Part shown: positions 1-64,000 of the stretch, piece by piece
Layout: the number at the start of each line of letters is the position of its first letter
How positions within the stretch are numbered: position 1 is the first letter of the stretch
Virus record (IMG/VR): IMGVR_UViG_3300019886_000067
Span: 16,398 to 80,397 of that record
Source: a virus
Reading direction: 5' to 3' (one strand)
DNA: 64,000 bases
Position numbers and translations under genes: made by a program
The notes under the pieces: model-generated
The model's database searches: none
The model's input: only the letters and a program-made list of their open reading frames with translations
What the model was told of the DNA's origin: nothing

Positions 1-4
1 TGCT

Positions 5-655
5 GTGCGGGAAGGCGCAGACCTTCACGTCCAGACTGCCGAGTTCATCGGGATCAAGGACCGCAAGCGTGCCGGCGGCGCAGTCGAGAGCGCCCGTCAG
101 CGCGGAAAGACGTTCAACTTCTCCATTGTCTACGGCGGCGGCTTGCGTACGATCAAGCGTCAGCAGCGCGTAGACCAGGCAGAAGCGCGTCTCATGCGCC
201 GTCGCTACTACGATGCTTACCCCGAGGTTGAAAAGCTACAGCAGCGTGTAGAATTTCGACTGCAAGACCAGGGGTACATCAAGGATATGTGGGGTCGTCG
301 CTACCGCTGTGACAACCCACGCAAGGAAGCGTACAAGTTCGTCAACTATCTGATTCAGGGAACAGCCGCGCAGGTGCTAAAGGACGCGGTTGTAAGTCTA
401 CACAAGGACGGTGTTCCTGTGGTGGCTTTGGTTCACGATGAGGTCGTGGCCCATGTACCTGAGAAAGACGCTGAGGAAGTAAAGCAGCTAATCATCAAGC
501 GTCTGACTGAGCAAGCGCAACCAGGAGGGAAGCTATGGGTAGGGGACAAAGCAATAGTGCCGCTTGACGCCGAGGGTGACATCGTTGACCGTTGGTCTGA
601 CGCTAAGCCAATGAAAGACGGCAAACTGTTCGTCCCGAATTGGGCACAGGCATGA
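5..655 (+). CDS. polA: DNA polymerase family A, C-terminal part (gene begins before the window)
   Basis: Motif B RQRGKTFNFSIVYGGG, NYLIQGTAA, motif C VHDEVV. Confidence 0.95.
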   Translation: MREGADLHVQTAEFIGIKDRKRAGGAVESARQRGKTFNFSIVYGGGLRTIKRQQRVDQAEARLMRRRYYDAYPEVEKLQQRVEFRLQDQGYIKDMWGRRYRCDNPRKEAYKFVNYLIQGTAAQVLKDAVVSLHKDGVPVVALVHDEVVAHVPEKDAEEVKQLIIKRLTEQAQPGGKLWVGDKAIVPLDAEGDIVDRWSDAKPMKDGKLFVPNWAQA

Positions 656-960
656 CGGTAAACGGAGACACGATCAAGGCCCTTGAGAGCGTCTACGCTG
701 AGCGCCAGCGTCAAGACGCTAAGTGGGGCTCACAGCGGGAGTTGCCTGATCCTGTCTGGCTTGCGATCCTCACAGAGGAGGTAGGTGAGTCAGCGCAAGA
801 GGTACTGACTCGCATACCAGGCAACGAGGAGGCCGGCAAAGGCCACGGCGACTTGCGCGAAGAGCTTGTGCAAGTCGCCGCCGTGGCTGTTGCTTGGGTT
901 GAGGCTCTTGACATCAAAGACAGAGAAGATACGTTGGTGCTATGCGCGACATCCTCTTGA
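652..960 (+). CDS. MazG-like nucleotide pyrophosphohydrolase
   Basis: WLAILTEEVGE...LREELVQVAAVAVAW, all-alpha NTP-PPase pattern; ATGA overlap with pol. Confidence 0.8.
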   Translation: MTVNGDTIKALESVYAERQRQDAKWGSQRELPDPVWLAILTEEVGESAQEVLTRIPGNEEAGKGHGDLREELVQVAAVAVAWVEALDIKDREDTLVLCATSS

Positions 961-1358
961 GCAACGATGTACCTTTGACAGAGAAAGATGTTGAAGACAT
1001 CTTTGCTAAGTGGGTGAAGCGTCTACGCCTGCGGCATTGGCAGTTTGATCTTTGCTTTGACCAACAACCAAATAAAGAGAGCCAAGAGGCCGAAATAATC
1101 ATGCCGGCCGACTATGACTACGGCCAGGTGCTTTTTGCTTCTAACTGGCAGGATTGGTCTAACGAACTTGTCAATGAGGTTTTGGTGCATGAGTTGATCC
1201 ATGCTTGTCTGCATAAAATCCATGTTGCGGGGCTTGAAGGTAAGAACGGTTACAGTCCAGAAGCCGCTAAGCTGTATGTTCGGCGGTTCATTCACGAGAT
1301 AGAGCGCGCCACGGACGCATTGACAGTAACGTTGATTCACCATCTTGGTAACGTCTGA
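942..1358 (+). CDS. HEXXH metallopeptidase-like protein
   Basis: VLVHELIHA; resembles 30448..30858. Confidence 0.6.
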   Translation: MRDILLSNDVPLTEKDVEDIFAKWVKRLRLRHWQFDLCFDQQPNKESQEAEIIMPADYDYGQVLFASNWQDWSNELVNEVLVHELIHACLHKIHVAGLEGKNGYSPEAAKLYVRRFIHEIERATDALTVTLIHHLGNV

Positions 1359-1378
1359 TCTGGTACGATAGGGGTAAC

Positions 1379-1570
1379 GTGGGATATCTAGACAAACGCA
1401 GAGAGCTAAGAATTGAGCTTTATTCGCGCCGTATTGCTGAGCTTACCGAGGCAATAGAAGGCATTGATGAGGAGCTTTACGCCACAACCCTGTATGAACT
1501 TAAAGAGAGGCGCAAGCGTCTAGCTGTTAAGCGCTCAGACCTAATCAAGAAGAGAGGAACATCACTGTGA
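1379..1570 (+). CDS. hypothetical protein
   Basis: ORF in a tightly packed + strand run. Confidence 0.55.
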   Translation: MGYLDKRRELRIELYSRRIAELTEAIEGIDEELYATTLYELKERRKRLAVKRSDLIKKRGTSL

Positions 1571-1959
1571 GTTACCCAGCCGGCACCATCCTATCCCGTA
1601 AGGTTCCATTTGAGGAGCCAGAGAGTGGAGAGCCTGACCTTACTGCGTACAACGACATTCAGATCATCGGGCCGAGCCCGATTCAGACTAATGTTCGTAT
1701 GGGTGAGTGGGTAGGTCAGCAAGGAGACAAGCTTTCCTTCAAGCCACTTAGCTTTGGTGAGGTTCTTGATCGTCCGCAGGGCGAGCTTGAACAGGACTAC
1801 GAGGTAGTCTCCGAACCTGCAAAGGTCCGGCCGCTGACTCATACAATCGAGGTCATCGAGCCAGGTCCGAGCCCTGAGTCGATATTCCGCGCAGAGGACG
1901 CAGCCGCCGGCCTTGTCAAGTCGGAGACGCGCCAGGAGACTCCGCTTGAAGCCGTATAA
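1567..1959 (+). CDS. hypothetical protein
   Basis: GTGA overlap, RBS GAGGAA. Confidence 0.65.
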   Translation: MSYPAGTILSRKVPFEEPESGEPDLTAYNDIQIIGPSPIQTNVRMGEWVGQQGDKLSFKPLSFGEVLDRPQGELEQDYEVVSEPAKVRPLTHTIEVIEPGPSPESIFRAEDAAAGLVKSETRQETPLEAV

Positions 1960-2310
1960 GACACGCGCGCAGCGCATAGAGGCAAAGCGCAAGCGTCGTC
2001 TCTATCGTCAGCGCAACAGGACGCCAGAGCAAGAGGCAAAACGCCTCCTGCGCATGAAGAAGACGCTTGAGGCAGGCGTCGTTGCGTGTTACCCAAAGAA
2101 AGCTGAGCCAGATGCTTCGTAGCGCGGCTGTAGCCCAAATAGAAGAGTGGGCGGCCGAGGCTGAAAACGGCAACTACCATGATTTCTCTGCTGTGCTTAG
2201 TGCGCTAGCGGAATCTGTCAAGGAGTGCTATGGTCTCGAAGTTATGACGATCATCAAGTCTTATGATGCGTACCCTCCGAGGAACAACATAGTGGAGTTG
2301 GTGATAGAAG

Positions 2311-2601
2311 ATGAGTAAGCGCAATCGTCGTAACGCAAAGAAGCTTAAAAAGTTGCGGAAAGCGCTCCGCAAAGATACGCTGCCGGTCTACATTGACCTT
2401 GTAAGGTGGCTGATGGATCGTAAAGAGGCAAACACTGTTGGCGGCGCAAAGAAGATCATTGCCGCCGGTCGTGTGCGCTCTGAGTCTCACACGCTGGGGC
2501 TGACTACGATCCCACTTGAGGACGGCAAAGAGCTACAGGTGCCGGCGCGGTACATTTCCGCTCGTCATCGTCACTCTATTTCCGTCGTACCCGCAATCTA
2601 A
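2311..2601 (+). CDS. basic protein, possible S4-like RNA-binding domain
   Basis: LVRWL...ANTVGGAKKIIAAGRV resembles the S4 motif. Confidence 0.45.
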   Translation: MSKRNRRNAKKLKKLRKALRKDTLPVYIDLVRWLMDRKEANTVGGAKKIIAAGRVRSESHTLGLTTIPLEDGKELQVPARYISARHRHSISVVPAI

Positions 2602-2616
2602 AGGAGTTGTTCGTCT

Positions 2617-3045
2617 ATCAGACTTCGTAACGCCCTAGCGGCACTCAGTCTCACACTCGCTTTTTCCACAACCCCAGGGATCACAGGAACATCAGCAGCG
2701 GAAAAGATACACTGGCATGAGGCGGGCGCGAGCATTTACGGCGGCTTCTGTGACGAAAGCCAAACCAAAGGATATCGTGGTACTTACCTCCCTGGGAATC
2801 CTTGGGGCTTTGCTGAGCTTGGTATGGGAAGCGCGATGGGTGGCCTGCCAAATGGCACGCGCGTTCGTGTCCTCAGTCCGGTCACGCACAGGCGCAAGTG
2901 GATAACGAAGGATGACATCGGAGCCGGCGGTGATTCCGTTGAAGGGCTTCCGAGGGTGATTGATTTGTACGCTCCCGTGGCAGCATACTTGGCAGGCGCA
3001 AGTTGCTCGTGGACCGGCCGCATACTCTGGCGTCTCAAAGGCTAA
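2617..3045 (+). CDS. secreted RlpA-like (double-psi beta-barrel) lytic transglycosylase, probable ATC start
   Basis: Frame open from 2602; AAGGAG at 2601-2606; signal-like RLRNALAALSLTLAFS; ASIYGG, LPNGTRVRV, DDIG, RVIDL. Confidence 0.65.
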   Translation: MRLRNALAALSLTLAFSTTPGITGTSAAEKIHWHEAGASIYGGFCDESQTKGYRGTYLPGNPWGFAELGMGSAMGGLPNGTRVRVLSPVTHRRKWITKDDIGAGGDSVEGLPRVIDLYAPVAAYLAGASCSWTGRILWRLKG

Positions 3046-3062
3046 CCTGATAACCTTTAGGT

Positions 3063-3281
3063 ATGCAGACTAGCGCGAATCTACAACCTCCCGGTAAGTA
3101 TTTCACTCTACAGCTTACCATCACTGATGTATCAGAGGATGACATACGGGCGGCTGTAGCCGACGACGACTGCAACGCTATCCTCGTCAAACAGCTAGGC
3201 GTGCAAGCCGAACAAGCAATCAGACGCGCGCTAAGCGCGTCGAACATCCTTGAGACAGCGCTAGGTGACTTTGATGGGTAA
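3063..3281 (+). CDS. small hypothetical protein (tandem family, copy 1)
   Basis: TAACCT-N6-ATG leaderless start. Confidence 0.6.
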   Translation: MQTSANLQPPGKYFTLQLTITDVSEDDIRAAVADDDCNAILVKQLGVQAEQAIRRALSASNILETALGDFDG

Positions 3282-3471
3282 TCCTCCCGCAGCACTACTT
3301 ATAGCTCTGCCTTTGGACAAGCAGTTGGTAGAGGAAGCCGTCGTAGACCACCTTGGAGCCAAAGAGGACTTGATCCTCCAACTCATTGACTCCGCCGAGG
3401 AAGAAATTCGTCGTGCTTGTGCTGGGGACAGAATCCGCAACCTATTGGAGGACATTTCAAGTGGAGCCTAA
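3274..3471 (+). CDS. small hypothetical protein (tandem family, copy 2)
   Basis: Overlaps neighbours; AEEEIRRA matches AEQAIRRA of copy 1. Confidence 0.55.
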   Translation: MGNPPAALLIALPLDKQLVEEAVVDHLGAKEDLILQLIDSAEEEIRRACAGDRIRNLLEDISSGA

Positions 3472-3628
3472 TCCAGACAACACAGTCACTACAGTAGGGC
3501 TAGAAATCCCCGTTGCCTCAGCGATGCTGAAGGATGCACAATTTGATTTCAAATTCAGGGATGCTCTCATAGATTTGATGCTTGCTTCGTGCCGCCGTCA
3601 ACTAGAGGTCATTCTGAATGGACAATAA
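3461..3628 (+). CDS. small hypothetical protein
   Basis: GGAGG RBS before GTG 3461. Confidence 0.5.
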   Translation: MEPNPDNTVTTVGLEIPVASAMLKDAQFDFKFRDALIDLMLASCRRQLEVILNGQ

Positions 3629-4142
3629 CAGCCGTTGGCTTTGTGTTGATCCCGGTGAGACTACTGGTTGGTCACTCTGGAAGGGTGAGCGCCTACTTGG
3701 TGGCGGTCAGACACCGCTCTGGGCGTTTGCTCACGATGTCTACGACGCAATCAAAGACAACGTAGGTCCGCTCGCTACTGGCGAGACCGATCTGCTTGCG
3801 GCCGGTGTCAATGCTGAGGACAATGTAGGACAGATAGAGCTTGTCGTGTGTGAGAAGTTCGCTTTGTACCCGTGGGCCGCAAAAGACTTGGCGTTTGATG
3901 AATTCCGCACATCACAATTGATCGGGGCGCTCACTTTCACATGCGCGCTGCATCAAGTTGAGCTTCATAAGCAGCCTGCTTCGATCAAGGAGCGCGCTAT
4001 GGCTGGCGGAGCCAAGGAGTTGTTCGTCCGGCCGCTACACGAAAATCGGCATCAGAACGACAGCATCATGCACGGAGTTTTCTACTACCAAGTTGAGATA
4101 CGTGGCGTGAACCTTCAGATACCAGACGGGACAAAGAAGTGA
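3618..4142 (+). CDS. RuvC-like Holliday junction resolvase
   Basis: LCVDPGETTGW, VVCEKF, HQNDS acidic catalytic pattern. Confidence 0.8.
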   Translation: MDNNSRWLCVDPGETTGWSLWKGERLLGGGQTPLWAFAHDVYDAIKDNVGPLATGETDLLAAGVNAEDNVGQIELVVCEKFALYPWAAKDLAFDEFRTSQLIGALTFTCALHQVELHKQPASIKERAMAGGAKELFVRPLHENRHQNDSIMHGVFYYQVEIRGVNLQIPDGTKK

Positions 4143-4506
4143 TCGACCCCAGGGATCATGTGATGAAGAACGGCAAGAACATCGTGCTCAATCTAGGATG
4201 GTGTGGGCTGATATTTTCCTGGGGAACCTGGGGCGAATTTCTTGACAAATTCAAGCTGCAACAGCGCCGTGACTTCTATGACGCTTAAAGCCTGGTGGCA
4301 TGTGATTCTCTACACGATAGGATTTAGGAAACGCTGATGCCTCATAAGCTGTACTTTGGACAGTTCGCTCGCACTGATGAGGATGTCGTATTGCGCGCGT
4401 CGGTTGAACTGCGTGAAATGCTCATCAAAATGGTGCCCAACGAAACCTTGACGATTACTCGTAATGACTTGCAGGCAGGACCAACGGCGTTTACGGTGTC
4501 ATTTGC

Positions 4507-4941
4507 ATGATTGATCCGTGTATGTACCTCTTCGTAAACCGTGGCCTGTGGATGTCTCCTGGGAAGATTGCGGCGCAGGCTGCTCATGCAGCCGTCGAGG
4601 CGTACCGCATTTCTGACCAGGAAAGCAACATCTTCCGGCTGTGGTATCGAGGCGGTCACTACAAGAAGATTGTCCTGCTCGGGAGAGACGAGAACCATAT
4701 GCGCAACATCGAGGCATATCTTACCGCTCGGGACATTCCTTTGGTAACTATCATTGATGAGGGACATACAGAGATTGCGCCGCTAAGTATCACTGCTATC
4801 GGCTGCGCTGTGCTCGACAAGGCACACGCAAACAACGCGGCGATCTTCTCTACGTTTGAGCTTTACAAGGATGAGCCGCCGCCTAAGAAAGACAATCGCT
4901 CTCCTTGGCAGAAGTTCAAAGACTTTCTAAGCGAAAGCTGA
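4507..4941 (+). CDS. pth2: peptidyl-tRNA hydrolase, Pth2 family
   Basis: MSPGKIAAQAAHAA, W..G..KKIVL, IIDEGHTEIAP.SITAIG. Confidence 0.92.
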   Translation: MIDPCMYLFVNRGLWMSPGKIAAQAAHAAVEAYRISDQESNIFRLWYRGGHYKKIVLLGRDENHMRNIEAYLTARDIPLVTIIDEGHTEIAPLSITAIGCAVLDKAHANNAAIFSTFELYKDEPPPKKDNRSPWQKFKDFLSES

Positions 4942-5000
4942 TATAGTATTTCTTATGGTCATGGTTATGGTGACTAGAAAACCAAACCGACCAGAGAGCC

Positions 5001-5333
5001 GTGACCATGAGAGTACAACTACTAGGAGACTACGATCCTCAACCCGAGGAAAGCATCAATGGGCAGGGTGAGCCGCGCGTGCTTACTTGTGATGTGGCTG
5101 CTGTGCTACAGCCTGTCGTCCGGCCTGACGATGATGACTCAGGTTCTTCAGTCTCTTTGATAGCAGAGAAGGCAGAAACCAGCACACGCACAGTCTACCG
5201 GGTGCTCTCACTGCACACTGACACGATCAACCTAGACCTAGCAGACAGGCTATGCCTAGCGGCCGGCGACCACCTGGCAAGCTGCCGACTCAAGCACTCA
5301 GACGGCACGATTCGGGCGTACTTCAGTCTATAA
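5001..5333 (+). CDS. HTH DNA-binding protein
   Basis: SVSLIAEKAETSTRTVYRVL helix-turn-helix. Confidence 0.65.
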   Translation: MTMRVQLLGDYDPQPEESINGQGEPRVLTCDVAAVLQPVVRPDDDDSGSSVSLIAEKAETSTRTVYRVLSLHTDTINLDLADRLCLAAGDHLASCRLKHSDGTIRAYFSL

Positions 5334-5342
5334 TTAATACAC

Positions 5343-5828
5343 ATGGCTGACAACACTTCCAACTTGAAGCCTTTCACTGGTGGGCCTGACCCACGCCGAG
5401 GCGCTGCGCAAAGTCCAGTGCTAGATGACGAGGCCAAGTTTGATCTGTTCGTTATATCTCTCTGTGATGGTGCTACAAACGGAGAGCTTGCAGAGGTTTT
5501 CGGAGTTAGTACGCGGTCGATCACTAACTATAAGCGCGATCCTCGCGTCCGGGCTGCTTCCCTAAAGCTGATAGAAGATCGCGTTCTCCGTATTGCGCGC
5601 AGGACTGATTCCATCATCGAGCAGCGCCTACAAGACGCTGAGCAGCTTGACACCGACACGCTGTTGAAGATTCGTAAGGAGTTCCTTGGCGGAGCATTCA
5701 GACTGCAAACCCAGGGAGGCAAGACGGACGCCAAAACGATCAACGATGCAATGGATGAGATTGAGGAGAATCCTGAGTTTGCTAAGGAGCTACAGGAGCT
5801 TCTAGCGCGTCAGCCAGCCAAGGGGTAG
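5343..5828 (+). CDS. terminase small subunit
   Basis: NLKPF N-terminus, HTH ELAEVFGVSTRSI, directly upstream of TerL. Confidence 0.75.
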   Translation: MADNTSNLKPFTGGPDPRRGAAQSPVLDDEAKFDLFVISLCDGATNGELAEVFGVSTRSITNYKRDPRVRAASLKLIEDRVLRIARRTDSIIEQRLQDAEQLDTDTLLKIRKEFLGGAFRLQTQGGKTDAKTINDAMDEIEENPEFAKELQELLARQPAKG

Positions 5829-5831
5829 CCG

Positions 5832-7283
5832 GTGGCTTCTAACAAGCTACGCGCCTTGGCAGAGGCCGACCCAGAGGGCGCTAGGGCGCTCCTAGAAAAA
5901 CTGCAAGCCAAGGTAGTCATACCCCACGCGGGCGGTCAGCAGGAGATTATGGAAGACGAAACACGCTTTCAGATCGTGTGCTGCGGCCGTCGATTCGGAA
6001 AGACTGTGGTTGGCGCTAAGAAGGCGCTAAAGAAGTGTCGCTCACATAATCAGATGGTGTGGTGGGTTGCGCCCACATACAAGGTTGTCAAGCGTGGATA
6101 TAAAGAGGTTCTACGCCAGCTTCCAGACAACGTACTAACCCACGCTCCGCCGAACGATTCAGCGTTTGACGCCGGCCGCAGTGTCGTACTGAAGTTCCAA
6201 AACGGCAGTAAGATGGAGTTCTACTCCGCCGAGCGTCCAGAGGGAATGCTTGGAGAGGGCGTCGATTACGTGGTGCTGGACGAGGCGGCTACTATGCCTA
6301 AGCACGTCTGGGAGACGGTCGTGCGTCCTACGCTGATCGACCGTGAGGGCCAAGCCCTGATGATCTCTACGCCGCGTGGGCGCAACTGGTTCTACTACCT
6401 ATGGCTACGAGGCCAGAAGGACGGCACTGGCTACAAGTCATGGCGCTTCCCCACGGCCGCTAACCCACACTTGCCGCCATCTGAGATAGAGGATATGAAG
6501 GCGACGATGCCGCTTGTGACGTTCCAGCAGGAGGTTCTAGCTGAGTTCATCGCTTCCGCCGGCAGCGTGTTCAGGTTCAACGCCGATATCATCATAGAGC
6601 AAATGCGACCCCAGGGAAGAGTTGTCGTTGGGGTTGACTTGGCGAAGACAAATGATTTCACTGTGTTCAGTGCTGGCAACTCTAGCGATATGACGCCTTG
6701 CGGGTTTGATCGTTTCAACGAGGTCGCCTGGAAAGTCCAACGCGAGCGCCTAAAGCAATTTGTAAAGCAGTTGAAGAAAGAAGGAGCTACGCATGTGACG
6801 CTCTTGATGGATTCGACCGGCGTAGGCGACCCTATCGTAGAGGAAATGGAAGCAGACGGCTTCGATGTCGTCGGCATAAATTTCACCAAAACCAAGCAAC
6901 ACATGGTCACTCAGCTTTCAAAGGACTTGGAAGACGGGCAAGTGCGGCTATTTGAAGGCGAAGAAATTCACGAGTTCGAGAACTACACGTACAAAATCAC
7001 GGACGCCGGCCGCTGGACCTACTCTGCGCCAGAGGGTCAGCACGACGATTGTGTGGCCGCTAAGATGCTGCAACATTGGGGGATCGTGCAGGAGGGAGCC
7101 CCAGATGTCACGTCCATATCTGCGTCTGACGACGACCCAGAAGAGGAAGACGAGGAGGATGAGTACGACTACCTACTTGATGAGGAAGCGTCCGACACGG
7201 GCATTCCTGTCAGCGTAACGATAGAGGCAGACACCACGGCAATGCTGATGGGTCGAATGTCTGCGTGGACTGGCGAGCGCTAA
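5832..7283 (+). CDS. terL: terminase large subunit
   Basis: Walker A GRRFGKT, Walker B VVLDEAA, ISTPRG, nuclease GVDLAK and HDDCV. Confidence 0.95.
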   Translation: MASNKLRALAEADPEGARALLEKLQAKVVIPHAGGQQEIMEDETRFQIVCCGRRFGKTVVGAKKALKKCRSHNQMVWWVAPTYKVVKRGYKEVLRQLPDNVLTHAPPNDSAFDAGRSVVLKFQNGSKMEFYSAERPEGMLGEGVDYVVLDEAATMPKHVWETVVRPTLIDREGQALMISTPRGRNWFYYLWLRGQKDGTGYKSWRFPTAANPHLPPSEIEDMKATMPLVTFQQEVLAEFIASAGSVFRFNADIIIEQMRPQGRVVVGVDLAKTNDFTVFSAGNSSDMTPCGFDRFNEVAWKVQRERLKQFVKQLKKEGATHVTLLMDSTGVGDPIVEEMEADGFDVVGINFTKTKQHMVTQLSKDLEDGQVRLFEGEEIHEFENYTYKITDAGRWTYSAPEGQHDDCVAAKMLQHWGIVQEGAPDVTSISASDDDPEEEDEEDEYDYLLDEEASDTGIPVSVTIEADTTAMLMGRMSAWTGER

Positions 7284-7341
7284 TGCGTCTTATCTGATGC
7301 CTTACGGCCGTATACGGGCTTAAAGCGTCACTTTAGGCACA

Positions 7342-7370
7342 CAAAGGGCCGCTCAGTGAGCGGCCCTTTG
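7342..7370. terminator. bidirectional intrinsic terminator between convergent arms
   Basis: CAAAGGGCCGCTCA-G-TGAGCGGCCCTTTG inverted repeat. Confidence 0.8.
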
Positions 7371-7415
7371 GCTAGATGGATCGCCTCCTTTCCTTGCGGT
7401 TAGGAAGACTTCAAC

Positions 7416-7904
7416 CTACGGGGTAGTCGTTGTAGTGGTTACTCCTGTTGCGGCTTGATCCGCTGCTGGTGCAGCCGGATCAATGCCTGCCGGATTGGCT
7501 GGGTCTACTGGTGTCACGTCCGGCTGGGCCGGCGTGTCTGTGGTTGGCGCAGCATCGACAGGTGCATCAGCAGGAGACGTCTGGTCTGCCGGTGTCTCAG
7601 CGCCAGTCGTTGCAGCAGCAAGCGTGTTGCTTGCGGCCGTCAGATCAGCGGTCAAGCCGTCGATCTGGTCCTGCGTGACGTTGCCTGCCTCAAGCGCAGC
7701 AACCTTGTCCGCAAGAGAAGCAAGCTCCGTAGAAGCTGCTGCATCTGCGTCCTGTGCTGCCTTCACTGCCACCTGAAGCGCGGTTAGATCGGTCACTAGT
7801 TTGTTTACCTTTCGTACGAGTCGTTGAACTGTCTTGTATAGCTGGTGGTGAGAGAATTGCTCGAACGCGCCAAGCTCATCAATCTCATCCTCCTCAACCC
7901 ACAT
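7416..7904 (-). CDS. hypothetical coiled-coil protein with Pro/Thr/Ala-rich tail
   Basis: Last ORF of the lysis region; low-complexity C-terminus. Confidence 0.65.
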   Translation of the reverse strand: MWVEEDEIDELGAFEQFSHHQLYKTVQRLVRKVNKLVTDLTALQVAVKAAQDADAAASTELASLADKVAALEAGNVTQDQIDGLTADLTAASNTLAAATTGAETPADQTSPADAPVDAAPTTDTPAQPDVTPVDPANPAGIDPAAPAADQAATGVTTTTTTP

Positions 7905-7907
7905 GGG

Positions 7908-8312
7908 CTACTCCGGTGCGCCTGGCGAGGAGACGAACGGAATGCCGTTCTTCGCAATGCCACGCGCTACTGCGTAAACAGCCGCTAGGCCGGTTAGCGC
8001 AACCTTATCAGTTGGCGGCAGCGTAGAGATAACGTCGTTCAGTGCCGCAGCAATGCCGGCCCAAAACTCAGTTGTCTTCCATCCTGCCTTTGACTCCTTG
8101 ATGAGAGGCGGAAGATCCGTCTCAAGGGCATGGACAGTAGGGCTTGCGGCAACTGCCTCCGCTGCCTGCAATGCCTCTACTCCGCTAGCAACCCCAGGGG
8201 ACCTAACAACGTCCTCAACAGCGGCTACAGCGTTGTCCTGCACCGCCTGTGAAGTCTGCCCTGCTGGGGTATCTGGTGTAGCGGCCGACTCTGGGCCTAG
8301 TGTATCTGCCAT
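7908..8312 (-). CDS. holin-like membrane protein
   Basis: KAGWKTTEFW motif followed by hydrophobic helices; downstream of the lysins. Confidence 0.65.
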   Translation of the reverse strand: MADTLGPESAATPDTPAGQTSQAVQDNAVAAVEDVVRSPGVASGVEALQAAEAVAASPTVHALETDLPPLIKESKAGWKTTEFWAGIAAALNDVISTLPPTDKVALTGLAAVYAVARGIAKNGIPFVSSPGAPE

Positions 8313-8318
8313 AGTCTT

Positions 8319-8681
8319 TCAATTCTCCTTACGTGGATGATGACTAAGCTCCTGAGCCAAGCATTCTTCGATCTTAGCTTTACGCCTGTCTCCCATAAAT
8401 GGTAGCACACGGAGCATCAAAGTTTCTGCTTGTTGCGCCCCCCACTGGACTGCATAAACTGGCTTCTCTTTGGGCCTATTCTTACGCCCATCACAACAGA
8501 TTGTGCCTTTATAGTTGGTGTACTCTGCTGCTCGTTCCAATATATCTATGTCAGTCATTTGGAGGCTAACGCGTAGATTAGGACGCCAGCCATCCTTAGC
8601 CTTCATTGCGCGAAAACAACCCTCTCCATCCAAGAGGCCAGCAAGCCAAAGAGTCTTCTCCCTCTCTGTTAGGTCAAGAAT
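8319..8681 (-). mobile_element. free-standing LAGLIDADG homing endonuclease
   Basis: WLAGLLDGEGCF; the motif starts upstream of the TTG in the ORF track; likely ATT start at 8681 after GGAG. Confidence 0.8.
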
Positions 8682-9340
8682 AGGTTTCTCTCCGCCTCAC
8701 GACGATTCAATAGCCCTTGTAGCACTTTCCCGCCGGCCCTTGACCATTCTAGCAAAGAGTTAGCAGCAGCGCGGTAGTTTTTGTCCCGTAGGTTTTTGCC
8801 TACATGAGTGCTTGTGCTAACTCCACCAACGCCTACGTTGTAGACGAAGCTGGTTAGTGCATCAAACTCATTCTGATCTAGTTTGACGCCGATGGCACGC
8901 ACGGCTGGCGCGTAATGCTGGTTTAGATCGTTGTGAAGAAGAGTCGTTGCCTCCGGCTCTGTCAGACGGCCGGCACGACGTTGACCCTTGGCCCACACTG
9001 CGCCAGGATGGACATTCTCTGTGTGACCATAGCCAACTGTCGGCACGCCAACGCTGTCGTGATAGATCGTGCCGCTGAATCCCTCGAAGTGCTTGATGAA
9101 GTTGACACCATGATCGCTGACTTCTCTGGCGTTGGAGAACTTTGCTTTCTGTTGTGCAAGCTTGCGATCTAGGGCGACACGCTTCTGATGAGCTTCGGAG
9201 TAGAGCACCCACCACTTCGCACGCAGGGAGTGGATCGCTGGGGTTCCTGTCTGGTGGCGGTACTTGAACCACTGCCCATAACGATAGTTCTCGCGTGCGC
9301 GCCAAATTGCTCGGGATGCTACAAGTGTCGGCTTTGCCAT
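8669..9340 (-). CDS. endolysin, GH24 lysozyme
   Basis: FIKHFEGF...DSVGVPTVGYGHT, FDALTSFVYNVG, GLLNRREAE. Confidence 0.92.
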   Translation of the reverse strand: MAKPTLVASRAIWRARENYRYGQWFKYRHQTGTPAIHSLRAKWWVLYSEAHQKRVALDRKLAQQKAKFSNAREVSDHGVNFIKHFEGFSGTIYHDSVGVPTVGYGHTENVHPGAVWAKGQRRAGRLTEPEATTLLHNDLNQHYAPAVRAIGVKLDQNEFDALTSFVYNVGVGGVSTSTHVGKNLRDKNYRAAANSLLEWSRAGGKVLQGLLNRREAERNLFLT

Positions 9341-9343
9341 GCT

Positions 9344-9868
9344 TTACCTTTTAGTTCGGTAGTAGTTTGCAAGGCGCTTGCGGGCGTTAGCCACAGGCGA
9401 GCGACGGAAGCACATATGATGCGCCTCAGAGGTTGTCGGGTACGGACGGTACACGTCGTATCCACTACGGTTTAGCCAGTCCACAAGAGGACCGCAGTCG
9501 TTCGGACGGCCGGCGCTTTCTACGTCTATGCCAAGCTGGAACGGCTGTAGTTTCTCGTAAAGGCGGCCGACTACTCCATCCCCGATCAGCAAGTGAGTTC
9601 CACGATTAGGCGGATTTGCAGGCAAAAAGCCTGGTAGACCTTTGGCAAACCCTTCATAGAGATACTGCTGGTCGTGGAGATTAGTGCCGTACTTGCGGTT
9701 AAACGAAGAGATTGTAGAGCGCCTACGATCACCGCTGGACACTCTAAACTTTTGTCCGTGGTAACGGGCATCAAGTAGAGCCCAAGCCTGGGCACGGTAA
9801 ATCGGAACGTCGTAGTAATTGACGATGTGATAAGCCGGCGAGAGAATACTAAGAGGAGAGCGAGCCAT
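9344..9868 (-). CDS. M15-type (D-Ala-D-Ala peptidase-like) peptidoglycan hydrolase
   Basis: VSSGDR...QQYLY...ANPPNRGTH...IDV...EAHH. Confidence 0.65.
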   Translation of the reverse strand: MARSPLSILSPAYHIVNYYDVPIYRAQAWALLDARYHGQKFRVSSGDRRRSTISSFNRKYGTNLHDQQYLYEGFAKGLPGFLPANPPNRGTHLLIGDGVVGRLYEKLQPFQLGIDVESAGRPNDCGPLVDWLNRSGYDVYRPYPTTSEAHHMCFRRSPVANARKRLANYYRTKR

Positions 9869-9884
9869 ACAAGTAGTCTATCAC

Positions 9885-10346
9885 TTATCCCAGACTTGCG
9901 ACGAAAGATATGCTGTAAAGGGAAATCCAAGAGCCAGTAGCGCCAGTATTAGTCGTACCGCCAATTGAGCCTCCTATCAAGATAGTCCCATCGGACCTGA
10001 CAGGAACGTATGCACTACCAACATTCGTCCCATCAAAGTAGAAAGACGGGAAAAGGATGTTCAGTGCCGGACGATAGCCTTCCGGCAGCGTAGCGATAGT
10101 TGCCCCATATGAGTAAGGGCTAGTTGCTTTAACAAGTCCTTGTATCCGAACGATGCCATTAGAATCCTTCGAATACTTACAAGTGACGTTGCCCAATTCG
10201 TAGTTGGCAAAGCCAGCATTGAATGGAAGACCATTCCATGCTGTAGTGCGCGCCCCTTCAATCTGAGTCAAGCGCTGTTCAATTTCAGCTAGGCGTTGGG
10301 CCATAGCCTGTTCGCGGTTGATTGGCTGAGGATTTCTTAGGCCCAT
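9885..10346 (-). CDS. minor tail/fibre protein
   Basis: GIVRIQGLV...IATLPEGYRP fibre-tip motif; N-terminal coiled coil. Confidence 0.75.
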   Translation of the reverse strand: MGLRNPQPINREQAMAQRLAEIEQRLTQIEGARTTAWNGLPFNAGFANYELGNVTCKYSKDSNGIVRIQGLVKATSPYSYGATIATLPEGYRPALNILFPSFYFDGTNVGSAYVPVRSDGTILIGGSIGGTTNTGATGSWISLYSISFVASLG

Positions 10347-10347
10347 T

Positions 10348-11463
10348 TTAGCTTGTGTTAGACAACGTTAGTGTCTGTGTCTCCTTGAAGTTTTCATCGA
10401 GCGCGTATTCCGCTCCCCACACACGCACCATTGCATCGAAGTGTATCACTTCCTTCTGTACGATACGCACGCGCACACTGTCTCCGATTTTGTAATCAAC
10501 ACCGACACTAGGGACAGGAGAGACGCCAGTCAAAGCATTAGGTGCAACATTCGTGGACGGCTGAAAGACTATTGTCTGACGTGGATTCTTGCGGACTTCA
10601 ATATTCTCATTGACGAGAGCTTGCCGTAGAGTTGTGTTCAAGATGTTGGCCGTAACAAGAGCTTCCTGTAGACCATATGTCGAAATGCTTGAGGCATTTT
10701 CAGCACTCACAGTCGGAGCGCCGGCCGCTTCCGGGCCTGCGGCAGTAAAGTTGTAAGCACGGTTAGCCAAAGTCGTACGATCTACCGTGCGCGTAAACGA
10801 AGCAATGTTATTGCGGCCGACTCCCCACTCAAACACAGCGTTGGCCTGTTCGACGTTAATCTCATTGGCGATGATAATACGCCCGATCTTTTGGCTCACC
10901 ACTAGGCCATTGATGTAGTTCTCCTGCGGGATGATGTCCCAATCGAAGCCTTCAGCCGTGTTGGACATATCATCTAGCACTTCGGCTAGCGTTCTGTAAG
11001 GCGTGGATTCGTAGATGGCCGTACTGCCGCCGCTAATTGGTCCTGTCGTGTAGTCAATATGCGTCTCACCCTCAGCGTTGGCAGAAGCAAGATGTTCGAT
11101 GAACTTGGCAGACCTAGCATTGGCTCCCAGCGTTTTGATACCTGAAGCCTGACGACCGCGTAGACGTTGAGTAAATATCCACTCAGGACCAGAAGCATTG
11201 ACTTGAATGGTCGCATTGTCTCCTGCTCCTACTTCTGCCACGGTGATAAGCGGGCCGTAGAAGAGTAGTACCTTGTTCCGGTAAATCTTCAAATAGCCGA
11301 GGTCGCTAATCATGCTTACGGCTAGTGGATTGTCTAGCCTAATGTTAAAGCTAGCCGTGTTAACTTTGTTCAACGGTAGAGTTAGCTTAGCTTCACGGAA
11401 ATTAAGTATATCTCCAAGAGGCTTAAATGTTGAATCAGTTAGTTGCCAGGACCATTCAGTCAT
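10348..11463 (-). CDS. minor tail protein (hub/Tal-like)
   Basis: Position after the Dit-like gene; DYKIGDSVRV C-terminal motif. Confidence 0.75.
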   Translation of the reverse strand: MTEWSWQLTDSTFKPLGDILNFREAKLTLPLNKVNTASFNIRLDNPLAVSMISDLGYLKIYRNKVLLFYGPLITVAEVGAGDNATIQVNASGPEWIFTQRLRGRQASGIKTLGANARSAKFIEHLASANAEGETHIDYTTGPISGGSTAIYESTPYRTLAEVLDDMSNTAEGFDWDIIPQENYINGLVVSQKIGRIIIANEINVEQANAVFEWGVGRNNIASFTRTVDRTTLANRAYNFTAAGPEAAGAPTVSAENASSISTYGLQEALVTANILNTTLRQALVNENIEVRKNPRQTIVFQPSTNVAPNALTGVSPVPSVGVDYKIGDSVRVRIVQKEVIHFDAMVRVWGAEYALDENFKETQTLTLSNTS

Positions 11464-11464
11464 G

Positions 11465-14329
11465 CTAAATCCAGGCGTTGCGCCATTCCACAATAGCGCT
11501 CATACTTTCGGCTTTCAATTGTGCCACAATCTCAATCCTATTTTCCCCAGGCACTAGCCCAAACCATTCAGTAGCAGCAAAGTTGACCGAGCCATAGATA
11601 GAGCCGGTAGCCGTTGATACCGTCCGGTTTAGCGTGTCAATAACGCCGGTAAATGTAGGTTCTGTCAGACTAATTGTGTTCACTGTGCCTGTGAGAGCAT
11701 TAATCCATGTGGCGTTAGACGCGCTAACGAATATGCCTCGTGGTTCAGCTTGTCCAGCAACCCATTCATTTTCTACTTCCGTGCCAGTTATTGTAGAGCG
11801 GCCTATGGTGCCGCTGGCAGTATTAGTCCAGTAAATATGTCCAGCATCTACAGCTATACTAGTAGCTTTAGTCCCAGAAACGATTGTTTTAGGGCTGGCT
11901 CCGCTGAGAAGAGATTCCTTGATTTCTCCTGTAGTAGTAGCCCACCATAGTTTTGTGGCTGTTACAAGAATCCCTGAGCCTTTGAGCATATTAGCGCCGG
12001 CAATGATTGTTGTTTTTTCAGTTCCAGTTAGGGTCGTCCTGTTGATGTTGGTTCTGTCCCCATAGAATAGATTTGATTCATTCGCGGCTATGCCAAAGAT
12101 TTCTTCTGGCAAAGTTGCAGTAAACACAAATTCATCAGAGAAAAAGCCCTTTAGGGTTGAGTGAACACTGTAGTTGCCTCCCCCTGGGTTGTTGAAGCAG
12201 ACATACATCTTAGTCCCATTTGCTGCTAGACCTGACGGAACAGCAGGCGTGAGGCTATTCCATGTGTTATTTAGTCCTGTTCCATTTATGCCTATCTTAC
12301 CAAAAGCAATTGAGTTGTATGTGTACCAAAATGTGCTGCCGTCGTTTGCTACATAGGAGACGCCGCTGGACAAACCTCCCGCAAGCTGAATAGACAATGC
12401 TGGGTTGTAGTTGATAACAACCTGTTGTTTGGTTGTGGCATTGACTACTTCAAAGTTACGTGGTTTGCCTGTAAATATTATTAGCGGGTAAGTGATAACA
12501 CTACCTGTATTAGTAACTACCTTATACCCTGTGATTGGCACAGAGGAGATCGTACCTTCATTGAAGTTCGTAATAAAGAGGGTAGCTGTTTCGCCTGTTC
12601 CAGTGATCGCACTTCCATATGGGCCGGCCGCGCCAGAGTTGATGAAGTCTTCCATTATGTTTTCGCCATTAAGGTCAGCCCGTCTTACCTGACCACCTGC
12701 GTAGCAGCACCAATAGATATTTGTGGCACTAACGCAAGGATAAGCGGGTTCATTGCCTCCTTTAGAGATCCAAGAGTTTTCTATGCTTGCTCCGGCTATT
12801 GTGGCACGCCCAATCAAGCCATTTTTACGATCAGCCCAATATATATGCCCAGCATCAACACAAATACCGGATACATTGTTGAGCGGAAACAACCAGTTAG
12901 CTTCGATAGTGCCGCCGGCAACCGTCATGCGGCCGATAGCAAATTCCTTGGCCCAATAAATATGACCTGCGTCAACTGCAATACCTGCGCCGCCGGTAGT
13001 TACAGCCTGCCACACACTTTCGATTGTTCCTCCCGCAACTGTGCAGCGACCTATGCCTTTTGTGCTGTTCCAATAGACGTGACCAGCATCTACAGCAACC
13101 CCATTAGAGGATTCAGCTATAGTGACCCATTTAGGTTCAACGGAACCTCCTGAAATGGTAGCCCGACCAATGAAAGCTTCTCCCGAGCACCAATAAACAT
13201 GCACGCCATCTGTGGCAACTGCCTTGGGATGTATACCAGTGGAAAGTAGTTGCTGAACAATAGCCGGAAAAACATTTGCGCTCTGAGCGGTAGTGCCATA
13301 GAGACGAGGATCGGCCGCTACCATCAAAAGCTGAAAGCTCTTAGACCATCCACCTGTAATACGGCAAGCCTGTTGACGGCGTACTTTCACAAACTGTCGT
13401 TCTCCGCCGGCCGGTGTCCATTCCAGCGTGGCATCTTCGCGCATGGCATTTGAAGCCTGAAGCAGTTTGGTGATCTTGATGTTACGATCTTCATTGCTGG
13501 TGACGTTGTATATCGTGCCAGAAAGAGTAATCGGGCGACGACCGTGGAAGAAACTTCCATGAACACCACCGTCCATGCCTGTGATGTTCTCCGCGTTCTC
13601 GCGCACTTCCGGCGAATCAAGTCCAGTAGCTTCCGTGATAGAGCCAACGAAGTTAGGATCGAATGGGTCGTTGAACGTCGCAATAGTTCCGTCCGGGCCG
13701 GTGAGCGTGTACTTGGTCGAAAGCTGAGGACCGGACGGCAGAATAGCCCCAGGATGGTTAAGCCTGTTCCAGAAGTTTGTAGCAGACTTTCCAGCAGCGC
13801 CGGCCCATTCGTATCCCTCAACATCACCATCTACATAACTTTCAGTGGCGCTAACAGCAGTAAAGATTATTTTCAGTGCAGCAGGCGTAACAGGAGTACG
13901 AATTGTAAAAAAGGCTGTTCCTGTTTTAGTCGGTGTCAGCGTAACAAAGCGACGATTCCAACCTAGAGCAGTCTGCGTCCATGCAACAAGGTTATTGCCT
14001 ACAACGCTAGAACCAAGACCCGCTTCAAGTTTATGCCCGGCAATTTCTTCATACACCGAGAACCATACAGTGATCGGAATTCCTTCTACAACAGGAATTT
14101 CTTCGATCATTGTTCCTTCAAATGTAGCTGTGCCGGCAGTCGTTATGTTGCAATAGCTTGTTAGGCCAAAAATACTTGCAGACTGGCTATACCCAGGAAT
14201 TTGCTGCACCAAAGTGGTTGCTCCCAAGTTGACGAAGAAAGATGATGTGGTGCGCCAGCCAAACGCAGACGTAGCCCCATTGCCGTCATGCGAGAATCCT
14301 GGGTTTATGATTGGGTTTACAGCGGCCAT
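11465..14329 (-). CDS. distal-tail (Dit-like) protein with inserted beta-propeller repeats
   Basis: Follows TMP; DGGVHGSFFHGRRPITLSG, ADPRLYG, GLVPGENRI...WRNAWI; repeated GIAVDAGHIYW blades. Confidence 0.8.
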   Translation of the reverse strand: MAAVNPIINPGFSHDGNGATSAFGWRTTSSFFVNLGATTLVQQIPGYSQSASIFGLTSYCNITTAGTATFEGTMIEEIPVVEGIPITVWFSVYEEIAGHKLEAGLGSSVVGNNLVAWTQTALGWNRRFVTLTPTKTGTAFFTIRTPVTPAALKIIFTAVSATESYVDGDVEGYEWAGAAGKSATNFWNRLNHPGAILPSGPQLSTKYTLTGPDGTIATFNDPFDPNFVGSITEATGLDSPEVRENAENITGMDGGVHGSFFHGRRPITLSGTIYNVTSNEDRNIKITKLLQASNAMREDATLEWTPAGGERQFVKVRRQQACRITGGWSKSFQLLMVAADPRLYGTTAQSANVFPAIVQQLLSTGIHPKAVATDGVHVYWCSGEAFIGRATISGGSVEPKWVTIAESSNGVAVDAGHVYWNSTKGIGRCTVAGGTIESVWQAVTTGGAGIAVDAGHIYWAKEFAIGRMTVAGGTIEANWLFPLNNVSGICVDAGHIYWADRKNGLIGRATIAGASIENSWISKGGNEPAYPCVSATNIYWCCYAGGQVRRADLNGENIMEDFINSGAAGPYGSAITGTGETATLFITNFNEGTISSVPITGYKVVTNTGSVITYPLIIFTGKPRNFEVVNATTKQQVVINYNPALSIQLAGGLSSGVSYVANDGSTFWYTYNSIAFGKIGINGTGLNNTWNSLTPAVPSGLAANGTKMYVCFNNPGGGNYSVHSTLKGFFSDEFVFTATLPEEIFGIAANESNLFYGDRTNINRTTLTGTEKTTIIAGANMLKGSGILVTATKLWWATTTGEIKESLLSGASPKTIVSGTKATSIAVDAGHIYWTNTASGTIGRSTITGTEVENEWVAGQAEPRGIFVSASNATWINALTGTVNTISLTEPTFTGVIDTLNRTVSTATGSIYGSVNFAATEWFGLVPGENRIEIVAQLKAESMSAIVEWRNAWI

Positions 14330-17300
14330 TACAACGCAGCCCCAAGCTCCCAGGCAACGCCCTGAGACCAGGCGTGCGGCTCAGGTGGTGGCTGCTGGAA
14401 GTGGTTGTTTACGTGCATGTTCACTACGTTTGGCTGTGCTGTGGTTTGGGCTACGGCGTTTTGTCCGCCGCCGCCCGTGAAAGCTGGCTGTGCCGGCACT
14501 TGCGTAGGAGCCTGCGCCCAAATAGGCTTGAAGTTACCGCCGTAGTTGGTATAGAGTTCCTGACGAACTTGGCTAAAGTTTACCATATCGTTGTAAGCGT
14601 TGCTTTCAGCGACGCCCTTATCCTGGGCGACTTGTTCTGCAAGCCCCTGATACGTGCCACGGGCGGATGTCACATCGTTAGCAATTTCAGTGATTGTTTC
14701 GTCCGGTGCTCCGCCTGCCTCAGCCTTAGCAAGCACACCTTCCCAAAAGCTTTGTAGGTTCAAGGAGGACGCAAGGTCATCCTGAATCGTTGGAAGCTCC
14801 TCGTTCTGAGGCGTGTTCGGATTGTCTGGCATGTTGTTGGTTTGCGCAATAGCGTAAGCCTTGTTTAGGCTCGCTAGGGTGCCCTTCATCCCAAGCTCTT
14901 CAACATACTTGTCGGCGCTCGGGGGACCTTCAGCTTCGGCAGCAGACGATCCTTCTGGGCCGTAAGTTTCCATCGAAGTAGTTTCAACGCTCGCGCTTTC
15001 AGTTGCAGCTTCTTCTTTTTCAATGCTGTCTATTAGCGCCGTAAAGGCTGCGCTAGGGTACTTGGAAGCGATAGCCTGCGCCGTACGCTTAGCATTGCCA
15101 AGGATGCCCTGTAGCTTACCGATTGATCCACGACGGTCTCCCAGGATTGCATTCCAGCCATTTGCGCCTTCCTTGAGTTTATTGTCTCCTGTCCTGTTGT
15201 ATTCGGAAGCAATGTTCTGAAGTCGTGTTTGATCTGTACCGATCACATTGTTCAGATGTTCAATTTCTTTGTTGGCTGCCTCTAGCCTTCCCTTGTCGGC
15301 GTGCGCCGTCCTAGAGTCAGCTTCTAGTTGTGGAATGGACTTGTAGTTGACGTGACGATATACACCGCCGGTCTTCTCGACTACGCGAATGCCGCGCTCG
15401 TATTCCGCAAGAGTTTCTTCTGCGTGCTTAGTAGATTTCTTAGCGGATGCAAGGCTCTTGCCCTTCTTGCCGTGCTCTGATTCCTTCGCATGATGCAAAG
15501 ACTTCAGAGCAGAGTCCTTCTGATTCTTGAGCGTGACAAGCTTGTTTTTCTCAGAGCTTAGAGCCTGGTCGATCTTGCTGGTTATTTCTTCTACCTGGCC
15601 CATCGGCACGGCCGCAGCCGAGTACGGGTCTGGTATTTTCAGAGCGACGATTGCTTTAGCGGTCGTGCCTGTTCCTGGCGCAGAGTCTCCGGTGGCTGCT
15701 TTGCCTTTACCTTTTTTAGCCGGCGCTTTTTTAGCCGATTTCTTGCCCTTAGCGGCTTCGTCCACGTTGTAGCCGAGAGCGTCCGCAGCTTCCTTCAGGT
15801 AAACAACGTTGTCCCCACGGTAAGCAGGATTAGTAGCGATGACATACTCGTTGCGGTTCTCCTCACCTACAAGCAGCGTCGGACGATTGTACTTTCCGCC
15901 GGTTGTCTTTTCCCAAGGTTCGTGAACGCCGCCCTCTGCTTTGCCAAATACTTTGCTGACCGCATTAGTCACCGTGTTGACCGTATGAGTGGCGATTGTT
16001 ACTGTCTTGGAAGCAATGCCGGCGATTGCGTCTCCTAGAGACTGCACAGCCCCAAGGCCAGAAACATCGGCCGTAACTTTGGAGTTGTGCTGAGTCGGAA
16101 CGCCCAGGATTGCAGCAGCCGCGCGGCGGGCTATGGCAGAGACGCCATCGTGTCCAACAATGTTGCTGTTCTTGGTTGGGATTTTGATTCCAAGTATGTG
16201 ATCTAGCGTCGCCACGGCCGCAGGGCCACCGTGACTAATAATCGCTACCTGCTTAGCAGACAGTTTGATGCCATCAATGTGCTGTAGAAGTGCCACAACC
16301 TTCGGGCCGTCCGAGGCGCTGATGTGAACGTACTTAGCTGCAATCTGAGCATTCGATAGAGACTGAAGAGCCTGCTTAGCGCTAGACGCATCCGCCACAA
16401 CCTTCATAACGACCTTCTGGCTTAGGCCAGCGCCAAGTGCCGAGCTTGCAGCCTTGGAGACAGACGCCACGTCGTTGCTGCTTGTGAACTTGGTTGCGAT
16501 TTTCAGCGCGATTGGCTTGCTGCCGGTTCGCGCTAGGTTGCCAATGGCCTGTTCAGCCTGCTTGGAAAGTTCAGGCAAGCCACGGTACGAGCGTACGAGG
16601 TTAGAACTAACGGCAGCCTGGCGGTTCAATGCTTGCGTAAGCTGACCAGCCTGGTAGATACGCTGTTCTTCGATCTTGGCAAGTTCCTTGGCGTCAGAAA
16701 ACTCCTTGACTCCGCCGAGCTTAGTCTTGTCTTCCTTCATCTGCTGGTGCTTAGACGCAGAGAGCTTCTGCGTAGCAGCAACAGCCTTTTCAAGACCTTC
16801 AACGTCCTTACCTGATGCAGTTTCGGCGGCTTTAGATTGTGTCTGGTATTCGCTGCGCAGGCGGATGTTCTGACGCAGGGCTTCGTTGTAGGATAGTTCG
16901 GCGCGCTCGTGCTCTACTGTGCCCTTGTGTGTATGGTCAAGCTGCTCCTTGAGTTCCTTCAAGCCAATGTTGGAGGCGTGTAGCTGAGACCCAGATTCAG
17001 TCATCGCCGTCGTTAGGCCACCCCAGGAAGCCTTGAGACGCGCGTTAGCCGTGGCTCCCTGGTGTAGCTGACCTTCAAGTTCAGACGCGGCATCCTTGGT
17101 TTTGAGGAAGTGGAAGGCTAGTAGGCCGGCTCCTGCTACCAAAGCAGAGATTCCAAGGGTCTCAGGTGCCAGGACGGCTCCGAGGCCCGCTACGGACGCT
17201 GTAAGGCCCTCTGTGGCGACCTCAGCGGTGCCGATCTCGGACGCTGCCGCTGCTCCGCCGCCTGCACCGAAGATTCCCTTGACAAAGTTGAGGCCCTTGC

Positions 17301-19623
17301 CGAGCAAGCCGCCGCCTGCGGCTGCCCCAGCGGCACCCTCAGCCGCACTTGCAGCGCCGCCGGCCGCTCCACCTGCTGCCTCAGCGGTGCCAATCTCCGC
17401 CCCTGCTGCTGCGCCGCCGCTCATCAGCGCGGCGCGTATCTCAGCGGCTACGGCCGAGCCAGCCTCCGTCATCGACACAGCTATGGTTGCGCCGGCCGTG
17501 CGAGCCCCGCCGACTAGACCGCTTCCAATGTTGAACGCGCCAGTACCTAGAGCCTTGATTGTTCCTATTGCGCCAAGCTCACGCATCAAGGACACAGCCT
17601 TGACAAGCATCCCAATAAAGCTGCCAATCTTATTGACCGCAAAGATCGCACCGATGGTCGCTCCAAGAGCGCCTAGTGGGCCACCTAGACCCACTAGTTT
17701 TGTGATGCCCTCAATGAGCCTTGCCACAAAGCTAATTCCGTGTAGAAGTCCTGTAGTGAATGGGGCAAGTAGGTTGCTCCACTGCACAAACGAAGCGATA
17801 AGCGGGCCAAGCGCGCCGGCCAACGCCTTCACATCATCAGCCGAGCGGTTGAAGAAGCGCGTCATATCCTGCTGACCCTTACCAGTCTGCAAGAATTTGT
17901 TCCACGAATCAGTAGCGTGGCTCATGGAGCGCACGAGATTGTCGCCCGCATCCGCGCTGCCGTTTAGGACAGTGCCAAGTAGTTTACCGAGTGAGCCGAA
18001 TAGGTGTATCAAGTCGCCAGCGTGCGAGCCCAGGCGCGTAATCTCACCGTCGAGCTTAGCGCCAGGCTGAGTTGCCTTGTCAAGATCGGACGCCCATTTG
18101 CGGAATCCATCGCCGGCCGGACCAGCAAAGATACGTGCGCCCGCCTCGCCTACGTGGATGAAAGCCGCTCCAATGTGCTGAAGCCCAGACAGCGCCGGCA
18201 AAAGGAACTTGTTAGCGCTAGACCCCAGGGAATCAAACATTTTGATACCACTCGGGGAGCGCATCTTAGCCAGCACGTTATCCAAGCGCGAGGATACGAT
18301 GTTCATAGTTGTGTCTGTGTTGTGCGCAAGCCCTGGCATGAGCTTCGCGGCAGTTTCGATTCCGTGGGAGAGCACAGAACCGAAGTCACGCTTGGCCGTT
18401 GCACCTGTTAGGTGTGCCCACTCTGTGCTCATCAGGTGTAGCCCGATTGCAGCATCACGGGCTTGCGGGCTGACGCTCTTCAGCGTCGAATTCATCTGGT
18501 CCTGGGCTGTCTTGGCTTGCTTGGAATCCTTGCCGTACTTCTGAATGGCAGTAGCGTAAGCCTTAGTAGCCGCCTCAGCCGCAGAGAAATCAGCGATTGC
18601 CGGCTTGAGAGCAGCAAACATTCCACCAAAGTTGAGTGCAAGTCCGGTAACTACACCACTAGCCACACTAGCGGCTCCAACAAAGCCTGTCCCTAGTACC
18701 CCAATCAGGGACACGAGCCCTCCTCCAAGGCTCGTTAGGATCGGAGATAGGGCCGCCGCCGCAGCCGCAAGTGTTCGCGCCGTGCCGGAAATCGGTCCGG
18801 CGCTGATACGGATGTTGCCGATGTTGTCGGCCTTGTTGCCGATGTCATTCAGGAATCCAAGCAGTTTGATCTTCGTGCGCTGCAAGAATCCCTCATCGGT
18901 GTCAACCTTGACGTGTACCGGCGGGTGCCCACCAATAGCATTTAGCTCCGCCTTCACAGCCGCCATGCGCGAGCGTAGGAAGTCCTCATCAAGGCCAAGC
19001 TTGATCTTCGCCTCCTTACCAAACGGCGTACGCTGCTGCGCAACCTTCTCGATCTTGTCTGTAAGGCCGGCGTACTCCTTGCGAAGCTGAGCGATTCGCT
19101 GCTGTTGCTTGGCTGCCGCAAGCTCAGCGCGCGTGGCTGCTGTGCTCTCAAGATAAGCTGCCTTTTCAGCATCCTTAGAAGCACGAGCCTCCGCTGCCTG
19201 AACTTGCGCGCGGCGGCGAGAATAAGTGTCGTATGCTTTCTGACGGTCAGACTCAGCCTTGGCGATTGCAGCCTCGGCCGCAAGAGCCTTCTCGGCACCT
19301 TGTACCTCGATCTTGACCTCAGCCTTGCGGCCATTCAAGCGAGTGAGAGAAAGTTCAGCAGCCGCTATCTTGCGGTCAAGGTCATCCTTATTAGCCTTGA
19401 CGACTACCTCTGCACGCTCAGCCTTGAGCGAGTCGATCTTAGCTTTTACGCGATCAACAGCCTCATCGAAGCGTGCGGTCTCCGCGTCGATCTTAGCCTT
19501 AGCCTCCATGCGGCTGATAGCCGCCATTTTGGCCTGAAACTCTGCCTCTACACGATCTAGGCCAGCGCGAGCATCACCGTCGTTTAGGGTGATATTGATA
19601 TCGCCTTTTGCAACCTCTGTCAT
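14329..19623 (-). CDS. tape measure protein
   Basis: 1764 aa, Ala/Gly-rich helical, LVGEE..EYVI motif, downstream of the chaperones. Confidence 0.92.
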   Translation of the reverse strand: MTEVAKGDINITLNDGDARAGLDRVEAEFQAKMAAISRMEAKAKIDAETARFDEAVDRVKAKIDSLKAERAEVVVKANKDDLDRKIAAAELSLTRLNGRKAEVKIEVQGAEKALAAEAAIAKAESDRQKAYDTYSRRRAQVQAAEARASKDAEKAAYLESTAATRAELAAAKQQQRIAQLRKEYAGLTDKIEKVAQQRTPFGKEAKIKLGLDEDFLRSRMAAVKAELNAIGGHPPVHVKVDTDEGFLQRTKIKLLGFLNDIGNKADNIGNIRISAGPISGTARTLAAAAAALSPILTSLGGGLVSLIGVLGTGFVGAASVASGVVTGLALNFGGMFAALKPAIADFSAAEAATKAYATAIQKYGKDSKQAKTAQDQMNSTLKSVSPQARDAAIGLHLMSTEWAHLTGATAKRDFGSVLSHGIETAAKLMPGLAHNTDTTMNIVSSRLDNVLAKMRSPSGIKMFDSLGSSANKFLLPALSGLQHIGAAFIHVGEAGARIFAGPAGDGFRKWASDLDKATQPGAKLDGEITRLGSHAGDLIHLFGSLGKLLGTVLNGSADAGDNLVRSMSHATDSWNKFLQTGKGQQDMTRFFNRSADDVKALAGALGPLIASFVQWSNLLAPFTTGLLHGISFVARLIEGITKLVGLGGPLGALGATIGAIFAVNKIGSFIGMLVKAVSLMRELGAIGTIKALGTGAFNIGSGLVGGARTAGATIAVSMTEAGSAVAAEIRAALMSGGAAAGAEIGTAEAAGGAAGGAASAAEGAAGAAAGGGLLGKGLNFVKGIFGAGGGAAAASEIGTAEVATEGLTASVAGLGAVLAPETLGISALVAGAGLLAFHFLKTKDAASELEGQLHQGATANARLKASWGGLTTAMTESGSQLHASNIGLKELKEQLDHTHKGTVEHERAELSYNEALRQNIRLRSEYQTQSKAAETASGKDVEGLEKAVAATQKLSASKHQQMKEDKTKLGGVKEFSDAKELAKIEEQRIYQAGQLTQALNRQAAVSSNLVRSYRGLPELSKQAEQAIGNLARTGSKPIALKIATKFTSSNDVASVSKAASSALGAGLSQKVVMKVVADASSAKQALQSLSNAQIAAKYVHISASDGPKVVALLQHIDGIKLSAKQVAIISHGGPAAVATLDHILGIKIPTKNSNIVGHDGVSAIARRAAAAILGVPTQHNSKVTADVSGLGAVQSLGDAIAGIASKTVTIATHTVNTVTNAVSKVFGKAEGGVHEPWEKTTGGKYNRPTLLVGEENRNEYVIATNPAYRGDNVVYLKEAADALGYNVDEAAKGKKSAKKAPAKKGKGKAATGDSAPGTGTTAKAIVALKIPDPYSAAAVPMGQVEEITSKIDQALSSEKNKLVTLKNQKDSALKSLHHAKESEHGKKGKSLASAKKSTKHAEETLAEYERGIRVVEKTGGVYRHVNYKSIPQLEADSRTAHADKGRLEAANKEIEHLNNVIGTDQTRLQNIASEYNRTGDNKLKEGANGWNAILGDRRGSIGKLQGILGNAKRTAQAIASKYPSAAFTALIDSIEKEEAATESASVETTSMETYGPEGSSAAEAEGPPSADKYVEELGMKGTLASLNKAYAIAQTNNMPDNPNTPQNEELPTIQDDLASSLNLQSFWEGVLAKAEAGGAPDETITEIANDVTSARGTYQGLAEQVAQDKGVAESNAYNDMVNFSQVRQELYTNYGGNFKPIWAQAPTQVPAQPAFTGGGGQNAVAQTTAQPNVVNMHVNNHFQQPPPEPHAWSQGVAWELGAAL

Positions 19624-19648
19624 ATGATTTCACCCCCTAGATCACAAC

Positions 19649-19683
19649 GACCGCACGAAACGTATAGTACGTTTCGTGCGGTC
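19649..19683. repeat. perfect 16-bp inverted repeat
   Basis: GACCGCACGAAACGTA-TAG-TACGTTTCGTGCGGTC between TAC and TMP. Confidence 0.8.
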
Positions 19684-19705
19684 TCGATTGCTGTGAATGA
19701 GTACA

Positions 19706-19918
19706 TCATGCTCCTACGCGCTGCCTTAGATCGTCTGTATTTTTCTGCCAATCCTTCTTCTTTGCTTCCTCTTCGGCAGCTTTTCTTTCCTGCAAATACT
19801 TCAATGTGACTGCCTCAGTGACCATGTAGTCGATCACATCGTCATCTGAGAATTTTGGAAACGGCCGTCCAGCCTCCTTGCTAATCGCCAGAATCCTCGT
19901 AGCTATAGGGGAGGCCAC
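19706..19918 (-). CDS. tail assembly chaperone, frameshifted extension (GT-like)
   Basis: Overlaps the chaperone ORF in the +1 frame; no RBS. Confidence 0.7.
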   Translation of the reverse strand: MASPIATRILAISKEAGRPFPKFSDDDVIDYMVTEAVTLKYLQERKAAEEEAKKKDWQKNTDDLRQRVGA

Positions 19919-20336
19919 GAAAGGAGCGCCACTCTTTTACACTCTCCAATCCTGCCAAATGATGTCCAACGGCATCAAGATCGCGTTGCCTGGTAGCAAT
20001 CTCCACTATCATTTCCTTGTCCTCAAAAGGAATAGCGCCGCTGGAAAAGTCCTCTTCTGTGACGGTTGGTGCCTTCACAGTAAGCACGCAGAGCTTGTTG
20101 AAGAAGTCTGCTTGCTGAACGATGTCCTCGCGTGTAACATCACGCTTGCCGGCGGCTACCTTGATAGCCATATCAACAAGCTCGTTTGGAATCTGGCCTG
20201 TCTTTACAAGGCCAGGAAGGTCGGGAACCTCAATCTCAACGACCGTGCTAGAAGGCAATGTGATCGTGTGAGTTTTGTTCTTCTTCCACTGCGCTAGCGA
20301 AGTGGGCTTAGCTGGACTGTCTAGTGCTGTCGGCAT
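19881..20336 (-). CDS. tail assembly chaperone (G-like)
   Basis: Between tail tube and TMP; GAGGAGG RBS. Confidence 0.8.
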   Translation of the reverse strand: MPTALDSPAKPTSLAQWKKNKTHTITLPSSTVVEIEVPDLPGLVKTGQIPNELVDMAIKVAAGKRDVTREDIVQQADFFNKLCVLTVKAPTVTEEDFSSGAIPFEDKEMIVEIATRQRDLDAVGHHLAGLESVKEWRSFRGLPYSYEDSGD

Positions 20337-20507
20337 TCGTTGTGTCCTCCTCGGACTGTACGGTGTTTAGTGTGTCTCTGATACGCGCAAGGTCGCGTAC
20401 TACAATCCTACTCTCTTTAGAGACGCGCTTAGCGTTAGCGAGAGCTAGATCGACCTGTGCGTTAAGGCTGTGATCGGCCATACATCAATGCTAGGCCATG
20501 ACTAGCC

Positions 20508-20541
20508 AAAAAGAAGAGCCCCTAACGGGGCTCTTCTTATT
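20508..20541 (-). terminator. intrinsic terminator
   Basis: AAGAAGAGCCCC-TAAC-GGGGCTCTTCTT with U-tract on the - strand. Confidence 0.75.
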
Positions 20542-20650
20542 TCTTCTTGGAAGACTTCTTTCGAGTCTTCTTGGCTGGTTTTGCGGCCGTAGCCTTCTTT
20601 TTGTAGCCTGGAAGGAACTGAGGAGGGACTTTGCCCTTCTTAGCCGCCAT
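20537..20650 (-). CDS. 37-aa lysine-rich protein
   Basis: MAAKKGKVPPQFLPGYKKKATAAKPAKKTRKKSSKKK, translated by hand. Confidence 0.55.
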   Translation of the reverse strand: MAAKKGKVPPQFLPGYKKKATAAKPAKKTRKKSSKKK

Positions 20651-20651
20651 C

Positions 20652-20849
20652 TTAGATCGTGCCCGAATAACCTGGCGCGTTGGCCGGCTTAGGTGCTGGC
20701 TTCAGAGACCTTTTGAAGGTCGGACGAGCCGGGGGCACAGGCTTGGAAACTGTTCCCTGTCCTGTGACAGTCACAGAAGCAAGCGGGCTCTGTCCGAATC
20801 CTGGCTTTGTAAGACGTGGGTCTGGTTTAGTCTGGTATTTGTTCGCCAT
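20652..20849 (-). CDS. small basic Pro-rich protein
   Basis: GAGGAA RBS; follows the tail tube gene. Confidence 0.6.
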   Translation of the reverse strand: MANKYQTKPDPRLTKPGFGQSPLASVTVTGQGTVSKPVPPARPTFKRSLKPAPKPANAPGYSGTI

Positions 20850-20859
20850 TTCATTCCTC

Positions 20860-21834
20860 TTAGTAGCTAGCTACCTGATTCTTCACGACAGCCGTGATGA
20901 TGCTGCCGGATGTCGGACGCTGACCCACAGCACGGACGGAAGCTGTGATCGGGGCACCGGAAGCGTCTGGCGCTACCGGGAACTCCTCGTAAGCAATAGT
21001 CGGAAGCGTGAACTTGACCTGATTGTTTGCGCCGTTGTCAAACTGGAAGTCAGCAGACGTAGTGAAAATCTGGTTAGAGATTTCGGTTCCCGATTCCCCG
21101 CCGTAATGGAACTTGTTGTACTCAGCAAGAGTTTCGAAAATGATGTCGAACGAAAGGCTGATCTGGCGCTGCCCAACAACAACATCATACGGAAGGAAGT
21201 CATCCGTTTGCTGTACTGTGACGTTGTTGTCGATGGTCAAGTCCATGCTGGAAATCAGCGCAGTTGCTCCACCGCCAAGCGTGACAGTCGCGTTGTTGTA
21301 GTTGTATACATAGCCGTTTTGAAGGCTAATTACCGGAGAGGTAGACGGATCAGAAGTAAGACGCGTGCTCTTGAGCCCCATGATGTTAGCCTGCGCTGTG
21401 AGCGGCTGCCCTGCGCTAGTCTTGACCTCAAGGGACGAAAGGAAACAATCCTGATGACGCTCAAAGAGCGTGTCAGATAGATCATTCCAGAATGTGACAT
21501 AAGGAATCGACTGAGCGGCCGTGATCGTATGCGTGTAGTTAGCTGCACCCGTTACGGCATCAGCGCCTAGCACGTAGAAAAGGAAAGCCCCAATGCTAGC
21601 ATCACGAACATAGACTTCTGGGTTGCCAGAAACGCCGCCGGTCTTGACGAAGGATACTCCCTGGTCACGGTTGGAGTCGGTCTCTGCTAGCTGGTCAAAT
21701 TCACGGGTAGGTGCAATCGCGCCGCCAACATACGGAGACTTGAAAGCCTTGAGGGCTTCAACGGTAGCTGGTGTACCCTTGACTGTCTGCTTCTGGTACA
21801 TCAACCATGCTGTATTCCCGCGTAGACCGGCCAT
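20860..21834 (-). CDS. major tail tube protein
   Basis: 324 aa beta-rich; position; ends VKNQVASY. Confidence 0.85.
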   Translation of the reverse strand: MAGLRGNTAWLMYQKQTVKGTPATVEALKAFKSPYVGGAIAPTREFDQLAETDSNRDQGVSFVKTGGVSGNPEVYVRDASIGAFLFYVLGADAVTGAANYTHTITAAQSIPYVTFWNDLSDTLFERHQDCFLSSLEVKTSAGQPLTAQANIMGLKSTRLTSDPSTSPVISLQNGYVYNYNNATVTLGGGATALISSMDLTIDNNVTVQQTDDFLPYDVVVGQRQISLSFDIIFETLAEYNKFHYGGESGTEISNQIFTTSADFQFDNGANNQVKFTLPTIAYEEFPVAPDASGAPITASVRAVGQRPTSGSIITAVVKNQVASY

Positions 21835-22439
21835 TAGCTAGATGCTCCTGTCGTTGGTGTTGCAGAGCTAGACGACGAAGCGGCCGGCGTAGCTGCTGGT
21901 GAAGTTGTGTCTACCGTTGGAGCAGAGCTAGAGGAAGACGTGGAAGCTACTGCTGGGGAAGTATTTTCAGTTTTCGTGGAAACTGGCTCAACCGGAGGAG
22001 TTGCACCTGGCGCAGATGGGTCTTCCGCGAACGGAAGCTCTGGCTTGGCTGCAACGCCGATAATCGTGAGAGCGTCTGCAACTGCCTGTCCGACTGGCGG
22101 AGAGCCGGCGCTTACGCTTTGCTCACCTGTAACGACCTCTTCAATGGCAGCTTGGTTGGCTGCGGCTGCTGCCTTTGCCTCTGGCGAAGCCTGAGCGCTC
22201 AAATGGTCAGCTTCCGGGTTAGTGTGCGGGTCGTTCTTGTCAACCGGCGGAGCATCCGGGTCTACTGGCGGGGTGTCATACTCAACGTCAAGCCAAGCGT
22301 TTACGCGCGCATTACCGATAACAGCTTGGTCATCAGTGACAAACTTCGGAGTAGCGGAACTCAGCGTAAAGTCTACGTTGCCAACGGAAAAGTTTTCTAC
22401 GCCGCTTGGCGCGTCAGCAGACTTTGTGATTGTAGCCAT
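21834..22439 (-). CDS. hypothetical virion protein with Ser/Thr/Pro-rich tail
   Basis: Within the structural operon; TAATG-type coupling. Confidence 0.6.
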   Translation of the reverse strand: MATITKSADAPSGVENFSVGNVDFTLSSATPKFVTDDQAVIGNARVNAWLDVEYDTPPVDPDAPPVDKNDPHTNPEADHLSAQASPEAKAAAAANQAAIEEVVTGEQSVSAGSPPVGQAVADALTIIGVAAKPELPFAEDPSAPGATPPVEPVSTKTENTSPAVASTSSSSSAPTVDTTSPAATPAASSSSSATPTTGASS

Positions 22440-22474
22440 GAGATAAAGAATAGCTGGTGGGACGACAAAAACCG

Positions 22475-22930
22475 TTAGCCAGAAGTCTCGATCAAAGCCG
22501 AGTTATTTCCGCGAGCAACCACTGTTGCTTCAAAGCGTGTCTTGTTGCCAGTTGGGTCGTCTGGATAGACGATTCTCAGAAGGTCAAAGTACCACACAGC
22601 GCCCGTCCTGGGATCAGCCCCGGAGCGAATAGACTGCCTGAATCGCTCAGCCTGAGTCTCTATGACAGTAGGGGATACAGTCTGTTCGCGGTCAACCTCA
22701 AGCGTGTACTTACCAAAGAACTGTACCACTATCTCATACTCGTTCACAAACTTGTCACGAGCATTAGCCGTGGAGCGTTCTGGATACACACCAAGCATGG
22801 TACGAGAGTCGCCCAGAGACGGATGCAGCTTATCATCCTTTACAGGGAATTGGTCAGCCGCAAACTCTGTTTCAAGCGCTGTTATCAACGCTTTACGCGC
22901 TGTAGTCTCAGGTGCGATTACTTCAGTCAC
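22475..22930 (-). CDS. tail terminator/completion protein
   Basis: Size and position. Confidence 0.55.
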   Translation of the reverse strand: MTEVIAPETTARKALITALETEFAADQFPVKDDKLHPSLGDSRTMLGVYPERSTANARDKFVNEYEIVVQFFGKYTLEVDREQTVSPTVIETQAERFRQSIRSGADPRTGAVWYFDLLRIVYPDDPTGNKTRFEATVVARGNNSALIETSG

Positions 22931-22939
22931 TAGTCTATT

Positions 22940-23383
22940 CTACCCAGGATAGTAGCGCTTCGCGTAATCCATCCAAGTTGACATCATAATCAGATAAGCC
23001 GGCCGTAGATATGGGTGTGCTGGGTTTCCTGGGTGCTGAATCATATTACTGCCGGGACGCCACATTCGCCCCATCTTTTCCCAGAAGAACGACACAGCGC
23101 CAGTAATCTCGTGAGGACCAGCGCCTTTCTCTTGGTATAGAGCATGGCGAGCGTCCGCCTCCCAATGCGCAGTAGTGGCCGTAGAGGACGACCTAATAGA
23201 ATCCACAATGCGAGGCGTACGAGGATCAGGCTTGTGGCCCTTTGGCGCAAATTGGCGTGACAGATCAGCGCCTTTCTCAGCGATGTCTTTCATCGTCTCA
23301 GCGCCAGCCAGCTTGCATTCAGCAATGAAGCGGCCGAATCCATTACGCGCGATCACCTTATTCGAGACGGCGATGTCGCCCAT
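22940..23383 (-). CDS. HK97 gp10-like tail completion protein
   Basis: HALYQEKG, HPGNPAHPYLRPA. Confidence 0.75.
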   Translation of the reverse strand: MGDIAVSNKVIARNGFGRFIAECKLAGAETMKDIAEKGADLSRQFAPKGHKPDPRTPRIVDSIRSSSTATTAHWEADARHALYQEKGAGPHEITGAVSFFWEKMGRMWRPGSNMIQHPGNPAHPYLRPAYLIMMSTWMDYAKRYYPG

Positions 23384-23394
23384 TTTAGACTCCT

Positions 23395-24336
23395 TTAGAT
23401 TTGGAATCTAACGTAGGACGCTAGAATGTCTTGCGCCTGTGGTGGGATGGCCTGTGGAGCGCCGGAAGTGCGGTTAGACGTGGTGTAAGAGTACCCAGCG
23501 ATGCTCTCGGAGACATACTCCTCTGGCTTCTCAGACATCACAGCGGCCGTCCATATAGTTGCACGCTTGACATCGGCTGGCACAGTCGGCCAACCCCAGG
23601 CAGCCGTTACCTTCACGGTAGGAATCAACCCAGGCCAACCACGATCCCTAGAAACCACATCAAGATTGTAGTTAAAGCCCATCTGCGGGCTATAGATGCC
23701 GGCCCAATGAGGAATCGTGAGGTAGTTGTATGGTGGGCCTTCCTGGGGCTCAGGACGCCAGTAGAACGTATCAATCGGAGTTTCAAAGCCGCCGAAGATA
23801 AAGGCTACGGCCGTCACAGACATACAGTCGTCAATGTCTAGGAACCCAGAAGAGTCATACTCATATGTGCGGATTCCTGGGGTTTCTGGAAGCCCAAACG
23901 CGCGATCAGCAAACTTACGGATAGCGGCCGAAGCGCCTTCAATCGCTGATATTAGTTTTGCATCGCGTACTGTGTCAGGGTCGCCGGCTGCTATGTTCAT
24001 GGCAGCCTTTAGTTCGTCTAGGGTTATGAGATTAGGAGGTTCGGTAGTGCCTGGTGCAGGACCAGAAAACACTTCTAGGACGTCAGAGGCTACGTGCCCA
24101 CTGCCATCCTTCCATACAATCGCATAGGAACCAGCCGTAGCAGGAGCAGTAATCCTTGTGTAGTAGATGCCAGACCCGGCAGGGACCTCGCTGATCCCGG
24201 CTGTAGAAGGTGCAATTGCTACTGTGTCGTCAGATAGCTTGATTACTTCAACAGTAATCGTCCCTACAAGTCCAGTTTCAGCACCATCAACGGCGCTCTC
24301 TACATGCTGTCCTGGGTTTGCCGGAATGTAAGACAT
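23395..24336 (-). CDS. head-tail connector with extra N-terminal Ig-like domain
   Basis: LITLDELKAAM, WGWPTVPADVKRA, SESIAGYSY. Confidence 0.75.
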   Translation of the reverse strand: MSYIPANPGQHVESAVDGAETGLVGTITVEVIKLSDDTVAIAPSTAGISEVPAGSGIYYTRITAPATAGSYAIVWKDGSGHVASDVLEVFSGPAPGTTEPPNLITLDELKAAMNIAAGDPDTVRDAKLISAIEGASAAIRKFADRAFGLPETPGIRTYEYDSSGFLDIDDCMSVTAVAFIFGGFETPIDTFYWRPEPQEGPPYNYLTIPHWAGIYSPQMGFNYNLDVVSRDRGWPGLIPTVKVTAAWGWPTVPADVKRATIWTAAVMSEKPEEYVSESIAGYSYTTSNRTSGAPQAIPPQAQDILASYVRFQI

Positions 24337-24345
24337 ATCTATAGC

Positions 24346-24714
24346 TTACTGTGTGTCGAATACTTTGTCGTCAAACACAGGAATCCAAGAAACAATTTCT
24401 AGTGTTGCTGCTATTTTTCCGTCAGGAAGCACAGCCAACAAAGTAAACAAACCAGGAATATTTCCGTTGCCGCAGGTAATAAGCACCTTAGCTTTCGGCC
24501 ACATGGTGTTGCTAGCTATCTGAGCGACTGCCTGTCCGGCGGTATATGTTTTAGCTTCACCAAGACCTCGAAGACAAACTAGTCCTTGGTCTGTCAACGC
24601 TGCCGCTGGGGCTCTATATGGTTCCCCAAAGGCTGCTATACCAGTCAGAGAATGAAAAGAAAGAGGGGTAGCTTCGCCTTCTCCTGTTTTTTCTTTGCTG
24701 GGAAATTTAGCCAT
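24346..24714 (-). CDS. hypothetical virion protein
   Basis: ORF in the structural operon. Confidence 0.55.
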   Translation of the reverse strand: MAKFPSKEKTGEGEATPLSFHSLTGIAAFGEPYRAPAAALTDQGLVCLRGLGEAKTYTAGQAVAQIASNTMWPKAKVLITCGNGNIPGLFTLLAVLPDGKIAATLEIVSWIPVFDDKVFDTQ

Positions 24715-24789
24715 AGAACAAGTTTAGTCTTAGAAATGGCGAAACCGGCACAAGGCCGGCTTCGAGAGGGAGGAGAGTATGGCGGTTAC

Positions 24790-25182
24790 TTACTCAGCAG
24801 CGAAAACATCCTCTGGCGCACGGGCATCGGCGTAAGCAGCACCGATTGGCGTCAGAGCATCGCCCCGACCTTGCGGCGGGACCTGCACTGCAAGAGGGTC
24901 ACTGGTGTCTGTGATGACACGATCCGCTTTGACGTGCGTCTCATGTACCGGGACTACAGACTGCGGAGCAGCCGGCGTACCCTGAACCTGAGCCGTTGTC
25001 GTACCGGACGTAACCTGTACGCTAACCGGACCATCTGGGTCTGTTACGGCCGCAGAAGGCTCCGTAGCAGACGCACCATCTGGTAGCGGTGGCGTTACTG
25101 GTGTGACTGGCGCAGCGGGAGTCACTGCGCTAGTCGTGTCAGCAGCGGTTGTGTCAGTTGTAGTTGTTGTCTCGTCAGCCAT
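24790..25182 (-). CDS. hypothetical capsid-associated protein
   Basis: Directly after MCP; Thr/Pro-rich. Confidence 0.6.
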   Translation of the reverse strand: MADETTTTTDTTAADTTSAVTPAAPVTPVTPPLPDGASATEPSAAVTDPDGPVSVQVTSGTTTAQVQGTPAAPQSVVPVHETHVKADRVITDTSDPLAVQVPPQGRGDALTPIGAAYADARAPEDVFAAE

Positions 25183-25193
25183 GTTCTTTCCCC

Positions 25194-26582
25194 TTAGCCG
25201 TTTGCCAGTCCTGTGCCGCCAATTACGTTGAACGCCAGCGGGCTACGGGCTGCCGTGAAGCCTACGCGGCTCTCGGCACGGAATACGGTCTGGTTGGTCG
25301 TGAAGTAGACGTGCGGGCTCTCGTCAACTGTGATTCCCTGGCGGTCAAGGATCAAAGCCTCACGGAAGTCACCGATGATGACACGGGACTCGTTTGTGCC
25401 TGCTCCAAGGTTAGTCGGGACACGGTTGGACAGAATGACTTCTACTCCAAATAGTGTCTGCTGAGGACCGTTGACGAATGTGCGCGGAGTGCTTGGGTCG
25501 TAACCTGCACCGAAGTTGCTGCGCGGGGCAATCGTGTAGTGGCCTACCGAGTCACGGGACTTGAGGATACGAGTCCAGGTTCGCGGGTGCATGACAATTG
25601 CGGACGGCTGACCCCAAGAAGTCTGTACCGAAGCGATTGCGTCAAGGATTTTATCCAGTAGCGCGCCTTCAGCAGCAGGGTCTTTCGGAGAAGCTTCCGT
25701 GATCGTCGTAGTACCGATGCCCGGAGTGTTCAGGATGCCAAGTGGCTGTCCTGTGCCGGAACCGATCATAAACGCTGTCTCTTCAAGAGCAACAAGGCGC
25801 TTCGCAAGATCAGTTGTTACCAACTGGTCTACGGCCGGGTTGGAATCCTGAAGAAGCTGGTTAGAAATCGTAGCAAGACCGGCTGCTGTGAACACGGAAG
25901 CCGTGATCGTAGCCAGTGTCATCGCTGTGCTCTCAGGCTTCGTTGCAAGCTCGGCTACCCATCCGGCAGTCGTGCTGAGTCCTAGCTGGTCAAGCTGGAT
26001 TGCGTTAGTGTTGACATTCAGAGAAGAGCAAAGCCCACGAAGAACGTTGTCCTGCTCACGAGCGAGAACTAGCTGACGCTCAAGAAGCGGCTGAACAAGG
26101 TATCCACCCTGAGAGCCGGTGCCCTCAGTCATAGCCTTGCCCTCTGCTGTGGTGCTAAACCCAGCGTCAGAGTAAGACTTGGCACCTAGAGCAAGACGCT
26201 CCTGGGCTGCCGGATTACCTTTGTTGGCAAGATGAATGTCCACATACGGAGAGAACTCGCCCGTTGTGTATGGGTTGTCAGGATCGTCCGCAGCCTTACC
26301 CTCTGTGGTTGCTGCTACAACGAATCCCTCGCCTGGCTTACGGAGGTTAGCGATAATCTCCTGAAGCGTTCCAACCTCGGCAGTAAGAGACTTTACCTCT
26401 TCAGCGTTGAGAGCGGTGTCACGCTCCTTGAAAAGGAGGTCAAGCTGTGGCTTGATGTCTTTCTCAATCAGACCCTTGACCTCTGCTACCTGGCCGTTGT
26501 CTGCCTCTGCTGTAGCTAGGAGAGCAGTTGCCTTCTCCTGAAGCTCAGTAATCTTCGCTGTGATCTGCTCTGTGGTCTCCAT
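25194..26582 (-). CDS. HK97-fold major capsid protein
   Basis: Coiled-coil delta domain, GGYLVQP, GTGQPLGILN, MHPRTW, IIGDF, FRAESRVG. Confidence 0.95.
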   Translation of the reverse strand: METTEQITAKITELQEKATALLATAEADNGQVAEVKGLIEKDIKPQLDLLFKERDTALNAEEVKSLTAEVGTLQEIIANLRKPGEGFVVAATTEGKAADDPDNPYTTGEFSPYVDIHLANKGNPAAQERLALGAKSYSDAGFSTTAEGKAMTEGTGSQGGYLVQPLLERQLVLAREQDNVLRGLCSSLNVNTNAIQLDQLGLSTTAGWVAELATKPESTAMTLATITASVFTAAGLATISNQLLQDSNPAVDQLVTTDLAKRLVALEETAFMIGSGTGQPLGILNTPGIGTTTITEASPKDPAAEGALLDKILDAIASVQTSWGQPSAIVMHPRTWTRILKSRDSVGHYTIAPRSNFGAGYDPSTPRTFVNGPQQTLFGVEVILSNRVPTNLGAGTNESRVIIGDFREALILDRQGITVDESPHVYFTTNQTVFRAESRVGFTAARSPLAFNVIGGTGLANG

Positions 26583-26622
26583 GTCTATTCCTAAATTTAG
26601 TGGTCAGTGTGACAAATCGAAA

Positions 26623-27537
26623 CTAGCAGGTTTCAATTTGAGGAAGTGGTCCTAGTTCTGCGGCCAAAGCATGTGCTTCACGCGCGATTCCATCAAGGTA
26701 GTTCTTTACTCGTGCCACAAGAGCGTCGATACGCTCATCTTCAGCACCATGCCCATTATCCTTAGTCGTAGACAGGGAATTGGTCTGCTGCTCAAGCTTC
26801 AAAAGCAATGCTAGGAACCACAAATCTTCAGGGCTGCCCTTCACGGACTTTCCCTCTGGGTACCTAGTGCTTATTGTGTCCAACGTAGAATCAAGGCTGT
26901 TCAGCAAGTCAGAGATACCACTAAAGTCTCCGACCAACTCGGACTGAGTAGGCTCAGGCACGACAATATCTCCTAGCGCCTTTCCGGCGACAATAGAAAA
27001 GGCCGGCGCAGAATGCACGGGAACTGGCGTAACGCTAATCTCTGTGAAGTCCATATCAGAAATGCGGGTTCCCAGCTTTGTAAGCTTACGCTTGAAGAAG
27101 CCGCCGACGCTCAAAGCAGTGAGAGTGCCTTTCTTGATCTGGTTGTAGTACGTGCCAAGCTCAGGATGTGTGCGAATCGCACCATCTACTCGGGCGCGCA
27201 TACGAAGGCCCTTGCCCTCAACCTCTTCAAGGTCAAGTACCTTGCCGAGAATCTTTTCGTGTTTGTGGTGGAAACACAAAGCGGCCGGACCACTCAGGAA
27301 TGCCTTGATGCCACGCTGGAAAGCTCCGTCAGTGAAGTTCTCGCCTTGGCGGTCAACTCCATCAAACGTTGCAGCCCAACCCTCGATAATCAAGTCCCCG
27401 TCGTCAAGCTCTGTAACTACGTTTCCTGGTGTGCCGTCCTCTAGGGCCTTAGCCTCTAGTTGGAACGGGAAATTGAAGGCAACAATGTCGCTATCGCTGT
27501 CGAGCGTACGAACGAAAAGCTCTGTTGGCAAATCCAT
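26623..27537 (-). CDS. HK97-type prohead protease
   Basis: IEGWAATF..VDRQGE, FHH, LSVGG, EISVTPVP; start moved to ATG 27537 (TATTAT-N6-ATG). Confidence 0.9.
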   Translation of the reverse strand: MDLPTELFVRTLDSDSDIVAFNFPFQLEAKALEDGTPGNVVTELDDGDLIIEGWAATFDGVDRQGENFTDGAFQRGIKAFLSGPAALCFHHKHEKILGKVLDLEEVEGKGLRMRARVDGAIRTHPELGTYYNQIKKGTLTALSVGGFFKRKLTKLGTRISDMDFTEISVTPVPVHSAPAFSIVAGKALGDIVVPEPTQSELVGDFSGISDLLNSLDSTLDTISTRYPEGKSVKGSPEDLWFLALLLKLEQQTNSLSTTKDNGHGAEDERIDALVARVKNYLDGIAREAHALAAELGPLPQIETC

Positions 27538-27608
27538 ACACAAATAATACGTCCCACAACGACAACGAGCCGCCCGAAGGCGGCTCGAAGACAACTTACA
27601 AGTAGTGG

Positions 27609-28337
27609 CTATTTCTTCAGAACGCTAGATGTCTGCGTATAAACCGTGAATGTGCCTGCCACACCGCCGGCAGCTTCAGATTTCAGAGACAAGCGAAGTT
27701 GAGGCCCGAACTGTTTACCTTCAAAGTTTGCCGCCGTAAAGACAGGGGTTGCAGCGGCGATTGCAGCCGTTTCAGCAAACGACGCAGATGCCTCCCAAGT
27801 TTTGCCGCCATCAAAGGAATCTTCAAGGGCAACCTTGACTTTAGGAGTACCTTCAATTTCGCCAAAGTTTGTCTCTACAGTCACGTAGTCATACGGAGAA
27901 TAGTCTCCCTGCAACGCAACCTTTAGTGTTTCGGCCCCTGCAAACTTCAAATACGAAGCAGGAGATTTGATTTCTGCTACTTTTAGGGAACCTACAGGAA
28001 CAGACTCAAAGAGGCGACCGCTTGCCTTGGTGGCCGAAGAAACAGGCCAGAACACAAATGTTTCTGTTGTTTCGGACGTGCCGGCATTAGCGCCTGATGG
28101 CGTGCTAACAACAACCCCAACAGGACCAGTGATGTACTTAGTCCCGTTCGCATTAATGCTCTGAGGACTTACAGCTTTGATTTCAGTAGCAGATTCTACT
28201 TTGAACGACGCAGCCGCCAATTTACCGAAGGAAACAGACGTAGCGCCTGTGAATTCCGTGCCGGCAATAATGACTGTTGTTCCACCCGTAGGAGGACCAC
28301 CGTTGTTAGTTACTGAAGTTACTGTAGGAGCAGCCAT
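27609..28337 (-). CDS. IPT/TIG Ig-domain virion protein
   Basis: APTVTSV...GPPTGGTTVIIAGTEFTGATSVSFG. Confidence 0.8.
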   Translation of the reverse strand: MAAPTVTSVTNNGGPPTGGTTVIIAGTEFTGATSVSFGKLAAASFKVESATEIKAVSPQSINANGTKYITGPVGVVVSTPSGANAGTSETTETFVFWPVSSATKASGRLFESVPVGSLKVAEIKSPASYLKFAGAETLKVALQGDYSPYDYVTVETNFGEIEGTPKVKVALEDSFDGGKTWEASASFAETAAIAAATPVFTAANFEGKQFGPQLRLSLKSEAAGGVAGTFTVYTQTSSVLKK

Positions 28338-28368
28338 AAGAATAATCTACTTTGCTGAGTGCCAGAGC

Positions 28369-28593
28369 CTACTCTAGCTCGGATGGTTCGACAGAAGACA
28401 CCTTGCTTGCGTTGATCGCAATTTGCGTATTAGCCTTTGTGGCTCTGTCAAAGTAGACAAACGGAGTACGCCTTTGAGGAGTCTCTGCGTCCTCCAAAGC
28501 CCACGACAGTTGTTTCTCAACCTCTGAAACACTTCCAACTACATAATAGGAAGCGCGGTCACACCAAATACGTGAAGTAATTTGCTCAGACAT
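28369..28593 (-). CDS. hypothetical protein
   Basis: AGGAG RBS. Confidence 0.6.
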   Translation of the reverse strand: MSEQITSRIWCDRASYYVVGSVSEVEKQLSWALEDAETPQRRTPFVYFDRATKANTQIAINASKVSSVEPSELE

Positions 28594-28629
28594 TCAGTTT
28601 TCTCCTTTTGTGTGTGTAGGAGAGACTAA

Positions 28630-30339
28630 CTATACACCACAGACGCCACCGACGCAGGTTTCCTCATTGCCCTCAAACACGGTTCCCTCGTGCTCAAGCG
28701 CCCATGCAAGGTCAACTGGATTGCGTGGTTGGCCGGCACGCGCACCATCTGGATACACAGTAATGCCACGCAGATCAGGCAAGAAACGTAGCATTACATT
28801 GCTAAACGTACTACTTTCCTCCTCGTCAGTGATAGGTTTAGCAAGATTCACTGTAGAACTGATGGCATGATCGGTGTGTGCTTGCAAATACGCCTGTTGC
28901 GCCATGCGGCGCTCTGGCATGAGAGAGAGCGTGTGCGCGTCCTCTATTTGCTCTGGCTTGATTCCTTCTCGTACAAGGCGCGCGGCCGTAGGGTCAACGA
29001 CCACATGCTGAGTGTGGTAGTTGGCGTTTGGTTTAGCCACGACGACATTTCGCTTCTCAGCGGCAGAGAAGAGAGGATCAGCCGATGGTGTGGACTCGGC
29101 AATAATGCCGATTGTGCCGTTAGGAGCTATGGCAGTAGCAGCAATAGAGCGCGATAGACCAAGCTTGTCCTGCTGTTCGTTCGCATACTCAAGCGCACGG
29201 GAATATTGCTCCATGTAGGGAGACAATACGTCAAAAGCGTCGTCTGTGCCATATTTCACGCCCTTCTTGATTAGGAACTCATGGACGCCAATCAAGCCCA
29301 GGCCAAGCCGGCGATTCTTGTCACGCACTTCCTTGATCTTGTCGTAGGGCACATCTGAGTAGAGGCTGCCGGCTGTCAAGAACAGCACAGCATCGCGCAC
29401 TGCGCCGCCGAACTGTGCAGGCGACTCAAAGCGTGGCATCACCAGGCTACCCAAATTGCAGATGTCAGAATCGTCCGCAGAAGTTATCTCTGTGCAGGCG
29501 TTGCGCAGAACCTCGTCTTTGTATTGGCCTGTGTCAATCGTGAAACCAGGCTCGCCGTGCTTGAGCATGTGGCCGACCGCTGTCTTATACACGCGATTCG
29601 CCCAAGAATGCCAGTCTCCTCCGTCAGGAGCAATTGCATCACAGCGGTCGCGCAAAGCGTTCTCGTGCTCAAGGCAGTGAAAGAAGGCGTCATCTAGCGT
29701 AACACTAATGTTCGTCGTGTCCATCGGCGCAGGGAAATTCCAGTCCTTTTCCTTGAGCGCACGAATCTCATCAGACCAATCCTTGCAAGTAATAAATGCA
29801 AAGATATCGGGATGCCACCAAGGAAGCCCAGCCCATATAGCCGAGCGGCGATTCCCGCCCTGTAGATAGCAACGTCCCTGGTCGTTCACAAGCTGCATGA
29901 GCGCCTGTGGCCCGGAGGCTGTGCCCCCGGTACGACTGATCGGAGCCCCAGACTCACGGATATCTCCATACCAGACACCAATCCCAGCGCCGGTCATCAA
30001 CGCCATAGCGCTCTTGTAAGCCAAGTCAGCCCAACCCTCACGGGAATCCTCGGCGCGCAGTAGAACGCAGTTGCAGACTTGATGCAGGTCACGTCCGGCT
30101 GCGTATAGATAGCGCCCGCCAGCGATGAACTGCCGGCGGCTGTGGAGGCCATATAGCCGGTCTGCCACGTCTTGTATGAAGGATACGTTGCCTTGGGCGC
30201 TAGGAGCCCCGTAGAGAGCCCCTGTGACGGCTCCTACGACACGCTTGCTAGTCCCGTTCCAATCGCCATCCTGGGGATGCTTGTATCGTGCCTCGTAAAT
30301 GCTTTGCGCGAATGGCGAATCGAACGTCTGAGAGTGCAA
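28630..30339 (-). CDS. nrdJ: class II (B12-dependent) ribonucleotide reductase
   Basis: GGRYL, CNC, RRSA, NACTEI, CNLGS, RRLGLG, IAPNGTI, C-terminal CVGGVC; no beta subunit nearby. Confidence 0.88.
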   Translation of the reverse strand: MHSQTFDSPFAQSIYEARYKHPQDGDWNGTSKRVVGAVTGALYGAPSAQGNVSFIQDVADRLYGLHSRRQFIAGGRYLYAAGRDLHQVCNCVLLRAEDSREGWADLAYKSAMALMTGAGIGVWYGDIRESGAPISRTGGTASGPQALMQLVNDQGRCYLQGGNRRSAIWAGLPWWHPDIFAFITCKDWSDEIRALKEKDWNFPAPMDTTNISVTLDDAFFHCLEHENALRDRCDAIAPDGGDWHSWANRVYKTAVGHMLKHGEPGFTIDTGQYKDEVLRNACTEITSADDSDICNLGSLVMPRFESPAQFGGAVRDAVLFLTAGSLYSDVPYDKIKEVRDKNRRLGLGLIGVHEFLIKKGVKYGTDDAFDVLSPYMEQYSRALEYANEQQDKLGLSRSIAATAIAPNGTIGIIAESTPSADPLFSAAEKRNVVVAKPNANYHTQHVVVDPTAARLVREGIKPEQIEDAHTLSLMPERRMAQQAYLQAHTDHAISSTVNLAKPITDEEESSTFSNVMLRFLPDLRGITVYPDGARAGQPRNPVDLAWALEHEGTVFEGNEETCVGGVCGV

Positions 30340-30447
30340 CTGATCCTCCTGCTGAAGGTGTGTTTTGGTCTATGTGTCACCCTCAAAGCGGTGAAGAGCG
30401 ATTTAGGAATACTAGCAAGATTCGGAGCACATGGTACGAGCGCGTAA

Positions 30448-30858
30448 TCAATCGTTCCACGCACGTACCAGTGCTACCGCCAGCCTATCTACAAGCTGCT
30501 CCTCGGCGCGCACATATGACGCCTCTACTACCTCGTACACATCTTTATGTAGCTTCTCTTCAAAGGTGTCTTCAACTCTACGAATGTCTCGCGTGTGGCA
30601 ATGAAGAAGCTCGTGAACGATGCTCTTCTCAAGAAAGAAGTCATCTAGCTCAGGACCAAACCACTCTTCAGGCTTCGCCCAATCAACCAAGTCAGGCTTG
30701 ACAACTAGCGTGGCCTGCTCATACTGAGAAGACCGATGGCACTCCATCGCTGCTGTCTCTTCTTCAGGCTCCTCAAAGCGAACATCAATCATCCACTGGT
30801 CGAGCCCTAGCCGGGCCTGCCATTCAGACGTGAGAGCTATGATTTCTTCGCGGGTCAT
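30448..30858 (-). CDS. HEXXH metallopeptidase-like protein
   Basis: WQARLGLDQW...SIVHELLHCH. Confidence 0.6.
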   Translation of the reverse strand: MTREEIIALTSEWQARLGLDQWMIDVRFEEPEEETAAMECHRSSQYEQATLVVKPDLVDWAKPEEWFGPELDDFFLEKSIVHELLHCHTRDIRRVEDTFEEKLHKDVYEVVEASYVRAEEQLVDRLAVALVRAWND

Positions 30859-31112
30859 GCAGGATGCACGATTTCAATGCCGAGAGCCGCACAGTCCTCG
30901 TCAGTCAATGGAGTCAAATCAGGCTCATGCTGGGAAGCGTAATAGCTCTCAAATTCAGCATGGCGCTTTGTGCTAAGTGCGTCTTTCTTGTCCAAAGGTT
31001 TGACTCCTCGATATCGTTTTGTCTCTGTTCGACAAGTTGGGCAAATCTCGTACTCGTCGTCATCAGGCCACGTCTCACAGCCCATCGCACATCTGCGGCC
31101 GAACTGAATCAC
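30855..31112 (-). CDS. zinc-ribbon protein
   Basis: CxxxC and CPTC. Confidence 0.55.
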   Translation of the reverse strand: MIQFGRRCAMGCETWPDDDEYEICPTCRTETKRYRGVKPLDKKDALSTKRHAEFESYYASQHEPDLTPLTDEDCAALGIEIVHPA

Positions 31113-31239
31113 GCGGCTAGCGTCGGCAGAAAGAACTCAATAGCGCCGGCTACTAGCGCCAGGATCGCGCCCAAAATTGGATTGAACAGAGCAAGCAGCA
31201 CAGCCGCTACGAGAACGCATGTGACGGCAGGTGCAGGCA

Positions 31240-31431
31240 TTACTCCGCCACCTCCTCAATGATGAGAATGTTCGGGACGTTGACCATGACGTGACCGCCG
31301 TTCATATCATCCATCGACATAAACGTCTTCCCCTGCGCGGAAGCCATATTCAGTTGATTCATCGCCTGTGTGTAATCCTCGTCAAGTTCGCGCTGCGTGA
31401 GCACGTCCTTCATAGTCACGACTATAGCCAT
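31240..31431 (-). CDS. hypothetical protein
   Basis: GAGAGGA RBS. Confidence 0.6.
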   Translation of the reverse strand: MAIVVTMKDVLTQRELDEDYTQAMNQLNMASAQGKTFMSMDDMNGGHVMVNVPNILIIEEVAE

Positions 31432-31441
31432 TTCAATCCTC

Positions 31442-31804
31442 TCAAGGGTTCTGGTACGACCTACTAGATACTACTCCCTGAAAACGCGGCCAAAGCCCGA
31501 TTGCGTCGTCCACGGCGCACACGCGCACCATACCCTTGTCAAGTTTCTCACCAACATGCTCGACAATGCAAACGTCTGAGTCCTCATCATCCATCAGCCG
31601 GACGTGGAGTTTCGGGTCATACGGAACGTCGGCTAGCGCCGACTCGTCGCAATGGACAGTAGAGAAACACTTCCAGACCATTTTGCCAGATGGATCAGGC
31701 TGCTTGAGCCTAAACACATGGCCGGAGCATGGCTCTGGTGGAAGGTTTCCGCCTTCGGCTTCAATGGCGTTGCAGAGCGCCACGTAATCGTCAGGGTGAT
31801 AGTT
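31442..31804 (-). CDS. hypothetical protein
   Basis: ORF in operon; exact start uncertain (31807-31819 also possible). Confidence 0.5.
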   Translation of the reverse strand, partial: NYHPDDYVALCNAIEAEGGNLPPEPCSGHVFRLKQPDPSGKMVWKCFSTVHCDESALADVPYDPKLHVRLMDDEDSDVCIVEHVGEKLDKGMVRVCAVDDAIGLWPRFQGVVSSRSYQNP

Positions 31805-32021
31805 CATATTGGTCCTCAAGAAAGCGCGTGAATTTGGACGGCTTCAGGACTCGTCCTGTACTCGACCCAAAGACCGACTCTCCGTTGACTTTGAGAGCCC
31901 ACAGCCGCCAGACAGGATGCTCAGTAGTGGTGTCCACTCCACGCGAAAACTCAATCTTGACCGGCCCGCAGACCAGATCATAGTCGTCGTTTCCCTTGTC
32001 TAGGAACTGAAGCTCGCTCAC
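31791..32021 (-). CDS. hypothetical protein
   Basis: TACGCT-N6-GTG leaderless start. Confidence 0.55.
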   Translation of the reverse strand: MSELQFLDKGNDDYDLVCGPVKIEFSRGVDTTTEHPVWRLWALKVNGESVFGSSTGRVLKPSKFTRFLEDQYELSP

Positions 32022-32045
32022 CCGAGAAGCGTACCAGAAAACGAC

Positions 32046-32210
32046 TTAGTGCGCCGGCTTCTTACGTTTGTAGCCATCGACACGAACTACTGGCTTGCGC
32101 CTGCCTTTGGAATAGTTCGATCCACGGGGCGAACGAGTATGGCCCTTGACGCCAACTGCGTTTCCTGCACGCGGTGAGCGCTTACGTGGTGCGCGTCCCT
32201 TGGTAGCCAT
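32046..32210 (-). CDS. 54-aa Arg/Lys-rich protein
   Basis: MATKGRAPRKRSPRAG...VKGHTRSPR...VDGYKRKK, coupled to the portal stop. Confidence 0.6.
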   Translation of the reverse strand: MATKGRAPRKRSPRAGNAVGVKGHTRSPRGSNYSKGRRKPVVRVDGYKRKKPAH

Positions 32211-34516
32211 TAGGTCGCCACCGCTGGGACGAATGCTCTACGACAGCGCGGGTGCTCAAGCGGATTCTCGCGGGCCTGCTCAATCGTCCATAGCTGGCCG
32301 TCTGCCTCTGCGCAAGGCTCATCGCTGTCTGTACCGTCGCTCACCACCACATGAGTATAGCCAGAGCCCTCAGCAACCGCTAGCGTACCTTCGTTGTAGC
32401 CGCGCGTCGCCTCAGTCAGAGCTATGCCAGAAGCATCGCCCTCAACCCAATCGGCTACGGCCGCTTGGACCTCGGCCTGAATGTCCGCAAGCGTAGACTC
32501 GCTAGTGCGGTTGGCCTTCACAGCCTCGGCAATCTTCTTCTTGAATGTCGATGTGACCGCCTGGACGCCAGAGTCCTTGCGCGCCACAAGCTCATCTACG
32601 AGCGCTTCATAGTCGATTTCGCCGGCCGGCTTGAGGCCGATCTGAGCATGATGAATCGCTGCGGCCGACATCACGCGCAGCAGCGCTTTCTCGTAGGCTT
32701 CCGTGGCAAGTTCGTTGAAGCTCTTCCACGCCTCAGAGTTGCGCAGGCGAGAGACCACATCAGAAGCCTTGAATGCCTTGCCCTCCGCTGTATCTATAAG
32801 TCCACGCTCAAGCACGCGCGCAGCCTTACCCAGATCGCTTTCGAAGTCAGACACGATGGCATCAACCTCTTCGACTCGCTTTCCTGCTAGCGCGTCTTCT
32901 GGGCGTACCTCACTATCAAGCTTTGGCCCCACACTGACTTTTGCCGGCTGTGTCAATGCCTTATGCTCAATCTCCTGCAAACGGCCAAGCACTTCATCAA
33001 CACTGAACGACCTTTTCGCCTTGCGGCTATGAATGTTGCCGTTCTTGCGGTTACTCAAACGCAAACTCTCAACTAGATCGTCTAGTGCCTTTTTGCCGGC
33101 GATTGCCTTAGCGCCGGACGGAAGAGCCTTACCTGGCTTCGGAAAGGCTTTCGTGTTCGAGCGGTTAGGCGGACGCCCAGGCTCGCCCGGCAGGCCAGGA
33201 TCAGGGAAACCCTGGCCTTCTGCTAGTTCGCCGCCTTCAGCCTCTTCGCCAGGCAGATTGAGTGTGATTTCGCCTATCTCTTTGTCAGGGTGCGGGCCAA
33301 GTCCGGCGAGCTTGCGAAGCTCGTCTACAATGATGCCCGGTAGTTGCCCAAACGAACCCGCCATGTGTGCCTGCTCTTCTGGTGATAGTTGATATTCATA
33401 GTCAATCGCGTATACTAGTCCCCAAGCCGCAACTAGTTCGGCCGTGATCTTCTTCTGAAGCTTGTTCATCAGCGGCCGTGCTGTCTTTGCGTCGAAGTGC
33501 TGTTGGGCTTCATGGAGCGGTTCAGTAGTCGCCTCGTCAGAGATTCCCAGGAGCTTCGGGTTCATACGGAACCACGAGAAGATACGATCACGGCTCATTT
33601 TCGAAAGCTCAGCAAACCCAGCATCCCCAGCATTCGGAGCAAACGAGTTGAGCTTTAGCCCAGCCTCAAGCACGAGAAGTTCTCCCGCATTTTTAGGACC
33701 GGCCGCACGAGCGCGTAGCTGAGCGCGAATCTTCTTGAATACATCCCTGGGGACGCGGCGCTCGGATTCAATAGCGACAGACGGCATCGCTTTGTTCTCC
33801 ATAAACGAAGCCTGCGTATCTGTCAAAGCAATCTCAAGATCGGCTGCGCGGCCGGCACCTTGGATCAGGCCAACCCCGTAGTACGGATTCTCCGGGTCAG
33901 GGTTTCCCATTCGGAAATGAATGACATCCTTGGGTTCAATCGCCAACTTGTCAGCATTTGGAATTTGGTAGACGTATGCGGCTGGACCCCACGGCTTCGT
34001 GACGACTTCAACGTACGGCGGAGCTAGACGGTAGAGCGCCAGAGGACGGCCGGCATCGTTGTTGCGCCACTTGAACCAATACGAGTTGCCTACCAGCAGC
34101 AAGTCCATCACAAGCAGTTCCATCATTTCGATGTAATCCATATACGGATTTGGCTTCTCAAGAAGCTGTGCCAAGCCTTCCGGCGGAGCTACAGGATCGC
34201 CAGGGACGCGAACCGGCGATAGAGGCGCAGGCTTCTCAAAGTGGTATTCGGCGCTGGCGACCGTATCTGCCACGAAGCGCGTGCAGTCCATGACCCAATC
34301 CATCGCTTGGTTGCCGCCGTAGGCACTCAGGTAGCGGCCGGCTCCGCGCTGCGCGAGTCGTGGCCCTCCTGGGACCGCATCGTTCGGACTCTTGCCTGGG
34401 ACCTTGCCGAGATTCAGGTCTGTGAGCCCAACCGGCCTTCCTGGGTCCATGAACGCAGGATGAGGCCCAAGGGCCTTTCCTTCTACCTGAATGCGCGCAA
34501 GCTCCTTCAAATCCAC
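32210..34516 (-). CDS. portal protein fused to a MuF-like head morphogenesis domain
   Basis: LLEKPNPYM, LLLVGNSY, VIHFR..PYYG; C-terminal C..ADGQ...EHPRCRR. Confidence 0.9.
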   Translation of the reverse strand: MDLKELARIQVEGKALGPHPAFMDPGRPVGLTDLNLGKVPGKSPNDAVPGGPRLAQRGAGRYLSAYGGNQAMDWVMDCTRFVADTVASAEYHFEKPAPLSPVRVPGDPVAPPEGLAQLLEKPNPYMDYIEMMELLVMDLLLVGNSYWFKWRNNDAGRPLALYRLAPPYVEVVTKPWGPAAYVYQIPNADKLAIEPKDVIHFRMGNPDPENPYYGVGLIQGAGRAADLEIALTDTQASFMENKAMPSVAIESERRVPRDVFKKIRAQLRARAAGPKNAGELLVLEAGLKLNSFAPNAGDAGFAELSKMSRDRIFSWFRMNPKLLGISDEATTEPLHEAQQHFDAKTARPLMNKLQKKITAELVAAWGLVYAIDYEYQLSPEEQAHMAGSFGQLPGIIVDELRKLAGLGPHPDKEIGEITLNLPGEEAEGGELAEGQGFPDPGLPGEPGRPPNRSNTKAFPKPGKALPSGAKAIAGKKALDDLVESLRLSNRKNGNIHSRKAKRSFSVDEVLGRLQEIEHKALTQPAKVSVGPKLDSEVRPEDALAGKRVEEVDAIVSDFESDLGKAARVLERGLIDTAEGKAFKASDVVSRLRNSEAWKSFNELATEAYEKALLRVMSAAAIHHAQIGLKPAGEIDYEALVDELVARKDSGVQAVTSTFKKKIAEAVKANRTSESTLADIQAEVQAAVADWVEGDASGIALTEATRGYNEGTLAVAEGSGYTHVVVSDGTDSDEPCAEADGQLWTIEQARENPLEHPRCRRAFVPAVAT

Positions 34517-34749
34517 CAGTAGAAGTTTACGGCCGCCACTGGCTAAGTGGTACGAAGCCCAATTAGCACGAACACCGAACGGCGTGCCGCCACTAACCTG
34601 TAGACCCTCTAAGAGGGTCTACTACGGCTTCGTGGCCGCAAGCCGCATAACTAAGCCAATCTCAAAGAGTACATTCGTACCACTTGCACCCCAAACGTAC
34701 CACGTAAATAACGGCCGCAAAGAGTCGGCCGATGTGGTACGCTTCCGAT

Positions 34750-35058
34750 ATGAAGCTAAGGCAGACCCAAACTGAAATGCTTGAGGACGCGGATAAGGCG
34801 ATTGAGAACGCTCGCGCTGTGCGTGAGTTTCACGCCAAGCGCAACAAGCGCGGGAGCCGGCAGCGCGAGACCGATATCAGGCTGGCGCTAGAGCGCCTTA
34901 GAGACGCCATGAAGCCGATTCGGCGCGCGATAGCTAAATTCCCCTACGATCCTACTGGATTGGACGCAGAGAGCCTTAAAACCGCCTCTCAGGACATCCA
35001 AAAGGAGCGCCGCAAGCTCTGGAAGATGAAGGCCACAAAAAGGAAGAGGAAAAATTGA
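34750..35058 (+). CDS. hypothetical basic protein
   Basis: TACGCT-N6-ATG. Confidence 0.6.
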   Translation: MKLRQTQTEMLEDADKAIENARAVREFHAKRNKRGSRQRETDIRLALERLRDAMKPIRRAIAKFPYDPTGLDAESLKTASQDIQKERRKLWKMKATKRKRKN

Positions 35059-35711
35059 CTCAGGAAATAGCAAACGGCTGCCAAGTCCACAAGAACCTAG
35101 ACGGTGGCGTGACAATTGTCCAAAGAGACAACGGCACCATACACCTCAGCCGCAAAGAGCTTGTTGAGTTTGTGATCTTTGCCTCAAACCATATAAGGCA
35201 TACGAGAGCCGAACACTCTCAGTCAGTCCTTTTGATGGGAGGCCCGTATCACGGCGAATGGAGAGAGATTCCAGCGGCCGTACAGATTCTTACGTTCCCG
35301 CAGCTAGACAAGCCGTGTTATGTGGCTGATCTTGGAGTAACCCCAGGGACGATGGACTACACCAACCACGTCTATTCGAAAGCCAATGACATTGCCATCG
35401 GCGGGATTAGGTTTCCGTTCGAGATTTTCGAGCATTCGTCGTTGCGCGAGGCCAACATCGCTAGGGCTGCTCGTCTACTTGAGGAAGAGTTGAATGTTAA
35501 CGGTACTCGGCAGACGATCACCAAACAGGACTTGGATTTTCGTAGGCAAGATATGGCTAAGGTCCAAGTTGAGGTAGAGGAGGCTAACCGCAAACGAAAT
35601 TGCGCGGTCAATCAGCTAACTCAGTCCGAAAAGCGCTGCAAACAGACATACGAAGATGGATTGCGTTTGACTGCCAAGCGTCGCGCTCTTCAGTTCCATC
35701 ACGGCGTTTAA
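35055..35711 (+). CDS. hypothetical protein
   Basis: LMGGPYHGE motif; followed by a terminator. Confidence 0.6.
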   Translation: MTQEIANGCQVHKNLDGGVTIVQRDNGTIHLSRKELVEFVIFASNHIRHTRAEHSQSVLLMGGPYHGEWREIPAAVQILTFPQLDKPCYVADLGVTPGTMDYTNHVYSKANDIAIGGIRFPFEIFEHSSLREANIARAARLLEEELNVNGTRQTITKQDLDFRRQDMAKVQVEVEEANRKRNCAVNQLTQSEKRCKQTYEDGLRLTAKRRALQFHHGV

Positions 35712-35715
35712 CGCG

Positions 35716-35745
35716 GAAAGGCCCGCTGATATCAGCGGGCCTTTC
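35716..35745. terminator. bidirectional terminator (30-bp palindrome)
   Basis: GAAAGGCCCGCTGATATCAGCGGGCCTTTC at a convergence point. Confidence 0.75.
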
Positions 35746-35766
35746 AAGCGGGGTGATTCCTACAAG

Positions 35767-35842
35767 TACGGCGAACGAGAATCGAACTCGCATTATCCAC
35801 GCTGAGAACGTGGGGTCCTAGTCCTAGTTAGACGACCGCCGC
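35767..35842 (-). tRNA. tRNA-Glu(CTC)
   Basis: CCACG-TTCTCAG-CGTGG; T-loop TTCGATT. Confidence 0.9.
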
Positions 35843-35845
35843 GTA

Positions 35846-35917
35846 TAGCAGACCGAGGATTCGCGCCTCGCTCCCAGGCTTATGAGGCCCGGATGGTCAC
35901 TAGACCACCTGTCTGCA
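35846..35917 (-). tRNA. tRNA-Met(CAT), initiator-like, atypical
   Basis: Loop CTCATAA, unpaired 1:72, T-loop CGCGAAT. Confidence 0.7.
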
Positions 35918-35918
35918 A

Positions 35919-35990
35919 AGTCCCTGTCGGGATTCGAACCCGAACCATTCGCTTAGGAGGCAAACGCGCTATCCATTACGCCACAAGGAC
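35919..35990 (-). tRNA. tRNA-Arg(CCT)
   Basis: Loop CTCCTAA. Confidence 0.9.
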
Positions 35991-35993
35991 ATA

Positions 35994-36062
35994 TCTCCCT
36001 ACTGAGAATCGAACTCAGCCTAACAGATTAGAAGTCCGCCGTCCCGATCCACGGGCAAGGAG
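35994..36062 (-). tRNA. tRNA-Arg(TCT), short D-arm
   Basis: Loop CTTCTAA; 69 nt. Confidence 0.8.
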
Positions 36063-36066
36063 TAAG

Positions 36067-36135
36067 TCCCAAGAGCAGGATTCGAACCTGCACCGCGCGG
36101 CTTATGAGTCCGCCGTGTCACCTAGACATCCTGGG
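36067..36135 (-). tRNA. tRNA-Met/Ile2(CAT), short D-arm
   Basis: Loop CTCATAA; 69 nt. Confidence 0.75.
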
Positions 36136-36140
36136 TAGAG

Positions 36141-36209
36141 CGGGGAAGCAACGAATCGAACGCTGGCCTGCGGGTTTGGAATCCGCTTGGTCTCCATGAC
36201 CTCTTCCCC
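36141..36209 (-). tRNA. tRNA-Trp(CCA), short D-arm
   Basis: Loop TTCCAAA; G73. Confidence 0.8.
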
Positions 36210-36257
36210 TGGTTTCGTGTGCCCACCCACTATCGGGGGTAACACGACACACGAAAG

Positions 36258-36332
36258 GGTGTCTGACGGGATTCGAACCCGCATCGAACCGGATCACAAC
36301 CGGCGGACTTAACCACTTAGACCACAGACACC
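36258..36332 (-). tRNA. tRNA-His(GTG)
   Basis: Loop TTGTGAT; encoded G-1:C73. Confidence 0.9.
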
Positions 36333-36337
36333 GTGTA

Positions 36338-36406
36338 TCCCCTTACTGAGAGTCGAACTCAGCACTCAGGCTTCGGAGGCCCGAGACACGATCCGCGTGT
36401 AAGGAG
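36338..36406 (-). tRNA. tRNA-Arg(CCG), short D-arm
   Basis: Loop CTCCGAA; 69 nt. Confidence 0.8.
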
Positions 36407-36467
36407 TTGTCACTAGTGGGCTCGCGGGAAGCCCTTTATGAGGGACCTATCTCCCTCGCTAGTGTAG

Positions 36468-36542
36468 CGCTGATGATGGGACTCGAACCCACGACATTCC
36501 GCTCGACAGGCGGACGCTCTGACCAAACTGAGCTACATCAGC
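36468..36542 (-). tRNA. tRNA-Asp(GTC)
   Basis: Loop CTGTCGA; G73. Confidence 0.9.
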
Positions 36543-36548
36543 GTAAAG

Positions 36549-36622
36549 CCTCCCCGACAGGATTCGAACCTGTAACCTCTGGTTTCGTAGACCAGCGCGC
36601 TATCCAATTACGCTACGGAGAG
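36549..36622 (-). tRNA. tRNA-Arg(ACG)
   Basis: Loop CTACGAA. Confidence 0.9.
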
Positions 36623-36625
36623 TTA

Positions 36626-36709
36626 TGCGAGTGGTGGGAGTCGAACCCACATGGCCCTTCGGCCGGCGCGGTTTGAACGCACTGCGTATCCCAATTCCAC
36701 CACACTCGC
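36626..36709 (-). tRNA. tRNA-Leu(CAA)
   Basis: Loop TTCAAAC; long variable arm. Confidence 0.9.
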
Positions 36710-36712
36710 GTA

Positions 36713-36795
36713 TACGTTCGGAGGGAGTCGAACCCTCAATCCCGATGGGCACTGGCTTCTAAGACCAGCGTGTATACCAATTCCACCACGAACGC
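36713..36795 (-). tRNA. tRNA-Leu(TAG)
   Basis: Loop CTTAGAA; long variable arm. Confidence 0.9.
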
Positions 36796-36798
36796 TCA

Positions 36799-36881
36799 TG
36801 CGATTGACAAGAGTCGAACTTGCACATTCCGAAGAACACTGCCTCCTCAAGGCAGGGCGTCTACCATTCCGCCACAATCGC
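36799..36881 (-). tRNA. tRNA-Leu(GAG)
   Basis: Loop TTGAGGA; long variable arm. Confidence 0.9.
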
Positions 36882-36887
36882 TTAAAG

Positions 36888-36961
36888 TCAGGATGGCTGG
36901 ATTTGAACCAGCGGCTTCCTCCGTCCGAGGGAGGCACGCTACCAGGCTGCGTCACATCCTG
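36888..36961 (-). tRNA. tRNA-Pro(CGG)
   Basis: Loop CTCGGAC; C1-G72. Confidence 0.9.
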
Positions 36962-36966
36962 TTGAG

Positions 36967-37041
36967 TCGGGATAGAAGGATTTGAACCTTCGGCTTCACC
37001 GCCCCAAACGGCGCGCTCTGACCAGACTGAGCTATATCCCG
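36967..37041 (-). tRNA. tRNA-Pro(TGG)
   Basis: Loop TTTGGGG; C1-G72. Confidence 0.9.
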
Positions 37042-37047
37042 AAAAAG

Positions 37048-37120
37048 CTCTTGCGCTAGGATTCGAACCTAGACCTAACGGGTTAACAGCCCGTCGTGCT
37101 GCCGTTGACACCACGCAAGA
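37048..37120 (-). tRNA. tRNA-Asn(GTT)
   Basis: Loop CTGTTAA; U1-A72. Confidence 0.9.
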
Positions 37121-37126
37121 TCGAAG

Positions 37127-37198
37127 CTGGGGAGGTAGGATTCGAACCTACATCGGGCCGGGTCAGAGCCGTCCATCTTGCCATTAGACCACTCCCCA
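37127..37198 (-). tRNA. tRNA-Gln(CTG)
   Basis: Loop CTCTGAC; U1-A72. Confidence 0.88.
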
Positions 37199-37203
37199 GG
37201 GTA

Positions 37204-37275
37204 ATGCGGAGGCTGGATTCGAACCAGCATCGAATGGGTTCAAGGCCCACCATCATGCCGTTAGACCACTCCGCA
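37204..37275 (-). tRNA. tRNA-Gln(TTG)
   Basis: Loop CCTTGAA (C33); U1-A72. Confidence 0.85.
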
Positions 37276-37507
37276 GCAGAAAGAACAACATAGCACATCT
37301 TCGTGCCAAAGGTCGGGTCGTCCGGTCCCAATTCGGGATGGAACCGGACGACCGTCGCAAGAGTGCGCTCTCTGGGCTAGCTCTCCAACCCTACGCGCAC
37401 CAGGAACGCAACTAATGGGCTGTACGTGCTCTAGGCGTCTCTGCCGAAGACTGTAGCAGATTCTTTGCGGTGTTGCACGTCAAGCGAATCTGTGGTACGG
37501 TTCCCCC

Positions 37508-38950
37508 ATGAAGACAACTCCCGATCAGTTCATGGCGAGCCTTGGCTTGCCAGAGGTATATCGCGTTGGAGGTTCAGTCCGAGACGAAGTTCTCGGCCGG
37601 CGCTCCAAAGACTCCGACTATATGGTTCGGGGCTCCACGCTTAATGAGATTAGGTCGGCTGTCGGGCGCGCGGGTGCTAAGCCGAGCAAGCTCAAGCTAC
37701 GCACAGGTGTTGAGGTAGGTGTACGGGCCGCAGTCAAGGGGCTCGGCTTGCTTGAGATTGTTCTGCCGCGCACAGAGCGCTCAACTGGACCCGGCCGGCA
37801 CGATTTCGAGATTCATTGTTCGCCTGATATCCGACTTGAGGAAGATGCTCTTCGTCGTGACTTCAAAATGAATGCGATCTACCTCAACATCGCTTCTCAG
37901 CACTATGTTGATCCGCTTGGTGGGCTTGATGATATAAAACGTAAACTCATCAACACCACACATGCTGATTCCTTCAAGGAAGACCCGCTTCGCACGCTTC
38001 GAGCGCTGCGTTTCTGTTCTACGTTGCCAGGATTTTGTCTGTCAGGAACTACACACAACCAAATGTGCGACCATGCGCCGGCCGTAACTGGTCTGACGAC
38101 GAAAGGTGTCTCTGCTACCGCATTTGATGAGCTTTGCAAGCTGCTCATGGGCAGTCGGCCAAGCTTGGCGCTGGAATTGATGGCCGAAACAGGCGTTATG
38201 GCGGTTTTCCTGCCTGAGCTTGTGCCAATGCTTGACTTCGAGCAGCGTTCGCGCTACCACGAGAAGACAACAAGCAAGCACACGTTCGATGCTGTGCAGG
38301 CGGCGGCTAATATGCACCAACACGCGCCGCTTCGCGTACGTTTGGCACTACTTTTCCACGATTCCGGCAAGCCTTTGATGGCTTGGACAGGCGAGGACGG
38401 CCTTCAGCATTACTACGCGCTTGATCCAAAGCGAGCAGTAGAGCTAAATGCACCAATCGCCGCACTTGAATCACACGAGGCATGGGGCGTCAAGCAAGCG
38501 CACGCTGCTCTAACGCGCCTTGGCGCTCCAAAGAAGCTACGCCAAGACGTTGAAACACTGATTGCGCGCCATATGTTGCCGCTGCATGAGAACTTTAGGC
38601 CGATCAAGGTACGCAAGTTGCGTGCAGAGCTTGGCGACGAGCTTTTGCGTGACCTAATCACGCATCGGCTGGCTGATGTGCTCGGCAAGGGCGGTGACAC
38701 AACGGCCGCTGTAGAAGTTCTGACGTGGATTGCCAACGAGCAAGACAGGGCCATCGCCGGCCATGTGCCGCTAAGTCCGAAGGAACTTGATATAAGTGGC
38801 CGTGAACTTGTTGCGCTAGGTTTGAACGGCCGCGAAATCGGACGCGTGCAGAAGCAGCTACTACACGAGGTACTTGCTCAGCCTAAGCTCAACACAAACG
38901 AGTGGCTTGTCAATCGAGCCAAGGTCATACGCCACAAGGATATGAAATGA
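37508..38950 (+). CDS. cca: CCA-adding tRNA nucleotidyltransferase with HD domain
   Basis: YRVGGSVRD..LG..SKDSD, EDALRRDFKMNA, FKEDPLRTLRALRF, LALLFHDSGKP. Confidence 0.93.
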   Translation: MKTTPDQFMASLGLPEVYRVGGSVRDEVLGRRSKDSDYMVRGSTLNEIRSAVGRAGAKPSKLKLRTGVEVGVRAAVKGLGLLEIVLPRTERSTGPGRHDFEIHCSPDIRLEEDALRRDFKMNAIYLNIASQHYVDPLGGLDDIKRKLINTTHADSFKEDPLRTLRALRFCSTLPGFCLSGTTHNQMCDHAPAVTGLTTKGVSATAFDELCKLLMGSRPSLALELMAETGVMAVFLPELVPMLDFEQRSRYHEKTTSKHTFDAVQAAANMHQHAPLRVRLALLFHDSGKPLMAWTGEDGLQHYYALDPKRAVELNAPIAALESHEAWGVKQAHAALTRLGAPKKLRQDVETLIARHMLPLHENFRPIKVRKLRAELGDELLRDLITHRLADVLGKGGDTTAAVEVLTWIANEQDRAIAGHVPLSPKELDISGRELVALGLNGREIGRVQKQLLHEVLAQPKLNTNEWLVNRAKVIRHKDMK

Positions 38951-39150
38951 GCGCTCCGATTTATCCTCCGTGGACGAAGAAGTACAAGCTAAGCTACCTT
39001 GGCTTCAATAACTACGAGGTAATAGAGGAGTCATCAAAAGACATACTCGCGGTCGGTCCTTTGGAGTATGGCGAGGCACAAGACATTGCTGATCGCGCCA
39101 ATTCCGAACTCACAGCCGAACGTGTCAAGAACAGAAACAAGGCCAAATGA
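38947..39150 (+). CDS. hypothetical protein
   Basis: ATGA overlap with cca. Confidence 0.55.
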   Translation: MSAPIYPPWTKKYKLSYLGFNNYEVIEESSKDILAVGPLEYGEAQDIADRANSELTAERVKNRNKAK

Positions 39151-39322
39151 TAAATCTGGCCTTTGTCTGCGCCGGCCTGCTGGGTGTTTTGATGTTCATG
39201 TGTCTCGCGCACGAACGCGAGCTTGAGCGTGAAGAGTGCCCACATCTTAATTGCCGCGAATTTGGAAGCTCCTACAATATCACTATCTGTTTTTGCCCAG
39301 ATTGCGGAAAGGTAGACCTACT

Positions 39323-39766
39323 ATGATCCTGCGTAACCAAGCCATATGTACGCTGTGTGGCGACCACATCAAGTCGATACACAAACATGATTTCAAATCT
39401 TGTTTATGTGGAGCGCTATCAGTTGACGGCGGCACTGAGTATCTGCGCCGGCTCGGCAACCCAGGAGAGTACAGAGACACGTCTATTTGTATTCCCGAGC
39501 AGCTTCCGATCAAGGAGGCCGCAAAGTATCTCGGCGTCGTAGTGGCGCTGGGAGATACGGCCGTTGCAGGAACTTCGTGGCTAGAAGGCCAGTTGATAGG
39601 TCAGTTCAAGACTAAGCCTTGGTTCAAGCCGCCGAAGGACAAACGACAACTACTCAAGTGGTGTCGGAAGCTCGTGGAATGGGAGTTGGTTGATGAGCTT
39701 ACGACTAAGGGCGACGCTCAGTGCTATTGGAAATCCAAAGTCGAGCTAGCTACTTGGACTGATTAA
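39323..39766 (+). CDS. Cys-rich zinc-ribbon phage protein
   Basis: NQAICTLCGDHIKS.HKHDFKSCLCGALSVDGG. Confidence 0.7.
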   Translation: MILRNQAICTLCGDHIKSIHKHDFKSCLCGALSVDGGTEYLRRLGNPGEYRDTSICIPEQLPIKEAAKYLGVVVALGDTAVAGTSWLEGQLIGQFKTKPWFKPPKDKRQLLKWCRKLVEWELVDELTTKGDAQCYWKSKVELATWTD

Positions 39767-39767
39767 T

Positions 39768-39834
39768 TATGCACGATCACGCAGATTAGATGATGTTCTC
39801 TTCGCCTAGAAGTAAATCTGCGTGATCGTGCATA
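39768..39834. repeat. perfect 20-bp inverted repeat with 27-nt loop
   Basis: TATGCACGATCACGCAGATT...AATCTGCGTGATCGTGCATA between convergent genes. Confidence 0.85.
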
Positions 39835-39838
39835 CGAC

Positions 39839-40159
39839 TTAGTTAGTCTTGGTGACTACTCCGCCTGCCTGGGATTCCTGGGCAGCCAGCGGCAAAGGAG
39901 TGGCCTGCGCTGCTGCTGGTGCAGCCGGCGGAAAAGTAAGTTTCGCAAGCTCATTCTCAGACGTGTCGATACGGCTCTTGACCGTATCTAGGTAGCTCTC
40001 AAGCTGAGCGCTCTGAGAAGCAAGCGCGGAAAGCTGAGAAGTCGCACGAACGAACTCTGCCTTATGTGACTCAAGAAGTTGCTCGGCTGCTGCAATCTTG
40101 TGAGCTACAGTGCCCGGCACAAGCTTCTCGACAAAGTTCAATGCGTCAGAGATATTCAT
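39839..40159 (-). CDS. hypothetical coiled-coil protein
   Basis: Downstream of tRNA array 2. Confidence 0.6.
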   Translation of the reverse strand: MNISDALNFVEKLVPGTVAHKIAAAEQLLESHKAEFVRATSQLSALASQSAQLESYLDTVKSRIDTSENELAKLTFPPAAPAAAQATPLPLAAQESQAGGVVTKTN

Positions 40160-40213
40160 TGGTACAGTGCATCCTTCCCGTGGTTTTGTAGTAGGAGAAG
40201 GATACCATTAGAG

Positions 40214-40299
40214 CGGAAGGAGTGGGACTCGAACCCACACGCCGGCTCACGCCGACCTCAGCACTTTCCAGGCGCAGTACCGCTCCTTTGGGTCCTTCC
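40214..40299 (-). tRNA. tRNA-Ser(GGA), atypical D-arm
   Basis: Loop CTGGAAA; long variable arm; G73. Confidence 0.8.
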
Positions 40300-40307
40300 G
40301 AAAGAGA

Positions 40308-40378
40308 AGAGCACGGTTGGATTCGAACCAACGTGAGACGGGTTGCAACCGCCGGCTTCGCCCCTCAGCCACGCACTC
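40308..40378 (-). tRNA. tRNA-Cys(GCA)
   Basis: Loop TTGCAAC; U73. Confidence 0.88.
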
Positions 40379-40453
40379 ATAAGCGGGATGCACTTTGGCG
40401 CGCTCCCGAGTGCGCCTCGCTCTAGACGGCCGCAACCGACGAGCGATACTAAG

Positions 40454-40542
40454 CGGTAGGTCAGGGATTCGAACCCTGGGAACACCATTAGATGTTCGCT
40501 GGTTTAGCAAACCAGTCCATTCGGCCGCTCTGGCAACCTACC
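40454..40542 (-). tRNA. tRNA-Ser(GCT)
   Basis: Loop TTGCTAA; long variable arm. Confidence 0.9.
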
Positions 40543-40548
40543 GGAAAG

Positions 40549-40631
40549 CGGAGGGTAAGCGAATCGAACACTCACGCGGTTAGTCGTGCCCTGGGTTTCG
40601 AATCCAGTTTGCCGCCTTGGCGGTACCCTCC
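40549..40631 (-). tRNA. tRNA-Ser(CGA), atypical D-arm
   Basis: Loop TTCGAAA; long variable arm. Confidence 0.8.
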
Positions 40632-40635
40632 GAAA

Positions 40636-40715
40636 TGGAAACGTGAGGAATCGAACCTCATAGTACGAGACAGCGGGGTTACAGCCCACTTGGCGGTCCC
40701 AGCGCCAACGTTTCC
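40636..40715 (-). tRNA. tRNA-Tyr(GTA)
   Basis: Loop CTGTAAC; A73. Confidence 0.85.
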
Positions 40716-40777
40716 GAACGAAGAAGGACTATAGCATACGCTCGACACATTCGCGCCAGATGTGGTACAGTTCTTCC

Positions 40778-40987
40778 ATGAGCAACGTACAGGCCCTAGT
40801 AGGCAAGCCACTCACATTCTACGCCCGAGGCAAGAAGCGCAACATAGGCACGATCACGGATGTATCTGTCGTAGACAACGGCGTCCGATTCGCCGCAACC
40901 GTGACTGACAGCGAGGTAGCCAAGCTTCTAGGCGTTGATCCTCCTGTTGAGATAAGCGGTGGTGCTGGCGATGTCTCAAGCACCTAA
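40778..40987 (+). CDS. hypothetical protein
   Basis: TGGTACAGT-N6-ATG leaderless start. Confidence 0.55.
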   Translation: MSNVQALVGKPLTFYARGKKRNIGTITDVSVVDNGVRFAATVTDSEVAKLLGVDPPVEISGGAGDVSST

Positions 40988-41582
40988 ACTTGATCCTGCA
41001 AGTACGTGGCTTGTATCTGACACGCACTTTGGGCACGAAAACATCGTCGGCTTCGCCCGCCGCCCGCACGACCATGAGCAAGTCATTATGGAGGAATGGG
41101 CACAAACTGTTCCCGACGACGGAACGGTACTGCATCTAGGCGACTTGTCTTATAGAAATAACTCGTTCTTCAAGAACATGATCGCCAAGCACTTGACTGG
41201 CGCTCAGAAGCTCTTGATCCAAGGCAACCATGATCGTCAGCGGCCGAACTTCTATCGTGATAGCGGCTTCAAGATCGTTAAGCCTTTTGAGATTCGCTAT
41301 GTCACGCCGAAGGCTGGTGTCTGGACAGTCTCGTTCTCTCACTATCCCCTAAAGAAGTCAGCACATCCGCTTGCATCAGCAGGCGGCCTAAGACGCGTTC
41401 ATATACACGGCCACATTCACAATAACGGGTATGGCGGCAAGAATTCTCCGTTTGTTCCGTTCAGCGCAGGGCAAATCAACATCAGCGTTGAGCAGATGCA
41501 CTATCGCCCCTGCAAACTAGACGACCTTCTCAACGGCTACATAGAAGGTTGCTACGAGCCTCCGAAGGTCGAGGACAAGTGA
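40971..41582 (+). CDS. calcineurin-like metallophosphoesterase
   Basis: SDTHFGH, HLGD, GNHD, SHYP, HGHIH. Confidence 0.9.
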   Translation: MSQAPKLDPASTWLVSDTHFGHENIVGFARRPHDHEQVIMEEWAQTVPDDGTVLHLGDLSYRNNSFFKNMIAKHLTGAQKLLIQGNHDRQRPNFYRDSGFKIVKPFEIRYVTPKAGVWTVSFSHYPLKKSAHPLASAGGLRRVHIHGHIHNNGYGGKNSPFVPFSAGQINISVEQMHYRPCKLDDLLNGYIEGCYEPPKVEDK

Positions 41583-41929
41583 ACCTGCCGCCGCTCTATC
41601 ATTGGTCGCCCAGCGAGCGCCGCGTCGAAATACTGCAAGATGGGCTCAAGGTGTTCTCTGAGCCAGTCGTTCATGGAGCCGGCCGCGCTCCGTATCTGTG
41701 CTTTGGAACGTGCCCGCGCCAAGCATGGAGTCTATCTGGCGATTTGGATTGGGTGTCAGAAAAAGAGGAATGGGACCTCTGGCAAATCATCCTCTCAAAA
41801 GACGATGATGTGCATATCAGGATGGAGAGTGGCACATATATTTACGAGGTACGAACGTTCAACTCAATTCCGGCTGATCGTGTGTGGCTTGTTGCGCAAC
41901 GTGAGCCGGCGGTCTTCATCGAGCGGTAG
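41579..41929 (+). CDS. possible ADP-ribosyltransferase/Tpt1-like fold protein
   Basis: LYHWSP....EILQDGL...YLCF resembles the NAD-binding LYHGT...I...GL motif. Confidence 0.4.
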   Translation: MNLPPLYHWSPSERRVEILQDGLKVFSEPVVHGAGRAPYLCFGTCPRQAWSLSGDLDWVSEKEEWDLWQIILSKDDDVHIRMESGTYIYEVRTFNSIPADRVWLVAQREPAVFIER

Positions 41930-42007
41930 AATGGACAGAATACTTGCGTTTGCGCTACCTTTTTGCCCATACTGCAACTACATCCCGAGCTTCAAGTAAC
42001 CGCTGCT

Positions 42008-42337
42008 ATGCCCCGCGAAAAAGTTCTGACTGTTCGTATTTCTGATTGTGAGATTCAGACGTTCAAAGCCACCGGCAAAGGTGGGCAGAACCGAGACAAA
42101 CGCGATACGGCCGTTCGTATAATCCACCATCAGTCCGGGGCGCGTGGTGAATCACGTGAAGAGCGTGACCAGCTTTCCAACAAGCGCAAAGCCTTTGTCC
42201 GCATGGCGAACTCAAAGGCATTCAAGGACTGGCTTACAAGAGAGCATAGCCGTCGTATAGCCGACGTAGATGCCTGGCTTGATGAGCAGATGAAGCCAGA
42301 GAACCTTGATGTTGAGTATGGCTCGGATACCAACTAG
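42008..42337 (+). CDS. GGQ-domain peptidyl-tRNA hydrolase (release factor-like, no codon-recognition domain)
   Basis: TFKATGKGGQNRDKRDTAVRIIH..SG...REERDQLSNKRKA; 109 aa. Confidence 0.9.
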   Translation: MPREKVLTVRISDCEIQTFKATGKGGQNRDKRDTAVRIIHHQSGARGESREERDQLSNKRKAFVRMANSKAFKDWLTREHSRRIADVDAWLDEQMKPENLDVEYGSDTN

Positions 42338-42578
42338 CTCAAACAACATGCGTGTGTTTAGCGAAGCGCACAAACACAATAACCACTGGCTAGTTGAAGC
42401 TGAATGGCACGGCAAAATGCGGATTGTCCACAGTGGCCTTGACATCTACGCTGTACTTCGCTGGGCGACCCAGCATGGCTACCACGAGAAAAGCCCTGCC
42501 TAAAAGAGCAATTCTGCAACATAGTTGCAACAAAGCTAAATTAGACAGGACCGCAATGGACACCCGTCTTTCCAACGA

Positions 42579-42651
42579 TGCAACCTGTAGGAATCGAACC
42601 TACGACGCCCGGCTTTTCAGGCCGGCGCTCTACCGTCTGAGCTAAGGTTGC
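42579..42651 (-). tRNA. tRNA-Phe(GAA)
   Basis: Loop CTGAAAA. Confidence 0.92.
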
Positions 42652-42656
42652 TTGTA

Positions 42657-42728
42657 AGCGCGTGACGAGATTCGAACTCGTTCTTCTTGGTTGGAAGCCA
42701 AGTGTGCCGCCATGAACACTTCACACGC
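42657..42728 (-). tRNA. tRNA-Gly(TCC)
   Basis: Loop CTTCCAA; U73. Confidence 0.9.
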
Positions 42729-42803
42729 GAAAGGCCGGGCTCTCACCGGACTACAAGCGACCACGCTTGCCTTATGGGTCGGTACTTCCCGACAGTAACT
42801 TAA

Positions 42804-42875
42804 AGCTCTCACCGAGAATCGAACTCGATACTGACGATTACGAAACGTCCGTGTCACCAACAACACCTTGAGAGC
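42804..42875 (-). tRNA. tRNA-Thr(CGT)
   Basis: Loop TTCGTAA. Confidence 0.88.
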
Positions 42876-42878
42876 ACA

Positions 42879-42945
42879 AGCCCCATATCGGAATCGAACC
42901 GATTCTAGCTGATTACAAAACAGCCGCCAGACCATCAGATAGGGC
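42879..42945 (-). tRNA. tRNA-Thr(TGT), degenerate D-arm (67 nt)
   Basis: Loop TTTGTAA. Confidence 0.7.
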
Positions 42946-43034
42946 GTATCCACAGGCTGCCTACTTCTCCTGCTAAGAGGGTCGGCATTTAAAAGGATGT
43001 CCAAAGCAATAAGGACAAGCATTCACCTGTTAGA

Positions 43035-43106
43035 AGCTGATGACGAGAGTCGAACTCGTAACCCCTCCCATACCAAGGGAGTGCTATACCGTTAAGCCAC
43101 ACCAGC
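43035..43106 (-). tRNA. tRNA-Thr(GGT)
   Basis: Loop TTGGTAT. Confidence 0.9.
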
Positions 43107-43187
43107 GGGCGTGGCGCTCTAACCAGATTTGAGCTACACCCGAGCAAAGCTCGCGCGGTGGGCTTCGATCCCACAACCTCCACTAAG
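43107..43187 (-). ncRNA. circularly permuted tRNA-like RNA (T-arm, closed acceptor, D-arm)
   Basis: GTGG-AGGTT-GTGGG ATCGAAG CCCAC-CGCGCGAGC TTT GCTCGGGTG-TA-GCTC AAATCTGGTTA GAGC-G-CCAC. Confidence 0.8.
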
Positions 43188-43260
43188 TACCCCCGCAAGG
43201 AATCGAACCTTGTTCGCTGGCTTAAGAGGCCAGTGCTCATCCTGTTAAAGCTTCGGAGGC
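43188..43260 (-). tRNA. tRNA-Lys(CTT)
   Basis: Loop CTCTTAA. Confidence 0.9.
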
Positions 43261-43266
43261 TTGTAG

Positions 43267-43358
43267 TGCGCCTGATGGGACTCGAACCCACATCCGTTGG
43301 TGTGAAAAACCAATGCTGGGGACAACTCAGTTGCCTCTACCATTTCAGCTACAGACGC
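43267..43358 (-). tRNA. tRNA-Glu(TTC) with a hairpin inserted in the D-loop
   Basis: D-stem GCTG/CAGC encloses GGCAAC-TGA-GTTGTC; anticodon arm TTGGT-TTTTCAC-ACCAA. Confidence 0.7.
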
Positions 43359-43364
43359 TTAAAG

Positions 43365-43438
43365 TGCCCCCTCTGGGATTCGAACCCAGTTCTCACCGCT
43401 TAAAAGGCGGGGTTCTAACACACATGAACTAAGGAGGC
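43365..43438 (-). tRNA. tRNA-Lys(TTT)
   Basis: Loop CTTTTAA. Confidence 0.88.
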
Positions 43439-43443
43439 GTGCA

Positions 43444-43516
43444 AGCAACAGACGGGATTCGAACCCGCAACCTTCGACATGGCAAGCCGACGCACTACCG
43501 AACGTGCTCCTGTTGC
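43444..43516 (-). tRNA. tRNA-Gly(GCC)
   Basis: Loop TTGCCAT; U73. Confidence 0.88.
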
Positions 43517-43521
43517 GTAAG

Positions 43522-43595
43522 TACGCCCCCAAGGATTTGAACCTTGAACCAACACCTTATAAGGATGCTGCTCTAACCAATTGAGCTAGAGGCGC
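43522..43595 (-). tRNA. tRNA-Ile(TAT)
   Basis: Loop CTTATAA; canonical cloverleaf. Confidence 0.88.
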
Positions 43596-43600
43596 GAGAG

Positions 43601-43675
43601 TGGATCGAGAAGGATTTGAACCTTCGACAGTTCGCGTATCAGACGAATGCTCTAACCTGACTGAGCTACCGATCC
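43601..43675 (-). tRNA. tRNA-Ile(GAT)
   Basis: Loop CTGATAC. Confidence 0.9.
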
Positions 43676-43680
43676 ATGAG

Positions 43681-43754
43681 TGGACAATCTCGGACTCGAA
43701 CCGAGGACTTCCGCCTTGTAAAAGCGGCGCTCTAACCAACTGAGCTAATCGTCC
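43681..43754 (-). tRNA. tRNA-Val(TAC)
   Basis: Loop TTTACAA. Confidence 0.9.
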
Positions 43755-43758
43755 ATAA

Positions 43759-43827
43759 ACGGGAAGGCTGGACTCGGACCAGCATCTACCGGCCCCACGC
43801 CGGCCGCTCTAATTGAGCTACCTCCCT
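43759..43827 (-). tRNA. atypical tRNA-like gene (Pro-like loop CGTGGGG), possibly a pseudo-tRNA
   Basis: Cloverleaf with A1:G72 mismatch, G33, short D-loop without GG, T-loop TCCGAGT. Confidence 0.55.
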
Positions 43828-43829
43828 AG

Positions 43830-43902
43830 TGGTCAATGCTGGACTCGAACCAGCGACTTCGGCGATGTCACCGCCGCGCTCTCCCAACTGAGCTAATCGA
43901 CC
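43830..43902 (-). tRNA. tRNA-Val(GAC)
   Basis: Loop GTGACAT. Confidence 0.88.
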
Positions 43903-43908
43903 AAGAAG

Positions 43909-43981
43909 TGGAGAAGATGGGATTCGAACCCACGACATCCTGCTTGCAAAACAGGCGCTCTACCAACTGAGCTACATCCCC
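43909..43981 (-). tRNA. tRNA-Ala(TGC)
   Basis: Loop TTTGCAA; G3:U70. Confidence 0.92.
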
Positions 43982-44108
43982 TTGGAGCGCCAGGCATTAC
44001 CCGTGGCGCGTGGTACGGTCAGAGTAGAGGCTGGGACTGGACCGATAGGGCCAGGAGCGTTCTCAAACCGTGAGTAGAACTCTAGCACATCTACGCGACA
44101 CATGCTGA

Positions 44109-44324
44109 CTAGCGCACGCGAGTGATCCTGTTCTTGAATGGTTCGTATGAATTGAGTATCTTGGACTCTTCAGGATCGGATGTTTCGTAGGCATGGCCGG
44201 GGCTCATTTTAGCCGCCATGACTTTGCCGTTTGGCTCTGCGGCCATCAACAGCGTTTCGCCGCCGGCCAACGGCAGATAGGCCGGCGGTTCATGTTTGAG
44301 GTTGGCGAACAACAGCGCTAGCAT
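44109..44324 (-). CDS. small putative virion protein
   Basis: GHAYETSDP motif shared with the C-terminus of 45204..46220. Confidence 0.6.
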   Translation of the reverse strand: MLALLFANLKHEPPAYLPLAGGETLLMAAEPNGKVMAAKMSPGHAYETSDPEESKILNSYEPFKNRITRVR

Positions 44325-45184
44325 TAGTCGCCTAGTCTAATGGCCTGCAAGCTAAAGAACGCCTGTGCTCCCGCTCCGTTGACGTATTCTACGCGAACCC
44401 AGCGGGTACTTGGGCGATGAATTATCTCGCCGTAGAATTCACATCCAGTAGCTTTCGCAAGTTCGACTGTCTTTACCTTCTTGAAGGTTATGTTGTCACG
44501 GCTGACTTCTAGAAAGATAGTTCCGATAACATCGGCTGTTGCGCTGACACGGAACTCGTATTGCCCGAGGCTTCCGTTTGAGAAGCCCGTCGCTGTGGCA
44601 GTTGTGGTCAAATCAATAGAGGCTGACTGAACTTTGGCGGCAGAGCCGAGTGTAGTAGAGGAAAGATCGGTCCACTGACCCGGAGCAAATGTGCCACCGA
44701 CGATAGTTCCAGAAGCAGCGAACACCACTCCGACAACTGTCTCATAATTGGACGCACCCTGCGCCACCGATACTTCTACTGTGCCAGATGTGTAAGCCGT
44801 GCAGTGAACGCGAATGTGCGTGGAACCTGCCGGAATCGCTGCCTCCCATGCCACAGTGCTGTTCGTGGCTGCGGAAAGCGGAGTCGTGGTCGGAGAACCA
44901 GAAGCTACGTTAGCGCCTTGAAATCCCATCCATGTTGTGCCGCCGTCATGGCTTGCTTCGCAAATAGCCGTAACACCAGCGTATACACCTTTGAAGTAGA
45001 AGACACACATAGTTTGTCCTGCTTCTACAGGCGCTATGACTTCTGCGCCGGCACCTGCTGTGCCGGTCAGCGTGCCGTTTACTACGCTATCAGCCTGCTT
45101 AGATGTCTGCTGTATAAGCTGATTCGAGGCGTTTTCGTTGAAGAGAACGAGTTGCCCCGAGGGCAGTAGGACTGTTGCAGACAT
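44324..45184 (-). CDS. beta-rich putative virion decoration protein
   Basis: EASHDGGTTW, EVSRDNITF, RWVRVEYVNG jelly-roll-like motifs; similar to the C-terminal half of 27609..28337. Confidence 0.6.
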   Translation of the reverse strand: MSATVLLPSGQLVLFNENASNQLIQQTSKQADSVVNGTLTGTAGAGAEVIAPVEAGQTMCVFYFKGVYAGVTAICEASHDGGTTWMGFQGANVASGSPTTTPLSAATNSTVAWEAAIPAGSTHIRVHCTAYTSGTVEVSVAQGASNYETVVGVVFAASGTIVGGTFAPGQWTDLSSTTLGSAAKVQSASIDLTTTATATGFSNGSLGQYEFRVSATADVIGTIFLEVSRDNITFKKVKTVELAKATGCEFYGEIIHRPSTRWVRVEYVNGAGAQAFFSLQAIRLGD

Positions 45185-45203
45185 TGTAACCTACTATACC
45201 TGG

Positions 45204-46220
45204 CTATTCGACTTTCACAACAACCCCAGGAAAGTCGTTTTCCAGTACCTTGATTGTCTGTGGGTCTTCCGTTTCATACGGGGTTCCAGAGTTTAGAACT
45301 GCTGTCACTAGTTGACCGTTTGCAGCCTTGACTTTCTCAATCGTCAGTTTCGTGCCGCTTTTGGTCGGTTCAAACAGCGCTGCGGCTACGGTGTAGGAGA
45401 ATGTAGCCGTTGTGGTGCCGCCAGAGTTGTTTTCGGCCGTGACTTTGATGCTGTAGCTTCCAGTCGTTGTAAGCGAGCCCGTGATAAGGCCAGTAATGTT
45501 GTTGATGGTGAGACCAGGAGGCAAGCCACTCGCGCTGTAAAATACAGCGCGAGTGGCAATAATCTGGATTGAAACTTTGCTCCCGGTGGCTTTTTTCTGC
45601 GTCCCTGGGTTCGTAACTTCTGGTGCAGCTTCTTCAGCTTGTTCAGCGGCCATGAAGTTCGTAAATAGCGGGTAGGAGCCTTGGCCGTCAGAGCCAACGA
45701 ATCCGGCAGTGAATGGCGTGTTCGGGTCTTTCGCGTTCAAAACGAGAACCCACGAGCCGGAACCTTCAGGCCGGCGGTAAGCTTCTAGTTTGTTGCCCTG
45801 CTTCCAAAGTGCGAATTCATCACCAGCGGCCGGACTTATAGAGCCAGAAAGGCCAATGCTTGATTCAACGCCGCTTTCAACACGGAATATACCAATTAGG
45901 AGAGTAGATGACGTGTTGTGGTAAAACTGGACTCGATAGCCTGAGTGCGTCGTGTTGTTGTAGCAAAGCCACAAGCATCCGAATCGTTCGGCAATATCCG
46001 AGCCGAGTGACCGCTTGATCGTCACAGCATGGTTGTTTTTGAATTCTTTAGCGTTCCAGTAAGACCCAGAAGACAACCCAAAACCCGAGTATGACATTCC
46101 GCCGGCCGCACTTTTCAGAGCACCCGTAGCCCATGTCATCTTACTCCAATTTGCTTTTTCATACCAAGTAGTTTCGGCATGTTGAAGGTTGTCTTGGAGC
46201 GTAAGTTCTTCTAGGAACAC
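45204..46220 (-). CDS. putative virion protein with He_PIG-type Ig domain
   Basis: YSASGLPPGLTINNITGLITGS...GSYSIKVTA. Confidence 0.75.
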   Translation of the reverse strand: MFLEELTLQDNLQHAETTWYEKANWSKMTWATGALKSAAGGMSYSGFGLSSGSYWNAKEFKNNHAVTIKRSLGSDIAERFGCLWLCYNNTTHSGYRVQFYHNTSSTLLIGIFRVESGVESSIGLSGSISPAAGDEFALWKQGNKLEAYRRPEGSGSWVLVLNAKDPNTPFTAGFVGSDGQGSYPLFTNFMAAEQAEEAAPEVTNPGTQKKATGSKVSIQIIATRAVFYSASGLPPGLTINNITGLITGSLTTTGSYSIKVTAENNSGGTTTATFSYTVAAALFEPTKSGTKLTIEKVKAANGQLVTAVLNSGTPYETEDPQTIKVLENDFPGVVVKVE

Positions 46221-46258
46221 TCACCAATTCTGCCACAGCAACCGGCTTTCAGCCGTGC

Positions 46259-46307
46259 GACAATATCGTCACATACGCCCGATTCGAACGAATGTGACGA
46301 TATTGTC
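46259..46307. repeat. 16-bp inverted repeat directly 3' of the RNase P RNA
   Basis: GACAATATCGTCACAT...ATGTGACGATATTGTC; loop contains CG-TTCGAAT-CG on the - strand. Confidence 0.8.
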
Positions 46308-46311
46308 ACAA

Positions 46312-46667
46312 ATGGGGTCCAGCCTGTAGCCGGGGTTCTGTTCCCAGGACGACAAACCCCTGGGCGACCACGATCTTTCTTACCGGGCTGACTAATTCCC
46401 GGCAGCCGTCCTATGACGTGCCGCTCCAAACCTTGATCGCCCCCGCTATGCTTCGGGCGTCTGTTCTTGGATCGCACCCAGCCTTGGCAACTCGCGCGTG
46501 CGCGCGTCTCGCGGTTCAAGCGTCCCGTGCTACTGTCCGCATCGCTCTCGCAACTTGGCCCCAACAAGGACTCCCGCCGGCCGGTGACGACGAGGTTAGC
46601 CCTCGTCGGGGTGCCCCGAACTTCCTCTCGCGTCCTTCAACCGCGAGCCGCAGTCCGGCTGGCCCAC
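46312..46667 (-). ncRNA. rnpB: RNase P RNA
   Basis: GAGGAAGTTCGGGGCACC (46627-46610) and AACAGAACCCCGGCTAC (46342-46326) form P4; P1, P2, P3, P5 and P19 can all be paired; about 355 nt. Confidence 0.88.
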
Positions 46668-46670
46668 TAA

Positions 46671-46732
46671 AACGAAGAGAGGGATTCGAGCCCTCTACTG
46701 CCAACATCGCAGCCACCATACCTTGCTCCGCT
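46671..46732 (-). ncRNA. D-armless tRNA-like element
   Basis: AGCGGAG/CTTCGTT acceptor, GCTGC-GATGTTG-GCAGT arm, AGAGGG-CTCGAAT-CCCTCT T-arm. Confidence 0.55.
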
Positions 46733-46790
46733 CCGAAGGTTTCTGTACTTGGAGTCGTTAGACGATAATCCGTGTTGAAACCTACAAACA

Positions 46791-46870
46791 TGGAGAAGGA
46801 GGGATTCGAACCCTCGTCTTACCGCTGCGCCATTAGCGCGTTACACGGCAATCGACACCAAGCCTTCCCC
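46791..46870 (-). ncRNA. mini-tmRNA: tRNA-like domain only, no mRNA-like domain
   Basis: GGGGAAG/CTTCTCC-A with G3:U70, stemless D-loop ending GGTGTCGA, helix TTGCCG/CGGTAA, GAC linker, T-arm GAGGG-TTCGAAT-CCCTC. Confidence 0.8.
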
Positions 46871-46884
46871 GTCTTCAAACCATA

Positions 46885-47058
46885 TCACGTATAGCGCTCC
46901 GGCGTCTTGGTCGGCCCAAGCAGCCATATCAAGAACTTGTAAAGCAGGTAGAGCCCAATCGCAACACCCAGCACTTCGCCTAGCGCCACGGCCGTTCCTT
47001 CGCCGCCGCCGGACGCGAATCCAACAACTATCAGTAGCAATGCGATAAGAAGTATCAT
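46885..47058 (-). CDS. small two-helix membrane protein
   Basis: MILLIALLLIVVGFASGGGEGTAVALGEVLGVAIGLYLLYKFLIWLLG; TTGACA-N17-TAGGGT-N6-ATG. Confidence 0.65.
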   Translation of the reverse strand: MILLIALLLIVVGFASGGGEGTAVALGEVLGVAIGLYLLYKFLIWLLGPTKTPERYT

Positions 47059-47119
47059 GCAAGCACCCTAGCAAACCCAGGGAAGCTTGTCAAGCGCTAC
47101 GGACCAACTTCCTCGCCAC

Positions 47120-47329
47120 TCATTTCTTCAGGACGTTCAGGTAGAAGCGAGCACGGGCGGCGTTCTTGCCTTTGCCTTTAGCGATGGCACGGACTTTGGC
47201 TTGATTGACCTTGCCGTTCTTGTTGACGCCGGCCGCTTTGCGAAGCGCACCATTCGATTTGACCTTGAGTGGCTTGCGCTTCTTGGCTGCCGAGCGCTTC
47301 CGGGTCGTTTTCCTCCGGGCCTTAGCCAT
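47120..47329 (-). CDS. highly basic small protein
   Basis: Lys/Arg-rich, no acidic residues. Confidence 0.7.
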   Translation of the reverse strand: MAKARRKTTRKRSAAKKRKPLKVKSNGALRKAAGVNKNGKVNQAKVRAIAKGKGKNAARARFYLNVLKK

Positions 47330-47438
47330 CAGGACACTAGTCCGATCACAAGGCCAATCACGAATCCCACAAAGCCACTCAGGCCGATCAGTTCAAGGTC
47401 GTAGCGTCTCCGTGCTCGTTGGATTGCGGGTATCTGAA

Positions 47439-47615
47439 TCATCCGTTCATCCCGTAACGCGCTTGTTCTGCTCCGCCGAGGTCTGGGCGATTGGCTCCCT
47501 GCGCCGGCCGTTTCTGCTCTTGGGACTTGAGGCCGTCTAGGACTTTGCGGCTGATAGGACGACTTGCCCCGCTGGCCTTTACCTTCTTAGAGACCGGACG
47601 GTTTATCGCTGGCAT
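47439..47615 (-). CDS. small basic protein
   Basis: Translated by hand; shares RPAQG with 47619..47810. Confidence 0.5.
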   Translation of the reverse strand: MPAINRPVSKKVKASGASRPISRKVLDGLKSQEQKRPAQGANRPDLGGAEQARYGMNG

Positions 47616-47618
47616 CCG

Positions 47619-47810
47619 CTATACCGAAGACAGAGAGTTTTTGCCCTGAGCCGGCCGCGCAACAGATTTGGACTTCAGTGGATCGTGGACTGTGCGCTTG
47701 GTTGGCACGCGGTTGTTGGTTGCAGCCGGCAGAATGCCTACCGCTTTAGGGCCAGTTGGCTTGAGGTACTTACGGTGGCGCTGGATTGTTACCTGTTTGA
47801 GGACAGCCAT
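47619..47810 (-). CDS. small basic protein
   Basis: GGAGG RBS; TAATG coupling. Confidence 0.6.
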   Translation of the reverse strand: MAVLKQVTIQRHRKYLKPTGPKAVGILPAATNNRVPTKRTVHDPLKSKSVARPAQGKNSLSSV

Positions 47811-48010
47811 TACGCCTCCGTGAGAGTCTTGAATCCGGCCTTTTCATGCTTGCGCACCTGCGCGGCGTCGGTTTCTTCGCCTTCCGTAAGTGTTACAACA
47901 CCAGCGGCTTCGCGTGCCTTGTGGTCGTAGACCTTGCCGGAGGGCACAGCAACTAGCACCTGTGAAAGACCTGCTATCTGGGCAGTGTTGAGAGAGAATT
48001 TACGAGCCAT
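47810..48010 (-). CDS. hypothetical protein
   Basis: First gene of the leftward operon. Confidence 0.6.
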   Translation of the reverse strand: MARKFSLNTAQIAGLSQVLVAVPSGKVYDHKAREAAGVVTLTEGEETDAAQVRKHEKAGFKTLTEA

Positions 48011-48432
48011 GTGTTCTTAGAACTTTACCGCTTGACGTGCCCTGCGTCCGGTTCCTTCAAATTGAGGCGCTTGGTGCCACAAATTGCAGGGGTATGTACC
48101 ACTTACAAGGCGTTTTCCACCCCCATGCTACGTCGAAGTGGTACTTGCGGCCCATCTTTCACTCCTAATTTACTCAATTTATATAGGGAAGTGTACCACT
48201 TGTATTTTCACTATTCGTATGTGGGACTACCACCGCGTACCCAGGAAACCCAGGGACACTTTCTGTTTCTCGTTGTCAACATATCATACGATCCTACTAT
48301 GTTTCATGCTGTCAATAGGTAATGTTTACATCCCTGGGGTTGCTGGTATGGTAAGTCGCGCAGCGAGTGAGCGAGGTACATGGTAGCTAGCGCTGCGTGA
48401 CATCCAGAACACGCAGCGCTGCTCACCATCGC

Positions 48433-48957
48433 TCAATTGTGCTTGCAAATAACCTCCCCTTCGACACGTCGATTAGATATGTTTGCGATCAATGCAGCGG
48501 GCTTGTGATCGGTCTGTCGTGTCAGTACGACAGTGGCGAGCGTGCGGCCGTGGTCATTGCTATATCGGTCGCGCGCTGTGCGAAAGACTGTTACGTGACC
48601 CGCGCTTGACTGCTCAGTCAAGGCGAACGGTGCAACGGCCGCAACATCGTAGCCGATGCTATGTTCGGTGGGCGCACAGCGCAGCCAACCAGACGTATGT
48701 GGCGCTATAGCAAAGCCGCGCGTAGATATATCGCCATTGCTTGATGTAAGCGGCGGCACTGGTGCCGGTGGTTCATACGGCCAACCATTGATGCACGCGG
48801 GCTGTTGATGGCCTTCCACGGTAATGAATCCGCCGCACTTGACGGTCGCACCTTCAGCGATCCACGCTGCTAGCGTGGCACTACCGAACGTCAGCACAAG
48901 GGCCAGCGTGATAATCATGGTGGCTGTACGTGCGTTGTGGTGTTGAATGGTTCGCAT
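48433..48957 (-). CDS. secreted/membrane-anchored hypothetical protein
   Basis: TAGGAG RBS; hydrophobic N-terminal segment. Confidence 0.6.
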   Translation of the reverse strand: MRTIQHHNARTATMIITLALVLTFGSATLAAWIAEGATVKCGGFITVEGHQQPACINGWPYEPPAPVPPLTSSNGDISTRGFAIAPHTSGWLRCAPTEHSIGYDVAAVAPFALTEQSSAGHVTVFRTARDRYSNDHGRTLATVVLTRQTDHKPAALIANISNRRVEGEVICKHN

Positions 48958-48988
48958 GTGATTTGCTCCTATCTTGTTTGATCGTTGC

Positions 48989-49017
48989 ATCATAGTGTAT
49001 CGACGGGTGCTTGTCAA
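48989..49017 (-). promoter_or_regulatory. sigma70/SigA-type promoter
   Basis: TTGACA-N17-TATGAT. Confidence 0.7.
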
Positions 49018-49562
49018 GGCTTTAGGTAGATGTTGTCACCGAAGACGCTTAGCATCGCTGGGTGCGTATCATGGTAGTGGGCGTCCGCACGGTATAGAGT
49101 GCATCCGTGGACGCCTCCTAGTGGCTCCGGCTTAGTGCCGGGCGGATGGCGCAGGTAGTAATCAAACTCCAAACGGTCGCACTCCGCCTTTCGTAGCTCG
49201 CGCTCTTTTGCTTTATCGCCCTCGATACGCTTGCGCTCAGACTCTTTATGGTTGTCGTGCAATAGACCGTCAGCACGCATAGCATCATGCACAAGAGAAG
49301 CCGTCTCACGGTCTGCCTTGTCCGCATCATGGGCCACATGATCCGTAGCCATAATGTCGTGCTCTAGCGCCTTAGCATCTTTGCTGAGACGGCGCTCGTC
49401 ACGGTGGGCGGTCTGTAGATCGTGGATGCCTGCACTAGCGTCGTGCAGTAGCCCATCATGGGCACTGGCCGGCGTTGTGAGCGATACAGACGCAAACAAC
49501 GCAAGGATGAGATATCGTCTCAATTCTTCGCCTCCCCTAATAGATCGGTTCGCAAGCGCCAC
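49014..49562 (-). CDS. secreted His/Asp-rich protein (start probably about 49523)
   Basis: Signal-like RRYLILALFASVSLTTPASA; repeated HD dipeptides. Confidence 0.55.
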   Translation of the reverse strand: MALANRSIRGGEELRRYLILALFASVSLTTPASAHDGLLHDASAGIHDLQTAHRDERRLSKDAKALEHDIMATDHVAHDADKADRETASLVHDAMRADGLLHDNHKESERKRIEGDKAKERELRKAECDRLEFDYYLRHPPGTKPEPLGGVHGCTLYRADAHYHDTHPAMLSVFGDNIYLKP

Positions 49563-50259
49563 GGACGATAACAGAACGGCTGGACGGATTCAAGAGGCCG
49601 TCTGTGTTCGGCGTAAACCGCTTGACGTGGACAGAGCCGCTAAGCAACCATAGTTTCGGCTGCAAGCGTTCGCCATACTTGCAGACTAGAAAGCGATGGC
49701 TATGCGCCGGCATCGTCACAGTGCGCCACGTAACAAGCTCGTCCACCACATTAGCGACACGGGATGGCGTTAGGCTCGTGTATGCCCAATACAATTCGCG
49801 GGCATAACAGGACTGCGGTATGTTGTCCTCTGTGCCGCTCGGGTACATTACGTTATGCTCGTCCGTCGAATGATCTGGGTTGCTAGGATTAGACGCAGCG
49901 AAGTAGCCGGGGCGCAGGATCAAATGCCCAAGCTCATGCGTGATAGTCGTGCAGAAAGCTAGATAGTTTGAGATCCCGTCATACAATGTTTTCCAATAGT
50001 CAGCACGCACATAAACAACGCATGTTCCGTGTGACGCCCAACCGATTACATCGCCTGGCATATCGGCTGGGACAGGCGCGAAAACTACGCTAGGAACTGC
50101 GCAAGGCAACGCGAAACTACCCTCGGGAGAATGCGCCCAATACGCGCTAGCGGCTGCTAGGGCGTCGCTGATAGGTGTTCGTGCTTGCGCTGTGTGCGTG
50201 TAGATGCTGCAAAGTGTGGTAACTAGTGCTGCTATTAGGAATGCTCTATATCTAATCAT
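49537..50259 (-). CDS. secreted matrixin/M10-like metallopeptidase
   Basis: Signal peptide; THELGHLI...HSTDEHNVMYP Met-turn. Confidence 0.7.
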   Translation of the reverse strand: MIRYRAFLIAALVTTLCSIYTHTAQARTPISDALAAASAYWAHSPEGSFALPCAVPSVVFAPVPADMPGDVIGWASHGTCVVYVRADYWKTLYDGISNYLAFCTTITHELGHLILRPGYFAASNPSNPDHSTDEHNVMYPSGTEDNIPQSCYARELYWAYTSLTPSRVANVVDELVTWRTVTMPAHSHRFLVCKYGERLQPKLWLLSGSVHVKRFTPNTDGLLNPSSRSVIVRGACEPIY

Positions 50260-50322
50260 GCAAGCAGCATAAACAGCGAACCTAAAGATAACCTAAAGAT
50301 TTGATAAATTACTCAAGAGGGC

Positions 50323-50351
50323 TTGACAATCGGCCGACACGTCCATATGAT
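50323..50351 (+). promoter_or_regulatory. sigma70/SigA-type promoter
   Basis: TTGACA-N17-TATGAT with AT-rich upstream region. Confidence 0.75.
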
Positions 50352-50385
50352 GCAAAACATAAGCGATCAAATAGGAGTCGATCAC

Positions 50386-50586
50386 ATGCACACCCCGCAG
50401 ACCATCGCCAAGCAAAACGAGTTGATAGCCAAAGCAGACAGAGAACTTGCCACGGCGAGGCAACTGCGCGCCATTCGTAATGCAGAGGAGCGCGTGCAGG
50501 TCGGCTATATAACAGACGACATCGGAAGGCGCACAGTCGCACAATTCGACTTTATGGACGCCGCGCTAGGGCAAGAAAGGCGATAA
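50386..50586 (+). CDS. hypothetical early protein
   Basis: TAGGAG RBS. Confidence 0.6.
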   Translation: MHTPQTIAKQNELIAKADRELATARQLRAIRNAEERVQVGYITDDIGRRTVAQFDFMDAALGQERR

Positions 50587-50588
50587 AC

Positions 50589-51413
50589 ATGGACCCGTAC
50601 GACACATATGAGTACGCCGGATTGACCATTCAGCTTCACTACGACGACAGAATATTTAACCCGCGCTCAGACTTCGACCACGCCGGAAAGCTGCTTTCGT
50701 TTACACACGAGTTTGACGGCGACGAATATCTAAGCGTGGATGAGGATTTGCAAATTACCTGCCCGCAGTGCCACGGATCAGGCGAGCGTGAGGGCCGCTA
50801 TAGGCTAGAACGTCTGAAAGGCTACGGTTGGACAACGATAGGGTGTGGCTCGCTAGAGGCGATGAAGGGGGAGCTAGAACGGCTTGAATTGTCGGGCAAT
50901 ACATATGTGACGGGCATCTTGAATCTAGAGATAGCGCCATGCCATGTATGCGAGCGTGAGGGCACCGTAAAAACCACTATTGCCGAGTACCTGCGCGAAT
51001 GGGCAAACGCGGATGTAGTTATTCCATTGCGCTATTCGGATTATGGCTCCGACAGTGACCTTTACGAATGCGAGGACGACGCCAACGCCGCCATATACTG
51101 TACGGCCGATACCGTGCAAAAAGAATGGGAAGGTGACAGAGACAAGGCGCGTAAATATTTGGAAGGTGAGGTGAGCGAGGTTAGCGCATGGCTTAAAGGT
51201 GACGTCTACGGATTTATTATCAAGGACGCTAACGGCGATGATCTGCCGATGCCCTTTGCGATGGATGATTCATGCTGGGGATTCATCGGCCCAGACAAGT
51301 ACGTGCGCGAAGACGCAGAGAGAATGGCCGCTAGCATCGCTGATGCTATCGCCCGAGAGGCAAAAGAGGCAGCCGCAATGGCAGCACGCGGCATAGAAAC
51401 GGTAGCTGCGTAA
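50589..51413 (+). CDS. acidic early protein with inserted CxxCxGxG zinc finger
   Basis: CPQCHGSG...CHVCEREG; WLKGDVYGF, DSCWGF. Confidence 0.7.
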   Translation: MDPYDTYEYAGLTIQLHYDDRIFNPRSDFDHAGKLLSFTHEFDGDEYLSVDEDLQITCPQCHGSGEREGRYRLERLKGYGWTTIGCGSLEAMKGELERLELSGNTYVTGILNLEIAPCHVCEREGTVKTTIAEYLREWANADVVIPLRYSDYGSDSDLYECEDDANAAIYCTADTVQKEWEGDRDKARKYLEGEVSEVSAWLKGDVYGFIIKDANGDDLPMPFAMDDSCWGFIGPDKYVREDAERMAASIADAIAREAKEAAAMAARGIETVAA

Positions 51414-51814
51414 TGTTCAACAGCAAAGACATCATAGAGGTATTCAACGGATATTCTACGTGCGCGCTATGGTCGAGCACAGACCAAAGCGACGAATCGG
51501 GAGGCGAGTATCTAGATAGTAATTACACACTAGCCGACATAGCCTCCGATACGCTCCACCTAATGACGCTTGACTGCATCGCATTTGTAACAGAGAACGA
51601 AAACGACGTATTGCTTTATTGTAGTATGTTGCCTTATAATGGCTGGACGCCGCTAGAACAGGTCGGGCATGATTTTTGGCTTTCGCGTAACGGCCACGGT
51701 GCAGGATTTTTTGATAGGGACACTGGCGATGTAGGCGACCGCCTACAGGTAGCGGCTAGGCAAATAGGAGAAACGTATATATATTCAGGTGACGACGGCA
51801 AGCTTTACATCTAG
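51413..51814 (+). CDS. acidic early protein
   Basis: GHDFWLSRNGHGAGFFDR. Confidence 0.7.
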   Translation: MFNSKDIIEVFNGYSTCALWSSTDQSDESGGEYLDSNYTLADIASDTLHLMTLDCIAFVTENENDVLLYCSMLPYNGWTPLEQVGHDFWLSRNGHGAGFFDRDTGDVGDRLQVAARQIGETYIYSGDDGKLYI

Positions 51815-51831
51815 AAAGGATAAGTGATTAC

Positions 51832-52092
51832 ATGGCCGAACCCACACACTGCGGCTCTGACGATATAGACGATGAGGGATTCTGTGAAGACTGCGGAGAG
51901 GAAGTGCAGAAAGTATTTTCAGAACATAAGGCAGAATCACAGTTTGACGACTTCCTACAAGAGGCTTACGGGACAATAGAGGTCTGCGGTATGACAATGG
52001 ACGCCGGAATAGTGCTCAAGGAATGTGACAACACGGCGTATCGTGAGGCATTCAACAATTGGACAGACGCAGAAAAAATCGAGGTTAACTAA
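51832..52092 (+). CDS. very acidic early protein
   Basis: Asp/Glu-rich; FDDFLQE.YG.IEVCG. Confidence 0.65.
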   Translation: MAEPTHCGSDDIDDEGFCEDCGEEVQKVFSEHKAESQFDDFLQEAYGTIEVCGMTMDAGIVLKECDNTAYREAFNNWTDAEKIEVN

Positions 52093-52164
52093 AGGACACC
52101 TAAGCGGGCGTTCAGGGATCGGCACTTAGCAGACTAATCAAATAACGATAAAAGGCATAAAACA

Positions 52165-52548
52165 ATGAACCTAGCTCAATTCATACAAGGTAGTTCGATG
52201 TCGCTCACGCACCTTACAGGGCCACTACTCAACAAGGACGCGGACGGATGGGAACACAACGCATTCGACGTGGGTCTAAACGGCCCGCGAGGCGCAATGA
52301 CCGTTAAATGGAGGCAAGGAATAGGGATCAAGACACGGCCGCGCCTGATAGACGTGCTGAACGCTCTGCGCTCCGACGCCATGAACACAGAGGAGACATT
52401 CGAGAATTGGTGCGCCGAATACGGATACGACAGCGATTCACGCAAAGCTGAGGCGACCTATAACGCCTGCAAGTCCCAAACAGCCGAGCTACAGCGGATC
52501 ATGGGCGCGACGTTTAACGTCCTAATGGAGGATGTTGAAGGGCTCTAA
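52165..52548 (+). CDS. early hypothetical protein
   Basis: TFENWCAEYGYDSDSRKA. Confidence 0.7.
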   Translation: MNLAQFIQGSSMSLTHLTGPLLNKDADGWEHNAFDVGLNGPRGAMTVKWRQGIGIKTRPRLIDVLNALRSDAMNTEETFENWCAEYGYDSDSRKAEATYNACKSQTAELQRIMGATFNVLMEDVEGL

Positions 52549-52814
52549 TGCTCCTATATATAGCCATAGGCTGCGCAGTGGTCGGAGCGACCGTCACAGC
52601 TTGCAGCCGCTCCATTCGTGCCCACCTGCGCAGCGCATGGCACACGCTCAGGGATGACGAGACGCGCCACACAGAGCGAGTGCTAATCGTGGCGGGCGTA
52701 CTGCTCATTGCGTCTGGGGCATTGATCCCCGGCCCGCTAGACGAGATTCTAGGTGCGCTGCTCATAGCCCGCATTGTGCGGCGCGTGACTCAACGAAAGG
52801 ACAACCAATGCTGA
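52548..52814 (+). CDS. membrane protein
   Basis: Hydrophobic helices; IPGPLDE motif. Confidence 0.6.
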   Translation: MLLYIAIGCAVVGATVTACSRSIRAHLRSAWHTLRDDETRHTERVLIVAGVLLIASGALIPGPLDEILGALLIARIVRRVTQRKDNQC

Positions 52815-53146
52815 GCACCTGCACTAAATGTCAAGAGCCTATCCATTTGGAGGACTTCGGATCGCACGGCGGATGGTTCATTCACTCCCACACGGGCCGA
52901 TTCTTTTGTGCAACCGCTAACAAACTCTGTGCTAGGCACGCCAACCTTAACCCTACCTACGGCAGTTGTGCGCCACTGCACTGGCCCGCGCCAGGGCCAA
53001 GCCGCTACCGTAGTGCTAGGCACTCACGCAAACTCGCGGAGATAGACAGCTTGCGGCAGGTTGCCCGCAAGGCGCGTATGTACGGCGAACACCGCTCCGC
53101 AGACCGTTGTGAGGCCGAAGCACGAGCCATAGAAAGCTGCCTATGA
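52808..53146 (+). CDS. Cys/His-rich hypothetical protein
   Basis: AAGGA RBS; CTKC. Confidence 0.5.
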   Translation: MLSTCTKCQEPIHLEDFGSHGGWFIHSHTGRFFCATANKLCARHANLNPTYGSCAPLHWPAPGPSRYRSARHSRKLAEIDSLRQVARKARMYGEHRSADRCEAEARAIESCL

Positions 53147-53484
53147 CACCCTGTAAGCGAATCGAGGCCGGCGCGCTGCTGATACCAGTTGGGGCCATCT
53201 TCAAGGGCCAAATCGTGGTTGTGTGCGCACATCGCCGCTACAGGCAGGCGCGCATTATCCAGCATGGCGACCGCTTTGTGCGCGTGGCCTTCAAGATCAC
53301 GCCGACAGCGGTGGATGTAGAACGCTGTTATGCACGGCACAACATATACAAAGAAGCGCCCGCGCTATCATTGCGCGAGCTTGCACGACTTGATGGCGTC
53401 CGTGTCTACGAGACGGTCACGAATCTAGCCTACGACAAAACAAGAAAGGGACCGCACCGCGTTGTGAAGCTGCAATCCATATGA
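53143..53484 (+). CDS. hypothetical protein
   Basis: ATGA overlap. Confidence 0.5.
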   Translation: MTPCKRIEAGALLIPVGAIFKGQIVVVCAHRRYRQARIIQHGDRFVRVAFKITPTAVDVERCYARHNIYKEAPALSLRELARLDGVRVYETVTNLAYDKTRKGPHRVVKLQSI

Positions 53485-53521
53485 TGCCCGAGCTATCCAT
53501 ACCTACAAGGAGGAATGCACC

Positions 53522-53737
53522 GTGAGCAAGTATCGACAGTTTGAGGTTACGTCCTGTGGCGAGCTATCCACTGTAGTAGACGTGACGACCGGACGCCCGG
53601 TCTCAAATCCACAACCCGAAGTCATGGCAACGGACTACGCCGACACGCTAAACATAGCCGCTGGTAAGGGAGTCAAGGCGCTTGCGAAAGCGCTGGGCTG
53701 TGATGACGTACCCGAGGATGAGGACGATGGAGTCTGA
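53522..53737 (+). CDS. hypothetical protein
   Basis: AAGGAGG RBS. Confidence 0.65.
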   Translation: MSKYRQFEVTSCGELSTVVDVTTGRPVSNPQPEVMATDYADTLNIAAGKGVKALAKALGCDDVPEDEDDGV

Positions 53738-53830
53738 GCTATCCACGCCTTGCGGCCGTCCCTTACTCGGCTGTATGAGTCCGCCAGCCCGGCTAGGGAA
53801 GATGTGCCCACCTGCGCGCGTAGCAACCCC

Positions 53831-53965
53831 AGGGAACCCAGGAACGAGAGGAGGCGCAGGGAACCCAGGAACGAGAGGAGGCGCAGGGAACCCAGGAACG
53901 AGAGGAGGCGCAGGGAACCCAGGAACGAGAGGAGGCGCAGGGAACCCAGGAACGAGAGGAGGCGC
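53831..53965 (+). repeat. five exact tandem copies of a 27-bp purine-rich unit
   Basis: AGGGAACCCAGGAACGAGAGGAGGCGC x5. Confidence 0.95.
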
Positions 53966-54374
53966 AGGAGCATCCGAACTATCCAGAACGCACGACGGGC
54001 AGATCATCCCCGAGTTTGGCTTTCCGTTTGGTTTTCCACCAACGGCGCGGGTGAGCAGTTGAACCACCTGATTCCGAGCTATCCAACGTTCTCTTCGGCC
54101 GTCTTTCCGTGGGTTGGTAGGTCTACCCAGGGAAGACGGTATGAGGGCGGTTTTCAACCCTACCCGGCTGCGGACTAGCCTCGCTAGAGGCTTCGGCGTA
54201 GCCCGCATCGGGGCTCTGCCACGCTATGCGGGCGAAGCTTGAGCGTAACAGGCCATGTGCCAAGCTAGGCAGGCATTGGAGATTTAGATTAGTTGACACA
54301 AAAAACACGTTGATTAATAACATCAAGGGGGGTACATTCGTACCACCAACATAGGCTCTGTACCACTTGGGGCC

Positions 54375-54403
54375 TTGACAAGCGACTAGAAAGCTGGTAG
54401 ATT
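54375..54403 (+). promoter_or_regulatory. SigA-type promoter, leaderless start at 54410
   Basis: TTGACA-N17-TAGATT-N6-ATG. Confidence 0.75.
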
Positions 54404-54409
54404 CGAGGA

Positions 54410-54736
54410 ATGGACAGACCAAATGACGACATAATCAACTTCCTGCTAAAGCATTGGGAAGGAATGCGGACTATCCGATTGGTCGTCGCGCGATGTGCTG
54501 AGGAGGGTTATCCACGGCCGCTCACGCGACACATAGCCGAATGGAAGTCTGAGCTATCCAAGCCCGACTACAAAGTCCGCTACCGACAGACCACGAAAAA
54601 GTGGCAAGTCTACGACGGCATGGGGCTAAGCTCTGAGTCGGCCGTGGGATCGTATAGCGCCGGCTCTGAGATTTCAGAACACGACTCTACAGAGGACGCG
54701 TTCGAGGCCATCAACGAGTTGATAAGGAACGCATGA
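54410..54736 (+). CDS. hypothetical protein
   Basis: Leaderless start. Confidence 0.65.
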   Translation: MDRPNDDIINFLLKHWEGMRTIRLVVARCAEEGYPRPLTRHIAEWKSELSKPDYKVRYRQTTKKWQVYDGMGLSSESAVGSYSAGSEISEHDSTEDAFEAINELIRNA

Positions 54737-54942
54737 ACGTACAGAGCTTTATCACAGGAGCGGAGGCTATCGCTGAGATTCAAGATGTGTCTCTTAGCGA
54801 GCTATCCATCCAAGCAGAACACGATCAAGTCTGGGTTGGTGCTTGCGTCGAAGACATCCCCTCAGCAGTAGAGCAAGCCAAGCTAGAGGAGCTTGGGTTC
54901 TTCTTTGACGAAGACTGTCAATGTTGGTCGTGTTATGTCTGA
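54733..54942 (+). CDS. acidic hypothetical protein
   Basis: AEHDQVW...LEELGFFFDE. Confidence 0.65.
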   Translation: MNVQSFITGAEAIAEIQDVSLSELSIQAEHDQVWVGACVEDIPSAVEQAKLEELGFFFDEDCQCWSCYV

Positions 54943-55645
54943 CACGCACGAAGAGTTCGATGTCATATGGCGCGACAGTAAATACTTCGTCTCGACGCCA
55001 GAACTAGACACGATTCGCGTAGTCCCGCTTTTGCGCTACAACGCCATGAAGCTTGAGCGTGACAAGGCGCTGAAGCAATTGGAGGCGGCATATAACGCCG
55101 GCTACGAGGAGGGCGAGTACCGCACAGGTAGCTTTGAGAACTTCTTGAGGAGGATGAAATGAAGGTCTACAGACAGCCACCGCACGATCATTTGCTTTGG
55201 CTCGGGATTGCTGTGCTGTTGATCTTCTGGATTCTATGGGCATCGGACGTGCTGCACCCATGATGTCCAAAGCTGAGGAGGAAGCACGCTTCGCATTTTG
55301 CGAGGCCGGCGACAAGACACTGACAGCCAACCGCTATCTAGCGTGGAAAGAAGCCAAAGACTTCCTATCTGATAAAGATAAACAGGCACGGGAACTACTG
55401 TTTGAGTCCGAGGCTGAACGTATCGTAGAGCGTTCCCGCTATGAAATAGAGCACGCCGAGGAGCGTGAGCGGCTTATGCGCGCTATCACTTTTGAGGCAA
55501 TTCAGCGCATGAGCACAGTGGCCGGACGTATGCGAATGTTGAATCGTGATGAGGCGAACGAAGAAATCAAGGCGCTGGCAGATAACCTGGCTGAGCCTTT
55601 GACTCTTATGCGGGAGCTTGAGGCAGCCTCACGAGCGAGAAACGT

Positions 55646-55858
55646 ATGAAGCGGCTAGTTCTCTTGTTTGTGATGTGCCTAACGCTGAGCGGCTGTGGTG
55701 GCATCTACGAGCCTAAATCCCATGACATCAACTCGGCCTGCAACAGCCACGGCGGAATCGCTAAGTCAATCAGACACGCAGAAACACATGAGTCTACTGT
55801 GATCTACTACGAACTACTCTGCAAGGATGGCACAGCGAAAGTGGTACTGGACGAATGA
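55646..55858 (+). CDS. putative lipoprotein
   Basis: MKRLVLLFVMCLTLSGC lipobox. Confidence 0.7.
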   Translation: MKRLVLLFVMCLTLSGCGGIYEPKSHDINSACNSHGGIAKSIRHAETHESTVIYYELLCKDGTAKVVLDE

Positions 55859-56032
55859 TTCGACCGTGCGCTAAATGTGGCTCGATGGAGCCGTTTCATA
55901 TTCACAATGGTGAGCAAATCATCAAGGACTACTTCTTGATTGGCCGAGTCGAACCTGATATGGAGGCTGCACGTATCTGGCAAGCTCGCGCACTCAAAGC
56001 TGAGAAAGAACGCGACGATTTGAAATTCAGGC

Positions 56033-56061
56033 TTGACAGCCTAGATAAGTAGTGCTAGGCT
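56033..56061 (+). promoter_or_regulatory. SigA-type promoter, leaderless start at 56068
   Basis: TTGACA-N17-TAGGCT-N6-ATG. Confidence 0.7.
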
Positions 56062-56255
56062 TCGCACATGATGATATTTGACTATGAAGAAGAGCTTTGT
56101 GATGAAGCTGAGCGGATATGTAACGCAACCCCGCGAGCCGATTGGGACAAGGACCGGACGTGGCTCTTCGATCAAGCACGTATCAACTTGGAACGACGAG
56201 GCATTTTAGGGGGCGTATGCCCTACTGAAGATCATATCGAGAGAGGATATAACTG

Positions 56256-56570
56256 ATGAGTCTTGAGAATGAGCTACGAATAATGGGCCAGATCATCCAA
56301 TTGGACGCGGCCATTGCGCGAATCAAGCGTGAACGCGATGAAGCAATAGCTGCCTTTGGGATTGTCGAGAAGGCTTTTTACGAGGTTGACGACGAATCGA
56401 AGCGCTTTGCTGAGGCGTTGACTTTTTACGCTGACGAGAAAAACTATGGTGAAGGGGGCTATGCCGGCGGCTTGGTAACACATGCTCCGGGGCTGGATTG
56501 CCCGTGCCCCGAGGCAGAATGGGAGCCCGATCTGGGCTACGTTGCACGCGAGGCGTTGAAGAAGCCATGA
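56256..56570 (+). CDS. hypothetical protein
   Basis: ALTFYADEKNY...G.VAREAL motif. Confidence 0.6.
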   Translation: MSLENELRIMGQIIQLDAAIARIKRERDEAIAAFGIVEKAFYEVDDESKRFAEALTFYADEKNYGEGGYAGGLVTHAPGLDCPCPEAEWEPDLGYVAREALKKP

Positions 56571-57052
56571 CACAGATACTCGTGAAACTCAAGCAGCGCC
56601 GCAATCCCAGGAAACCTGACTACGCTAAGATCGCGTCGTTGGAGAGAAGCTTGGGCCTGCCATCTACGGTCTCAGAGCGAGACAAATTGCGCGCCGAATG
56701 GAATGATATCTACCGGGAAAACAGCTACATCACCAAACAGCGGGAAAAACGCAAAGACAAAATCCTCGTAGGAGTGGCAACTCTGTTCATTATTGGCTGT
56801 GCTTTGTTTCTTGCGTGGGTTGTTGCTTTCCGAACAGATATTTTTACTGAAACACCACAACCGCTACCGGCCGGCGTGCTTGTCGGGCCAAACGCCTCTT
56901 TCGTGGTTGCGCATGGACAAGATGGCATGGGTGCTCTACTATGTAGTGGGTCATCTTTTGATACTGTACCGCTTGGTCATCGTGTGCTCATCAACTGCAC
57001 TAACGGCGCACCTAAATTCAGCTATCCGAAGTCAAAGGTGTGGAGACCATGA
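56567..57052 (+). CDS. membrane protein with RKPDYAKIAS motif
   Basis: One TM helix; ATGA overlap. Confidence 0.6.
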   Translation: MTQILVKLKQRRNPRKPDYAKIASLERSLGLPSTVSERDKLRAEWNDIYRENSYITKQREKRKDKILVGVATLFIIGCALFLAWVVAFRTDIFTETPQPLPAGVLVGPNASFVVAHGQDGMGALLCSGSSFDTVPLGHRVLINCTNGAPKFSYPKSKVWRP

Positions 57053-57188
57053 CATATATAGAAGAACTGCTAATTGTACTAAAGATTATCGTGCCCTTTA
57101 TGCTAACAATGCTTGCCCTTGTGTGGATTGCCTTCTGTTTGGTTCTGGGCACTTTTCTTTTTACCTACGTGATCGTGGAAGCGTTGCT

Positions 57189-57446
57189 ATGAGGCGTAAA
57201 CCAGACTACGCCAAGATTGCGTCTATGGAGATAGAACTTGGCCTTGTGCCGGCAGCCGACGTAGCTGAGTGTATGCGGCCACAAACTAAGCCAAAGAAGC
57301 CTATACCAAAGTCGTCTCTAGGACTGCTGTTGCATCTTGAGTCCACAATGTTGCCTGGCTTGGTGTGCGTTTTGGCTCTTATGGCTTGGGCTGTCATCGT
57401 CGGAGGAGCCGTGTGGCTAGTGGCGGCGGCTAGTGGCGGCGGCTAG
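57189..57446 (+). CDS. membrane protein with RKPDYAKIAS motif
   Basis: Start moved to ATG 57189; C-terminal TM helix. Confidence 0.6.
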   Translation: MRRKPDYAKIASMEIELGLVPAADVAECMRPQTKPKKPIPKSSLGLLLHLESTMLPGLVCVLALMAWAVIVGGAVWLVAAASGGG

Positions 57447-58357
57447 TGGCGGCGGCTATATGAGCTTTGAACTTATACTCAACGTCGGTTTTGCGGCTTT
57501 CGCGTTGATTATCCTAGCCGTATTCTGGATTGCATTTGATGAGAGAGAAGACGACAGATGAAACTAGAGCGCCTAGCATCAACAATTGCGTCCTTTGATA
57601 TTTGCAAGCATCGCTGTCTCTTGTTTTATCGAAGGTCATCCTGCGTACGGTGCCTTGTGTGCCGTGCTCGTCATTACTATCATTGCGAGTTGGGTCATAT
57701 GAAAAGACGAACCGTGCTGTTCCTAATTGCTCTGTATATTTTTTGTGCCGGTTTCGGCGTAGGTCTAGTTTTGGCTGTGGAGGCGTTGACAAAATGAGCG
57801 GTCCTGATTTTGTGGTTGTCAGTCTTGATGACTGGCAGGCTCTATATGTCAACGGAGAAGTAGTCACTCAAGGCCATACGTTGAACCTTGAGCACACCAT
57901 CAACTACGTCCTTGAACAGCACGGCATGAAGCCTGTCCTATTCAAGGAGGGCACCCCAGAGTTCGAGGAAGAGTGCCACGAAAGCGGCCGGCTCCCCGAC
58001 GTGATGCCGCAAGACGATCAACTGTGTTGACATCACACGACTATCGGCCAACCACGCTAGGCCGTATTGCTCCGCGTCTAGGTGCTGCTCTTGATGCCAT
58101 CGAGAAATACCACATGCGCGGCCTGCATCGCTGCTCGTGTGTACAAGGCTGGCGCATTGACGACTACGAGTATGGCGATTTCGGCTGCATCGACATCTTG
58201 AGTATCGCGCGCAACCTGCGTGACAGTATAGAACGTAATCGTATGTGGGAGGTCAACTCACGCACATATCCTAAGCCTCGATGGATGGAGGAGAACCCAT
58301 GCTCACCTCTTTCATAGGAGGCGTCATCGCTGCTCTGATTGTGCTAGGGTTGCAGAA

Positions 58358-58723
58358 ATGAAGCTATGGCTCGATGATGTACGTCCGGCACCCCAGGGAT
58401 GGATGTGGGCCAAGGACAACGCGACCGCGAAGAGCATCCTTGAAGCCTGTGGAGTCACGGGACACGTCGCAATCCATGAGTGCTCGCTAGACCACGATCT
58501 AGGCGCTTTGCCAACTGGCGACACTGATCCGCGTGAGGTCATGTTCTTGCAGGGCGATAGCCCAGACGGCAGCGGGTATGACTTGGCCGTGTGGATGTGT
58601 GAAAATGGGCTTGTACCTGACATCGTAACCATCCATTCGTGGAACCCTGCCGGCGCGAGACGTATGCGGGCCACCTTCTACGACCACGGCTACGAGACTA
58701 CACTGAGGCCCTTTCAGCTATGA
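58358..58723 (+). CDS. cyclic-phosphate-processing receiver-domain protein
   Basis: KLWLDDVRPAP, SLDHDLG, GYD..W, IHSWNPAG. Confidence 0.75.
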   Translation: MKLWLDDVRPAPQGWMWAKDNATAKSILEACGVTGHVAIHECSLDHDLGALPTGDTDPREVMFLQGDSPDGSGYDLAVWMCENGLVPDIVTIHSWNPAGARRMRATFYDHGYETTLRPFQL

Positions 58724-59136
58724 CATCAATCAACGATGTGGTATACAGCAGACCCGAAGCACCTTGTCACGGCTGTGCTCATTCGGCTGCCGGTGCTCCG
58801 TTCCCCGGCTTTCCTTCAGGAGAGCGGCCGTGCTGTTTCTGCAAGCGCCACCCGGACGGCATAAACGTAGACGCCCTGGGAGGGTCGGCCGTCTGGTACG
58901 ACGGAGAGACGCCCGCGTTCAAGACTCCGATGGACTGCTACATCGCTACAGACCGATCAATCCAAGGACAGATTTTCAAAGTCCTTGAGCGTGTAGAGAA
59001 AATGGAAGAGCCGGTGACTCCGCGCACGAAGAGCGTCTTTGGAATTCCTTCTGACCACTACTGCTGCGAGGGCGGAGACGCGCCTGGCGGCCACACTTGG
59101 ACGTGCATCATGTTCCTGGGAGTGAGCTACGGATGA
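58720..59136 (+). CDS. Cys-rich hypothetical protein
   Basis: ATGA overlap; several Cys clusters. Confidence 0.55.
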   Translation: MTSINDVVYSRPEAPCHGCAHSAAGAPFPGFPSGERPCCFCKRHPDGINVDALGGSAVWYDGETPAFKTPMDCYIATDRSIQGQIFKVLERVEKMEEPVTPRTKSVFGIPSDHYCCEGGDAPGGHTWTCIMFLGVSYG

Positions 59137-59335
59137 CTAAGAAGCAGTGGAAGAAAGCCTACAAAAAATCTCAACGCGAAGCAGATGAACTAGCGACGTT
59201 GCTGGTTGAGATTGCGCGCGGCGCTGACATCATGCGCGACCGCAGTTTGCATTTCTCAAGCGAACTTTCGCTGGCCGGCATCAAGCACTACGACGAGCAA
59301 CGAGAGCTAATGGCAGACCGTGGATTGTATGTCGT

Positions 59336-59364
59336 TTGACATTCCCCGAATGATCTGCTACGGT
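59336..59364 (+). promoter_or_regulatory. SigA-type promoter
   Basis: TTGACA-N17-TACGGT-N8-ATG. Confidence 0.7.
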
Positions 59365-59372
59365 ATCCGACC

Positions 59373-59807
59373 ATGACAAAGATTAGCTCTATATCAATCA
59401 AGCGTGACCTTGAGTTGCTGCTTTACACAGCATGGACACGCATTATTGTTTCTCGGCATCCTGAGAAAACTGCTTTCTATGATCGTGAGAAGAAAAACTA
59501 CTGCGCAGTAGGTGCATGTGTTTCTGCTGTCATGGGCGAAGAGAATATATTCGAGGCGCTGAAAAACGGTGCGCTTGACGACGAGAGTGTTGCAGCTTGT
59601 GTGCAAGCTCTTTTCTTTGCCATCCCGCGCCGCATAAGGGATGCTGAAATGGCGCGCGGAAAAGACTACCTCTTTGGACATGCCCAAGCACAGTCACGCA
59701 GACGGACAATTGTCTACGCCTATAATGACCAAAATAATAAGCAAGTAATTTTGGAGTGGATACTAGATGCCCTCGTTCAAGTAGGAAGGTACCCAGATGC
59801 GCAGTAA
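59373..59807 (+). CDS. hypothetical protein
   Basis: YCAVGA...YND motif. Confidence 0.65.
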   Translation: MTKISSISIKRDLELLLYTAWTRIIVSRHPEKTAFYDREKKNYCAVGACVSAVMGEENIFEALKNGALDDESVAACVQALFFAIPRRIRDAEMARGKDYLFGHAQAQSRRRTIVYAYNDQNNKQVILEWILDALVQVGRYPDAQ

Positions 59808-60333
59808 CGAAATCGAAGACGGCAACGATTATGCCGTTGGTGATCTGCCGGGCCATCGACTTCGCTGGCGAGTAACTGGCCGCGAGCAAATTGGTAACTC
59901 ATCGCGTATCGTCGCATTTCCGGTTGACTTGAATGGTGCGGTCACGGGACAGGCTCAATCGCTTACAGCCCGGTCTTTTACGGCCCCGTGGGTAGATGAG
60001 GAAACCGCCCGTAATGAGCAGGAGCGCGCAGCACAGAAGCGCCGCGAAGAGCTTACGCGAGAACGCGCTGAAAAGCAGGCTCGATTGACAGCAGCATTGC
60101 CGGCGTTTCGTGGGATCAAGGTATCTCCGCGTATGTTGGGCCGCTACGGTGGTGCGGATGCTGACGAGCCAGTTCTTGATCTTGCTGACGGGCTAGAGGA
60201 AAACTACAACAAGCATGATTCCAACACTTGCTCTGTGACTGCTGAAGTATTTGAGTTGATATCAGCGCGAATCAAGCAGCTTTCACAGGAGCTACAAGGC
60301 TCGACTTGGGTGACGGTGCCAGATGCCTCCTGA
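59797..60333 (+). CDS. hypothetical protein
   Basis: Overlapping operon ORF. Confidence 0.6.
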   Translation: MRSNEIEDGNDYAVGDLPGHRLRWRVTGREQIGNSSRIVAFPVDLNGAVTGQAQSLTARSFTAPWVDEETARNEQERAAQKRREELTRERAEKQARLTAALPAFRGIKVSPRMLGRYGGADADEPVLDLADGLEENYNKHDSNTCSVTAEVFELISARIKQLSQELQGSTWVTVPDAS

Positions 60334-61054
60334 GTATCAGGACTTCATGCTTCAGTGGAAGTGTTTGACCGATTTCTCACTAAAGTTTGATAATAACATA
60401 CAGCCATTCTTTACTTCACAACTAAGGAGCATTAAATTGTCGGTACCAGTTCTGATTGACCAGCTTGGAAAACTGTTTGACGAGCTACAGAAAAAGCTTG
60501 ACGCCCAAGAGCAAGAGACAAAGAGCATTTATGAGAAAGCCCGCGCTGCCATTGGCCGTAGGGTTGACGAAGGCGTTGATCCTCTTACAGTTGTCTTCGA
60601 GGAGTATGAGCGTTTCAAGCAAAACTTCCCGAAGATGTGTGACGAGAATGAGGAATTGCGTTCTTCGGTTAGGTGGTTTGAGTCAACGTTGCGCTCTGAA
60701 ACTGATAAGCGCGTAAACACTGAAGAGCGTGAGGATGAGCTTAATAGCGTCATTCGTGGCCTTGAACGAGCACTCAACGTTGTGCGCGAGAACGTTTCTT
60801 TCTGGCAACGTAAGACTAAAGAGGATCAAAAAGCCCGCGCAAAGGCTGAATTGCAGGCCCAGAAAGCGGAAAGTGAACGCGACAATCGCTCTGTCTGCAC
60901 CAGAGGCGAAATTGAGTCAATCATTCAGCACGGAGTAGTGAATGAGAAGCGCTACAAGCTACTCAAGGGTTGGATGGAGACTCTTAGCGCGTCGGGCTAT
61001 CTTCGAGGACCAATCTTTGAATGCCTGAAAGACGCAGAGAAAATTGTCAACTGA
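60323..61054 (+). CDS. coiled-coil hypothetical protein
   Basis: Heptad-rich ORF. Confidence 0.6.
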   Translation: MPPEYQDFMLQWKCLTDFSLKFDNNIQPFFTSQLRSIKLSVPVLIDQLGKLFDELQKKLDAQEQETKSIYEKARAAIGRRVDEGVDPLTVVFEEYERFKQNFPKMCDENEELRSSVRWFESTLRSETDKRVNTEEREDELNSVIRGLERALNVVRENVSFWQRKTKEDQKARAKAELQAQKAESERDNRSVCTRGEIESIIQHGVVNEKRYKLLKGWMETLSASGYLRGPIFECLKDAEKIVN

Positions 61055-61418
61055 GCGCGTAAAGCTGTTCGAGGTACAAGAGGCCCACATAACGCTGCTC
61101 AAAGCAGCGTATGTGGGATGGGATGATGGCGAGTTTGGAGCGCCGGCTATTGACTGTAAGAGACCGTACGGCAACTCATCTGTCCTTAAAGATATGAGAG
61201 AGATACTTGGCTGGCCGATTGACGACGAAGAGGGTAAAGACGGCGACCAGACTGATATCGGATGGTCTGATGACAAAGCCATAGAAGACGACGATCTTGA
61301 AAAACTGCACAAGGAGACTAAGGTGGCGCTACAGATAGCATTGTCCGTGGGCTACTTCAAGCCTGGTCTCTACACGGCAAAAGAATACAGCAAGGATTGG
61401 GAACCCGTCAAAAAATGA
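61044..61418 (+). CDS. hypothetical protein
   Basis: GAPAIDCKRPYGNS motif. Confidence 0.65.
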   Translation: MSTERVKLFEVQEAHITLLKAAYVGWDDGEFGAPAIDCKRPYGNSSVLKDMREILGWPIDDEEGKDGDQTDIGWSDDKAIEDDDLEKLHKETKVALQIALSVGYFKPGLYTAKEYSKDWEPVKK

Positions 61419-61750
61419 GCCAACGTAAGACGCCTATACTGCTTCGACAAGGCCCACTATCCGGCCGCATACATGCTATATTTCGCTACACGCGATCCAA
61501 GGCAGCTAACGGCTGTGACATCATCAATGCGTCCCTAGACGGTAAGGAAGATGTCACAGCCGACTTCGACGCGCTCGTGTGTGAATTGCTATTTGATCCA
61601 GACTCGCCAAAGATCATCGAGCAACTTGATGGTGCCTCGCGTAGTGGTGTTAGCTTGACCGAAGCTGAGCGCGAAGAAATCAAGAAATTTCGTGAGCGGC
61701 TGATCGTCCTTGTTGAACGACACAACAATGAAGGTCATGGTCGAGGATAG
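61415..61750 (+). CDS. hypothetical protein
   Basis: ATGA overlap; GPLSGRI...KEDVT. Confidence 0.6.
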   Translation: MSQRKTPILLRQGPLSGRIHAIFRYTRSKAANGCDIINASLDGKEDVTADFDALVCELLFDPDSPKIIEQLDGASRSGVSLTEAEREEIKKFRERLIVLVERHNNEGHGRG

Positions 61751-61937
61751 CCGTGCAGTTCGACAGATCAAGGCCGCGCTGTCGTTCAACAAAGTTCCGT
61801 GGGATTCAATCTTATGGGAGCCTTTTGATCTAGGGTCCAAGCGCGGGCAATGGATCATCAAGTGTTACGGCCGGCCGGATATCGTCGGAGCAACTACTAA
61901 GAAGCTATGCAGTGAAGACATCCCGCGAGCGGCGGCC

Positions 61938-61966
61938 TTGACAAACTCTGCCTGACGCGCTATGCT
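61938..61966 (+). promoter_or_regulatory. SigA-type promoter
   Basis: TTGACA-N17-TATGCT. Confidence 0.7.
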
Positions 61967-61998
61967 GCCGGAAACGACACATCATCATAGGAGGCATC

Positions 61999-62601
61999 AT
62001 GCGCCGTAAACGGTTCAGCGTGACCGTGCAGTATGGACAGAACGAGCCGGCCAAGAAGATCATCCTGGGATACTCGGCTGAGAGCGTGACCAGATGGATC
62101 GAAGCTCGTGGAGCGCGCGTGCTGCGTGTTAGCACGGTCAAGCGCAAACGAGCCCGCAACGCTTCAGCGCCGGCCGCGTGGCAGATAGATGAGCGCGCGC
62201 TTCGGAGCGCCTGTAAAACGCTTGACATTCGCTGGCCCGTGCGCGTAACACGCACGGCTTCGATGGAGAAGTTAGGGCGTCATGCCTTCCGGCATAACAA
62301 AGCATGGGCGACGCCGCGCCACTACATTACCGTAGATAAGCGTGTGTCCGTTGCTGAGTCTACGCGAGTGCTTTGGCATGAGTTGGCTCATGCAGCCCAG
62401 GCAGAGCGGGCCGCAGAGGCATATGCGCGCGAGGCTGGCGTAGCGTCTAGAATGGTCCTGCTCCCGCGTGAGGCTGTAGATGCGTGGCGCAAAGCTGAGC
62501 TACGCAGCCGCAAGTACAAGTATGAGAAGCGGCCGTGTGAGATTGAAGCAACCTACGTGTCTGAAATCAAGAAGCACTACATCTTGACAAAGCCCGCCTG
62601 A
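61999..62601 (+). CDS. HEXXH (SprT-like) metallopeptidase domain protein
   Basis: VLWHELAHAAQ...PCEIEA; AGGAGG RBS. Confidence 0.65.
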   Translation: MRRKRFSVTVQYGQNEPAKKIILGYSAESVTRWIEARGARVLRVSTVKRKRARNASAPAAWQIDERALRSACKTLDIRWPVRVTRTASMEKLGRHAFRHNKAWATPRHYITVDKRVSVAESTRVLWHELAHAAQAERAAEAYAREAGVASRMVLLPREAVDAWRKAELRSRKYKYEKRPCEIEATYVSEIKKHYILTKPA

Positions 62602-62612
62602 TCGGCTAAGGT
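62584..62612 (+). promoter_or_regulatory. SigA-type promoter
   Basis: TTGACA-N17-TAAGGT. Confidence 0.7.
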
Positions 62613-62966
62613 TGCCGAAACGAATCAAGGAGGAAGTCATGGCAGAGGACATCATTAAGTACATCAAGAACCTTGTCTTTCAAGGCAAGACGCAAGACGA
62701 AGCCATTGACCACGCCGCTCAATATTTCGGAAAGCAGCGTGCGGACATCGTGCAAATCATCGAAAAACAGTCAGCATCGTAATGCTTCAAGAACGCTCAC
62801 ATAGAAAGCACGTCAGTCGAACGGATGGTATGCAGCGTGGTCCAACTGGCAAGGGCCGCCGGCTTGTAGGTATTGGCGACGCGGGCGCTAACACGAAGAT
62901 TCGCGTAGGCAAGTCTGCCAAGCAGTTGCGGCCAAATGAACGAATCCAACTTAGGAAGGGTGCTGC

Positions 62967-63332
62967 TTGATGCCGTGGGAGAACGCCGTCGAAGACTACA
63001 TCGTCAATTCTTCTGTGCCCGCTGAGAAGGCCGGCAATGCCGTCGTATACGTCGGAGCGCTTGTGCGCAACTCCTTCAACATGATCGAAAGCGCCCCCGA
63101 CTGCACAGCCGTGCAGCTTGCCAGGAACATCAAGACTATAAGTGCCTACATTGAAGAATCCAACACGATCAGAAACGTGATGAACCATTTTGGCTTCGAG
63201 GATGTCAATGTAGCCAACAGCACAAACGCTGTTTTGGTTTCTCTCGCTTGTGCTATGGTTGACGCACAGAGCACCTTGAAGATCGCGTGGACGAAGCGGG
63301 CAGAAATAGAGGCAGGCTTTGGAAAAAACTGA
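62967..63332 (+). CDS. hypothetical protein
   Basis: ORF in operon. Confidence 0.55.
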   Translation: MMPWENAVEDYIVNSSVPAEKAGNAVVYVGALVRNSFNMIESAPDCTAVQLARNIKTISAYIEESNTIRNVMNHFGFEDVNVANSTNAVLVSLACAMVDAQSTLKIAWTKRAEIEAGFGKN

Positions 63333-63333
63333 G

Positions 63334-63362
63334 TTGACATTCAGTTGGAAGTTTGGTAGGAT
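63334..63362 (+). promoter_or_regulatory. SigA-type promoter
   Basis: TTGACA-N17-TAGGAT. Confidence 0.7.
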
Positions 63363-63424
63363 CAATCGCATACTAATCGGAAGGCCACTAATGTGGTGGC
63401 TCAAACGCAAACAATGGATATAAC

Positions 63425-63679
63425 ATGAACACACAAGATGCGCGCAAGCTCTCAACACGAGTTGCCAAGGAATCCAGCAATGTAGTCGTGAGGTTCGGCC
63501 GCACTAATGGTCGTGACTGTCTGCACCTTCGCCAGATGGGGAAAGAGCTGGCGTCTGAGACGATCTACTCCGAGGAGGAGTGGAATCTTCATCCGTGGAA
63601 CTTCGCCAATCGTCCCAAAAAGAAGAAACAAGTCTATCCCGACATTCTCAACGCCGTAGCCAACAAGGAGGCTGCATAA
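63425..63679 (+). CDS. hypothetical protein
   Basis: ORF after promoter. Confidence 0.55.
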   Translation: MNTQDARKLSTRVAKESSNVVVRFGRTNGRDCLHLRQMGKELASETIYSEEEWNLHPWNFANRPKKKKQVYPDILNAVANKEAA

Positions 63680-63682
63680 CCG

Positions 63683-64000
63683 ATGCGCGACTATATCAAT
63701 GTAAACACGCAGGCCGAGCTTGAGGCTGCGCTAGCGGCCGGCAATATCCCTATCTGCCGTGGCCCCAATCTTTTCATCGTGCGACCCCAGGCATCCGGCA
63801 ATGCCACAGTGGAGGCATCCGGCAATGCCACAGTGGAGGCATCCGGCAATGCCACAGTGAGGGCATCCGGCAATGCCACAGTGAGGGCATCCGGCAATGC
63901 CACAGTGGAGGCATCCGGCAATGCCACAGTGGAGGCATCCGGCAATGCCACAGTGGAGGCATCCGGCAATGCCACAGTGAGGGCATCCGGCAATGCCACA
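63683..64000 (+). CDS. octapeptide-repeat (ASGNATV[E/R]) beta-solenoid-like protein, runs off the window
   Basis: AAGGAGG RBS, ATG 63683, 24-bp tandem unit GCATCCGGCAATGCCACAGTG(GAG/AGG) from 63792. Confidence 0.8.
   Translation, partial: MRDYINVNTQAELEAALAAGNIPICRGPNLFIVRPQASGNATVEASGNATVEASGNATVRASGNATVRASGNATVEASGNATVEASGNATVEASGNATVRASGNAT

What the first reader, a model, noticed from the sequence alone, without database searches (positions are those of the whole stretch)
46791..46870. 80-nt mini-tmRNA with the alanyl tRNA-like domain but no mRNA-like domain
Seen: GGGGAAG GCTTGGTGTCGA TTGCCG TGTAACGCGCTAATGGCGCAG CGGTAA GAC GAGGG TTCGAAT CCCTC CTTCTCC A. It has the tmRNA signatures: G3:U70 and A73 alanine identity, a stemless D-loop with GG...UCGA, helix 2, a 3-nt GAC linker and a T-arm. 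Established: SmpB binds this D-loop/linker region; tagless tmRNAs are known from some protist mitochondria. Here about 21 nt replace the pseudoknots and tag ORF. Inference: either (a) a tagless rescue RNA that takes over stalled chains, which the phage GGQ protein or Pth2 then releases without a degradation tag, or (b) an SmpB/EF-Tu decoy that inhibits host trans-translation.
Basis: partly seen in the sequence, partly recalled or inferred. Interest (0 to 1): 0.92.

Follow-up and report, generated by a model that had tools for sequence, protein, structure and literature searches.

The report
Phage mini-tmRNA lacking the tag
This soil phage carries an 80-nt RNA gene that is just the alanine-accepting, tRNA-like end of the bacterial ribosome-rescue RNA tmRNA; the type is known from mycobacteriophage DS6A, but here it proves to be a large, mostly unannotated phage family.

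Summary
Minus strand 46870..46791 is a tmRNA tRNA-like domain (TLD) with about 19 nt where about 310 nt of pseudoknots and tag ORF should be (Rfam tmRNA 44.6 bits, E 5e-16, just under the gathering score of 47; ARAGORN makes no call). It is not an assembly artefact, because a contig from a second soil sample is identical across it. It is not a one-off deletion either. The closest related phage has the same 80-nt form, and a strict pattern found 110 more IMG/VR contigs (83 unique sequences in all) with the same architecture. G3:U70 is invariant, A73 is present in 81/83, the G•A/A•G pairs are kept, and helix 2, the T-stem and the acceptor stem covary strongly. Only about 9 convincing copies occur in 185,579 bacterial and archaeal species genomes. 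My covariance model also finds the published "TLD-only" tmRNA of mycobacteriophage DS6A (63.7 bits), so the kind is already known; a similar molecule inhibited tmRNA in E. coli. No SmpB gene was found in 50 carrier contigs and a GGQ protein in only 2, so the RNA must use host factors. The most likely function is an alanine-charged competitor of host tmRNA for SmpB and stalled ribosomes. Tagless rescue remains a live alternative. This is a new member of a known kind, and the family is much wider than the literature I found records.

The parts
46791..46870 (-). Whole mini-tmRNA gene (TLD-only tmRNA), 80 nt. RNA position n corresponds to window coordinate 46871-n.
   Evidence: Rfam tmRNA 44.6 bits, E 5e-16. 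Family model R1 70.5 bits. Identical in an independent sample.
46864..46870 (-). Acceptor stem 5' strand GGGGAAG, with G3 of the G3:U70 alanine identity pair
   Evidence: G3:U70 is invariant in 83/83 family members and 81/81.
46852..46863 (-). Stemless D region GCUUGGUGUC followed by GA, the 5' half of the tandem G•A/A•G pairs
   Evidence: Matches the tmRNA consensus ..uGGaUUCGA... The G•A pair is kept in 80/83 and the A•G pair in 72/83.
46845..46851 (-). Helix 2 5' strand UUGCCGU
   Evidence: MFE fold. Family covariation is 93-99% paired at positions 1-6, against 41-84% (41-55% at positions 2-6) after shuffling.
46826..46844 (-). Inner segment GUAAC + hairpin GCGCU/AAU/GGCGC + A, which caps helix 2 in place of pseudoknots and tag ORF
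   Evidence: An A-rich stretch plus a small hairpin is present in 77/83 members. The closest relative, L190, has GUAAC plus a different but still paired hairpin.
46819..46825 (-). Helix 2 3' strand GCGGUAA
46816..46818 (-). GAC linker; its G and A form the 3' half of the G•A/A•G pairs
   Evidence: The linker is GAC in 43/83 members and GAN in 71/83.
46799..46815 (-). T-arm GAGGG-UUCGAAU-CCCUC
   Evidence: The two outer T-stem pairs are 100% paired with 4 pair types across the family.
46791..46798 (-). Acceptor 3' strand CUUCUCC (with U70) plus discriminator A73. No CCA is encoded; the next bases are UGU.
   Evidence: A73 is present in 81/83. CC follows the discriminator in only 24/83.
37508..38950 (+). 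Phage CCA-adding enzyme (context: it would supply the CCA end that the gene does not encode)
   Evidence: PF01743 at 2e-18 and PF12627 at 7e-9
41963..42337 (+). Phage GGQ / RF-1-domain protein of 124 aa (context: a possible but not general partner)
   Evidence: PF00472 51.7 bits. phrog_3122 at 8e-33. The GGQ motif is visible and there is no basic ArfB-type tail.
46311..46666 (-). Reduced RNase P RNA-like gene directly downstream (context: a syntenic partner in related phages)
   Evidence: RF00010 19.1 bits, E 0.0017. In relative L191 the RNase P hit is 56.9 bits, E 8.6e-16, and starts 3 nt after its mini-tmRNA.

Best explanation
The element is a real gene for a TLD-only tmRNA of the type first seen in mycobacteriophage DS6A. 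It is probably transcribed with the neighbouring RNase P-like RNA and the tRNA array. RNase P would cut its 5' end, and a CCA-adding enzyme (the phage has its own) would add the 3' CCA. Host AlaRS would then charge it with alanine through G3:U70 and A73. Its D region, tandem G•A pairs and helix 2 form the surface that host SmpB binds on tmRNA. It would therefore compete with host tmRNA for SmpB, EF-Tu and stalled (nonstop) ribosomes. Because it has no resume codon, tag ORF or stop codon, any chain it captures cannot receive the SsrA degradation tag. The net effect is suppression of host trans-translation tagging during infection. Shown here: the structure, the purifying selection on it, its restriction to phages, and the absence of phage SmpB. 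Shown by others for a similar molecule: inhibition of tmRNA. Inferred: charging, SmpB binding, ribosome entry and the benefit to the phage.
For: The tmRNA TLD homology is strong. There is a family of 83 unique sequences from 110 viral contigs plus the window, all with the same architecture. Of all base-pair cells, 95.5% are paired, against 66.7% after shuffling (0/500 shuffles reach it) and 44-58% when partners are slid; the covariation score is 0.737 against 0.157. Helix 2 positions 2-6 are 93-99% paired with 4-6 pair types each. G3:U70 is invariant although the search pattern fixed only the G, and no member has the stronger G:C pair. A73 is present in 81/83. G3:U70 and A73 also hold in members found by the model alone: DS6A, L190, L191 (two copies) and L192. 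The tandem G•A/A•G pairs are kept on the side the pattern did not constrain. The DS6A 'TLD only' tmRNA scores 63.7 bits with the same model and has the same inner hairpin. The literature reports that such a molecule strongly inhibits tmRNA, perhaps by titrating SmpB (PMC4131195; PMC11915505). A TLD of 25 + 34 nt closed by a loop is enough to bind SmpB in the crystal structure 2CZJ (PMC3985003). No SmpB gene was found in 0/50 carrier contigs, including 0/14 that are at least 90% complete, nor in this contig, so the host protein is the only available partner. Only about 9 convincing copies occur in 185,579 species genomes.
Against: I have no expression, charging or SmpB-binding data for this RNA or for any family member. 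According to PMC4131195, the inhibitory effect of the similar molecule did not depend on whether it could be charged. That fits a simple SmpB sponge, yet the family conserves the alanine identity strictly, which points to a role for the charged form that the sponge model does not explain. It is not obvious why blocking rescue would help a phage that needs working ribosomes. The two complete 140-kb relatives lack the RNA, so it is dispensable.
Confidence: 0.55

Rival explanations
1. Productive tagless rescue. Ala-mini-tmRNA with host SmpB and EF-Tu enters nonstop ribosomes and accepts the nascent chain. The peptidyl-RNA is then hydrolysed by an ArfB/GGQ-type factor, or drops off and is cleaved by Pth. 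Ribosomes are recycled without tagging. The selected benefit would be extra rescue capacity, for example when mRNAs are cut during infection.
For: Strict conservation of G3:U70 and A73 argues that the charged, ribosome-competent form matters. This phage also encodes a GGQ protein and a CCA-adding enzyme in the same tRNA island. Tagless tmRNAs persist together with SmpB in some mitochondria (PMC11915505). The steps up to peptidyl-Ala-TLD in the P site involve only the TLD and SmpB (PMC3985003).
Against: GGQ genes occur in only 2 of 50 other carriers and lie 12-46 kb away from the RNA. Host ArfA/ArfB could release the same ribosomes without this RNA. The only experimental report describes inhibition, not rescue. 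The phage GGQ protein lacks the basic ArfB-type tail.
Confidence: 0.27
2. An alanine-type tRNA mimic with a role outside trans-translation. It could be a decoy or sponge for a host defence nuclease or sensor that targets tRNA or tmRNA, or an alanyl donor for a non-ribosomal transferase.
For: About a third of the copies sit in phage tRNA clusters (32 of 111 lie within 500 bp of a tRNA). Relatives carry further G3:U70 tRNA-like RNAs without D-arms next to it (L190 1916-1986, L191 1423-1498).
Against: The features conserved beyond the acceptor stem, namely the stemless D region, the tandem G•A pairs and helix 2, are the tmRNA-specific surface that SmpB binds. A plain acceptor/T minihelix would be enough for AlaRS.
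Confidence: 0.1
3. A decaying remnant of a full-length phage tmRNA, an assembly collapse, or the tmRNA-derived half of an attP site.
For: Full-length tmRNAs exist in other phages. One weak TLD-like element in mycobacteriophage Nibb lies 90 nt from an integrase.
Against: Covariation across 83 sequences shows selection on the short form itself. The closest relative has the same 80-nt form. The sequence is identical in a second sample. Both halves of the TLD are present, not only the 3' end that an attP site would carry. Eleven of 14 complete carrier genomes have no tyrosine integrase. DS6A integrates at tRNA-Lys, and its integrase lies 10 kb from its mini-tmRNA.
Confidence: 0.03
4. An unusual decoding tRNA-Ala in which the inner hairpin serves as an anticodon arm.
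For: It has alanine identity and a T-arm, and it lies beside a 33-tRNA array.
Against: ARAGORN makes no tRNA call. The best Rfam match in the tRNA clan is tmRNA, not tRNA. The inner hairpin loops are 3-8 nt and vary in sequence, the inner segment ranges from 12 to 31 nt, and one relative lacks the hairpin altogether.
Confidence: 0.02

Closest known systems
TLD-only tmRNA of Mycobacterium phage DS6A (tmRNA Website 'Phage__Mycobacterium.9'; Mao et al. 2009 RNA Biol 6:355, as cited in PMC4131195 and PMC11915505)
   Same: Both are 80 nt with the same order of parts: a 7-bp acceptor stem with G3:U70 and A73, a stemless D region, GA, helix 2, an A-rich stretch plus a small hairpin, the linker and the T-arm. 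The same covariance model finds both (DS6A 63.7 bits at JN698994 28478-28557; window 70.5 bits). Both are phage-encoded, and the DS6A gene is not annotated in its GenBank record.
   Different: The window's phage is an unrelated, uncultured soil phage; its capsid protein is under 30% identical to that of any cultured phage. Here the RNA sits in an ncRNA operon with an RNase P-like RNA and 33 tRNAs, whereas in DS6A it stands alone between gp33 and a DNA polymerase III gene. The helix 2 and hairpin sequences are unrelated. No experiment has been done on the window's RNA.
Canonical one-piece bacterial tmRNA (SsrA, Rfam RF00023)
   Same: The tRNA-like domain aligns end to end with the model: acceptor stem, D-region motif, G•A pairs, helix 2a and T-arm. 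It has alanine identity and is presumably matured by RNase P.
   Different: It has no pseudoknots, resume codon, tag ORF or stop codon; 19 nt replace about 310. The score is below the gathering threshold (44.6 against 47). It cannot carry out the mRNA-switching half of trans-translation.
CDS-less organellar tmRNAs (jakobid and oomycete mitochondria, Rfam RF02544; two Mallomonadaceae plastid genes of about 65 bp)
   Same: They are also reduced to the tRNA-like domain with no tag reading frame, and they persist together with SmpB (PMC11915505; PMC3985003).
   Different: The organellar genes are usually circularly permuted (two-piece) and are the only tmRNA in their compartment. The phage RNA is one-piece and acts in a cell that has a complete host tmRNA, so it is a competitor rather than a replacement.
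Engineered TLD fragment used for SmpB co-crystals (T. thermophilus, 5' 25 nt + 3' 34 nt joined by a UUCG loop, PDB 2CZJ)
   Same: The design is the same: the two TLD strands are joined by capping helix 2 with a small loop. That construct binds the SmpB globular domain (PMC3985003).
   Different: The phage RNA is natural. Its helix 2 is longer and carries a conserved A-rich internal loop and hairpin of unknown role.

Membership tests
tmRNA, canonical (Rfam RF00023) | tRNA-like domain: 7-bp acceptor stem, T-arm, stemless D region, helix 2a with G•A pairs | tested here: met
   End-to-end alignment to model positions 1-374; fold and parse
tmRNA, canonical (Rfam RF00023) | Alanine identity: G3:U70 and A73 | tested here: met
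   Read directly from the sequence. Invariant across the family.
tmRNA, canonical (Rfam RF00023) | mRNA-like domain with resume codon, tag ORF and stop codon | tested here: not met
   Only 19 nt lie between the helix 2 strands. ARAGORN finds no tag peptide.
tmRNA, canonical (Rfam RF00023) | Pseudoknots PK1-PK4 | tested here: not met
   There is no sequence available for them.
tmRNA, canonical (Rfam RF00023) | Score at or above the Rfam gathering threshold (47 bits) | tested here: not met
   The window scores 44.6 bits. By contrast, 14 of 20 sampled family members score 51-80 bits.
TLD-only tmRNA (DS6A type) | One-piece gene of about 60-85 nt with both TLD strands joined by a capped helix 2 and no CDS | tested here: met
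   The window and DS6A both match model R1 over its full length (70.5 and 63.7 bits).
TLD-only tmRNA (DS6A type) | Encoded by a phage | tested here: met
   The contig is an IMG/VR virus record with terminase, portal and HK97-type capsid genes.
TLD-only tmRNA (DS6A type) | Inhibits host tmRNA function when expressed | not testable with these tools
   Reported for a similar molecule in E. coli. The primary paper is not in the held library.
TLD-only tmRNA (DS6A type) | Charged by AlaRS and bound by SmpB | not testable with these tools
   Inferred from the conserved identity elements and the tmRNA-specific D region, G•A pairs and helix 2.
Mitochondrial tmRNA (Rfam RF02544) | Match to the mt-tmRNA model; usually a permuted two-piece gene | not tested
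   Rfam clan competition reported only the best family, tmRNA. The gene here is not permuted.
tRNA (Rfam RF00005) | D-arm and an anticodon arm with a 7-nt loop | tested here: not met
   ARAGORN makes no call. The D region is 12 nt without a stem, and the inner hairpin loop is 3 nt.

The most novel reading that the evidence does not exclude
Phages of many lineages run their own tagless form of trans-translation. The alanine-charged mini-tmRNA, working with host SmpB, takes nascent chains off ribosomes stalled on broken mRNAs, for example after cleavage by defence or toxin nucleases, and passes them to a GGQ hydrolase or Pth for release. Ribosomes keep working and phage proteins are not marked for ClpXP or Lon. 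This would be a third mode of ribosome rescue, and it could also explain the unsolved function of tagless organellar tmRNAs.
Probability: 0.25. Interest if true: 0.8.

Novelty: new member of a known kind. Interest (0 to 1): 0.55.

Why it matters
TLD-only tmRNA has so far been treated as a curiosity. The 2025 tmRNA database lists 9 'standard, no CDS' sequences among 97,179, with DS6A as the phage example. ARAGORN misses nearly all of them (108 of 111), and some, including this one, fall below the Rfam threshold. If they block or re-route trans-translation, they are a common phage tool against a near-universal bacterial quality-control system that is also being pursued as an antibiotic target. 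They also offer many natural variants for asking what a tagless tmRNA does on the ribosome. The strict retention of alanine identity is a concrete clue that conflicts with the simple SmpB-sponge model and can be tested.

Tried and rejected
ARAGORN in tRNA and tmRNA mode made no call at the site. On the family it missed 108 of 111 copies, and its two 'tmRNA' calls (L031, L079) are false 324-nt extensions over a mini-tmRNA.

blastn of the 900-bp region against 50,697 phage records found no match. blastn of a consensus-like member found only T-arm-length hits, so BLAST cannot survey this family.

A search for relatives through the neighbouring He_PIG protein found none. Relatives were reached through the capsid protein instead.

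No RNA holder was listed among public sequencing runs, only three soil DNA runs. Expression therefore could not be examined.

The sigma-70 promoter scan found nothing near the gene.

I looked for a hidden tag ORF or a two-piece arrangement. The TLD is contiguous. The ATG that overlaps the 3' end opens a 91-aa frame running through the next two RNA genes, which I judge spurious.

The attP idea was rejected; see the rival explanations.

Clustering of neighbouring genes over 111 loci gave no shared protein partner. The recurrent neighbours were replication and early genes: exonuclease, RusA, DnaB, WhiB and methylase.

I checked Sphingobium phage Lacusarx, whose authors cite Mao 2009 for its tmRNA. 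Its annotated tmRNA is 394 nt, so it is not a mini form.

The primary DS6A paper (PubMed 19617710) is not in the held library. Its content is therefore cited only through later papers.

Full report
**What is there.** It folds into a 7-bp acceptor stem with G3:U70 and discriminator A73. A 12-nt region without a D-stem follows (GCUUGGUGUC, then GA). Next comes a 7-bp helix 2, then a 19-nt inner segment made of GUAAC, a 5-bp hairpin and a single A. After that come the returning strand of helix 2, the linker GAC and a standard T-arm. Rfam's tmRNA model aligns from its first to its last position with 19 nt where the model has 310. The score is 44.6 bits with E 5.2e-16, just below the curated threshold of 47. 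ARAGORN finds 33 tRNAs in the window but nothing here. No CCA is encoded. The phage has its own CCA-adding enzyme at 37508-38950.

**It is not an artefact or a lone deletion.** The window comes from an 80-kb IMG/VR contig from soil, estimated 66% complete. A contig from a different sample and study covers 46689-46994 without a single difference. Relatives found through the capsid protein were scanned with a covariance model. The closest relative (63% capsid identity, locus L190) has an 80-nt copy scoring 70.3 bits. It starts the inner segment with the same GUAAC but carries a different, still paired, hairpin. Another relative (L191) has an even smaller 60-nt version with no inner hairpin. Two complete 140-kb relatives have none. 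No homologue retains a tag region.

**It belongs to a family.** I scanned IMG/VR for the two halves of a tmRNA TLD lying at most 52 nt apart. The scan returned 110 contigs, giving 83 unique sequences of 74-85 nt when the window is included. All share the same order of parts.

- Acceptor pairs 5-7 are 93-98% paired with 4-6 pair types, against 40-67% after shuffling.
- The two outer T-stem pairs are 100% paired with four pair types, against 38% after shuffling.
- Helix 2 positions 1-6 are 93-99% paired, against 41-84% after shuffling (41-55% at positions 2-6).
- On a model-fitted alignment, 95.5% of cells are paired against 66.7% after shuffling (0 of 500 shuffles reach it) and 44-58% when partners are slid. 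The covariation score is 0.737 against 0.157.
- U70, C71 and C72 are invariant, although the pattern fixed only the 5' GGGG. A73 is present in 81/83.
- The tandem G•A/A•G pairs flanking helix 2 are kept in 80/83 and 72/83.
- An A-rich stretch followed by a small hairpin fills the centre in 77/83.

A covariance model built from these sequences (R1) scores members at 58-88 bits and tRNAs at no more than 32 bits.

**Annotation and distribution.** ARAGORN misses 108 of the 111 copies. Rfam's tmRNA model passes its threshold for 14 of 20 sampled members. The same pattern found only 20 sites in one genome from each of 185,579 bacterial and archaeal species, and only 9 of these score like family members, mostly on short MAG contigs. 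This is therefore a phage RNA.

**It is already known in principle.** The literature records one phage case. [quoted passage not shown] The 2025 tmRNA database paper repeats the point and counts 9 'standard, no CDS' sequences among 97,179 (PMC11915505). Model R1 finds the DS6A gene at JN698994 28478-28557 with 63.7 bits. It is unannotated in GenBank and has the same architecture, including the A-rich stretch and hairpin. The window's RNA is therefore a new member of the DS6A kind. What appears to be new is the size and coherence of the family.

**Context.** In this phage lineage the RNA heads an ncRNA block. In L191 an RNase P class A match (56.9 bits, E 8.6e-16) starts 3 nt after the mini-tmRNA and is followed by a tRNA array. 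L190 and the window have the same order; the window's RNase P-like match is 19.1 bits. Across the whole family the context varies. Only 32 of 111 copies lie within 500 bp of a tRNA, and the recurrent neighbours are replication and early genes.

No SmpB gene was found in 50 carrier contigs, 14 of them at least 90% complete, nor in this contig. An RF-1/GGQ gene is present here (41963-42337; it has the GGQ motif but no basic ArfB-type tail). Only 2 of the 50 other contigs have one, and there it lies 12 and 46 kb from the RNA. Tyrosine integrases occur in 7 of 50 contigs and in 3 of the 14 complete ones.

**How it most likely works.** The conserved parts are those that tmRNA uses to be cut by RNase P, charged by AlaRS and held by SmpB. 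A TLD of similar design is enough to bind SmpB in a crystal structure (PMC3985003). With no phage SmpB, the RNA must use the host protein and so compete with host tmRNA. Without a resume codon or stop codon it cannot tag a chain or terminate translation. My best reading (0.55) is an alanine-charged competitor that suppresses host tagging, in line with the published inhibition.

The main doubt concerns charging. The inhibition reported for the similar molecule did not require it, yet nature keeps G3:U70 and A73 without exception. That suggests the charged RNA does something on the ribosome. The chief rival (0.27) is therefore productive tagless rescue, with release by ArfB-type factors or Pth. 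Roles outside trans-translation (0.10) and remnant, attP or odd-tRNA readings (0.05 together) fit the data poorly.

**Verdict.** The function is narrowed but not settled. The element is a new member of a known kind, inside a family much larger than the literature I could search records. This scan's notes list the same stretch once more from another window (e1-6100139), but not on other DNA.

Noticed in passing
window 46311-46666 (-); L191 1563-1832; L190 about 1590-1850: A reduced RNase P class A-like RNA lies directly downstream of the mini-tmRNA. It is weak in the window (19.1 bits, E 0.0017). In relative L191 it is clear: 56.9 bits, E 8.6e-16, only 270 nt, starting 3 nt after that phage's mini-tmRNA and followed by a tRNA array. 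None of these reaches Rfam's gathering score of 100. A phage-encoded RNase P RNA would be notable in its own right.
   Followed up: partly
window 46672-46783 (-): The 112-nt spacer between the mini-tmRNA and the RNase P-like RNA contains a second T-arm-like hairpin (GAGGG-CUCGAAU-CCCUC at 46700-46676). A possible 6-bp acceptor-like stem there has no G3:U70. Relative L190 has no such spacer element.
   Followed up: no
L191 1423-1498 and 1501-1560; L190 1916-1986: Related phages carry extra alanine-identity (G3:U70, A73) tRNA-like RNAs without D-arms next to the mini-tmRNA. L191 has a 76-nt one in tandem upstream. In L190 a 71-nt one lies after the RNase P-like RNA, and Rfam calls it a tRNA at 52 bits.
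   Followed up: partly
L031 6093-6154 (-) (IMGVR_UViG_3300025873_000023): A Pistol self-cleaving ribozyme (RF02679, 51.9 bits, gathering score 34.5) sits about 105 nt upstream of that phage's mini-tmRNA on the same strand. It may help process the transcript.
   Followed up: no
L202 1464-1533 (Mycobacterium phage Nibb NC_051624, 32696-32765): A 70-nt TLD-like element with G3:U70 and A73 (R1 36 bits) lies unannotated 90 nt upstream of the tyrosine integrase. It may be a tmRNA-derived attP region or a divergent mini-tmRNA.
   Followed up: no
window 41963-42337 (+): The phage GGQ protein (RF-1 domain, 124 aa) has the GGQ motif but ends in an acidic stretch rather than the basic tail that ArfB uses to probe the mRNA channel. 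How it would recognise its substrate is therefore unclear.
   Followed up: partly
window 46885-47058 (-): A 57-aa hydrophobic ORF ends 15 nt upstream of the mini-tmRNA on the same strand. It has no Pfam or PHROG match.
   Followed up: partly
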